From Laetmonice hystrix (Eukaryota), in the NCBI GenBank assembly GCA_965235115.1, contig OZ249436.1:33730001-33790000 (forward strand): a stretch of 60,000 nucleotides of DNA, in the 5' to 3' direction. Shown one piece after another: positions 1 through 60,000 of this stretch. The position numbers and the translations under genes are program-made. The first letter of the stretch is position 1, and the number at the start of each line of letters is the position of its first letter. The notes under the pieces are model-generated. The model was not told where the DNA came from, did no database searches, and saw nothing but the letters and a program-made list of their open reading frames with translations.

Positions 1-269
1 TGTAGGCCTATATCAGTTGCTGTCCAGGATTATTGAGTTTAGATCTATGCCTGTCTATCAAGAGCGAGGCGTGACAGAATCACCTGACCCTGTGCATCCG
101 TCACGGCGATTTTGTGATTCCGTCACATCCATACTTCATTATCTTAAAAGGAAAAATACCCTCAAAGTAGGCTAATATTGGGTGGAACCCGTCTTTTCAA
201 TTAGAAAATGCAAAAAGAAGTTTCATAAAAGAGTATTGCTATAAGCAGCGAAATACTACGGCTGCCCAG

Positions 270-415
270 AAATTCCTTGTCTTCACAGTGAAATTCCTTG
301 TCTTCACGGTGAAATTCCTTGTCTTCACAGGCGATTCCTTGTCTTTTCACTTAATCCCTTGTCTTCACAGACAGTTCCTGAAATCCTGCGCTTCACAGTC
401 AAATCCTTGTCGACA
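270..415. repeat. Degenerating ~21-bp tandem repeat (AAATTCCTTGTCTTCACAGTG), about 7 units
   Basis: TCCTTGTCTTCAC core recurs at about 21-bp spacing and decays rightwards. Confidence 0.85.
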
Positions 416-764
416 CACTAAGTGTCTTATCTCTCTCGTTGGCACAGTACCGTAGTGCCACCTGCCGGAACGCATGTATAACTTTCGTACATGTACCTTA
501 TTGCGGGCACATGGAGGCCACCGCTTCCCTTAATTTTAGGGTGTCAGTCCCTAGCGATACAACCTGACGGTGGAACTGGGAAACTACTGTAATTGATAGA
601 ATGAAATTTTGTACATACAATGATGATCATGTTGGTGTTTTATTTTAATCTATCCAATAATCTTCACGCCAGCATGCAATGGTGGATTAACCAGAGAGTG
701 TAGTAAAATTAATAAAATACCTATAAATATAAAAAATGGCTCATATGGCTCATAAATAGGAGAT

Positions 765-1230
765 TGGGGGCAATTGTAACATTTTTCACACTATTGGTGT
801 TTACGGAAAGCCCAACTAAACTAGAGGACCTTCAATAATATCGACATTTACCCCAATGTTTCCTCCATAGTATACAGACCAAAATGGTAAAAATTAAACG
901 ATACGTTATAGAGAACGGGACAATTTTCAAACGGGTGTCGAGTGTTACAATCGTCCCCTATATCCGGCTCAATTGTAACACCCCATGGTGAATTGTAACG
1001 GGACGAAAAAGAGGTAAAATGTCCATTTGGAAAATTCTCAATACTATTTGAACAAATACAAAAGACTGCTCTTATTTCAGAAAAAGGATATTACAATTAC
1101 ATAAAACATGAATGCCACCCAACACATGCCACCCAAATGTACATAGATGGTTGGAATGATTAAGAATTATCAGGTGCCTGGGACTGGGTGTTAATTGTAT
1201 TCAATTGTAACGTGTTACAATATCGTCCCC
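765..1230. mobile_element. Probable DNA-transposon relic with AATTGTAAC / GTTACAAT..CCCC subterminal motifs
   Basis: GGGGCAATTGTAAC near 767; inverted GTTACAAT(AT)CGTCCCC near 944 and 1214; further AATTGTAAC copies; no clear TSD. Confidence 0.35.
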
Positions 1231-1508
1231 TGGCAGATGCGCCAGTCTGTCATGTTCATGCCCCCACATTATTTGGCCTAAGCCAAAAGTACATTGTATG
1301 GTAGCAATTTAATTCACGGGTAAAATCGACCGTATATATCTCTAAATGTTAGGACATTAGAAGAAAAAATGCAAAATGCCGAAAAATCACTCATGTGGTC
1401 GAAAAAAGTTTTTTTCCTAATAAAACGGCTGTACGTCGTGCGATTCATTTGCTTCTTTCCCACAGGTGAGAAGCGACAACAGCCATCTGTTTCGTGTAGG
1501 CCTATGTG

Positions 1509-2107
1509 CGAAAGCCCAGAAGGCTCATTCGAATTTCGAAATTCGATTTTCAAATTTCGAAAGGCTGCGGAAAGTGTATCATTGTGCGCTGTTTTGTTCG
1601 AATGCTGGTCGCAGCTTGAATTTCTCCCCGCTTTGGACCTTTGAGGCTAACCCAGCCCATCGTAACCTACTGTTTCCTAATAAATAAGAATGGAGAAACG
1701 CAATTCTTATTTAATATATTTATAGCTTGATTCGCCGTCCAAGATATAGTGTCGCTGTTACTGGACTTAGCATGAGCATTTCTTGACAGGGAGACGGCAA
1801 AAAAGACGGTGGACATTATAGGCTAAATATGTCTAGAGTCGGTGGTGCTTCCAGTGTGCACGATAGATTTATAACATTAAATATTGGGTGGCCAGGGCCA
1901 TTATACCTTCACTGGCTTCAGGGTGTACACACATCTATGTAGATAGACATAGGCCCTATAATATTATAATGTATATACTCTATAGGCCAACGTCTGATAT
2001 GATAGAGGCCTACATCATGTTTATAGACCTATCGCATATTAAGGGGGTTTGTGGTTGGCTGTTTAAATTTCGAGTTTCAAATTTCGAATGAGCCTTCTGG
2101 GCTTTCG
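1509..2107. mobile_element. MITE-like element with 25-bp perfect terminal inverted repeats
   Basis: CGAAAGCCCAGAAGGCTCATTCGAA (1509-1533) is the reverse complement of 2083-2107; flanked by TG and TA (possible decayed TA TSD); subterminal TTTCGAA repeats. Confidence 0.75.
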
Positions 2108-2266
2108 TACCTAGGCTATTTACGGCAACAATATAAACCTAAGGTCGGTGGGTTTTGTTTGAACTTGCTAACCACGCACGCTCGTCAGACTACAGCTGGA
2201 GACGACCAAGTGATTGACCTAACTTGTAATTGTATTAGGCCTAACTAGGCGTACAAACAAACAATC

Positions 2267-3850
2267 ATGCCGTTCTCTCTAACTCGGAGCAGAGCTTGCT
2301 GTATTGTTTGCACAATTGCACTCGTGTGCTGTGTTTTCCCATGGATGTACATTTACAGAGAGCATGCCATATGTAAACCATACAGATGGGCAAGGAACGG
2401 TTTTGACCAGCGCAAAACGACATCACTCGTTGACGTGCCACCATCAAATGTTTTTGTAAGATATGCTGCTGAATTTCACCAATTTCATACATATCTGACA
2501 GATATTCTGCACTATAATTCACGACCTGTGGCCCCGTCAAACAGGCCTACACCACTACAATCTACCGTTGGTGCGGTTCCAATTCTGATGCAGTACATGA
2601 CCAACAATTCAACCCAGATGAAGAGAAGGTATGCTCAAGTTATCAAGGATACGTTACACAGAGCAAAAGAACAGAGGTCAATGTACCGCTACCACGTGAC
2701 TCTGCAGAGTGCACCAAGGGAAGACCATCCCAGGACAGCCATCATATCGGTGACGGAATGCCTGTGTGCCAACAGGTACTCTCCGAATAGGTCTAAAAAC
2801 ATACGCCAGAATGACTCTTCCTGCGTGCGAGAGAAGACGTCACGTGGTGGGTCGGCCATCCGGACGAAAATGAACGGTCCACACACACGTGACGTCTGCC
2901 ACGTTAGGGACCATCTCAATGGAACCTACCATCTGTCGTGTCCCATATACGAAGCTAACTCCACAGTTGAGGTTCAACTCATCCGACTTCTCTGGACGCA
3001 ATACACCACCTCGAATGTGACAAAAAGGATCGTCGGTACAATAACAGACCTTCGTCCCGTCACTGGGTTCGAACTGCGTGTTGCTGAAGACACTGTTTAC
3101 AATATGAAAATTGATTCATGGGTCAAAGATGTTGGGGGCCGCTGGCAGTGGTACAAGGGCGGTCGACGCCATCAAAGCTTAAACAAGGAACAACTTAAGC
3201 AATGTCTTCGGCAGATATCAAATCTTGTTGCAATCGGCGATTCTCATATGCGGTTTAATATGTATTATCTATATCTACAATTAGGGTTGTTGGACCTAGA
3301 CACGCCCAAAAACCTCACGTCACGGTACGTACGAGAAAATATTGCTTTTTATTGGTCCAGCACCACAAAAGAGTTGGTGGGGGAACTGGAGAAACTCTAC
3401 GAGAATATGCATTCCAGTAAACTCCATGCTTCAACTCGGACCTCCAAACCTGATGTTCTGATAATTAACTCATTCTTTCACGATATAAGGGCAAATCAAC
3501 TAGTACGTTATGTGGAAGGAATGGAGTTGATATTTAAAACGATTGCCAATCTGAAACACCAAAAAGGTGAACTGCTCAGAATTATATGGATAGGCACCGC
3601 ACCCATACCGGATCCCCGTAAATATGCCAATAGTGAATTTATAGCTGGGACCCATGGGTGGATCTACCCCCGAATGAGAAACCTGGGTGTTGAGGTGTTT
3701 GATGTCTTCAGGTTACTCCTTCCAGTTCAGAACCAAGGGATGTGCGATGAACACCACTATCTGTGCGTGACCCCGAAGAATAGACGCGTGACTGGTACCG
3801 AGGGTAAAATTGTTGCCGAGGAAATCTTTAAGATGATATGTCGGGTATGA
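2267..3850 (+). CDS. NXPE-like / PC-esterase (SGNH-fold) type II membrane protein, putative glycan O-acyltransferase or esterase, 527 aa, single coding exon
   Basis: Long ORF; N-terminal hydrophobic anchor (CCIVCTIALVCCVFPWMYI); DHLNGTY motif like the NXPE Ig-like domain; AIGDSHMR nucleophile block (GDS at 3236); NSFFHD block; C-terminal DEHH (DxxH, 3746-3757). Confidence 0.8.
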   Translation: MPFSLTRSRACCIVCTIALVCCVFPWMYIYREHAICKPYRWARNGFDQRKTTSLVDVPPSNVFVRYAAEFHQFHTYLTDILHYNSRPVAPSNRPTPLQSTVGAVPILMQYMTNNSTQMKRRYAQVIKDTLHRAKEQRSMYRYHVTLQSAPREDHPRTAIISVTECLCANRYSPNRSKNIRQNDSSCVREKTSRGGSAIRTKMNGPHTRDVCHVRDHLNGTYHLSCPIYEANSTVEVQLIRLLWTQYTTSNVTKRIVGTITDLRPVTGFELRVAEDTVYNMKIDSWVKDVGGRWQWYKGGRRHQSLNKEQLKQCLRQISNLVAIGDSHMRFNMYYLYLQLGLLDLDTPKNLTSRYVRENIAFYWSSTTKELVGELEKLYENMHSSKLHASTRTSKPDVLIINSFFHDIRANQLVRYVEGMELIFKTIANLKHQKGELLRIIWIGTAPIPDPRKYANSEFIAGTHGWIYPRMRNLGVEVFDVFRLLLPVQNQGMCDEHHYLCVTPKNRRVTGTEGKIVAEEIFKMICRV

Positions 3851-3878
3851 CCAGTAATGTTCATTACGTATCCCTTAG

Positions 3879-4179
3879 CAGTGGGGGGTCCAGGATTTTG
3901 ATAAGGGGGGTACGCTCGGCATGATTTTATTGTGATTATGGCCATTTTGGGCCCCTTTTGGTCTATTTCAATGCTGCATGGCCCAGAGTTATGTTGCTCC
4001 TGGATGACCGAGGAGGCCCTATTGGGGCCCGATGTTACTATCACGTACAATATAGGAGGCTTTTCTTAAAGAATCTTGTTGGAATCCTGGTTTCAGGGTC
4101 CGAATAATGCATCTTCTTAAAAAAAGAGGGAGAAAAGAAAATCTAAGGGGCGGACCCGGCCCCCCTGGATCCCCTAGTG
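3879..4179. mobile_element. hAT-like MITE
   Basis: Imperfect TIRs CAGTGGGGGGTCCAGG ... CCTGGATCCCCTAGTG; the CCAGGATTTTGATAAGGGGG motif recurs at 18895-18985. Confidence 0.5.
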
Positions 4180-4789
4180 CTTAGGCATACGCTTTCATAA
4201 CCTTGACCTATGTCAGTTTATTAGTTAGTAGCCTATTATAATATGAGGAAACCATGCATAATAGACCAAGGCCTACATGTACTTTGTTTCACTATACTTC
4301 AGAACTCAGTCAGTCGTGTTTATATGATACCGCCGGTATCTGAAAGAAAGCCTCAACGGAGTAAAGTTCGTAAACTTAATTCCTCAGGCACTTACAGGAT
4401 GACAGTCCGATTTTGGCAATGGTTGGATACCATTTTGTCGGGCCTATATTCTGGTCGAGCCTATATCCCTAGGTACATATTAAAGTGACACGAAAACTTC
4501 CTCAGATACTTACCTTTGAACCCCAGGGACACCATGTTAAAATTCCAGGTTTGAACAATAAGCGAAAGTATTGTCATGCGTCACGGTAATACACTTCTAA
4601 CTTCTAATAAACTTCTAACCTGTTATAGCAAACCTGTGGAGAGAACGTGATCAGCATCATGACCATTTCTTAACTATGATCATAACTCAGACACCGTCTT
4701 TTATGCCGGTGTGGATAGATCTAGATGTCTGCACTGAAGGCTCCCTTCATTTGTCAAACCTCGGAGCCTTTTTGGTCTAAGTCAGCACG

Positions 4790-5661
4790 AGACGATTATA
4801 GTCTTGCTGATGGACGTGATCCACTTGCGTTGCGATGCTTCCGATTCACCCCTTGCGCGGTCTTACGAGATCTTCCGAGGAAAAAAATCCAAATCGGGAA
4901 TACACGCAAGCATTTTAAGTGAATCACGCATTACGAGAGTTCACGAGTGTTCCGAGGGCTTCAGACGTCTTACGAGTGCCAGAGCGCTCTCGGGACCTCC
5001 TTACGAGCAGATCAAAAATGTTAGATATTATCGGAAGAGTGCATAGTGCGTGGCCTCGCGTAACACATGGGAAGATGCATAAAGAGTTCGTAAGCACTCG
5101 GAAGAGCGCGGAACGTCTAAAGCGAACCCAAAAACCTAGGGGCAGCACCATCAGATGATAACTGACCAATCAAATCGCGTATTTCCGTGCAACGGCCTTG
5201 AACTTTCAAGATGGCGAGAGCGACGAGGCCAAAGGCGATTTCATCAGAGGAAAACCCCGCAAAGAAAAAAATGAAGCGATTCCAGATTCCCGTTTGTTAA
5301 TCCATCCCCGGACCCAACATTTATGCTTTCTGTTTTTGTCCTTTTTCCTCTTCTTCCATTTCTTGTTCCTCACCTTCGGCCAAAAAGGTGAAGGTGAGGG
5401 CAACCAGTGCAACCTCCTCGTCCTCCATTTTTGTATTTTTGATGTCCTCTGACGATTGGAAGAGCTCGTAAGACCCAAGTGGATTATGCTTTCCGATTAT
5501 TTTCTTACGAGTGCTTTACGCGGGTTACGTAAGCCTACGATTTCTTACGCGGCCTTACGAGCACTTGTACGTACTTCCGAAGCTTCTGAGACAGAGAAAA
5601 TCGCAGACGCGCGGAAGCCATCGCAACGCAAGTGGATCCCGTGCAAGTATAATTGTACTCT
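4790..5661. mobile_element. Non-autonomous, internally deleted PIF/Harbinger transposon
   Basis: 20-bp perfect inverted repeat GATCCACTTGCGTTGCGATG (4818-4837 / 5619-5638); many CTTACGAG subterminal repeats; minus-strand remnant MEDEEVALVAL..(frameshift)..KRKKDKNRKHKCWVRGWINKRESG resembles the Harbinger transposase N-terminus. Confidence 0.7.
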
Positions 5662-5865
5662 CGACGTATGAGAGGTTGATGCGAGAATCTGAAGTATCGC
5701 GGTTTCTATGTCTAAGGTGGGGTTCACATTGGTCGTCCGACACAGCTTGTGTCGACAGATCTGATGAGATCAGAGACCTGCACGCGTTCATATTGAGCGA
5801 ATCATTCCCGCACTAAAGTTCATATCCATGCACCAGAGCGTGTCGAGAAGCGAATCACCCCACAA

Positions 5866-6892
5866 CAGCCACTAGGTGGCGTCGCAAACGGTCAAGCTGC
5901 CGTTTTAACCAAAAAATGGGTAAAGTCAACTTACCAGTAGACCTCATCAAGTAGTGAGACCTGGCCAAAGGTTTGGTACTGAGATTGAATTGAGATTGAC
6001 GCGTATTTTTTTCATAGTGTGGATAGATTTTCAGGGCGGCATTAATGCACCAGCGCCCCCTGGTGCACTTTGTCGGCAGGCGAGCGTTCAGATTAAAGTT
6101 ACCCGACGTAAGTAGTCTACCGACATAGCTATGCCCCACCCGATACATGTATCTCGGAGGCTTACGCGACGTAAGTTATGTCGGATGATTGCGTTCATAC
6201 ATTACATAAGCGGTCAGTATATAAAGATTTTAGGGGAAGGGTGATAAAATAAGGCCCAGCTAGTATATAGGCCGAAACTAAGAGAACCCTGTTCACCTGT
6301 TCTCTACTTGTTTAGATTACTTTCTTTCTTTCTTTGGACCAGTGGGCGGTTACAGCTACAGGTTATTGTTGACGTCTCCTGAGACGGTTAATCCCCCATG
6401 GTAACTTCCAGTCCCAGTCAAAATTTGGTAATGGTTCGGGTTAAGGTCTGGGATAGGGATAGGGATAGTATGTCTTTGGGAGATGTAGGGACCGAGGTTA
6501 GGAGTTAGGGATAAGATCAGGGCTATGAATCTTTACTTCCGACAAAATTTCGTGGGTTTGAAGTTATACCACGGGGGATAGAGGCCTACCCTTGAGACGG
6601 GCCTCAGGCGCGGACACGACCTCTCTAAAGCCGCTTTCACATGCATACGGTGTGCGGCGTGCGGCATGCGGCGTGCGTTTTTGTTAATAATGTAGCCAAT
6701 GTAAATCGCCGCACACCGCAAACCGCGGGCATGTGAACGGTTATATCTATTTTCAGTTGTTTCAATTCTGCAAAAACGCACACCGCACGCCGCACGCCGC
6801 AAACCGTGTGCATGTGAAAGCGGCTTAACACGACCTCCCGCTCACCTTGCGGCAAATTTGGGTAGTTCCCCTTTGAAACAACAGGTGGCGCC
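5866..6892. promoter_or_regulatory. Cluster of CTCF-like motifs
   Basis: CAGCCACTAGGTGGCGTC (5866, +), TGCACCAGGGGGCGCTG (6051-6067, -), CAACAGGTGGCGCC (6879, +). Confidence 0.5.
6629..6825. mobile_element. PIF/Harbinger (Tourist-like) MITE, 197 bp
   Basis: Long TIR starting AGCCGCTTTCACATGCA; TAA target-site duplication at 6626-6628 and 6826-6828; internal TGCGGCG heptamer repeats. Confidence 0.9.
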
Positions 6893-7540
6893 TGTAGATC
6901 AACCACCTCAAGAAAAGTCCACCTTGTCCTTTAGAAATACATGTATCAGACATGCTGATATTTCATACGTTTTATAACGCTGTTTCACACATATAGAATG
7001 AATTGTTGGCTGTCTCCGTGACCATGAGATATAGGCCTAGTGCATGCACAAGCGGAAATGTTAAACTTCAGTTGAAAACATTTTCTTGAAAATATTTTAT
7101 TCTTTCAGTGTTGTATTCTCATTAAATATCCAATTGGGATCTATTACGTACTGTGAAACGGTGAGGACAGGGCTGAATCAATACTTAACTACATTACTAA
7201 GAGATAACATGGCAGCGTCACAATATGAGGACATAGTAGGCGAGTATTCGATACTGTAGTTTGATTATCTATGAACTGTGAAAGTTATGTATCAAAAATA
7301 AGATTCGCAAGATTATCGATATATTTTAACAGTACAACTATTCTAATTATAACAATATGATAACTATGATTCTAGCCAAATAAACAAAAAGCGGCAAAAA
7401 ATATTTACTATAAAAATATTTCTTTTTTTTAAATTTACGTCATTACTTGTGACATATTATCGCTACAAAGCATATAAAGAGGAATTAGCATTCTTAGACA
7501 TCCACTCTTGTTATGTACGTCGATCATTTTCAGCCCACTT

Positions 7541-7643
7541 CCCAGCCTCAGTCCCCACCCTAGCCCCATGCATGCCATAAACACCCACTACACCTCCCAG
7601 CCTCAGTCCCCACCCCAGCCCCATGCATGCCATAAACACCCAC
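7541..7643. repeat. Tandem duplication, ~55-bp period, 2 copies
   Basis: CCCAGCCTCAGTCCCCACCCYAGCCCCATGCATGCCATAAACACCCAC occurs twice. Confidence 0.85.
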
Positions 7644-10600
7644 CACCACAGTACAGACTTGGCCCAAAATCGAGTTCTATTTAAAATGGTCTCCTGGAAG
7701 ACTCAGCTTGACGCGTCTGTGTATACATTTACTTTTTGCATTCTCTTTTTTTCCAGTGATTCAGGCTTAGATTTCCCTCCGCCATAATAGTAAGTGGTAA
7801 CTATTATCATTGCCGTACCAATTTCTTTGACCAGGTCCACATGGCCATTATGCCACTGCATATTTAAATGACTTATTGCTTCAGCAAAATAAATTCCTCT
7901 TCGCCAAACTCGAGCTATATCGTTTCCTTCTTATTTTTATAAGTTCAGGCCTATCTCCTGTATATCCTAGTACTATTCATAAGGCTTCTGCTGAAGCGAT
8001 TCGTAGAAGAGGAAGGAAGTGTAATCTATATGTTTATCCCCCGAATGTTAAATAGAAATGCTGGCCACTTCGTTGTAGAAAGACACGATCGTGTCTAAAG
8101 ATTCTTGGCCGTGTTAGTTTTCTAGACGGGCCGTGTTAGTCTCAACAGATGGGGGTCATTATAAGTTAACAAAGAAAAGAAAGAGTTGTCCCGAACGAGA
8201 ATCACATAACACCAACCCTTCCTTAAAAAGGCCCCGTTTTCCTGTCAACGAATAAGTCTTATTAAAGTAAAGTTGTGGTCCGAGTTCGAGCGTCTGAAGT
8301 ACCTCCTCAGAAACGGTTTTTAGAGCGCATCCCTCAGGGGTCAAAAGGGTCAGGTGTGCAGTCAGAAAACGAGTACACCTAGTATAGTATACCTTCATCT
8401 TTCCCCCACACGAGCACGAGCCGTATATAAATATATATGAGTGGTAGGCCTATAGGATAACGCAAATCTCCATCCCAGTGTGAAGTATAAAACGTCACCA
8501 CCACTCACTGCTAGGATGTCAGCATTTCCCCTGGGAGAAAAGATTTATTTGCTTTAGTCCAATTTAAGAGAGGGACATTTCAGACCTCCAAGTAGTGTCC
8601 TCGGTACAAAGTACAACTTGCGCTGCTCGTATGGCCTTTAGGGCGTGTAGGAATGTCTAGTGAAAGGGCAGCTTGCCTCTCGTCTGCTTCTGGGACCACG
8701 GGCCCGCCAAATACAGCCACGACGTCCCTCTGCACGGAGACAGGGGGGCAAGGGAAATGAACTAGGGCATGACAAGTTAAACCCTTCTGCCTCCCTTATT
8801 TCCATCACAATGCCGGGGCTAAGACTGTGGCATTTTCCAGGTAGTTCATTGAGGCAAATGGCGGGAAATCTGTAGCTCATGAGGAAATCACCCATCACCT
8901 GTATGTAGTGGTTTAGGTTATAATGTACATACATGTTGACCGATCCTTTAGATCCTTCCATTGATTGTCCAAATAAATGGGTCTTTCAAACCTTCATGAG
9001 AGATGACCTCAATTGGTACATTGGAATCCCCATCAGAACATAAGAACATTTCACCTGTTTAGATGTAGGCCTATATATAGCTAAGAACTCCGTCATTCGA
9101 ACGCTCTGACTTTGCTCCCTCTGTACGTAATGGGCAATCATGCTTAGAAAGGTTCATGAAGATGTCATATCTACGACCGTAAAAACCAAACTTTCAACTG
9201 GTTAGCCGAACCGGAAAATTATAATTGATATACAGCTTAAAATATTAAAAAATTAGCCTACTATATGGCAGATTGCTTCTTTACACGATGACCTATATAG
9301 TCACTTTTATTACGTTCAGATAATATTACGCAACCATGTTTAACAGTAATGTGTAGAATGGCATTTACTTAAGGACCAACCACAAACAAACACACAAGGA
9401 ATTCCGAAGGGGCACGGAGGGGTGGGGGCTGTAGGCCTTTGATCTATCGATATGCTTTACATAATCGCAGTATACGTGTCTATGCCGTATAAAACGATTC
9501 GCAACTGAATTTAAAATAATTATTGAGAGCGTTTGCGCCACAAGACACGATTCCATCGGATCGTACGATGTCGTGGTTGTTGTGGGTTTTTTAAAATTAC
9601 ATATTCAAAATTCTACGGTAGTGCGATGGATAATGATTATCGTACCATAATGGCGTCATATTGTGGGGAGTGTATTTGCGCATGCGTTGAATAGTAATAA
9701 TTCAATATCATACGATATCCCACATATTTTAATGCAATGATCGCAGAATGTGCATTATGGAGGTTATACACCCTGCGACCGACAGTTTGCCATTCCTCGC
9801 AATTTGCTTGAGACGTAGAAGAGTGTAGATTTAGGATAATACAGTACGTCCCTTGAATGACGAGAAAAATACCTCTCAAGTTGCAGTATCAGTTTGGGGT
9901 ATCATACCAGTCTACATCTGAAACATTAGAGCACAACAGTCGTAGCCAAAAACACCGTGACTTGGCCGTATGTGCTGTGTACAGAATTTTGACGTCATGT
10001 TTTGTTCGGTTGCCATTTTATTTCTCTGTGGTTAACGATAAGCTTGGGTAAAAAGTAGCTCTCCTCCAGGAACCTTTTTTTATATCAATGTAAGTCATGC
10101 ATGACGTTGATTCCATAGCCTACGCTTCATTTACTTCTTGTACATGTGATTCTTCCGGGCAGTGCAATGCAGTTGCATCATACCCGTCAGGAAAAATATT
10201 ATTGGAATGTTGAACGATCTAATTGACCTCCGCCAGTTCCCATTTCTTTTACATGATAGGGACACTCCTATACTTATAAGCTTATGGAAAATGTGCATTA
10301 TCGGCTTGTGATTGTTTTTAAGTATTTCTTATTAACTAAATAGAAGAGCCCCCCCCCCTCACCCGTGGTTAACTTTTACTCCACCTAACTGTCCCATAAA
10401 TATACAGGGCCCGAACCAAAGAAAATCGAGTGATCTGACAGGCCCGAACCCGTCATTCTATGTCCCACCACCCCAGCCACCACCCCACCACCCCAGCCAC
10501 CACCCCACCACTTTCCTGTCGGTTTCTTCATTTATCAGGACCAAATAGAGCAGTAACTGCCGCATCCTCTCCGTTGTTGGCCTGCTTCCTCTGTGCCGGA

Positions 10601-12347
10601 CTGCAGCAAATGTGAGACGTTACGCCAAACCAAGCCAACCGTGACGGCGCTTACAGATCCTATAACGTCACACCGCCTTCCAACCCATCCCTACAGCTCA
10701 TTTGTATGCAGAATGAATCTTGCGATGACACATGGTGAAGATGTATATTTTTAGAGGTCGATCCGGTTGAATACGCTCCAGATGATTTTACCTTGAAAAT
10801 GTGTCGGGGACTTGGGGGAGTACGCAAAAACCTGCTCGGGGGCGGGGGAGGGGAGGGGGGTTGGGGATGGGGAGGGGGTGGAAAGGGGGGCCGCTATAAG
10901 TTTGTACCTTTAGAAAGTCTTCCCTATGTCTGTGATGAGTTGGCCTACATACATAAACTGTACACCCGTGTATAATCCCTATTCTAACCGTATATACATG
11001 TAAATTTCTATATTCATGCGTAAACTTTTAAAAGCACGTATACAGACGTATGTACGAATACGTAATATCTATGCGTTTACGTAAGAAGTTAGCAGGAGCG
11101 TCGAAATGCCTCAAGAATTTTTTCTGGATATGACGTAAGGTATACCTTGCGTCATATCCAAAAGTTTCCTTAACTCTTTTAAGGATGGAGAGCTCGTCGT
11201 AATGACTTCCTGGTACACTTACATTGGTGTTATACATACAGGTTGCGTAATCAGTACCGTAATGAGTTGCGTAATGAGTTTGTGTATTTTACGTCTCACC
11301 ACCCAATAGAATCCATTTGTGGATTCCGGGGACCGAGTGTTGATCAGAATTATAGGTTGGTCGCTGAACTCAAAAATAGGTCGGATCGGGACCTGCTGCA
11401 TGTTTAAACTTTACTTAGTGTTACAGGTTTGCACCAAAGGGGTAACAGGGGAAATCTCTTACAATTTTGTAATTATCATTAATTGTCGGCGCAGCAATTA
11501 AGCGCCGCGGCAACATTATAATTACAAATGTATAATGGAGTATACGTGGTTTGCTCTGGTCCTCTCTATCTCTGATGGACTATACCATTTGGGAGCTCTT
11601 CCAGCAGAATACTCTACATTTATTCATGGGTTTCTAAGCACCAGTCCCTGGCAGTCTAAATCGGTCTCTGAGTTCACACTGGACTCTCCGTCGGTCTATA
11701 CAATAGGGTCATGCCAGCTAAGATATATAACATCAGCAAGAATATGGTAGTTGGGCGTTTCATGTTCTGTCCTGGTGGTCTCTGACCGCTAAGGAGGCCT
11801 ATCCACTGCCCTGAGGGCAAAACCAGTCTCTGTCTGGCTAAGGGGGTGTAGAGAACAAGGCTATACAAGACATGGGTAATACATATGTATACAGATATAC
11901 AAGGGACATATCCACAAAGCCTTTTCCTTTCAGTAACTGCAAGATATCGGGTAGCATACGAAACCTATAGCTTTCAAGGCCCAAATTGTCTGCTGACCCT
12001 CACGATGTTGTTCGCCTAGTAGTTGAATTGTCATCCTTCTGGTCATCCAGTCAGGGCGGGATGTCTGTTGCTGTGATCCGCCGGCGTCATTGCTAGGTCA
12101 GTGTCACAGTGATGTGTATTCATGGTAGCATTGTCCCCGGTCATTGGCGTCAAAGCACATAATTAAGGTGGTCAGGAACTAGACGGGAGAATTCCGTAGC
12201 CGGGGGCAGGTAGACAAAGCACGCCACACCGGTCATTTCAGTGGCCTGGGACGGGAAATTTTCTACGAGTAACCGGGCGACAGCAGGCGGCGGGGGTGTT
12301 TTTGTTGTTGTTTTGCTGGTTTGGGGCGTGCTTTTATTGTGTGGTTT

Positions 12348-12402
12348 TCTTCTTCTTCTTCTTCTTCTTCTTCTTCTTCTTCTTCTTCTTCTTCTTTCTT
12401 CT
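12348..12402. repeat. (CTT)n microsatellite
   Basis: Seen directly; explains the poly-R/L/F/K ORFs here. Confidence 0.95.
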
Positions 12403-15400
12403 TTTTTCCACGGAGAGAGGGAGGCAGGGAGGGAGCGAGATATCAATGAACCTGCATATTAACTTTACGCGGGCAGACAAGAAACATATAAATATTATAA
12501 CCTTGGCTATACATTCGCGCCAAAATATACGCAGATGGAGCACCACCACTCAACAAAATGTGAACAAATTGCCAGAAATACTGCCGATGTTTTCTCAAAC
12601 GCCACGGTTCGCGGCGCATCGCTCCCGCGCTTTCGCATCACATTACAGGTATGCATCCTAGAAATAGCCCATGCAGCTCAGTTGCCCCTCGGCTCACCCC
12701 TCTCGACCCCAAACGCTCCCTTTGGTGGGTATTTCCCATGGCCATCCCACAGACCTCGGAGTCACTCGACCGTGGCGACTGCATGGGTACCTCCGTAAAA
12801 ATAGACTTTAGAGGCGCGCCTTCATCCTGAGTCTAATTTTAAAGCTATAGTATAAAGAACGTATATCTGATGGGCAGTAATGAGTTGGATTGACGGAAGG
12901 GCGGTGAGCAATGACAACCCGGGGTCGGGAGGTTATGGTGATGACGGCAGTGATTATGGCCAGGGCGGTGGTCCTGATGGACTGCTGAATGGTGTTTTGA
13001 TAAGGCGATGGGTTTATTAGACAAAACAAATGACGCAGATTTCCCAAGTCTCTGCTATATAAGCCATCAGCTATACTGCAAACACATAAACGTGTCTAAA
13101 ATTAGCTACAGATGGGCAGTATAGTTAGGCCAATACCGTCTGATATATAATATACAATAAATAATGCATACAATTGGTCTTACTTAGAGAAACACTACGA
13201 TGTAGGCCTACAGACTTTCTGTCGTACGTATAAAGATATACCACCTCCTCCCCACCCCTATCTTACACATAAGTAGGCCTACGTAGTTAGGCCTACCTAT
13301 AAACATACTCAGTAACTCTGCTATAGGACAAAAACATTTTCGAAGACCAAGCAAGACTTATTGAACAAGGACACAAGCCATGTCTTTCTTTCTCCCTCTT
13401 TCTTTCTTCTCTTTCCGTGACCCCCAGTGACTTCCTCCACACCAGTAACGTCTACAATCTTTTGATGCATTCAGTTGGTTTCGCGCCTTTTTCCGCTTGA
13501 CTGGGCGCCCGGATGTCCTGTTGCTATGCGTGCTCTCGGAATGCCTGGTAACCCGTGGGTCTCGGAACCTTTCCAGGCCTACGCCTGCCGTGTCCAGTCC
13601 TGCGCCCCACCCAGCCAGGCCCTTAATTTACTACGATTTAATGACTGATTCACTCCCTTTCACGCGGAGAGCCGTACAAATAGTCACTTTCCCGCCATCT
13701 CACTCCAGTGATTTCCAATGGCACCTGTTTGTAAAGACCAAAGCCACGTCCCTGTCCCCCTCCCTCCCCCTTTAAATCTGTCGTGTTCTGTCATTAGTTC
13801 TCACGGGCAATTTAAAGATAGGAATTCCCAGGAGCAAGTTGATATTTCTATTTAATTAATCAGCCAACTCTCTGCTGTAAAATCACCCGTCCATCTTTTA
13901 TTATTGTGAATCGAGTAGAGATTTTTGAACCAGCAACCTATATTTTTAGAGTGTTGTTTTTTAGCTCTAGTAATGAGAATTTACGCGGTTACAATTAATT
14001 TTATGGTCGGCCTCGAATACAAATAGCTGCCTGACACATTTTAATTGTATTGGAGAATACACTCAATACACGTAATACAGGCTGGGTATTTTTAGTCCAC
14101 TTGACAGCTCCCTTGACATTTACTATTCACTGTGCCCATGTAAAAACCATTAGCGAAGCAGGTAGATTTGCCTATCAAAATGAGGTAATTCTAGGATGAA
14201 GTTCCGCTTTGGGTATTTGGCACATCTCTTCCCATTGTCTTACGGTTAGGCGAGACCATTATCCAAATAGATGTGTTATAGTACTTCTTGATTGCCCAAC
14301 GCTGTTAAACCTATTATCGTTAGGCAATCTGTTTGCATAATACTTAAACCTCACTGCACCTACTTAATGCAATTATACCTTTGTGTAAATGCAGGTAGGG
14401 TCATCATTATTATGTCCGGAAATCTGAGCGTGAACCACCAGGATTAGACATTGTGTGTGTGTCTCTACAATGTACTCTGTTACATTTTTCGGTTTTACTC
14501 ATTCCACTCTAGCGAGTGTTGCGTAGGAATGAGAATTCGCACTGGGTACTGAGCACAGTTTTGGTGATACGAGTCAACCCCAGAAGTCATACTAAGATGG
14601 TCTATATTGATGAGCTGGTGATTACAGCCCGTCCAATGGAGCACAAGAGTTAGTAGCGTTAGATAATAACAAAGCCTATGTTCTACATGATTGTAAATCA
14701 GGAAGTATGTCGGCATTATGCACGAAAGTCCTTATGCAGTTATTTTTAGAAGACAGAATCGTCCACTTTGTCTTGCACCATAAATTTAGGGTTGTTGGAA
14801 GCTGCAAGTTACATTTCCCGATTTCCATCAAATCCCATTAATTCACAAGACTAGCCAATATACATGACAAAAGCTATACATGTCAGTTAAACTTTAATTG
14901 GCCACATGGTGCGGCGAATAGAAAAGGGTCGCAGGTCAAGATGCTCAAGAAATCTTTGGCAAGAGGCAACCGAGACAGACGACGCTTGCGAACGAGCCAG
15001 CCCCATTTGTAACGTGCCATGGCAGGTTGTGTCGTTCCGGATCATAAGACAGCTAGTCTCTCCCGCCGACCCCAGCTGTGTTTATCTTCTACAGGTGTAC
15101 GGCGATAGGATGCTTCAGGGGGACGCTTGATCACTATCGTGTCAACGTTAAAAACGTTACGAGATCGCAGGTGGTTAGCCACAATTGAAGTAAGGTTCGA
15201 GTCCACAGAAAGCATATGTTTTCTACACGAAATGCTGCCGAAAACCTAGAAGAGGTCAGCATGTTTTTGGCATGCGTCTATAAGAGTTTGCCAGTCGTTG
15301 TATAGATTGGAAAGTATGGCATTGCTGTAGTTGAAAGATAAGGTGTCATGGGATCCCGAGAAATGACGGCCATGATGAGCCAGTCGAGACATGCGCAGTT

Positions 15401-16469
15401 CAACGTCTGTCCCTCAGGTAGAGTTTGTAAGGGCGCAGCTGCCAGATCAGGGCATTCAAGGTGTACATTGTAGTGTGTCTACTGCTGACCAACCCGTTTG
15501 TTTCACCACGAAAAAAACGTTTCTGAAAGTTTCATTAAACGATTCTTCAAGATTGTATGTGAATGTGTGTATGAAACTAGGTGGTTTGCGGGTAATGTAA
15601 TGTACATGTATGTATTACCTCGGACGCACGAGGTTTTATATGTTTGAGTCAAGGGATAAAATCTGGATCAGAGTCAAATATTACAGTCTTCCACTGCTGC
15701 TGGCTGTTGCCAGCATGATCCCAGAGAGCCCCCTCTCCATGACACTAGTACGACCGTATTCACATTCTTGGCAAGTGATTAGGATCAAAGTCTCTTTTTT
15801 TTGGATCGAGACGACTAAAATCCCATTTCTTCTCAGAGTACTGACAGAGGTAACGATGGTGACGTCATTTGTGACGTGTTCACGTCATTATTTAGTTTTG
15901 TCAGTTAAATATGCTTTCTAGTAATATTCATTACATACACATATCTACACACATACGTTCATTTAAGTCACATCTACTTATGTATGTACATAGGATCTAC
16001 ATAAAAAAAATTGTATATACTTTTAATATTATGATGATACATTATATCTTGTGCCTTTCAAGAGGGCTGGGTCAGAGGATGCAGGGAACACCATCCGTCC
16101 AGTCGGCATACCAACATGGCGCAACATGCACCCATTGTGATGCTGCCAAAATAATTATTGGCACGGGTTCACTTCAGGGATCACCTTGCCAACTCCACAG
16201 AAGTATACAACAATGCAACTGTTATTAAGTGCAAATGAACCAATCGGGACCAAAAGTCGTTCTTATAAGCGACTGATATTTCATTCATTAGAGCATGGAT
16301 TAAAGAAAAAACACACTAATAAACACTGGCGTACTGCTATGATCTGATTCTGATAGGACTCAGGTAATTTGAAACCTGAGCGGGAGGTTGTTACCACGTA
16401 TTATTGTTTGTTATCTAGTGTGTGGTATCCGTTAAAATAAAACAGATCAGTAAAGTGTAATACAACGGA

Positions 16470-17289
16470 TCCGTCGTTTATATGGCTTGACTCATAATGA
16501 GATGTTGCATAAAGATGTTGCCTGGGTTTGAGCCGTTTTCTGTGTCATCCTCCGTTGTTTCTATGGTTTGACTCATAATGACATGTTGCATAAAGATGTT
16601 GCCTGGGTTTGAGCCGTTTTCTGCGTCATCCTCCGTCGTTTATATGTTTTGACTCATAATGAGATGTTGCATAAAGATGTTGCCTGGGTTTGAGCCGTTT
16701 TCTGTGTCATCCTCCGTCGTTTCTGGTTTGACTCATAATGAGATGTTGCATAAAGATGTTGCCTGGGTTTGAGCCGTTTTCTGTGTCATCCTCCGTCGTT
16801 TCTATGGTTTGACTCATAATGAGATGTTGCATAAAGATGTTGCCTGGGTTTGAGCCGTTTTCTGTGTCATCCTCCGTCGTGTATATGGCTTGACTCATAA
16901 TGAGATGTTGCATTAAGATGTTGCCTGGGTTTGAGCCGTTTTCTGCGTCATCCTTCGTCGTTTATATGGCTTGACTCATAATGAGAAGTTGCATAAAGAT
17001 GTTGCCTGGGTTTGAGCCGTTTTCTGTGTCATCCTCCGTCGTTTCTGGTTTGACTCATAATGAGATGTTGCATAAAGATGTTGCCTGGGTTTGAGCCGTT
17101 TTCTGTGTCATCCTCCGTCGTTTATATGGCTTGACTCATAATGAGATGTTGCATAAAGATGTTGCCTGGGGTTGAGCCGTTTTCTGTGTCATCCTTCGTC
17201 GTTTATATGGCTTGACTCATAATGAGAAGTTGCATAAAGATGTTGCCTTGGTTTGAGCCATTTTCTGTGTCATCCTCCCGTTTATATGT
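16470..17289. repeat. 81-bp minisatellite, ~10 copies, with 79-bp variants defining a 322-bp higher-order repeat
   Basis: CTCATAATGA anchors at 16491, 16572, 16653, 16732, 16813, 16894, 16975, 17054, 17135, 17216. Confidence 0.95.
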
Positions 17290-18894
17290 CCCACAATGCA
17301 CTCGGCCTTGACTTTGATGCAGACGCCGGGAATCGGCCTATTTCGTTTCCCTTTCAAATTTTTCCATACCCTTCGACTTAACCCTTCTTAAAACCTGCAC
17401 GGACTCTAAAACAGAACTACCTATACACAATATATAAAACCTATAATTAGGCAAACAAAGATAGTACATTGTTTGCCTTTTCTTTCCTTTTTTCTTTTTA
17501 TTATTTCTCTCTTCTTTCTGGATGTGTCTGACTGGGTAACTTATAATGACAACGATATTTAAATATATCTGAGATACGTAGATTTAAAGTCAGCTTCAGA
17601 CGCCAAGCTGTGCCAAGCATACCTAATGATTGGCCAGCAAGAAGGGTTTATAGTTGATGGACTGTTAACCTAAAGCTGTCATCCTGCCTACGACCCCCAT
17701 ACTATAACCTTTACACCGCTGGTGCATGACCCATATTCTCTGAAACTCTGCTCTATTTATCGGTGGCATTCACGGAGATGTAAACTTCAGACCCAAGTGG
17801 CACGGTATATATTTTGCTATATAAAGGGATGTGTACCGAGGGCAGGGTCAGCCCCCCCCCCCTTGGAAGGGTGGTCATGCTATACTGGGTACACCCACAG
17901 TGGATGACACCTTAAAAGGTCACCTCCCATTTAGCACGGTGTTGGCAACTGCCCTGACCGACCCAAAGTAATATTTCCGTGAACAATTTTTTTTTGTCGG
18001 ATGTGATCCGTATAAAAATCACGTGTGTACATAGGAGGCTGAGTATCAAAATTCAGTTTCAGCCGTAGAAATATTGGCCAGAAACGTAATAAAACGCCCG
18101 TTGCTTTCAATATGCTACAGTTGCCAAAGAGAATAATAAAGAATATGCACGGATTATCCGTTTTCTGGAGAAGACCAATGGTTTTAGTTTTTACAGGAGA
18201 AGACTACGCAAGGTCTTTACCTGGGGTATACGATTTGCGCGGCATCTCAGAATGTTTGGTTGCTCTCTGCAGCCAAGCACTAACGCATACATTGTTTGCA
18301 AACAAGCCTCGAAGCAGACGAACGTTGAAGCATTCAGGTAATGTTTTCCCCCATACTAAACCAACATCCGTTGGTATAGCGGTTCTCCCCAGGCAGAATT
18401 TAACCCCTAAATTTATACCACATTCTCTATTACATTCTCCATCCGGGGCCGAGCAAATGGCCCCGTCACAGTCAACTGAACGCCCTTGTAATTGTCAGGC
18501 CTCAACAAGGCTTGGACGTTCCCTTCGAACAAATCCAGGCACCCGTTATGTATACATGTCCAAAGGGCGCATTGGTAGGCCTTGCCTTTCTTGATATAAT
18601 GTTATATGATTATTGTGTGAAAATAAGCAAAACATGATTGCACACTTAATATTATGTATATAATAAAATTATACACATATAAGTTAGAAATTGTCAATCC
18701 CTTTGACTAAGCCTGCCATTGAGTACCGAAAGACCTGCCTCCTCTTTGGCCTATAGGCCCATGACACAAGACCCATGAATGATAAATATACCGCCTTTAG
18801 TCATACGTATAATGCACTCGTAACTGACATGCCTGCTGCCTACATGAGTTCCTTGGGGAACATAATCAACACCTTTTAATGCGATGACAATAAT

Positions 18895-18985
18895 CAGTGG
18901 AAGATCCAGGATTTTGATAATGGGGGGCACCAGGATTTTGATAAGATAAGGGGGCCCATCAGGATTTTGATAAGGGGGCCCACCT
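18895..18985. mobile_element. hAT-like MITE end with triplicated CAGGATTTTGATAA motif
   Basis: CAGTGGAAGATCCAGGATTTTGATAA start; same family as 3879-4179. Confidence 0.45.
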
Positions 18986-20319
18986 AAAAAAACCTTTTGC
19001 CTCGCTATGCTCGGCTTTAGATTTTGACTGTACTAAGGCATCTTTATCCAATTTAAGATAACAAAAGAAAGTTTAAATGATGCATGACATGCTACACGTT
19101 AGAAATGAGGTCCAGAATTTTATAGTTCTCTTGGAAAAAAATAGATTTTTTTTTCAAAATAATAATAATAATACTTTATTTCAAGAAGTAGATCTAACTC
19201 ATACATTTAGTCATTACTTTCTCTATCGAAAAACAAAATATGTCATTTTTACAATATATTACATGTAAATTGATCTAATGTCAAAAGCCATCAATTATAT
19301 ACCTGTACATGACTGTTTACCAATCTAATCTCGGCAGTTAATAATAATGTACACATCGATCGGCGTGTAATATGTGTAACTTGAACGACCGCGAACGTTT
19401 TGATAACGGTTTGGCTTCGAAGATAAATTCTTCTTTCCCCTCCTTGTCTTATATTGACTCAGGGTCTAATGATTCGGGAATTACGAAGGGGTCCTTTTCT
19501 TTGGATAGTTATAATTTCTCACTTCCACATTCAGTGGCTGGATAATATCCGTATGTATATATAAACTGATCAGTGCATTGAATTCATATTATCGAACCGG
19601 AATTTATAGAAGGTCACTGCCATATGGTACGGCTCCCAAGGTTGTTAACCCGTAAGGACGGATGTGCTCGAGGGTCGTGGACGATTGTAAATATAATGCT
19701 AAACTGTTGTAAGTTATCACTATAATGAACGTCATGTTGCGATAGTGCATGACCGATGATTCCAGGAAGATAGCACATTGTGGCATGAATGATAAGTCAC
19801 CGATAGAGCTACATTTTAAGTGGCTGAACAGACAGGAGACCTCTCGATTGATAAGGCTTATGGCTGCTGTTCCCCTGACTTCTGGGTGGTTCTGCGAAGT
19901 GTCGGCTGAGCAAATGGTCAAGTAGCGATGATTATCTCTTCTATCTTATTTACAGGCCCGGAATACAATACTGTCGCGAATAACCGACACTGTGGTAATG
20001 GTGACATTGATTATTTCCTTGCGTCCTTAAAGCAGAGCAGAAAAGAAACGGAAAAGTAATATAGGCCTACGCAGTCGTCAGAAACACTGACAATTTCATT
20101 TAGGAATGTCAGATTAAACTACATCAAGTTTTTCAACTGATTTGAAAGTTTGCGGTCAAAATAATTAATTATTAATACATTAAATTCTATTTCGATACCA
20201 TACGCCCGATTCATTTTGAACGAAGATGATAGATGTAGGGCAGCAAGATTATACACAGACAATTAAACTCGCCATGTCACGTCATTAAGCCTACTCGGCC
20301 GTTATATTATAGTCCTAAA

Positions 20320-20432
20320 GTGACGTCACGTCATTTCACAGCCGTGACGTCACGTCATTACACAGCCGTGACGCCAAGTCATTCCACAGTCGTGACGTCA
20401 CGCCGTCGCACAGCCGCGACATCACCCGTGAC
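20320..20432. repeat. 24-bp tandem repeat containing CRE palindromes
   Basis: TGACGTCA at 20321, 20345 and 20393; degenerate units at 20369 and 20417. Confidence 0.85.
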
Positions 20433-22116
20433 TGACACATTAAGTTAGTCCTGCGGTGCTGTCAGTCATATTTGAGACAAGGAAGTTAATCTGCATGCAC
20501 TGCTACAGTTGGCCAAATGCTCGAGCCGTTTTCATCCTATCTTCTTGAACATTAATTCTGTCGAGGCATAACTATAGGCCTATAGTCCGTCTCCGGTGAT
20601 TCCTGGTAATGCATTTTCTAAATCGATCTGCATTATGCAAAGAGTATTTCAGTCTATGAATTATACTAGTCGGCGGTTCTTTTATTCGATGGTTATTTCG
20701 ATGGTTATTCAGTTGTCCCGCCAATTGCCATTGTGGATATAGTTCACCTGGTGTGGGGTCTACCTACAGAGACATAATGTATTGTCTTATATTATCTTCA
20801 AGCGCTTAAGAGAAACGAAAACAAAAATAGTGGCTTTACAAGGAGTCGATGTTCGCATATAGTCGGAGAGCTACGAGGCTTATAAATTAAAAGCCTTACG
20901 ACATCAAGGGACCGCAATGCTTGGTATGATATTTTATGCGGGAATTGCTTTGGGCAAGGTTTCGCGGTAATTCTTTAATTCCTCCGAGGGTATAGCGTCC
21001 AAATAATAGCGACGCTAGATCTACCCGTTTTCTTTTCTTTTCAAAATTGACATCTTGATCGTGGACTGTAAAAGCGCGAGTCAACGCAGGCAATGATCTA
21101 ATTCATTTCTCTAACTATACTAGGCCTATAAATTAACCTCCTGTAAGTTACCACATATCCACTCCGTCTATATAGCCAGGCTATAGAATCAGACTCAGAG
21201 CTTCATTTGAGAAAAGTTTTAAAACAGCCACGGATCGATGAGCAATACGACAAAATAGGTCAAAGGTATAGATGTAGGCTATGCCTATATAATTCTCAGT
21301 GGTGGTAATACTATAACATCCATGGATATTATAGCAATCTGGTTATGGCAAACCATAATGTCAATGAACTTATGATTCTTCAAAAAGAAGAAAAAGTTGC
21401 ACGCATTCCGTAGTGACAAACTCCGACAGGTCAAGTTGGTGTGTAGACTCGTGCATGGTTGGCGACCTAAGATGGTGCCTGTAGGAACCTAGTATCATGT
21501 ATTATCTTCGTTAGAAATGGGCCTTGCTCACTTAGTGGAAAATTATAATAGGTCAGTATGACACTTTGCATAGAAACAGTAACAACTCTAGTTGCATGTC
21601 ATTATGCAGTCCTCTCGTCTCGAGTTGCGTTACGCCGACTTTACTGACGTTGGATATGGAGATGAGCAGACATATTTAATTTCAAAGCCCTTATTATGCT
21701 AGCCTACATGAACGCACATGGTCTCAGTGGCAAGGTCGGCGCCATATAGGTATACTGAAAAAAAAATCAGCGGCCTTAAGAGGGTGAAAACAGAAAATCA
21801 GGGGGTCGAAGACGTATGTCATAATACATTTGTTTGCAGCGGAAGCATAAACGGGAGGGGGCAACAGGGGGTGAACCAAATTTCTGGGGGTGGGGGATTT
21901 TCACCCCTTGCCCTCCGCGAGTTGCCACTGATTTATACGGTATAGGCCTATATCTATGCCTATAGGAGCCGGTACGTGTTATTCTGTGGGCGACGACCAA
22001 TGCACACGAAAGGAAAGCAGCTTGATTGAACTGTCCCGCACCCCGTCACCCCACCCTTATATCGAACTAATTCACATCGGAGGGCTGGTCCTGATCCGCT
22101 CGTAATTTGCGTCTTA

Positions 22117-22199
22117 CCCCCCCCCCCCATTGCCCTCTACACCCCCCCACCCCCCCCCCACCCCCCCCCCACCCCCCCCCCCCCCACCCCACCCCCGCC
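22117..22199. repeat. C-rich low-complexity tract (G-quadruplex-capable on the minus strand)
   Basis: Runs of C separated by single A. Confidence 0.8.
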
Positions 22200-23369
22200 G
22201 TCGGTGACCCGTCACCTATAGTGACCTTTTAACGCCACCAGACTGTAATTACAGGTGATGGGAACCATGGCGACTCCTGCCCCGCGCGGCCAGTGCATGG
22301 CCGATGGGAATACAATGAGCCGACGGCGGGTGAGTTGTAAGGGGAAGGACCTGTAGAGAGAAAGGGTAGGCTATATGAGTTCTAGCAGAGTGCAAACTCA
22401 AACAGCAGTTGAGGAGAGGTCCAGCGCGGATAGAGTGCAGAGTAAATGGTATAGGCCTACATCTATAGGGTGAGTAATTATAATAACATGGAAAACCAGA
22501 CTATAGCCCCCCTCCCTAAGCTTTTAGTGACAAACAGAGCACCTATTAGGCCTATACCATGCAGATTATGAAAGGCGAGCACGACATAAACATTACGACA
22601 TAAATCCAACAATTCGGTAGGCCTAACAGATCGGCTCATGCACAGAAATAGGGAGGGGGGCCTAACAGTAGGCCGATATTGGCCTATATAGTGATCTCCT
22701 TTTTGCGGCTAAACAAACAAACAAACAACCCCCTTAATCCAACTGTTGTTTTATTTGTTTGTGTTGTTTTTCTTGATGACCTATCAAGGCATAGCCTAAC
22801 CTATAGACTTCTCTATGCCAATAGAGTCCTGCCTAGCTAGGCCAAAAATGAGACTGGGCTACGCATGCATGTAGGCCTATAGGCTATTCCCAGCTGAACT
22901 GATGTTCTGGGGCGGGACAAACACGGAGATTATAAAGGCCTAGTCTGTAGCCAACGATTTTAAAACTTTTTTCCACAAGTTTTCTATATAGGCCTAGGGG
23001 CCTATAGGCCTAGAGGCCTATAGATGCCTTTAGACCTAGGCCTAGACCAGTCTATAGATCTATATCGGTCCTATAGCCTATAGATCTATGCCTTTGGGTC
23101 TATCGTCAGTGGTAGGCCTATCTTTAAGAACAACTTTTTTTTAGGAAAGTTGATAGGACGAAGGTAGGCCTAGATCTACCAGCCGTGTAGGCTACGTAGG
23201 CATATAGGCTAGGCCTATAGGCCTAATTAAAGGTGCCCGCAATACCCCCTGGATCAAGAACATCAGCTATGTCTGCTGGTATGCATCGCTTCAAGTAGTC
23301 CTAGATTTACAACTTAAATATATCGTTCCCGCCAGAATGCCCCCAACCCCACCCAAAAAAAGGCGCCAA

Positions 23370-23580
23370 TTCTCGGTAGCCGTCCGCATCCTGTCGTTAG
23401 CGAAGCGACTGGGCGGAAGTTCCCGTGACGTCAGTCATTCGTGGATGCCGCGAAATGTGCGCTTTGCATATCGCAGGGAAGACACGCGCGAACTGTAATG
23501 GCTACCTGTGATGGTAGTTGAAGTCTCCTCAGAGAAGTAGCATAGAACGATAGTTTCCAGGGAGCGCACCAAGGTAAGAG
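23370..23580 (+). promoter_or_regulatory. Putative promoter and first non-coding exon of the zinc-finger gene
   Basis: CpG-rich; ETS site CGGAAGT (23414) next to CRE TGACGTCA (23426); strong donor AAG|GTAAGA at 23573/4; acceptor GTTGCAG| at 25097 just upstream of the ORF. Confidence 0.45.
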
Positions 23581-24605
23581 TTTGCAAGCCAGTCCAGGAA
23601 TGGATCTTCTATTCGTAGTGAGATCTTTGGAAAGTGTCGATGAAGGAAAGTGGGGAAAACGGTGAGATTGTGACGGAGTGACAGCGCGGAACTTGGGCAC
23701 AACTTGAGTAAAGGTATTTAGGTCACATTTCTGGAATATAGGCCATGTGGATTGCGCGGTGACAAACACATGTCCACAGAGAGGACACCCAACTCGTGTC
23801 AGTTCTTCATTTTCCTTGGCCTAGAACGGTAGGTTTCTCTTGTTCCCTTGACGGCCACGGAACTTTTCGTGCTGGTGTGGAGAGTCGTGAACAAGGTGGC
23901 CATATTTTTAGGAGGTGACAGTTGAAGTGCGTGGCGGCCTCGGCCATGGTGACAGCGCGACCCGGGGCCGACATGCCGTGAAGGGCCGGGGCCGCCAGGA
24001 ATCGGGGCCCGCCACTGCACACGGACCGGGCCGCAGTAGAGGTGCGGGAATCGGGTCGACCCGTTGCCCAGGCGCTGTCATCGAGTAGAGATATGTCACG
24101 GGACTAGCACTAACGCAGATTTTTTTCTAGCACGAAGCTGAAGTAACTACACAAGGTCACATCATACAGGTCTAAATCGGTTCAGAGTTCGACTGCTAGA
24201 CTAGGGCAATACAAGGCCATAGTGGCCTGGGTCAGTTAGTGTCCAACGCTCACTTTACTCTTCAGTGATCGGCTGAGTGCAGGGCCACGCACACATGTAG
24301 GCAAGCCTGTCCACCCAGCAGCAAAGTGGTAGCACATCACTTGACGAGATCAGTACAGTATTAGGTTGAGTATAGTACTGATTGTAGATGTATTGTAGTA
24401 CCGTACTATATGTGTAGATTCTTTTGAAACAAATTATTATTTAACGAGAAGTAGGCCTATTGACTATTGTCAAAATTATTGATCTCAAGCCCAGAAAAAC
24501 TTTGCCAAAGCATGGTAGCCCAATGGTTTGGGGAGTTTGGTAGCCCACCAGAAATTTTGATTGTCCCACTCCCAGGCATCCGGGTTCCTGATTTTTCAAG
24601 GCCTG

Positions 24606-24712
24606 GGGTGTGTTTCTCATCTATCGTTATCCTGTCGTGCATTAAAATCCCCATTGAAAATGCATTGGAGTTAAGGATACGACAAGCTAACGACGTGATG
24701 AGAAATGCCCCC
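24606..24712. mobile_element. 107-bp Harbinger-type MITE (CWG target), copy 1
   Basis: TIR GGGTGTGTTTCTCATC / GATGAGAAATGCCCCC; CTG on both flanks; homologous to 50187-50293. Confidence 0.8.
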
Positions 24713-25225
24713 CTGGATCGTAGCTGACCAAAAAGTTTGGAGTCTAAATGTAATCTGCAGGCAAAGTTCTAAGTGTAGCATGAAATAAGCTAGGGCTAAC
24801 ATGGAAATGGATTAGGACAGTGCCTGGAAGGCTAGTGTCAGGGTATTCTACTTCTACATAGTACTGGTAGTGGGCCTTTTAATCCTACCACTGGTACCAG
24901 CTATCAAATATTTCATAATAGGACCATGAAATTTGGGAAGCATGATGACATAAAATTTGCAATTATGGTCAATAGGCCTAGGTATGAGTTAGTAAAAGTC
25001 TAGCTGTTACAGGGCAGATATTGTAAATTGTTTGAACTTTATCTTCTGGCACTGTTCTGCCAATGAACTCAAATGAATCCTGTCACTGTTGTTGCAGGCG
25101 CAGCCGCAAGCAGGCTACCCACATGACTGCAAGAAGGTCCCCCTCTTGACTGGGCTAGGGCAGCCAGTCTGACAGCAGTATCAGCACCACCCACCTGTTG
25201 GCAGCAGGTCCACGGGAACAGCAGG

Positions 25226-27109
25226 ATGAGGGACATGCAACGAGAGCGCCTCACCCACCTCCTGGCCAATGCCATTCTGGAGCTGTGGAAGAAGGAAACA
25301 GGCAGCCTGTCGTCTGTTATCATAGAAGGTACGATATGCATTACATCAGGCACAGGCAAGACAACAGTCCTGCAGGTGGCTGATAGGTTCAGTGGTAGCA
25401 TTCCCGAGGCTGAACAGGAGGAGGTCCAAAATGCCTTCTCTCCGCCAGAGTCGGGCCGGTTTCATCATCACAACCTTGGAATGATGCGGAGCCTAAGCAT
25501 GCCTCATTATAATGACTTGGGACCAAGAGTTGATTGCCACAGCCAGGCATCCATGGCAGCTTTTTTAGACAATTTGTCCCCAGCTTCGCTCGTGTCTCCA
25601 GGAACAGATCACTCGAGGTCAAGCCGAGAAAGCAGGTCTCCTTCGGCGGTAGTCCCTGGACGTGGCGACACAAGCGCCATGGATGTAAGCACGGGGAGTT
25701 TCAAGGATGACATTTTGTCTGAATCTGGGTCAGACTCAGTCTCTGAAGACAAGTCAGGGTCACCATCAGAAGGCACCACCGGGGGTATATGCCCTGGCAC
25801 TGGGTACTACACGTGTGCTACACCTGAACTTAATAATAACAATATTGAGAAGAAAAGCCGTCACGTGTCAGAGAGAGACAAATCCCCTGACAGTCCTCCA
25901 GAGCGAATGAAACGACGACTTTCCATCGACCATTCACCAGACTCTGAATATTCTAGTAAGAAACGCACAAGTTTGGAAGCCCAGCAATACCCTGTTGACG
26001 GAAGAGACTCTGTGTCACCCAAAGAGCAAGGGTCTGATGCTATGGACCTTACACGTAAAGACAATGATGATCTAGCTCTTTCACCACCTCAAAGTTACAC
26101 CGCACAAGTACGAGACGTTATTCGACAAAGGCTGCTAGCTGCTCAGATACGAGGGCACTCTTCCAGCACTGGTGATGAGGTTGGTTTGCCGACAGATCTG
26201 AGCAAAAGCGGCATTGACAATAGTAACAAAGCCATAAAAGCTCTGAAGAGTTTCCCGCATGGTGAGCGCGATGCCAGTGGGCATATTCCTGAATGCAGCA
26301 CAGTTGATCGTGATGCCCAGGAAGTGCAGCATAAAGAATATGACCTTCACGAGAAGGGCCAGAATTCCTTAGAGCAATCATCTAGGGATTCTGCTGACAA
26401 AAAGCGCGAGGCTTTGAGGGTAAACATACCTCACCAGATGCCCCCACACAGCAGACCCATGTTGTCGAGTCCCATCTCGCCCATAATGTCATCTGGTTCA
26501 GGCATGATGGGTATACATGCTCCTCTGACAACCATGCCTCGTCAGAACATGACGATGGGAAATGGACCCTTGCATGCTATTCTACGTAGGAAGCCATTCA
26601 TGACGCCACCATTACGTACAGGTGTGACAACATCTTCTCCAAGCAGTGCCCCACCTATATTCTCTCATCCCGGTTTCTCCCCTCTAGCCATACCCCAGCA
26701 ATCCCCCCGAGATGCATCCCCATCACCCACAGACCTCAGCATGGAAAACTCAAACGAAGACAAGGAGGTGGGGCCAAACGGAGAGCAAAGAGTCTACCGG
26801 TGTGAATTCTGTACAAAGACTTTCCTGTTCAAGAGTAAGTACCACGAGCATCTTCCAGTTCATACAAATGCACGGCCTTTCCAGTGTCATTTGTGTTCTC
26901 GTACCTACAAGTACAAGTACGACTTACGGGTACATCTAAGAACACACATGGGCATCCCCACCAAGTCAACTGTCTGTCCTTTCTGCAACACCAAGTTTGA
27001 CACCAACAAGATGCTTCGAGTACACATCAAGGATGCCCACAAAGACAAACAGAAGGTAACAGAAGATGACTGCAGCCAAGCTCCAGAAAGCCTTAGCCCA
27101 GCTGTGTGA
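25226..27109 (+). CDS. C2H2 zinc-finger transcription factor (3 C-terminal fingers, CtBP-binding motifs), 627 aa, single coding exon
   Basis: Three CxxC..HxxxH fingers at 26795-27040 with a TNARP linker; PTDLS twice (26189, 26726) and AMDLT (26039); Ser/Pro-rich disordered middle; in-frame stop upstream of the ATG. Confidence 0.95.
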   Translation: MRDMQRERLTHLLANAILELWKKETGSLSSVIIEGTICITSGTGKTTVLQVADRFSGSIPEAEQEEVQNAFSPPESGRFHHHNLGMMRSLSMPHYNDLGPRVDCHSQASMAAFLDNLSPASLVSPGTDHSRSSRESRSPSAVVPGRGDTSAMDVSTGSFKDDILSESGSDSVSEDKSGSPSEGTTGGICPGTGYYTCATPELNNNNIEKKSRHVSERDKSPDSPPERMKRRLSIDHSPDSEYSSKKRTSLEAQQYPVDGRDSVSPKEQGSDAMDLTRKDNDDLALSPPQSYTAQVRDVIRQRLLAAQIRGHSSSTGDEVGLPTDLSKSGIDNSNKAIKALKSFPHGERDASGHIPECSTVDRDAQEVQHKEYDLHEKGQNSLEQSSRDSADKKREALRVNIPHQMPPHSRPMLSSPISPIMSSGSGMMGIHAPLTTMPRQNMTMGNGPLHAILRRKPFMTPPLRTGVTTSSPSSAPPIFSHPGFSPLAIPQQSPRDASPSPTDLSMENSNEDKEVGPNGEQRVYRCEFCTKTFLFKSKYHEHLPVHTNARPFQCHLCSRTYKYKYDLRVHLRTHMGIPTKSTVCPFCNTKFDTNKMLRVHIKDAHKDKQKVTEDDCSQAPESLSPAV

Positions 27110-30100
27110 AATAATTTTAGTTCCTATCAGATGAAGTTTTGTAGAACAAAATCTTTGGTATTCACGCAAAAATTTTCAAATATGTTTATCTTACAGGGAA
27201 TCTAAACAAGTGTAAAGCATTCAAGATTGATTTAAGTCAGTTTACAAGGTGAAAATTGGAATTAGGGAATAGATCCTGCACATAGATTTTTAAGTGCGTT
27301 TGAGCATCGTGACACTTACTAAGTTAGGAACCCTTTGCATTTTTGTTGGAAAAATATCAAGCGGCTACAAGACAGTATTGAAGAATAACCTGCAATAGGT
27401 TTTCATGACTTTTCAGTCATGTGCCTGATTCTGTACCAGAAATTTACAGGGACCACCATGATAATAATATATAAAAGTGTGGAGTTTCATTCATAGTATT
27501 CTATTGGCAGCCCTGCGGTTGGACACACTGCAGGAATGTGTACCAACAGCCCAGTCATCCCCAGCATCTATCTACCTCAAGAACTTTTTTTTCTCATTGA
27601 TGTGTGTACTTTTTTTTTGTCTTCTCCAAATGGTTGTCTCCGTAAAGGTCTGGGCTACAACACAGAAATATCAAGGATAATATTCACAATATGTCATTGG
27701 GCAGCAGTTGTCAAAATGTCAGATGTATAACGAGGACAGAGCCAAGTCGGTGACAATTACGGTACATTTTTAATGGCCATGGATTTTTTTTTTGGGGGGG
27801 GGAGGGGGTGATGCTCCTGGGGCTTTATAATTACCGGTAATGATACGACAGAGAGCATCAATGGAGCAAGTTTGGGAGGGCTCTTTGCATAGTACTGCAT
27901 CTCCCAAAGATGAGGATACATAAGGTTAAAGAAAGCTCCCCTGGCTCCATAAGACAGTTGATGCAATGCCATGTTTATTAACAAAAGTTATAGTCCACAA
28001 CTTGAAAGTGCGTTTTTTTTAATCATCCATTTTGTCCATTTGCCGTAACTGATATGACCAAACTGATTTCATAAAATATATTTTGTGTCAAGCAACACCA
28101 CTCAAAGAGATGTTGAGCCTGCATCTCCAGCTTCCAATACCTCAGGGACAGTAGAACTTGTTGCTGAGAGGCAAATTTAATGAGCAGTTCTTGGCGACAT
28201 CGCAACAAGTGGGGAGGTGGCAACATTGGTCTTGCGTTATTGCAGCCAATTGCCATTGGAAGATGTACACCACAAGTTAAATAACCCTGATGTGGATTTG
28301 CATCAAATACCTATTGAGGATTCAATTCGCTGTCTGCATAATCGTTGCATAGAAGAAGAAAAAGAACTACATGTATTTACGTTTTGTGATTTGCATTTCT
28401 GATTGTGACATACAATCCTCTACCCAAAGTGGTGCTAGTATCTATGCAAGAATGATGATACTATGGGTTCCAGAATCATCCCATCAGACATATAACGTAT
28501 ATAGTAGCCTGCATGTAGTTAACAAGGCTTATATATACATGTATACATAGTACATTTCTAGGGGAGTAAGCCAAGAAAGGGTACCGGACCAATCTGATGC
28601 AGTGTTAGGTCACGACAATGGGTAAATAAGTTGGCCAGTGGGATTCATGAAGAATGACGTCGGCCAACTACTGCAGACAATGCAATGGTTAGATGAGAAA
28701 AGGACCTTGTAGCCCCTTTTCGTCGTCACCAATTATGGAGTGTTTGAAGACATCCACAACAGGTACAGGACTGATAGAAAGCCTGTGATATATACGTGTA
28801 CCTACAGCCATGTTTTGGGTAGGCATTGCCGGAGTCATGCGGACTCCGAACTGCTGTACAGGAACTGAGTGATTTCAAAGGAAGGTGCTGGCACTGTCCC
28901 CACCCTGCATCTGAGTGGAACTCTCAAACACATAACGTTTTTTTAATGGGCAAGAAGATGCAGAGTCCATATATGCTGGAGGCAGTAAAGGGTAGGATTG
29001 CACTATGCAATCTGAAATGAAGCAAGGTCCACAGGTTGTACAGGCCTCACAAGTTCACACCAATGTTAAATGTATCTTTGTGATATCAAAGAACGTTGTT
29101 GAAGTTGCACTGAGTGAAATGGTGCAGAAGGTCACACAAGTTAGATTTATAATGTAGATGTTTTAATAGGGGTGCATTTATATGCTTGAAAAGAAATGTT
29201 TGTATATGTGTATATAAATATGTGAATGTTATCCGTGAAGCTGCATCTCTCCTGTGTTGCCATGGCTACATACTATCCAACATCCCTGTGATTGGATCTG
29301 AGGGGGCGGCCCTCACAGAGCCTAAGATCCTTATTCAATGTAGTTTAAAGATATATCCTTCATTGAACATTAAGTAGAATTTTGTTAAAAACGAAATTAG
29401 AGTAGTAGAATTGCATGAGAAACGTTGCTCATGAAATACTGGTCTGATGAACTGGTGCAAAAAATACCGCTGTCAACTCTACAAGCTCAAATTGCAAAAG
29501 TACTGTGGTAAAAGTTTGTTCTCTCAGCATCTCATAATCTTTCGCAGCAGGATTATTTCCAAAGCGTATAAGGAATCCAATGCCTAGTAATTCCTTTTTA
29601 TAACTGGAAAATCATGTAGTATTTCTCAATTTGGTAATGCATTCCAAGCATAATGAAAGCCAGACATGATTACAAGTGAGCTTCATGTCATTCCGCCATT
29701 GTCAAAAATAGCTCAAGAAAGTGCAAGTCCAAAGACGACATAGCATTCCATTATTGTGTTTTGATTATTCTTTTGTGTAATGAGTGAGAGATGGACAAAT
29801 AATGCAGAAAATTGCCATTCTTTGATTACAATAGATAATTAGATAGTTTTTCATGGTCACAAAAGTAACTCTTTATTGAAAAATTTTGTTCGGTATAGCC
29901 TGGCGCCGTGGCTGTGACATGTTTAGAGGGAAGATGGTGAAGTCCAAGAGTTTTACTGATGTTAACATTACAGATAGTACTTTTCCGGAATTTCTCAGAA
30001 GGATAATTAATGTCACACACAATTGGTAGAGATTGCGTTGAGCATTGAACAGTTTTACTATACATATATTTAAAAAATGGATAATGTACCAAGGAGTAAC

Positions 30101-33100
30101 ATCATTTCACTTTGGGTTTGACCAGGTGTGTATTTCTTTGTCATGGAAGAGATTGTGAATATTTATAACATTTCTCAAATTTTTAGCTCATTTACCCAGC
30201 TTGAACATGAATATAACATCTTTAGCCCAGGGAATTCTAATAATGGATGCAGCAGGAGTTGAAAGACCCTTGTCATAAGAAAATGTGTTATTGAAAGAAT
30301 CCTTTAAAGTGTTGAGCTTTACGACCATCCTGAAACGCTTCCTGTGACGAAATGACCCCCCCCCCCCCCCCCAAAAAAAAAAAAAAGAAAAAAAAAGCGG
30401 ACCAAAGATTTAGTGTTGCCGTGGCGATAACAGCCCAATGTGTATTTGAAAAGCAGTAATCATCCAAAAAGTCGCTGAATCTGTAGGTATACCTGAAAGT
30501 GTGCGTTTGATAACTTACTTCCCGTCATGAATTAATGAAGACATGAAAGGAAGTTTGGATTTGATTTGATCATAAATTACTGTTCACTGATAGCTGTTAG
30601 CAAGATCATATTTCAGATCATGTCAACGAAACAATTTACGTCAAATGTAGGGCCATAACAACATAGAAGTATCATTGATCAACACACAATCGTGGTAGGA
30701 AAGTTAGTGGGCAGAAATGTTTTTGGACCGTTTCTGAGTAGCTGTGAAGGTATCACGCTGAGGTTTACACAATCAATCAAAACAAGAAGGGCCAAAAAAT
30801 GTTGGGAACGAGTTTCCCCGATTTCACTTCGACATGTGTCCGGATGTTTTCTGATGATCATAGCGGTGTGAGTCACGCTCAACAAGAAGTGAACGAGGCC
30901 GCGAGAACTTCCTGGAGCTACCATGTGTCCAACATGTTGAAGGGGGTCGTGTCTTCTAGGGCAGACGACCGGTGGCGGAGGAGGAGGAGGCCGCGATGTG
31001 ACGTCGCGCATCGGTCGCATTCGCTCGGTGTCGGGCGGTTTTGTCGCGAACCATTTGACAGTAACTGTTGGGTCCACGGTGTGGCTTCCACGGGTAACAG
31101 CTGAGCAGACGACAGTCAGTCGTCCTGGCGGCCCAGTCTACTCTGCCTGACCCAGTTTTTTTTAGCGCCGCCGCCAACACAGCGGCACATGGCGCACTTG
31201 TGCTGTTCTGGTTGCTCGCGTCGTCATTGCTTGGATCCTGATCCATACCTAGAACACGATGTAACTGAACTGACCCCCTAAAACATGACCTTAGCGCACT
31301 GCGATATGTCCATTAAAAGACCAGACATGGATTTAGTTTTGATAGAACAGTATGGGACATGGCTGAGTGTTGGCTAACAGGTGGTAAAAGTGGAAAAGTT
31401 TGGCCCGACATTCTTTTAAGGTTTTAGGTGGTTTCCTGTGCGGGTGCGCATTTTGTGTGTCAGTGATGACATTTATCATTCAAGCGAGGTCAAGTCGGAG
31501 TCGGCGGTATTACCCAAATCATGGTTGCCAAACGAACCGCTTACAAGTAGACCCGCCGCCAACCGCGGTTTCCAGGAAATGTGTCACATGATGATGTGCA
31601 AGGGGGTGTGTGAGGCGGGGGTCAGATTACCCGGAGCTTGACCCATTGACCCCTATGGGTGGTACGGTATGGCAGGAAAACTGGGCGACCCCATGAACAA
31701 TTCCAGTCCACCTGACGTTCTGGGGGTGGAGGGGAGGGGGCTATCTATAGCAACACCGCCTCATGGGGGTTTCAGCCGGTTTTAAAGCTCACAATGCCTT
31801 GTTGGCGGGGTGCCAAATTAAACGGCCTGGTGCGTCTCATACCAGGAGCGAGGATCCCGGGACCCGTTCTCGGACGCTGACCCCTGACCCTGACCGACTC
31901 TTGACGGCCGGTCTGTTTTGGCCTGGCTTGGACTGGAGGTTGATGGTGACAAGTGGGCAGAGTCCTTCGCTGTGTAACCCGATCGAGGCCAACCTCCCAG
32001 GAAAACTATGCCACTTGTTGATGGTTAGAGGCCAGAGGCTGTGTGGCTAGATGCCAGTCGCGGGGGGAGGGGAGGGGGAGGGTGGGTGTGGGCTGCGCCT
32101 GTTAACGCAACATGACAGGCACAGAAAAATTTTCTACGGGCTCCATTCTGAATGAACCCTGTTCCGAAACTATCCAGCAGCGTCGGGTGCCAGGAACGTT
32201 AACCCAACCTCCAGTATAAGATGACCTGCCCTTTTTCAAGGTCACAATGCTATAATATTGCCGTCGCCACGGCAACACATACTTTGATACCAAACCAAGT
32301 GCATGTCTGTTACTATTACATGTATACTAATATAACAGAACTAAATTTTCCCAGACATGGCGCCCGTGAGGTTAAAATTCGGTCCCCTTTTTAGTCTTGT
32401 ACTTTAACATAAATATCAGGTTTCACTCCTAAGAGTACAAATGTAGAGAAGATAGCAGTGCTTTGCAGATAGCTGGCAATTTGTTATCTGTTATCGTTAA
32501 AATAGCTCAAATTCAGTCTTATCCTTTGTGTGTGACATTGAGCTAGAGGGCTACAAGTAGAGAACAGGCAGCCTTACTTATCTATTTGCCGCTATGTAGA
32601 CATGATCTTGGTCATTGGTCCGAATGGATTGTACTGATAACAATACTTTTCCATGTAGCACAGTGTGTCTTTATTTAGACATGATGTACCAACAAACTAT
32701 TTTGTTGACATTACCAAAGTTGTAAACCTGAAAAATGAAAGCCAAACACGCAGCACTACAAATTGTGTCGTTGTTCAGTAATGCTGCGTTTTTATGTGTA
32801 TACAGATCGTATATTTCCGTGGTCAACAAGAAAAAGGTGTTCATACTATAATACTTATTAGTGAAAGAAAGTCTTTCATTTCATTCCAAGGCTCCCTGGT
32901 TTCCAGTCAATGTTATAAATACGATTTATAAGAATTAACAAGCTCAGTATATTGTTTCGTTCGTTCAAACATTTAAAAAAAACCTTCGACTTCTTTACTG
33001 GATACTATCAATCTATGCATCAAGGAAATATTTGTTTCTTTTTTTGTTGTTGTATATACAGACATACATATATGTCGTGCATCTGCGGACAACATTACGT

Positions 33101-33431
33101 ATTTCAATGTGTAAACAAATCGCATAATGTCGAAAAATTTTGAAAAGAGAAAAAAGTATAGATAACTAGAGATATATATTTTGTTACAGATAGCTATAGA
33201 TGTGCTTGAACAATCAAGTTACCAACATGTATGTATAGTTGGAAGGAACCTGTTCATTCTGCTAGTCATTCATCGTGGTTGTATGTTATGTCTAATGGAT
33301 GAATCCATGATGAATGGTAATTAGATTAATCTCCGGTAGTTCGAAAAAAAAGTAATATTGTTGACAAGTGTCTTTGTTTGTTGCTACTACTATTGCCACA
33401 AATGTGGTTGTACGGTGCTTCCAGCATAAAT

Positions 33432-33502
33432 ACAAGGTGTCTCAAAATGTATACGTATTCTCTGTAAAACGAAAATGTATATTTTTTTAGAAATACCCTG
33501 TA
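33432..33502. mobile_element. Tiny Tc1/mariner-type MITE
   Basis: TA-CAAGGTGT ... ATACCCTG-TA termini; similar elements at 45926-46009 and an end at ~59272. Confidence 0.5.
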
Positions 33503-36500
33503 TGTACGATTTGAGGCATTGCCACAAATTATGTTGGAGGAGGGATCATGACGTTTGCGCCGTTGGTGCCTGTTCAAAGATTGTGTCTGCGTTGAGCTGT
33601 GACAGTTGGCATGAATGTATTATGTGTAGTTTTATTATAGTGACCGGAGCAACATTATGCGATGGATGTGTGTTGTCCAATTCACATGCAAGTGTAGAAA
33701 TCGTTGCCAAATACCAGGTCTCTGATTCTTCGTCGTGTGTATGTGTACTTACATACTAACCGGAGAACCTTAGCCATGGAATGGGTTGTAGTTGGTCAGC
33801 TAAAGTAGAGGGATTAGTGCTGGCATCTAGGTCCTGAGAGATGGCCACTAACCCTTTAGAGAGTTGGGGCTGAATGTACGAAAAGCCCAGGACAGGAATT
33901 GGAAAGTGTACAGAGAATGTTAATTAGAGTTATATATAGACTGAATGATGTGTGTGAGACGTCTGTGGGGTCTTTCATGTGCAGTATTAGTCAAATAACC
34001 TGCTATGTGCAGGTCACATTATACATTATGTCAAGTTATTGTTCTTGTTTGCATCAAATGAAACGTATGCATGTTGCATTCAGACTGAAGTGTACTCAGT
34101 ATTATATTAGTCGATTAGTGGAATGGTGCCAGTGTAAAAAGAAAACAAATATTTTTTTAAATACAAATAATTTCAGGGACACACTACCTCTTGTGGGCGT
34201 CTCAGTGAGTGACTTCTAGGGGTGTTTTTTTCCATCAAAGAAAAAGTACAGAAATATATCGTGTCTTCCAAGGAACCTCCACCAGTGATATATCATGCTT
34301 TATAAATTTCACATTTTCATGTCATGTCATGGTTAGATAAACCTATCGAGTGTTCTAGTATGACTAAAGCCACACACAAATACGTGCCTATGATTGTGCA
34401 AAATAATGCTAGAAAGGTGAATTGGTGTTGGTTGAACTGCAGAAGTTGAGAGATTAGTTGAAGGCCTAGTATGCGGGGGGGGGGGGGGGGGAGGGTGTGG
34501 CAACCGATGTGATATTGATTGACGTTGTAACTGATTGCTCTCCTGTGTGGGCGCACTTCATTCACATCTGAGGTAGAATTAAGTGCTCTGGGGGCTAACG
34601 GATTCATACAGGTACCATGGTGGGAACGTGACAAGAGAAAAATCAGGCTACGCCCATTCTAGCCCTGGAGCTGGATAAGTGGGCGGCGGGGAGGGGGAGA
34701 GAACTCGTGTTAAACGGCATCGCAACCCTCCCGGCCCACCCAAGAACTATGTGGATTATTTAATATCAGACTACCTCCTGGCCAGACTAAGCACCTTCAC
34801 TGCACTCTGAGTGGGATATGTCTTGGGGCTCTGAATGGGAGGTATTCGCCTCTGTACCAAAAGCTTTCTCTGAATTATTTTGGGCAAGTAAGCATCAACA
34901 ATGGCATTCCCAGTCAGACGGCGGAACTTTTCATCTCATGCTGATTCGTGGAAACTTTTCCCAGGCTTTGACTGAAAACGTTCAGCTGTAGCCGCACAGC
35001 TTGTTGTATTCCTGGATATGGGACGTGTGGGTGTGTAACGTACTGATTTCGGTGACTGCGACACAGACTGGATCGAGGGAACCATGCTGCCCAGTTTTGT
35101 CTAGGCGACCTTGCTGTGTTTGGCGCATTTGGTTGCGATTACCGCGACCAGTCCGTGCCGGTCGCTCCGCCAGATGCTGCTTTGTATAACAAGTGGTCGG
35201 CCTTGTTTGGGGCTCCTGGAAAAGTACGTCTTCTCCAACTGCATCTGACACCCACAGTTCATGGGCGGTGGTCGGGGAAATCCGAAATTTACATGTCGGT
35301 GGGGGCCAAGGGCAGAAGTGGGACGTACGTCTGGTAGACCGACCTGTCAGTGTCGGGTTACACCATCTCTGGAATGTCGCCCTTGTCGTGACTCCTGCAT
35401 CCATGTAGATGGCGATGGTCGGACCCTCCCTCTCAGCCGCCCCTCACTCCCCTTGAGTCCAAGCGAAATCTGGGATCGTTTGACAGCTGTATCCTGCCCC
35501 TCCCCCCCCCCCCCCCAAACAACTGACCATCCATCTCCCGTGAAATGGTTTGAAACAAGCGAGGACAATTTCCACCATCGGTTTAAGTGCTAGAACTTGT
35601 GTTCAGTCCTGTGGAACCTTAATTAGGAACAATTACTCTACAATGACACCTTTCTACCTTGATTATAATTTTCTCTAACCACAGCTTGATTGCGTGCTAT
35701 AATTGTGTAAGTTTCCCCTCATTTTGAAGAAGATCCACGCAAAGAATCAGCGGGATGGAAATGCAGTTGTCATTCTAGAAATGAATGATTTATGATCAGT
35801 CTGGATTGTTGCCACGTCAAGGCCTGGGCCTCTTCCCGCCCGCCCTGCTCATGATGCAGCCCTTTTCAGCTGCGAGTCAACTGGGTTAGGCTTTGGTTGT
35901 CGATGGGGACAAATATTAAACTTCAACTTTACCTCACATCGAAGAATTCGCCACTTTTGTCAATTTCTGCTGAAACGCAGTACCTTTTATTCAGACACCA
36001 AAAACAATGGCCTGCTCAAGAAAAAAAATGTTTGGGTCGAAGTGGGCCGGAAAGGAGACCTTGGTCAGGAAGGAGGAAACTCCGGCAGTGTGAGAGGATG
36101 AACCAATTCTACATGTAGATCTATGCAAGGATGAGCTACACTTTTGGTCCACTGTATATTCAATTAGTTTTCAGCTGCTATGTTTGCCTTATATCATCGT
36201 CTTTCATGAGAAAGAGAAAATGTCACGTACTAGATTTTCTTAATACCAGGAGTGTATATCCGGTAAATTGTGTTTTATAGATATATAAAATGTTGAAGCA
36301 GACCATTCATTTCTTCTGTGAACGAGTCTCTAATCTGCTTGTATATTAGTAGATGAAAACGGTTAATGACTAAACAAAGTTAGGGCCTACTAGAAGTATT
36401 GCATGGAGAAACTGAGGGGGGGAGATGAATATTATAGTCTTGTTGATATTATACTTAACGTTGATCTAGAGTCGCTAACACCATGTCCTATCGTTTTATT

Positions 36501-36896
36501 CTAACAATGATGGTAGTTGATATTTTATGTTGATCTTACGAAAAAGGCCTTTATGGTACACTGTAATTGTGTATTTCTTCGATGCTTACGTGCTTAAGGC
36601 CGGTTTTGGTAGAGAATCAAAGTTACTCAGACGTGTGGAAGTTGGGTTGTTTGCATCACTTGTTGATATGATCGTGGTTTCGTTACTTGTTAGACCCAGG
36701 TTCTATGATCCCCTAACTGGGGTACATCACTGTTTATTGTTAGGTGTTTTAGTGGGTCGGATGGACCCGACCAACCCCCCAGCAAGTGTGATAGGGTGAT
36801 TTGACGTTAACAAAGCCAACTACCAAGGGGGTCGTAATCGCCAGCGGTTATGACACGTGGTGTAACGGTTTTAGTTGCTATATTTTGTATACGAGT

Positions 36897-38951
36897 CTGC
36901 CCTCTGGTGGGACTTTTGTTGATTCGATGTGCTAAAGAAGTAAAAGACTATGTACATAGAAAATGGGCATGAATGGTAGATGGACAAGCGAGACGTAGGA
37001 GCTTGGCCTGCCAAATCAGTCGTCACAAAATACCTCGTTGTGTTTCTGTTCCTGTGGATACCTGAAGATGAAAAATGGCGGGAAGACGGCCCGAGTCGCT
37101 CAGGTATAATCCCGCTTGAGGTCAGTTGAATAGGTCAGTTTTTTGGGCCGTGAAAGTTGAACCGAACCATTTGAGGCGAAGACCTCAGGCCCAAGAGTTT
37201 AACATGTGGACAAGAATGTCATGTACCGGTTGAGTGTGATATGAAGTGACAAGTCAGAACCTTCCTATGGCAGAGAGATTAAGGTCAGTTAAAGACCCAG
37301 AACGAAAATGCCTTTATAATAATGGCGTGTGTCTGTCGATACACTTTTTAATCCGGTGTTGAAGCCTTTTAGTATACTCAGAAGGCGCATAACTTTTTAG
37401 AAAAAAAATAGTCATTTTATCTAAGAAAGATTTCTCTGTGAAGAGGATGATATGCATAAATCCATGGTTGATTTTCAGCCCGTAGGCTTGGGCTTGTTTA
37501 ACGCGGAATGTAGGCCTACTAGGCCCCTATGTATGTTTTAGTACAGCTCCTGCCAATGGATCGTTTCGAACGCCGTCTGGTGGTAAATAGTGGAAGCAGC
37601 CAGTGGTAGGCATACAAGTGTAGACATCTTGCACTAAAGCGTTCAACTAACACCGCTATTATTCTAAAACATGTACTGATCAGTGCTAGAAGATTGTATC
37701 GGAAAAAGAACTAACAGACGTGAGGAAGGGACAACTGTAGTCTTCGGAGGTGAGAGTAACAATGCGGAGCCTGTGCGGAATGGGTCGATCATACCGGGTA
37801 CGTAAGGAGTAGGTTATTACGCGGACCCGACCCACATGGAGAGGAGAGGTCCTGTAAATGTGGTTATACTTTGCCGCCAAGATGATCAGGTCATGACGCC
37901 AAAATGGAAAGTGAAAAGTTATCGACGTCACTGTGGGACGAGTGGGATTTGGTATGATTATGTCCTCCATGTTCGGAGCTGCCCAGTGTGTGTACATGTC
38001 TACATTGTATGTAGGCTACAACATGTACAAGGCCTTCATTGATATGGCCTCCCACCCCTGAATGACGTGGGCGAGAGGCGGGAATCCACCGTGTAACCCG
38101 TCCATAAGGCCTCCTCATCATTCGCAAATAAAAATGTAATGAATACTCTCTTAATCGATCCGACTTTGTTCTTTATTTTAACGAAAGCTTTGTTTTTCGA
38201 AAACTCAAGTCTTCGGCTAGGCCGTGGACCCAACCCCGACTTGCCTATGCCTATAAAGTTAGTAGGTAGCCTAGGCCTATAGCATAGGTTCAAGCCCCGA
38301 ACCTTACTACAACCTCTAACCCTGTTCCCAATAAGTTTATAGCGATTTGTCAATGACTAGGTCATCCGTCCAGGGTCGTGGGAGTGAACCACAATATTAG
38401 CCTACCTGTTTAGTCTATAGGCCTACAGTAGGCTAAATAAGGGGGTGCTATAATGGTAGCGCATAATGTAGCCTAATATGCCTAGAAAGGGTGTTCGTAA
38501 ATTAGTTGTGTACCTAATTTATATTATACCAGGTAATATATTTTAGGTTTAACAACATTGACAGTGAAGGGGGCAACCCCCTGGAACCTTTGTAGGAAGG
38601 AAAAGCGCAAGGCCTCCCCATGGCCACTTTCTCACAAGAGGTCGCAATCGGCTAGACTAGAGAATTTGTGGTTTTGTCAACAGGTGACAGCACAGGTTCT
38701 GTCATGGTCGGCGTGATAGATCTTTGAGCAGAGCAGAGGGGGTGTTTTCTTTTGTCACATAAATTATGTGGTCGATCATACCGGCCGCCACATAATTTAT
38801 GAACAGATATGATCAGCCGTATGGTCTTCCTGAATCCGTAACCCATTCCACTCCAGCGAGTGCTCCAGCACAGAGTACCTATACTATATACTATACAGAG
38901 GTTTCACTTACGTCAAAATGCGTTCTAGGCCATCGCAGCGCCACCTATCGG
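36897..38951 (-). promoter_or_regulatory. Three CTCF-like motifs, all on the minus strand
   Basis: TCCCACCAGAGGGCAG (36897-36912), ACCACCAGACGGCG (37571-37584), CCGATAGGTGGCGCTGC (38935-38951). Confidence 0.45.
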
Positions 38952-41118
38952 GGTGGATGACGCTGCTGGCTCTACGTTGGGGACTAAAAGCTTAGTTTTT
39001 CTCACCTTGGGTGCTTAAAACGCCCTCGCGGTGGGAATAATGAATCAATTCACTTGGAAATTGTTGCAAAGAAAACTAGAGATAATTGCCTTTTGTCTAG
39101 TCTGAAATTTATACAAATAGATCAAAGAATTATTTTTCTTACGGCCATTTGAAAATCATCAAAAAAGTATTAAATACCCCGTAAAACTTGTGACCTAGAA
39201 AAACGTTCTACCTAGCAGCGCTTGCCACGCAAAATCGGTCGCGACGACCTATACAAAAAAGTATCCAGAATTATTCCCCACATCGTAAGGTCTTCACAGA
39301 TGCCCTTCTTTTAGCGAGACTCCTTATAGTTTTGGATACAGCAAGGTTTGTTTGGAAATTTAAAAGTTCCCAAAACTTTGTTAATTGACGTTAGAATCTA
39401 AGCTCTGCACAGTGTAGCCGGATCAGGGACAGGGGCCTACACTGTACATAGGCTACAGTGATGTTTACAGATGTATTATAATGCTGTAATTTTCTGAGAA
39501 TATCTACTGACCTTTGTAATCTCTGCTTCTGTAGTATTTTAATTTATCTTATCATAAAACGAGAGCTAGACAGAAAAATAGTGGTCTACGTTAGATCTAG
39601 CCTTCTTCTGTCTGTTGTTCCGCACGTCTTCTCTATGACGTAACAGACACTGATTTAACGAGGCACGCACTGTCTTTTTGATAGTGTAACATTGTAATAT
39701 CAAGTATCAAAATACGTAGTTAACTATACTATGATGTCACAAGTGACAATAAAAGCACAAACAGATCCAATCCAGGCTATAAAATTGTAGCCAGTGTGGA
39801 TTACGAGGACGTGTTGACGTCCAGCCCAAGTAAAGGCCAAGACACCCGGCCAGTAGGCTACGGTTTTTGAGCAGCAGCGCTCTAAAACGACCCACAAAGA
39901 TCTCTCAAACTGCCACAACTGGCAGTTGTGACTAGATCTACTGATGATTTTGTCATCAGATCAGTATGAACTACATTATACCATAGATAGGGAGTTCAGC
40001 TGACGCGCTGAGACCGCGGGACAAATGACGTTATTAGCGCTCCGTGGTAGTTGTTGTAGAAAACTACTTAGTTACTCATCCCAGAATAATCGGATCATAA
40101 TAAACCTAGTATCATTGGAAAGCTGAGATTCCACTGATTCTAATGAGTATTATAACTTCGCTGTGCATTATACGGTTGCGGCGCGATGGCCTTGTGAAGT
40201 GCGGGTCTCAAGAAAAAACGGACCGCTCGCGGAAACGGCCAGATGACCGACTCGTTTTGACATTTCTGAAAAACAATGGTGATTGTGACGTCGATTTCCA
40301 TTGAATGATGTCATCAATCAAGTCAGGAGACCTATTCCAGCCAATGGGAAATGACTTCTAGATTCTCAAGCCATTTGAAACCAGAAAATCGGTAAGTAAT
40401 CAACGAAGTTACGTAGATTTTTGTTCTTTTTTACCTTGGCATGAATACCTCGGTCTTTTCCTCCCTCTGGTTTCAATCGGATCTAAGTACTATAACATTT
40501 CCTCTTTCATATGATACCATTTTTATATGGGTGTGATAAGTAACATTAAATGGAAATCGAAATTTAAAATTCTGAGTTCTGGAGGTCGCGCCGTCATTCC
40601 GTAGCCGGTAGGGGCAGGGCAGGCAGGCAACGTCATGAGCCAGGCAGCGGGGGTGGGCGCTCACGCTGCCGCCAGCCAGTACGACTGGCGGATGCTCCTC
40701 ACCGTGGCTCGTTTCATGATACCATTACTAGTGTAGTGCTATTACTGTATTAGACACCTACTCAGTCTACTGCTTGTAGATTTACTAGACTAGATCTAGG
40801 TCTAGAAGAACTGCCAGTAGGCCCTAATTACTAATACTTAGCCAGACAGCAGTCAGCAGGCAGTGTGTCACTCGGCAAGAGCGGCATGGTCGAGGCCTAC
40901 ATCCCGGCCTGAACTGATCAGAGTAGGGGATAGCCATGCCCATGGCTTAGCTAGGCTCCTACTTGACTTGTCATGACTTGTCACGCCCTGGGAGGTGGGC
41001 TGGGGTGGGGGTGGGGGGGTTAATTTAGTTTTTTTTAACTTAGTTTAGTTCAGTTTACTAGATGATAGATCTATTTGATCTAGGTCTACTAAGATCTAGA
41101 ATAGTACCTTTACTAGAT

Positions 41119-41453
41119 CAGTGGTCCCTAACCTTTTTTTTTTTTTTTTGCTTTTTTTGGGTGGCTTCCTTCTGTGATAGGCCCACCGAAATTTCACCCC
41201 CAATAAACTTCCGCAATATCCCATACAATCTAAACAACATGTGTTGTAATTTGTAGCCATTCAGTTAACTTTATATTTTCGTAAAAATTCAGAGTAGATC
41301 TATCTATATGATGCTTATAAGTCAAATGAAGTTTATAAAACAAACAGGTGTTTTTGTATGGTTTTTGAAAGTTGCCCGCTCCCCTCAGAGATGACAAAAT
41401 TCCCCCCTCCCCCCGGGGGGGGGGGGGGATTTCCCCCAGGTTGGAGACCACTG
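41119..41453. mobile_element. hAT/Charlie-like MITE nested in the 3.6-kb element
   Basis: TIR CAGTGGTCCCTAACC / GGTTGGAGACCACTG; 8-bp flanks TACTAGAT and AGCTAGAT (6/8 match). Confidence 0.7.
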
Positions 41454-42129
41454 AGCTAGATCAAGTTTAAAATAAGTTTAATTCTAAATTGCTGGGAAAA
41501 TTTGATAGAAAGTTTCAACAATTTTTGAAGGCAATGATTCAGGCTTGTGACTTTTCCAGATTGGGTCTGATGCATTTTACTATGTTAATAATTACAGCCT
41601 GGTGATGGCCAATCGAAGCAAGCGTTGTGATTGGCCCATCGAAAACATGGACGCAAACGAGGTATAGTTCCGTACCCTCCGTATTTCTCCAACAAGACAC
41701 AAATATTTTCGCCAATCCCTTTAAAATACAAGTGTTAAATGTCCTCGCCTTTCTGGATGTAAACATAGCGTCAGCAGTCCCCACACCTGCTACGGTCTGC
41801 ATACTTAAATCATGGTTAGACCATTTTATTAAAATGGAAATTGGAGCCAGTGTTCAGAGTAAGCTTACTATGGAATTACTGTACAAAAGAATAGAAAAGT
41901 CACATAAATTCGATCTTATAATATATCTGTTAATTATTTGAAGTGGGAATATGAATTTTGATGAACTGTGAAGAACTGCTTATAAGTATAATACAAGGTG
42001 ATCTAGGTCAAATGCCAAGACTTCATAGTCAAGGTGTTGGATGATGTTACTTGGTTGTCAAGGAAAATAAACAATATAAATCATAATAATGACTCTGTTA
42101 TTATTCAGTAGGTTTCTAATTTTCCGTGT

Positions 42130-43113
42130 AGTTAAATTCTGCCCCACATGAAGTGTCTCCTGCAGGATTCACCTTTGTAGAGCAAATCCAATGCAGATTA
42201 TTGATGTTATTAGCACTTTTCCTATGATATTTTGCAATTTTGGCCAAATGTCGGCCATTTTGAATTCAAAATGGCGTCCAAGATGGCAGCCAAAATTAAA
42301 TTCTGGCTCACATGAATTGTCTCCTGCAAGATTTACCTTTGTGGAGGAAATCCAATGCAAATTGTCGATGTTATTGGCACTTTTCCTATGATATTTTGCT
42401 ATTTTGGCCAAATGTCGGCCATTTTGAATTCAAAATGGCGTCCAAGATGGCAGCTAAAGTTAAATTCTGGCTCACATGAATTGTCTCCTGCAAGATTTAC
42501 CTTTGTGGAGGAAATCCAATGCAAATTGTCGATGTTATTGGCACTTTTCCTATGATATTTTGCTATTTTGGCCAAATGTCGGCCATTTTGAATTCAAAAT
42601 GGCGTCCAAGATGGCAGCTAAAGTTAAATTCTGGCTCACATGAATTGTCTGCTGCAAGATTTACCTTTGTAGAGGAAATCCAATGCAGATTGTTGATGTT
42701 ATTGGCACTTTTCCTATGATATTTTGCTAATTTGGCCAAATGTCGGCCATTTTGAATTCAAAATGGCGTCCAAGATGGCAGCTAAAGTTAAATTCTGGCT
42801 CACATGAATTGTCTGCTGCAAGATTTACCGTTGTAGAGGAAATCCAATATAGATTGTCAATGTTATGAGCACTTTTTCTATGATATTTTGCTATTTTGGC
42901 CAAATGTCGGCCATTTTGAATTCAAAATGGCGTCCAAGATGGCAGCCAAAGTTAAATTCTGGCTCACATGAATTGTCTGCTGCAAGATTTATCTTTGTAG
43001 AGGAAATCCAATATAGATTGTCAATGTTATGAGCACTTTTTCTATGATATTTTGCTATTTTGGCCAAATGTCAGCCATTTTGAATTCAAAATGGCGTCCA
43101 GGAAGGCAGCCAT
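42130..43113. repeat. 164-bp satellite, ~6 copies, each with a 22-bp perfect palindrome
   Basis: Period 164 (repeated ORF starts 42191, 42355, 42519); GCCATTTTGAATTCAAAATGGC in each unit. Confidence 0.95.
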
Positions 43114-44099
43114 ATTGTTTTTCTTATCCAGAATAATGTCCTCATCAAGGGGGTTCAAAATAACATCATTATAGAAGAAACTTTGTGAATTTTCTTTATC
43201 TTTTACTATTTTACAAGATAATTAGTCATAATACTGTCCAAATAGCGGCCATATTGCATTCAAAATGGCCGCCAAAATGGCTCCCATTGTGTTCTTTTTG
43301 TATGAACTGAATACTGCCTTAGCAGAGCTTCAAAATAAGACATTCATCAAGGAAATATGTTAATAATATCCAAAGTTATTAAGATTTTCGTTAAAAATCT
43401 GGGGAAAAAATGACCAGATTTGTGCCATCTGGTCCAGTCAAAAAGATAGGGCGATTTGTCCCTCAAGACACTAATTTTCAAGAACTTAAACCAGGATAAC
43501 TTTTGATAGGAACATGATAGAATGAAAATTCCAACGGTTTTGGAATCCACTCCGTGAGTGCTTTCAGGAAATGTATGGCACTTGTATGGCATCCAATTTT
43601 AAAAAATTGGCCTAAACTCCCTACCATAGATATAGATAGCCCTACACCAACCATCCTTACCTTGCCTACACCTCTCGTTCTGTCATGCTTACCATCTTCA
43701 GCGGTTATTCGACGTCACGTTGCCTGATTTTAGGCCTCAAGGCAATGGTTTTTTTTAATTCAGCCGTTCTTTTAAGGATTATATTTGTGGTAGGCCTATA
43801 TAAATTATCTTGACAAATTTGGTATTGACACAAAGCTAATGTTATGGGGATTCAGACTGTATATCTTAACTTTTTTAGCCTTCAAAATCTAGGGGTTTCA
43901 GTACATTGTTGGCAAATGTACCGAGGCGAACAGTTTGTGTAAAAGATTTCTTCAAATGTTCTTATTCACACTCTCGTAACAGCAAAATAATGTGTTTACA
44001 AGAAAAGTCACCTATATACTATGAAAGTAAATTGTATGAGGAAGAGAATGATACCATACTTGTTTAGATTGCTTTGGGATAGACTGAGTGTGCACCGTA

Positions 44100-44409
44100 T
44101 TAAAAGTCGTGCGTTTTGCCTGGGCGGCCGTTGGGGCCGGCCGTTTCTGGGCTACCGTCATCCACGCCGCTAGGTGGCTGACCCGATGTAACGTCACAAT
44201 AGAGCTCAATGACACTGAAACTGTATCTACCTATTCTGTGGCTCCAGTACCTTCAAGTGGCGCCCCCGTGTGACGGGTGAGGAAGACGGTGCTGTTGCGG
44301 GGCTCACTCCGCCAGGGGGCTGGCCCCTAGCGGGAGAACAGTGAAACAGTCTAGAGAAGACGTTCTGTTGGCGGTCATTCGCAGCAACACTGTTCCGGCG
44401 AAGCTCAGA
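44100..44409 (+). promoter_or_regulatory. GC-rich MTHFS promoter / 5' UTR with CTCF-like motifs
   Basis: CpG-rich stretch before the ATG; GCCGCTAGGTGGCTG (44166), CACACGGGGGCGCCAC (44257-44272, -), CCGCCAGGGGGCTG (44309). Confidence 0.5.
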
Positions 44410-44517
44410 ATGGCCTTAAAAAACGCGAAGAGTGTTCTCAGAAAAGAGCTGAAAAGTCGCCTTCGGTCTTTATCTGAAGATGAAAAGCAAAGACAGTCCA
44501 ATATTCTAGCGAAAATG
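44410..44517 (+). CDS. MTHFS: MTHFS coding exon 1
   Basis: MALKNAKSVLRKELKSRL...ILAKM followed by GTACGT donor. Confidence 0.9.
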
Positions 44518-47500
44518 GTACGTTATCGCAATGGCATATATTTAAAGTTGTCTGGAAGGACTCTTGGTTGCAGGTGAACACAAATCAAATGTGGTCGATA
44601 ATAGGGTATTTTTCCAAGATATGCACACACTGACTGACACAGACACACTCGGTCACCCAACTATCTGGCTGGGGCCGTGATTGGGGGTTAGGTGTTAGTG
44701 TGGAAACAAATAAAACTTTCTGAATTGACCATGCTGAACCATTTCCCCCTTAACCCCACCCCCACCCCCTAATTAGCAAATTCTTCCCCCAAACACACAC
44801 CCCCCCCCCGGTGCAAAATTGTGGATCCGCCCATGTCACGCATGTGTACGTGTCGTGTGTATGCACAGTCACCCTCTCCCTTAAGCCAGTATCTCACTGG
44901 GCTACAACTGTTGGCATTTGCGAGGGAGTTTCCAAAGTGTCTCGAAATGTGTTCGCGGCAGTTCCCAATTTCCTTGCGTCAGTCGCAGGGCCTCTCTCAC
45001 TCGTGTCGCTGGAATTTTGAACATGTTCAAAAAATTTGTGCGACAAATTTTCACTCAAAATAGTTGCAGAGTCGTCATAGGTGTCTCGAACCCTTCAATT
45101 AAATCAATTGGGAATAAACTGCAAACAATTTGCAAGACACTTTGTCACTAAATTGTGACAAAAAACATTGTGCAACCATATTTGCACGAATGTCCCGCGA
45201 AAGTCATGTGCTTGGCGTACGAATGTCGCAATTTATTCATAGTGCGACATGCGCAAATGTGTCGTAAGTACCAATTCAGTGTGATTCCAAGTGAAAATTG
45301 TCGCTAATTTGTGTATTTTCTCATAATTTTGTATTTCCAACTAGTCGTGAGCTGTCGCAGCCCAGTAAGATACTAGCTTTAGCTTAGGCTTAGCTCAGTT
45401 TCTAAATGGTGTCTTGCAGAACACTAATGGTTGTCGAGCACCTGTGAACCAGCGACTCCTGGCCACTCTGTGATGAGATTTCCTTTCGCAACTTTCTGGC
45501 CTTTGTTTTTGCACTAAATTTCTTCCATTGAGCATGAAATCGATTTTTATAGATAGTAAAGGTATTTATCTTTCTCTGATTATGATTATACTATAGCTTA
45601 TATAAGGACAAATATAAATTGGACGAACAGACAGAGTTTCGCTAAGTAAAGTATCGTCCAACCACTTTAAGTAACATCTTTAAATATTCGTAGCAAATTT
45701 TAGAGACATTAGTAGTCTAAAACATGAGTTTGAGGTGATGATGCGCAATAGGACCTAGATAGAACTCTGTCCGGATTGCAGTCACTGCTATGTTTGAACT
45801 CTAGAGTCAGAGTCCATATATGGAGGTAAGGAGTAAGACTTGTTGTAGAGTTTGGTGTTAGCTGTATATTAAAATTCATAAGTTACGACCTATTCAGTGT
45901 AGGAAGTGTTGTAGACTCAAAAATATACAGGGTGCCCCCCCCCCCCCCCAAAAAAAAGCTTCTTAGGTTTCCTGGTTTGGCGTGGACATTTTTGGGGGGA
46001 CACTCTGTATAATATCCTAATCTTACCTCATCCCGGGAGTTCAAGATTGTCAATGTCATAATTTGTAGTAAAACAGATTGTGCTATGGAACCATAAACTA
46101 AGGCCTAGGTGTGTGCCCCAGGCCTCAAGAGTCAATGTAAATCGGAATACATCGAGCTGCAGCAACCGGATCCAGGGTTTTGGGAAAGGCTTGTGTACCC
46201 CCTCCCCAGGATCCATGCATGTCTTACCTAGTGGCTTTCTCAGTGAATTTTAAGAAGTTCTCAAAAGATTGTTTTTAAAAAAAGTACTCCCCTATGTTCC
46301 CATAAAGTTCAATTCCTTTATTGAACTACCTGTCAGAGCAATTTACGGACCTCTCCGCATCCGCATCCCCATCCCCATCCCCCTACCCCTACCCCTACTC
46401 TTTTTGTGCCCGACAGTAGTGTGTATGAGCCTATTGGTAGATCTACCGACAAAAGATGTACCGTAGATGAGCCTGTACTGGTCAGGTGCCAGGAGATGCT
46501 ATCGTGGCGCCATCTGAAGTTTGGTATGGTAATACTATATACAATGTACAATGATCTTGCGGCTGATGGCTTCGAGTGCATTGCAACGCATACATGTATT
46601 TAGGGACGTTGCCTACTGCTTAACCCTTTCTTTTAGTTCAGAGCAGTTAAGTTATGTTGTGTAAATTGCCGACATTCAAGGTGTGAGCCCTTGAGAATGC
46701 CTAATACTGATCAGTACTGTAGCTAGTAGGTCGTTTGCTTTTTTTTGAGAGAGAGGAAGTCTTATTGTAAAATCGTTTCCCAGTTTGCCTTAGACGGTTT
46801 ATATAGTGATAAATTCTTTAAGTGATAAGTTGTATTTTGTCGCTTGGGGCAGAATTCCCCCTGAATGTGCCGATGTGGCTGCATAAAAATATTAGGAAAG
46901 AATAGTTTCTTACGAAGCTGTCTTGAGTATTTCACTATATATCTAAATTGATTCGGCGTTATAGGGTGGTTGGCATAATTTGCATAAGCAAAAGATCTGA
47001 AATAAAAACAGCCCCAAAAAAACTAACCCATTACACTGCATTCTTACCGGTAGTGCTGTCTAGTGGTCGGTCGATTAAAGGAAAAAAACAGGTCGCACAA
47101 TTTTGTCTTTTGAGGTTTTGTGAGAAGACAAACCATTTCTCGTGTCGACCAGAGACCTGTTTGTACGGTAGGGCTATTAAAAAGGCGGTCCAAGGCGGAT
47201 ATACATGTGTTCCGGCTCGACTTATAAACAGCTGTTGAGCATGCCCAACTCCCCTTGATCCCACCCCCTTGACCCCTCCTTCCTACCAAACTCCGTGAGC
47301 AGTGTCGAGAAAATGACCAGGGTGACCCCTTTACGTAGTTTTCCCCTTATATGTTGCAGTTACTGGCAACGCCCGAGTACAAACGTAGTAAGCGAGTGTC
47401 AGTCTACCTCAGCATGACAGACGAGGTCCAGACGTTGTCTGTTGTCAAGGATATCCTGGGCACTAATCGTGTCTGCTATATTCCCAGGTCAAGTATATTT

Positions 47501-49935
47501 TATTTAAAAAACAACATAGTTCCCACTCTTGTGTGGCCGCTCTCTATATCCATGGATAATGAAGTCACCTCACCATGCCCCGCAGGAAAGTTTTTTTATT
47601 ACCAACATACATTATACAGTGGGTTTTTTGGGGTGTATGTTTGTGGGGTTTTTTTTATCAGAAAGGTATATGGTTTTGTAAGCTCGCGTTACTTACAGCA
47701 AGTTTCGACTTAAACAAATGCAGTGGTCAAGTTTGTTCCCCAATCTCTTCGTAAACTTTCATTATTTCCAATTTTAATAGTGTTTCCATTTTCAAAGCAT
47801 CAGGACCGGTAGGTAGGGCTCTATTTCAATAAAACCAGTTTGTATTATCTTACGATTTCGATCGTTGTTTCTTCATACAATATCAAAATGTACCCTCCAA
47901 AAAAAACAGAGTTTCCGATACGTGCCTCTCACTGGTAGTCTCAGTATGAAACAATTTTGAAGGAAAGGTTTACTAGGTTTTTAAACGTTTACCTCGGACA
48001 TTTAGAGTTAATATAAATATTCACTGTGGTTTGCTTAGAAGGTGGCATTTACCGTTTTAGAGAGTAGGACTGTCGACGTCAGAATGCCTGATCTTGTGCT
48101 AACCTCAAGGGACCTACAACGCTGTCTCTCGTATGTCTGGCACTGCAGGAACAATTGGCACTGCACTGACTTAACCTTTGACACCCCGTTAGCCTTTGTT
48201 CAAATTGTTGGAGAGCAGAACCTATTAGGCCTACTCTCCAAGCCTGCAGTCCAAAGTCTATTAACCTGACACAAATAAACAAATAAGCAGTGAGTCAGGT
48301 TTGTAATTAATGAAGTATTGAAAGCAGAAAGTAACGAAGACGTTTCATTTGGCACGATTTATTATACGTTGCCTGATAGTAGATCGTTAAGGTTATGTGA
48401 AGGTCATAGTTCATTTTCCCCCCTAGTAGGTCGTGTCTGTAGCTCAGAGGAGCGTAAAATTGGTTAACACGTAGTTAAACACGGTCACAGTACGTTTTCA
48501 CTCACGTCATTTTATTATATTATAAACTTTGGCCATGTATGATGCAGTAGATTGTAGAAATGAATGGCCCGAAGATGTGAAATCATATTACACATGTATC
48601 ATAATTCCTTTTAACAAATGGATTAGATTATCAGTTTATCTACAATAGAACCGTTACCACAAACGGGGGAGACGGGGCGGGAGAACGTGGGATAAAAGAT
48701 GGGGAGAGTGACTGTGTTGGCAATTACAGTCATCTTCATGTCGAAAAGCTGGGGGGAAATTGACAGAGACAAACAGAGAGAGAGACGGACAGAGAGAGGG
48801 AGAGACACAGACACAGAGAGACAAACCGTGACAGAGAGAGACAGAGACAGAGACAGAGACACGGACAGACATAGAGAGACACACAGAGAGACACACAGAC
48901 AGAGAGACACACAGACACAGAGAGACAGACAGGGAGAGACGGACAGAGAGAGACAGAGACGGACAAAGACAGACCGAGAGAGACAGAGAGAGAGACAGAG
49001 ACGGACAAAGACAGACCGAGAGAGACCGAGAGATGTGAAGTTACAACATGGTGCGTGTGGGTGTTCAGGTACGTCGGGCCAAAGATGGACATGGTGAGGC
49101 TGCACTCGCTGTCGGACTATGAAAGTTTGCCGGAGACAACCTGGCACATTAAACAACCCCCGGTGGACGAGGAAAGGGAAGAGGCCCTTCAGGCAGGTAC
49201 GTTCTCGTCCCGCCGCCAACTCCAAAAATAGTGGCACCCTTCCCTATAACCACTGCCCCCCCCCCCCCACACACACACACACCTACTCGGTGGGGGTGAC
49301 TCGTTGGGGGTAGGGGGGGGGGGCGTTGTCCGGTGGAGCGACCAACTCCATATTTTTGTTATAAGAGTAGTGAGGAGCAGAAATCAAAAGGTCGAACCCA
49401 TGTACACACTTGTCAGATTTCCAGGAGTGCGACCATTTTATTTTGTTTTACGGAATAGAACTTGTGGTTTTCCGTAGAGCTGTGGCCGAATCAAATGGAC
49501 AATTAGGGTAGAGATGGGACGTGGTGGCTTCTAATGTACAACAGACTTTAACATCTTCAATTTCGTTCAATTTTCTCAATTTAAGATCTGACATACCGGT
49601 AATAGCCGAGGTATGAGTAAATTATAAAATCCTCCAGTGTCCACCTGTATTGAGACCCGGTACTCCTAAATTATACCTACACTTGTTTCGTTGAAGGGGG
49701 TCTCGACCTGATCGTGATGCCTGGTCTTGGATTCACTCGGTCGGGAGACAGGATCGGTCGGGGAAAGGGTTACTACGACACCTACCTTACGAAGTGTAAA
49801 GCAGTGATGGGTCGGATCCCTACTACAATTGCTCTGGCTTACTTCCAGCAGGTCTGTGATAGCATTCCAACCTCTCAACTTGACGTTCAGATTGACAAAG
49901 TTTTATTTGAGGAGCCAAGTAGCGATTCTACTTGA
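44410..49935 (+). CDS. MTHFS: 5-formyltetrahydrofolate cyclo-ligase (methenyltetrahydrofolate synthetase), join(44410..44517,47360..47487,49069..49196,49697..49935), 200 aa
   Basis: GT-AG introns in phases 0/2/1 give a 603-nt ORF; motifs KSVLRKE, VSVYLSMTDEV, CYIPR, WHIKQP, DLIVMPGLGF, RIGRGKGYYD. Confidence 0.95.
44884..45378. mobile_element. PIF/Harbinger MITE in MTHFS intron 1
   Basis: TIR AGCYAGTATCTYACTGGGCT; TTA TSD at 44881-44883 and 45379-45381. Confidence 0.85.
45926..46009. mobile_element. Tiny Tc1/mariner-type MITE
   Basis: TA-CAGGGTGCCCCC ... GGGGGACACTCTG-TA. Confidence 0.55.
47360..47487 (+). CDS. MTHFS: MTHFS coding exon 2
   Basis: TTGCAG acceptor; LLATPEYKRSKRVSVYLSMTDEVQT...CYIP; GTCAAG donor. 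Confidence 0.92.
48762..49032. repeat. Compound (GA/GACA) microsatellite
   Basis: Seen directly; explains the spurious ORFs at 48623-49237. Confidence 0.95.
49069..49196 (+). CDS. MTHFS: MTHFS coding exon 3
   Basis: TTCAG acceptor; YVGPKMDMVRLHSLSDYESLPETTWHIKQP...ALQA; GTACGT donor. Confidence 0.92.
49697..49935 (+). CDS. MTHFS: MTHFS coding exon 4
   Basis: GLDLIVMPGLGFTRSGDRIGRGKGYYD... to the TGA stop. Confidence 0.95.
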
Positions 49936-50186
49936 GCATGTTAAACTGCTGCGAAGTCAACATCGGGCAGAGGGGTCAGTGAATGGACCTGCACCTGCCC
50001 GTTTACGTCATGACGTACATTGTAATTGCAGACACGTAAAACAGCTTGAATAGCCGTAAATTATCACGAGTGATTTGAGTACAAGGGTGTATGTAATCTG
50101 TTGGCAAGTTACGGGTCTGTCCTAGAGTGATTTTGCAATAGAGGGATCATATGAAAAGTTGGCGAGGGCAGATGTCATAATTACTG

Positions 50187-50293
50187 GGGTGCGTTTCACA
50201 ACCATCGTTATCCTGTCATGCGTTAAAATCCCCACTGAAAATACATTGGTGTTAATGACACGACAAGCTAACGACAGGTTGTGAAATGCACCC
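50187..50293. mobile_element. 107-bp Harbinger-type MITE, copy 2, in the probable MTHFS 3' UTR
   Basis: TIR GGGTGCGTTTCACAACC / GGTTGTGAAATGCACCC; same length and internal sequence as 24606-24712. Confidence 0.8.
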
Positions 50294-51397
50294 CAGTGTT
50301 TGTAGCTGGAGCTGATGAACGACTCTACCTCTACATGAATTTGCACGCGAATTATGCTGTACGTGTATAAGATGGGAGTGGGTTCTAAACATAATTTCTA
50401 GTTCTGATGTTCCTGCAGACGTATGAGAACAGAACTGTTACCCAAGGCTGGTATCACTTGAAGATTATTTTGATAAACTTTTGTATCATGTTTCAATGGC
50501 CATGATTATTAAAATGTGTAATTTTAAGCACCGGTGTTTTTTTGGCGAGATCCCCTTTTGTCATACGTCATTATCCGTGCATAAAAGATTCGATGTTGCT
50601 GAAACAGGATATACTTGCTGTGGATACATATAGCACCTTTCGATGACATGTTGAACCCAATTTGACTAATGTTAATACAATGTAGTGGTTTTGTGTAATA
50701 AGAAAAAGAAGGCAGGCCACAGTGTCTTTATTCGTTTTTTTATTTTATGGTGGCTTTCGTTGTAGACATCGATCATTCTCCCATAGTTTTCATTCTCTCG
50801 TTCCCTCACGTTTGGTATTAATAAATTATGTTTCTATAAGAGAGATGTATGGCGCTGTGAGATCAATCTCATCACGAGTAAGTCGATTGGAAATGTATAA
50901 CATTTTAGAATGACATAATCAGGCCTGTTATTGCCCTTATTAAGCACCGTTAACGACCGGCTTTCGATTGGCATTGGCTGTGCGTTAAGTTGCGAGTAAG
51001 TGTGGAATACCTGTTGGGTCAATCCAAGTAGGCCCGCTTGCTGTTGGCCTGACTGGGCCATGCGTATACACCATAGCCACTGTCGCACTGCGTAGAAAGG
51101 GCCCCCAGTAACAAAGCACGGTCACAGTCGCAGCCATTCGGAAACGATAGGTTCCCTCCGTATCACTCTCTTATATAACACACTGTTTCTGTACAAAGAC
51201 GTCACTTAAAACAAATGAAAAAAAATGGCACAGTTCTAGAGTTCATCAAGTTCGCTCTCCGAACAGCTCGAAGGGGAGTGTAACACAGTCAGTCACAACA
51301 AATCTGTATGTTCGACCCTTCAGAAACAATGGGTTAAACTGACTCCCACTATACATTCTAGTAATTGTTTTAATTAGGCTAAGTAGGTCACCAGGGG

Positions 51398-51736
51398 TTA
51401 GGGGTCCACCGTCGCCGTCGTCGTCGTCATCATGGCCTTTTCCTTTAGTTTGGGCTGTAAGACCGTGAAGTAGACGGCGATCACGATGGTTCCAGCCGCC
51501 ACAATGAACAACCCAAGTAAGAGAATCGTCATGTGGCAAGCTCTCTTACGGCGGTGGGCAGCCACAGTTCGGTCAATGAGTTCGGGGTATTTCTTATCGG
51601 TTAACACGACTTTAGCTGGCCGAGGGTAATCCTGTTTGGTATTGTGCCGACCACCCGATGGGTTGGATTTAGGTTTACTTTTGTTGGCGCGGGGTTCCCG
51701 CCTCACTTCGATTCCGCCGCCGTTGTCCTCTGGACT
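51398..51736 (-). CDS. Uncharacterised C-terminally anchored membrane protein, last coding exon
   Basis: Acceptor TCTTCCTGTTCTAG in phase 0 with the upstream exon; basic RRKR followed by a TM helix (ILLLGLFIVAAGTIVIAVYFTVL); TAA stop. Confidence 0.75.
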   Translation of the reverse strand, partial: SPEDNGGGIEVRREPRANKSKPKSNPSGGRHNTKQDYPRPAKVVLTDKKYPELIDRTVAAHRRKRACHMTILLLGLFIVAAGTIVIAVYFTVLQPKLKEKAMMTTTTATVDP

Positions 51737-52798
51737 CTAGAACAGGAAGATGATACGAAACTTTACCAATCAGCTTGGCGTCAATTCTTCTCTTTTTTTC
51801 TCATAGAGTGTTCTTGATTTACCCCCCCCCCCCAGGTTGTCCCCCTGGAACTCTCCTTTCCAAACTCAAGAATCTGATTTTGAGTAAGGCATGCCAGGAG
51901 GGGTTGTTTCCCTAAAGCGTCGGACCGTCCGACCGGCGACGGACAGTCTGTCGCTTGGTTGTAGGGCCTGCAATTTTTGGTCCGTGGGCCAAAACAATTG
52001 TTGTGAGCGCCTATACTGGGAAATTACTTTTTGTTGAACTTATATTATTTTGGTTTATCGTTTCAACTCGACGTCTTTATCGACACGTTTCTCAGACTGG
52101 AAAGGAGGCACAAACACAAACACGACGTGTTGACATTAATTTGATATAGTTTCAGAAAACAGAGACCTTTTTAAAAAGAACACAGTAGTTTAAGAGAAAA
52201 GGGTCAACTTTAGAAACTGATCTATAGAGGAGGTATGTCAGACTCCCGGCGCCACCGTACACTTAATTGGGCTACCATTTGCATTAGAATATACAGCCCT
52301 TAATCCAGTGTGTCTATATTATGTGGGGAAGCGCCTGAAATGGGTTAAGAGTTGCGGAAGTCTAAATAGGGATGTATAATTAGTGCATGTGTCGCTCACT
52401 CCCTGCTCGAGATCATGCATGAATTAGCATTAATGTGCCTATCAGAATGGAGCGCTCGTGCTCCTTACCAGTCTCTTTGATGATTAAAGGAGCATGTCGT
52501 GAGAAAATGGTAAAAAATAAAATACGTATTTTTATATTCATTTATATTCATCACGGTTATTTAATGAGAAAAAAACTAGTTCTTACGCATCACTACAATG
52601 GAGTTAGACTAACCTTTCCGCAGTCAACTTATGACAGGTTGGGGGGGGGGCAGAGATTTCGTGAATTATATTTGAATTTAAGTCCAGATTGACATTGCCT
52701 GCAGTGTGCCCATGCTGGTCATGCAGTTAGGCCTATATATCTTATATAGACATAATGCATAGGCCTATCATTATTTTGACCGTATATAAGGAGCCTAC

Positions 52799-53524
52799 CT
52801 TTGACCGTCCCCGTTGTCGGTGCTTCCTTTCCCTGCTGTCTGACCTATGGCGTCCCTCACTGTGATGACCCCTGTGTCCTTTGTCTTTGTCCTTTGTCTT
52901 GTCATGTCGATGACCACGGTGGTCATCTCTGGGTGTCCGAGCCCGGCCATTCTCTGACCGTTTCACTGCCCTCTCCTCGTCCGTATACCTCGACGAATGT
53001 GTACCCCCAGAACTTCCAATACCGCTACTACTCGACTCCTCGACCTCAATGAGGATCTGATCAGACGTCCTCGAGGTCCGATGCCTGTGTTCCCGCCCCC
53101 TGTTCCTACCCTTGTCCTTTCTGTGTTTGTCTTTCCTGACGGCTGAGGAAGAGAAAGTGACTCCACGGTTTGAAATGTCTGAGGTGGAGGCCGATTCTGA
53201 CTCGGGTGGGATGGAGAGTGAGGTTTGAGACGAGACGTCCTTGCTGAGTGATGGGGTCTGGGTGCCGCTGTCTGGAGACGTGCCGCGGCTGTCCACCGGG
53301 CCTCCACCACCACCCACTGACAACTCCGGCTCCAGGTACGGCATCTGGCCGTCAGTGACGGTGAACACGCTGACGAAACGCCGGTCCGGAGCAGCCGTCG
53401 GTCCATGGCCGGTTGAGGTGTGCTGGTTGGGCGGAGGGTCCGGGGCAGGAGGCGGGGGAGGAGGCGGAGGAGGAGGCTCAGAGGAGGAAAGGGATTGGTC
53501 TTCGTCGAATAACGGATTCATCAT
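52799..53524 (-). CDS. Uncharacterised membrane protein, Pro/Ser/Arg/His-rich coding exon (354 aa when joined to 51398-51736)
   Basis: Acceptor TTTTCAG before 53569; ATG at 53524 (MMNPLF); donor AAG|GTAGGC at 52799/8; 726-nt open frame. Confidence 0.75.
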
Positions 53525-54283
53525 GACCTGGCCCTTTACACCACTCCGCAGCGGCCCAGCAAATATCAACTGAAAATACAGGCAGATGAGGACATATTAC
53601 TTTAAATGGTATTGTGAGGCACAGAATGGTATGCAGTATCCCTTCTCTCATTGTCTCTCCCTAGTGCTCCGCAACTGGGTCACCAACTGCATTAGAATGT
53701 ATACATGTTGTACAAAAAGTATTTGATAAGCTGTCTCTATAGTTTACTATCCTGTGCACCATTGAAAACGCCAATTTCTTCTTAAAAGATATAGCCACCT
53801 ACCATCCATCCAATAATATGAACACACGTAGAAACATAACTTAACGAAAACATTAATGCCAAAGAATTGTCAGAATTAAAAAGAAAATTTATCGAAAACT
53901 CCCGTAACGGTATAACACTCAAAGGGGTACAATTTGAAGAATCACACTTTCGAACCGCGCTTGAATCTTTTGTGAGGCATTAGTTAAATGCAAAACATAA
54001 AACATTTTGGTGAAACCCGTTGTCTTGGCCAAGAAATGGCATAACTTCCAACGGGGTCACTTAAGGCAACGCTCCCTCTACAAGGTTTAATTGTTGAATT
54101 TCGGACCTTTTTACGGTATCATATAAAAAACCGTAAAGTCAGTAAAAAAAAATGTGGCCCATTAACAATGAACAGGTTTAATGAAACATGAAATTACCAC
54201 CCATCTGCTAGTTTTTAGAAATGGCTTGACGGCATGGTTATTTGACTCGATGAGAGAAGCTGCACAAAGTTACTTTCAGTGAA

Positions 54284-54284
<1 letters not shown>

Positions 54285-54381
<97 letters not shown>

Positions 54382-54427
54382 TCCTTCTCTTTCTCTCTCT
54401 TCTCTCTCTGCTCTCTTTCTCTCTCTT
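54285..54427. repeat. (CT)n microsatellite
   Basis: Seen directly. Confidence 0.95.
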
Positions 54428-56138
54428 TGTTTAGTTATCTCTCGATTGTGAACAGTTTCATTATTTGTTCCTGTTCATCGTTGAGTTTCACCATTAAAGT
54501 TTTATTTTGACTGTTGTTATCTACATTAGGGTTCTCAGACGAATACCATTTTGGGAGAACCACTGGATTTATGTGATACATGTGTATTAAACGACCACAT
54601 AATTATGTTAAACGGAAGGTGAAGAAACACGACATCGCCATTTCCTTCGCAAGAAACTATAACTCTCTTTTCTAGGAAGCATGCACTCGTTTCATGACTG
54701 CTCACGAAATTTGATGCACTCACGCCAACGGAAGAAGGCTGAAATACACGACATGTTAATTCTCTGCTAGTCCTGTGTTGAATCACGTAAAGCTGCATTC
54801 GTCTAAATAAATTCTTTAGTTAGCTCGAAGAAAAGTACCTTTGAAGGTAGATTGTGCCCATGGAAGGCCAACTTATTCCTTGAAGCGTATTACACAGACC
54901 TCTTTACATGTCAACATCTAAAGTGACGGTCTGTACCAGACAGATTCAGCATATAATATAGAGACCAAAAAACCTCAGATTGGGGTTAGAGATAAGTATA
55001 TTAAAGCAGGGCTGGATAACGGGGGAATTTATACTGGTTTTTAGAGGTAGTACGTAAAATTAATTGATGGCTCCCAAGCCATGTTGTGTGCATGAAATCG
55101 TCAGTATTATTAACGTTCTTAGTTTTTGAAATTGCTTGTTCAGTTCAATTGAATTGAGACGTGACATTTTAGAGGAAAACTAAGTAAGATATCAACGTTT
55201 ATCAAAGACAAGGCCCCATCATTAATGTGAGAATTACTTCTATATTCCACTTTAAAACGGCTTCGTGTGACTATAATGTTGGTATAATCTGCATGCATGC
55301 GTGTTCCTTGTGTATTTTTATTGAGGGCAGCATAACGTATCACGACCAAACGTATACTACGCCACCGTCACCTCACTAAAGAGAAGGCTTTGCAGCCGAA
55401 GCAGGGCAATGGCCCGGGCCTCCCCTATACACATCTTCTCAAATGGAACGGAATCCATTTTCTCCTATTTATAGGCCTGCTATGTATGTAGATTGTGCAG
55501 GCGTCCGTGTAAATTGATCTCTAGCTGTCTGAGTATTCACTCAAGACGTTAGGACATAGTATGTCTATATTGTTCCGTATTTAAGTGGTTGTGTGTACAG
55601 TCCCAGGTATGTGACAGCAGATGGTGGTCCACTAATCGTCATACAGAATGGGCTGAATGTTTTGTTCGCGCGACCTGATTTCATGATTAATTAGCATTAT
55701 ATCCCACATTCTAGATTAATGCCCTCCAGAAAGGTGCGCGCACAGCCTTAAACATAAACGGATATCAAGTACCTTGCCGTTATATGGTATCCCCCTGTGA
55801 TAGGGGGTCCCACTGGCCCGACCTGTTCCACAGACTATCCTAACGGAGCGCACTTCTAATTCACAAATAAAAGGGACAACCGAATCCGCATTGTCGCCAC
55901 TGGTGCGTGGAGGTCTTTTACACAAAACATAATAGAGAAACATATTCGAGTGTGACAGCAAGTACATACTATACACGTCGCTGAGGTGTTGATTGTCTGT
56001 CCTAATGTGACCCTTCCTGCTTATTGGACTATGTCTGTGTTGAGCTGAACGAAGCCTACTTATTCACAACAAGAATACCGATTCGCGGAAAAATTGTTTT
56101 AGCTTCAGGTCATGTCGTTCACTGAGCTCTTATACATA

Positions 56139-57495
56139 TTGCATGCTTTTGTTAAAGTTTATTTAACATACCGTCTCTTCTTGTTAGACCGATGTTCGAT
56201 GTCAAAATCTAAATGTTTAAACTACATTCCTTTTTGTGCTACGTTTTACGACCACAGTCACGTTTAAAACGGTAAAGGATGCAAGAACGTGAAGCTGGTT
56301 GAAGGATAGGAAAAGGAACAGGGAACTGCCGTACACCTGCTTCAGGGCACGAACATGTTCATAATAATTCTGGATGAACCCAAAATGAAAATCGGTCAGA
56401 GAGATTCATAAATAGAAGGTGCAGCATTTCTCTTTTCAAGTCACTGGTATTTTAACTGCACATTGTCATACCCTCGGGTTAACTCAAACAGTGACACGGT
56501 CATAATTGACGATGCATTCAAGGCCCCACCGGAGGGGGCAATCGCCATGTCAGGAATCTTGGAAAAGGTGTCCGTATTGACAAGTATGCCTATGTGTCCC
56601 ATTGACTTAGTATACAAGTATGCACCTTCTAAATGAAAGTGCCCTCCGAACCTCAGGCTGCCTCCTAGCAATGCGTACGTCTCCGATATAGATATGTTTG
56701 TATTGGCACTACAGAATTTTTGCGTTGTTTTGTCCCCTCAGTGTTAAGAAGCCGCTGCGTCAGCAATAGTCCGAATACCAATGGCAATATCTATACTTTT
56801 CTTCCGGCTTGCTTTTTTTCAGTTTAGTGTCCTAACATTCTGTATCCTGCCATGGATCCCGTGGATAATTGACTCTATACAGGCGAGGAACCACTACCAA
56901 CCTGCGTGTGCGACGAACTCCCTTTGGAATGGTGCAGATCTTCTTTCCCAGAATACAACGTTTGTCTCGACCGGGAAATGTCGCCAGGAAGACATATTGC
57001 GCTCTCCCATTCCATAATCGACGCAGAGATTGTCATGAGGCAAGACTTCCAGTGCGGATAGATGATGTGTGATGATACCCAACGTGTTGATGTTGTCGGT
57101 GTGGGTTGGGTTTATTCACTTTGTGTACAGCGGGCGTGGCCCAGCTGTTCACTGTACATGCCCTCGGGCCGTTCGCCTTGGGGAAGGCGGACAATCCGAA
57201 AAGTCATTTTCTGCTCATTCCCCTTTTGCATATCATGACCTCTCATCGTCCTTATAATTAGTAATAGTCATGTCGTTCTTGTATGCTTTTGTTAAAGCTT
57301 ATTTAACATACGGTCCCCCGGGACTTCTCCCAAAAGTGGAAGATAATGTCAGACCGAAGCTCGCTGTTAAAAAGGTCGGTTTTCTTTTTGTAATCTTTTT
57401 TACCGCCAGTCACGTTTGAAACGGTAAGGGATGTAACAAGAACGTGACGCCGATTGAAGGACAGGAAAAGGAACAGGAACCTGCCGTACACCTGC
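56139..57495. repeat. Diverged direct duplication (56139-56345 vs 57279-57495)
   Basis: Shared ATGCTTTTGTTAAAG.TTATTTAACATAC and CAGTCACGTTT..AACGGTAA..AGGAAAAGGAACAGG..CTGCCGTACACCTGC. Confidence 0.8.
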
Positions 57496-57789
57496 ATTGT
57501 TCAGGCTAACGGACAGAATGATAGAGGCAACCTTCCATACCGTGGGGTGTTCGGGGTGTTTTGGTGAGAGCTAATAGAAGGGTAGTCAGCAATCAGCCAT
57601 CAATCAAATGTTGCAGTTTGTTGGTCACAATTATGCCTATTCACTTCACTAGCCCTGACGCGGACGTTCTCGTCCAAAATTCTTCTCATAATTAGGCTAC
57701 TAGCATGTATGATTTATAAGTTGCTTGTAGTATATAGGCCTGGGACTTTATTCACAGAGCACATGCAAGACTTGCGGTCCTGCTGCTCT

Positions 57790-58060
57790 GGTTAGGCTAA
57801 TAACAGTTTGCGGGTCCGGATGGGATGGAATGAGAGTCACTGCCAGCCGGTTCGAATCCTCCTCTCCCCCCCCCCCAGTGCTCCCGACGGATTTATCAAA
57901 GGCTGGCCGTGTAACGCTGTGTAAATGCAGTGTTGCACATATAAAAAAACGATTGCCATCACTTAACGATAAGTGCGGGAGGTTCCTGTCTCATGTCATC
58001 ATCATCGGACAGACAAAAAAAATGTTTCCAACCGCCAACTCAATACCGCTGGCTCGTCAT
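57790..58060 (+). mobile_element. Possible tRNA-derived SINE relic
   Basis: B-box GGTTCGAATCC (57849), followed by a body resembling molluscan SINE central domains (..TGCACATATAAAA..). Confidence 0.35.
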
Positions 58061-58199
58061 GTTACCCACCATGTTAACTTATATATTCAATGTAGAAGGC
58101 ATGCTTATGTCTTTTTGTGGATATCGTTGAATATTTACATGCGACTGATAATGTGCGTAGAGGTCCCTAATGTATCGATGCAACATGCAAGGACTTACT

Positions 58200-59270
58200 A
58201 TAGGCTAGTGAAAACTGGCCGGAAAACAACCCTCTTCCAGTCTTTTCTCATCCCACATTACATCCCTAAAACATGGATTATTTTCGAGACAGGGGACGGT
58301 ATTCCAATACCGATATCTGGCGACATCACTAACATCACAAACTGGTGACCTATCTCCCTGTTACCAGTTCCTGGTAAACTCCTAGAGAAAGTAGTTGATA
58401 AGTATAGGACTACATAGTTTAGTTGAAGATCAAAATATCCTCTCTCCAAATCAATATAGTTTTAGAAAAGGGAGACGGGGGTCTTTCACGTTGCCAGTAC
58501 GCTATGAAAGTAGAGAAAGGTGAATTTACGACATGCAGTCTGTTTCATTGACTTCTGTAAAGCCTTTGACTCAGTGTTCATCACAGGCGACTATATACTT
58601 GAAATAATGCGCTCATTTTGCCTGCCTGGCAACATGCTAATGGCTCTACGTTCTACTTATTGAATAGGCAGCAGTCGACTTATGATAACAATAAGCTATC
58701 AGAGTCACATCAAGTTTCCTTTGGAGTACCACAGGCCCCGGTTTTTAGTTTGCAAACCGAGTCATAAGATTGAAATCTTAAGACTGAACTCTTGTTTTAG
58801 AGCTTCTGATTGGTCCTTCAAATAAAGTCAGCCAATGAGAGACTATAACACAAGTCAGCCTTAAAATTCCAGTCTTAAGATTAGTAAAATGACGAACTAA
58901 AAACCAGGGCCTGGGATCCACTTTAAGACCACTCCTCTATATATCCTAAACACATCCTATATCTCTATGTTTGCAGATAAAGCTTTGAAGGTCAGCGGTA
59001 AAATATATGAAGAAGTTACAAATCAGCTACAAAGTGGCCTTCAAAAAAACGAAAAGTGGTGCAATTCCGTGTATTTATTCATCGTATAAATAAATACCTA
59101 CGCGTGACACTTGATCAGGACTGAGCTTAAAAGGTTTTTCAAATATCTAAATCGTAAAGTTAGTGGACGAATATACAGATTCGGTAAGATACAACATATG
59201 CTTTCCACAAGTACTACTAAATTAGTTTACCGTCGGATAATTACACCTATGTTTGACTATTGGGTCTATT
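58200..59270 (+). mobile_element. Degenerate non-LTR retrotransposon (CR1/L2-like) reverse transcriptase relic
   Basis: Broken motifs NW*PISLLPVPGKLLEKVV, FIDFCKAFDSV, GVPQ/GSTL.PLL, SMFAD, KYLRVTLD with stops and frameshifts. Confidence 0.85.
58735..58910. mobile_element. Harbinger-type MITE inserted in the LINE GVPQG motif
   Basis: TIR GCCCCGGTTTTTAGTT / AACTAAAAACCAGGGC; removing it restores GGA GTA CCA CAG GGA TCC. Confidence 0.8.
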
Positions 59271-60000
59271 ATACAGGGTGAGTAAAAATAAACGCTCTTT
59301 TTTACTTCGTATTTTTCCGCTCGAAATATAACTATTAAGTGATTCTGTATTCTGACTATGTGATAATCTTGATATGGTTGTTGAGTGCGTGGACTGGAAT
59401 AATTATTCGTCTACGGCCTTGCATAACAAAGACAGAGCGTATTGTTCCATGGCACCCGAAATCAGTATACCAGTACAGTATTTTGGAGGTGTTAAAGAGC
59501 TTTTTATTTTAAAGAGCTTTAAAGAGCTGATTTAAAAAAATCCCTCTCAGAAGTCAAATTGATGAAAACCTGTGAAGCACTAAAACGTCATGTTCCAAGG
59601 AGATATTCTTAATAATATGGCGCAGGTAGGCCAATAGCGCCTGTGACCCCCCCCCCCCCCCCCCCCCCAACTACCCCATCTAGAGATCCGTCCCTGTATT
59701 TACACTTGGTGGACCCCTTTATTAACACGTATACATACCACACAGGCCATGTACAAGTGGATATCGGGTTGCACTCTCTTTCACCAATGTTACTTGAAAG
59801 CTGAGCGAGAAACGTTTAGGAAGTCTCGGTCGATAGAAAGCGCCAACATTCCCAAATACAAAGATATAAACCTAATTTCCGACCTGAATTCAGTTGGCAC
59901 GGACCTGTGACGTAAAGGGCAATTCATGAACAGCAAGGCGATTGTTCTGGTTATAATGGTCAGCACAATTCGTATACTCTTTGGCTGCTGTGACAACGTT

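What the first reader, a model, noticed from the sequence alone, without database searches (positions are those of the whole stretch)
25226..25396. Unnamed N-terminal alpha/beta module on a C2H2 zinc-finger protein
Seen: residues 1-57 (ERLTHLLANAILELWKKETGSLSSVIIEGTICITSGTGKTTVLQVADRF) form an amphipathic helix and then alternating-hydrophobic strands, sharply different from the ~450 disordered residues that follow. It does not look like KRAB, SCAN, BTB or ZAD. From memory, not a search, a similar 'LL..AI..LC...IEG.I.IT......VL.I.E' segment begins many uncharacterised mollusc/annelid zinc-finger proteins. Inference: a lineage-specific dimerisation or effector domain, a spiralian counterpart of ZAD/SCAN/BTB.
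Basis: partly seen in the sequence, partly recalled or inferred. Interest (0 to 1): 0.75.

Follow-up and report, generated by a model that had tools for sequence, protein, structure and literature searches.

The report
Unnamed pairing domain on zinc-finger proteins
This gene of a probable annelid worm starts with a small protein domain that matches no catalogued family we could search, is shared by thousands of proteins including named worm and bivalve ones, and is predicted to make zinc-finger gene regulators pair up, the job that unrelated domains do in insects and vertebrates.

Summary
Confirmed. Residues ~5-56 of a spliced, single-coding-exon gene (627 aa, three C2H2 fingers) form a real domain: one helix and a two-strand hairpin (AlphaFold2 pLDDT 87). 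No Pfam, PDB-sequence or fold match was significant. The family is large: 38 places in this genome and 2,118 clusters at 50% identity. Organism names, on a small minority of hits, are all annelids or bivalves. The domain lay within the first 100 residues of 405 of 405 fetched proteins and never after a finger. A homodimer model passed its controls (0.67 against 0.02): the first strands pair antiparallel into a four-stranded sheet under two helices. Binding is predicted, not shown. It fails the tests for BTB, ZAD, SCAN, KRAB and, by sequence, MADS. The window's gene is a slow-evolving single-copy subfamily with CtBP-type motifs, so likely a dimeric repressor. This scan noted the same unnamed domain before, on other DNA of this genome (lola-like genes with arrays of zinc-finger end exons); new here are the separate subfamily, named mollusc members, natural tandem forms and the dimer model. 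'Spiralian-specific' was not established.

The parts
25238..25393 (+). Unnamed helix-strand-strand domain, residues 5-56 (helix to 25, strands 31-40 and 46-55); predicted homodimerisation module
25226..27109 (+). Whole coding sequence, one exon, 627 aa plus stop
   Evidence: orthologue-like proteins of 356-749 aa
23500..23573 (+). Upstream non-coding exon (3' end 23573 at a GT donor; 5' end not determined, start given here is approximate)
   Evidence: joint in run X4 with 73 letters on the shorter side; donor sequence
23574..25098 (+). GT..AG intron; holds a high-copy repeat around 24082-24715
25099..25225 (+). 5' untranslated part of the coding exon, with an in-frame TGA at 25124-25126
26039..26053 (+). 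AMDLT (272-276), CtBP-type short motif; a similar motif precedes the conserved block in 20 of 24 aligned proteins by a loose pattern
   Evidence: motif class from PMC11187106 passages; binding inferred
26072..26140 (+). Conserved internal block, residues 283-305, single-copy in the genome, no PDB match; likely a partner-binding helix
26189..26203 (+). PTDLS (322-326), PxDLS motif; kept only in the closest relative
26726..26740 (+). PTDLS (501-505), PxDLS motif; kept in close relatives
26795..27043 (+). Three C2H2 zinc fingers, residues 524-606, 80-99% identical per 20-residue block across the aligned relatives; next best match in the genome 38%

Best explanation
Residues 5-56 are a conserved, unnamed N-terminal domain of an annelid and mollusc zinc-finger protein family, and they likely act as a dimerisation module: two copies are predicted to pair their first strands antiparallel into one four-stranded sheet with the two helices packed across one face, which would join two three-finger DNA-binding heads on long flexible arms. 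Shown: gene structure, family size, N-terminal position, conservation pattern. Predicted: the helix-hairpin fold and the dimer. Inferred: DNA binding by the fingers; repression through CtBP-type motifs in the linker (about 0.45 on its own); a further binding surface on the open face of the sheet (family positions 36, 46, 48 are 85-100% hydrophobic there), for a cofactor helix or a second dimer; pairing between paralogues.
For: Homodimer of residues 1-58: score 0.67 (runs 0.68, 0.67, 0.67), best of 3 controls 0.02; runs agree in 100% of contacts, pLDDT at least 83; folded without the alignment. The mark was reached by 21 of 30 solved pairs and 0 of 23 solved single chains (microbes); in eukaryotes by 17 of 29 pairs (animals 7 of 16; 1 of 7 with no older solved relative) and 0 of 30 single chains. 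No like structure was found in the PDB by sequence or fold, which makes a pass from memory less likely. The best-confidence contacts (32-40', 33-39', 34-38', 36-36', 17-37', 17-39', 21-39', 13-20') use the columns that are 98-100% hydrophobic in 150 family rows. 10 of 405 fetched proteins carry two copies; AlphaFold2 on one natural tandem gives pLDDT 81-96 over residues 1-120 and pTM 0.58, equal to the ordered fraction 120/206, which I read as the two copies being fixed against each other (inference, coordinates not seen). Position and expansion match ZAD/SCAN/BTB-type domains: within the first 15 residues in 342 of 405 proteins, never after a finger. Two PxDLS motifs in the linker: 4 of 5,000 shuffles reach two.
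Against: No experiment. The dimer score is a model's own confidence, on small calibration counts; up to about 1 in 10 single-chain proteins may pass. Covariation (321 sequences, effective 136) supports the hairpin register (34-50 rank 1, 36-48 rank 3 of 1,326 pairs) but not the inter-chain pairs (32-40 rank 245, 33-39 rank 420, 34-38 rank 950, 31-41 rank 1,263). Only a dimer was modelled, so larger oligomers are not excluded. Strict PxDLS is present in only 5 of 24 aligned proteins and the conserved variant was counted with a loose pattern. The window's copy has T rather than large hydrophobic residues at 36 and 46, so the open-face patch is weaker in this subfamily.
Confidence: 0.72

Rival explanations
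1. The unit is a larger oligomer: dimers stack through the open face of the sheet or extend it edge to edge into tetramers or hexamers, as Tramtrack-type BTB domains do.
For: Family positions 36, 46, 48 on the face away from the helices are 85-100% hydrophobic. TTK-type BTB domains form hexamers of three dimers (PMC11426971 abstract), and the paralogues share the lola-like gene layout.
Against: Positions 34, 40 and 50 on that face are 99-100% non-hydrophobic, and the window's copy has T36, T46. Not modelled.
Confidence: 0.13
2. The domain is a KRAB-like effector that binds an unrelated co-regulator, completing that partner's sheet, and does not pair with itself.
For: A helix plus hairpin is too small to bury all its conserved hydrophobic columns alone, which a foreign partner could also satisfy (inference). 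Covariation does not show inter-chain self contacts.
Against: The homodimer model passes by +0.65 over controls with a symmetric, low-error interface; the natural tandem folds as one unit; candidate co-repressor motifs lie elsewhere in the protein.
Confidence: 0.1
3. The domain is a remote descendant of the MADS-box core and the helix pair touches DNA.
For: The predicted dimer (antiparallel helices over a four-stranded sheet made of two hairpins) has the layout I recall for the SRF/MEF2 core; SRF appears at rank 21 of the Foldseek list.
Against: That row has E 1.8, TM 0.33, rmsd 7.8. No SRF-TF Pfam match on 35 copies. Profile comparison with three MADS pieces from this genome: probability 0.3%, 15 of 60 column shuffles score as high (a thin three-sequence profile). 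The domain starts at the first Met, leaving no room for the basic extension.
Confidence: 0.04

Closest known systems
Tramtrack-group BTB domain (Drosophila lola, mod(mdg4), broad, ttk)
   Same: N-terminal self-association domain on C-terminal C2H2/HTH heads; lineage-restricted and expanded; paralogues here are followed by runs of candidate alternative DNA-binding end exons, as lola (17 of 20 isoforms with different C2H2 ends) and mod(mdg4) are (PMC11426971 passages).
   Different: BTB is 100-120 aa with five helices and three strands and TTK types carry FxLRWN (PMC11426971 introduction); this is about 52 aa, one helix and two strands, no BTB Pfam match. That paper found no ttk motif in Annelida or Mollusca. 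The window's own gene has one coding exon and no cassette.
ZAD (zf-AD) of insects
   Same: Small N-terminal homodimerising domain of an expanded, clustered C2H2 family (PMC8084297 passages).
   Different: ZAD has two cysteine pairs binding zinc; 0 of 150 rows here have four cysteines (median 1).
SCAN and DUF3669 domains of vertebrate zinc-finger proteins
   Same: N-terminal homo- and heterodimerisation modules on C2H2 proteins (PMC8084297 passages).
   Different: No Pfam match; both are helical by my recall, whereas the predicted interface here is a shared beta-sheet.
KRAB (tetrapods) and FiNZ (fish)
   Same: Short lineage-restricted N-terminal domains of expanded zinc-finger families (PMC10547256 abstract and passages).
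   Different: These are repressor domains on long finger arrays; here most family ends have 1-3 fingers or other DNA-binding folds, and no KRAB Pfam match was seen. FiNZ was not compared directly.
MADS-box core (SRF, MEF2)
   Same: Predicted (helix-strand-strand)2 layout resembles the MADS dimer core as I recall it.
   Different: No sequence or profile similarity; no significant fold match; DNA binding is supplied by separate zinc fingers.

Membership tests
BTB/POZ (incl. TTK type) | 100-120 aa core of five helices and three strands; Pfam BTB match | tested here: not met
   about 52 aa, one helix and two strands; no BTB family on 35 of 35 copies at E up to 1; definition from PMC11426971 introduction
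BTB/POZ (TTK type) | N-terminal FxLRWN motif | tested here: not met
   not seen in any of the 35 rows of alignment A3 (read by eye)
ZAD | two cysteine pairs co-ordinating zinc | tested here: not met
   0 of 150 rows with four cysteines; the window's copy has one
SCAN / DUF3669 / KRAB | match to the Pfam model | tested here: not met
   none of these among the 11 families hit weakly by 35 copies, best E 0.0043 to an unrelated family; none on the window protein
FiNZ | match to the FiNZ profile | not tested
   no FiNZ sequence or model was on hand; only passages of PMC10547256 seen
MADS box | sequence or profile match to SRF-TF | tested here: not met
MADS box | same fold as the SRF/MEF2 core | tested here: inconclusive
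   Foldseek 1hbx_B E 1.8, TM 0.33, rmsd 7.8; single-chain searches of a 58-residue model have little power
P-loop (Walker A) | GxxxxGK[ST], conserved | tested here: not met
   SGTGKT at 41-46 lacks the first G (I39), varies among relatives and is the hairpin turn
Zinc-finger-associated dimerisation domains (functional class) | N-terminal to C2H2 fingers | tested here: met
   0 of 405 proteins have a finger before the domain; 92 have one after it; many entries are single exons
Zinc-finger-associated dimerisation domains (functional class) | expanded paralogue family | tested here: met
   38 places in this genome, 24 on one contig; 2,118 clusters
Zinc-finger-associated dimerisation domains (functional class) | self-association shown biochemically | not testable with these tools
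   only predicted: 0.67 against best control 0.02
Zinc-finger-associated dimerisation domains (functional class) | restriction to one lineage | tested here: inconclusive
   all organism names seen are annelids or bivalves, but 13 of 264 listed rows name an organism

The most novel reading that the evidence does not exclude
This is the annelid-mollusc counterpart of the Tramtrack BTB, built on an undescribed (helix-strand-strand)2 fold: it pairs within and between some forty paralogues whose alternative end exons supply many different DNA-binding heads, giving a combinatorial code of dimers that arose independently of the arthropod system, with the window's gene as an old, fixed, single-copy CtBP-recruiting member.
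Probability: 0.3. Interest if true: 0.82.

Novelty: new variant of a known kind. Interest (0 to 1): 0.6.

Why it matters
Vertebrates (KRAB, SCAN), insects (ZAD, TTK-BTB) and fish (FiNZ) each have a named N-terminal domain that explains how their expanded zinc-finger families act; the papers I could search name none for annelids and molluscs. A 52-residue domain on thousands of their proteins, with a specific predicted dimer interface, would fill that gap, give a profile for annotating many 'hypothetical' proteins, and be testable with one small recombinant protein. If paralogues also pair with each other, the lola-like end-exon arrays of this family would multiply into a large set of two-headed DNA-binding factors, a case of convergence with arthropods on an unrelated scaffold.

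Full report
The gene. The finding's coordinates are codons 1-57 of a 627-residue ORF at 25226-27109 (+). An in-frame TGA at 25124-25126 precedes the ATG, and contigs of run X4 join an upstream exon ending at 23573 to 25099 across a GT..AG intron. X4's kind is not on record, but it covers exon-like stretches only. So the segment is the true N-terminus and the whole coding sequence is one exon. Pfam finds only C2H2 fingers. A search with residues 1-62 returned 24 proteins at 63-98% identity; names on them or their clusters are Paralvinella, Lamellibrachia, Ridgeia and Dimorphilus, so the host is probably an annelid. In an alignment of the window protein with 23 of those 24, conservation falls in three blocks: the N-terminal segment, residues 283-305, and three fingers at 524-606. 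The internal block and the finger triplet are single-copy in the genome.

The observation. Residues 6-56 are 35% hydrophobic against 20% for 57-522. The single sequence alone does not show periodicity above shuffles, but the family does: six helix columns are 98-100% large hydrophobic and eight neighbours 0-1% in 150 rows. AlphaFold2 on 35 paralogous copies gives helix 2-25 and strands 31-40 and 46-55 at pLDDT 87, and covariation ranks the hairpin pairs 34-50 and 36-48 first and third of 1,326.

The family. Three single-protein searches of the own genome gave 38 places (a lower bound), 24 on the window's contig; 35 were cut out, and 34 of 35 have a Met within six residues of the domain's start. 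A profile of them finds 2,118 of 1.84 billion 50%-identity representatives at E 0.001 and 1,335 at 1e-10. A profile of nine divergent copies brings in named oyster and mussel proteins (Saccostrea, Ostrea, Crassostrea/Magallana, Mytilus), in which the match is the N-terminal domain ahead of 14 fingers. Of 405 fetched proteins (chosen for the domain, partly redundant, many single exons), 342 have it starting in the first 15 residues and all in the first 100; 92 have a finger after it, none before; 10 have two copies. Only 13 of the 264 rows listed name an organism, all annelids or bivalves; the limits of the family are therefore open. A tree of 71 domains on 57 columns (rough, long branches meet) puts the window's type in its own clade (99/95) with one copy in this genome, apart from the large canonical clade (99/97) and from a clade that mixes annelid and bivalve rows (98/98), so the family had split before these phyla did (inference from a short alignment).

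The paralogues' context. In 20 stretches of 10 kb downstream of paralogous domains I saw runs of short frames each with one DNA-binding module: five single-finger frames in L043, five in L053, three in L054, a homeodomain in L047, a Myb/SANT-like frame in L044, and an unnamed 230-residue frame in five loci. This is the layout of Drosophila lola and mod(mdg4) (PMC11426971, passages). I saw it before consulting the scan's notes, which report it for several loci of this genome with up to 87 ends (AI notes, not support). My own test on one locus did not show a joint from the shared exon to an end exon, and did show a GT..AG joint between two finger frames, so one-at-a-time splicing is not shown here. 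The window's gene has no such array.

How it likely works. A helix and a hairpin with hydrophobic columns on both faces cannot bury them alone (inference). Folding two copies of residues 1-58 gave 0.67 against a best control of 0.02, three runs agreeing in 100% of contacts, pLDDT at least 83; the alignment was not used. The mark was reached by 21 of 30 solved pairs and 0 of 23 single chains among microbes, and by 17 of 29 eukaryote pairs (animals 7 of 16; 1 of 7 without an older solved relative) and 0 of 30 single chains; the model supports binding and does not show it. The contacts describe strand 1 pairing antiparallel with its mate about residue 36, hence a four-stranded sheet, with the helices antiparallel over it and I17 and W21 resting on the partner's I37 and I39. 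A natural tandem protein folds with high confidence over both copies and the linker, with pTM equal to its ordered fraction, which I read as one compact unit; I could not view coordinates. Against: covariation does not pick out the inter-chain pairs, and only a dimer was tried. The other face of the sheet keeps a hydrophobic patch in the family (36, 46, 48), weaker in the window's type; it could take a cofactor helix, the 283-305 block or a second dimer. Output is probably repression: the linker has two PTDLS motifs (4 of 5,000 shuffles reach two) and an AMDLT motif whose loose equivalent precedes the conserved block in 20 of 24 proteins, though strict PxDLS occurs in only 5 of 24. PxDLS and ALDLS are CtBP-binding motifs (PMC11187106, passages). 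The near-invariant fingers suggest a fixed target (inference).

Comparison with what is known. It works like the zinc-finger-associated dimerisation domains, and belongs to none tested: too short and of the wrong make for BTB (PMC11426971 introduction), no cysteine pairs as in ZAD (PMC8084297 passages), no SCAN, DUF3669 or KRAB match on 35 copies. PMC11426971 reports no ttk motif in annelids or molluscs. The dimer layout resembles the MADS core as I recall it, but profile comparison is at chance and the fold row is weak. No fold search gave a clear match, which for so small a model does not prove a new fold. Ten literature searches listed no description. Seen: PMC11426971 abstract, introduction and passages; PMC10547256, PMC8084297 and PMC11187106 passages; other titles as listings only; no supplements. 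A 2024 review of C2H2 domain architectures by the same authors (recalled, not seen) and InterPro-type resources could already name it; I put that at about 0.2.

Verdict. Real, unnamed in what could be searched, widespread in annelids and present in bivalves, probably a beta-sheet dimerisation module (0.72). New variant of a known kind; interest 0.6. The scan had met the domain on other DNA of this genome; this report adds the single-copy subfamily, the mollusc names, the tandem forms and the controlled dimer model.

Noticed in passing
L053:5624-6810 (G000 C1 near 29.18 Mb): Run X4 shows a GT..AG joint from inside one finger frame to the next finger frame, not from the shared exon; a strictly one-end-at-a-time model does not predict this (one contig, depth 13.6).
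   Followed up: no
L049:7310, L050:7145, L051:1815 and 4886, L056:2195, L059 (two frames, minus strand): An unnamed frame of about 230 residues recurs downstream of canonical paralogues; no Pfam match for the one copy scanned. A scan note calls it Rep-like; not checked.
   Followed up: partly
L047:1655-2383; L044:3029-3337: A homeodomain frame (E 4e-17) and a Myb/SANT-like frame (E 2e-7) follow paralogous domain exons, so the domain may carry heads other than zinc fingers; joining not shown.
   Followed up: partly
L050:3140-4318: A DUF3504 plus QRICH1 frame (Crypton-type by my recall) lies within 3 kb of a domain exon; transposon insertion or captured exon.
   Followed up: partly
L063 and L064 (G000 C3 near 11.19 Mb, C8 near 4.15 Mb): Two near-identical divergent MADS-like frames besides SRF and MEF2 (SRF-TF E 1.6e-6 for L063); their near identity on two contigs hints at a mobile element.
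   Followed up: partly
P0411/P0012: The Dimorphilus orthologue-like protein is only 356 aa yet keeps the domain, the internal block and the fingers.
   Followed up: partly
one search hits: Dozens of near-identical canonical copies resemble the named Lamellibrachia and Ridgeia entries, suggesting a recent expansion in tubeworms; most rows are unnamed.
   Followed up: no
window 27819-28500 and beyond: A 1,748-base contig of run X4 (depth 36.6) begins just past the gene's 3' end; no AATAAA or ATTAAA between 27101 and 28500, so the transcript's end is unclear.
   Followed up: no
window 24082-24715 and 18376-19643: High-copy repeats by contig depth in run X1.
   Followed up: no
window 2249-3850 (+): 533-residue single frame with a weak NXPE4 C-terminal match (E 4e-4).
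   Followed up: partly
window 47339-47713 (+): Frame that looks like an exon of 5-formyltetrahydrofolate cyclo-ligase (recalled likeness, not tested).
   Followed up: no
G000 C8, about 24.4-28.8 Mb: A dense cluster of multi-finger C2H2 frames; none of the 38 domain places lies on C8.
   Followed up: no
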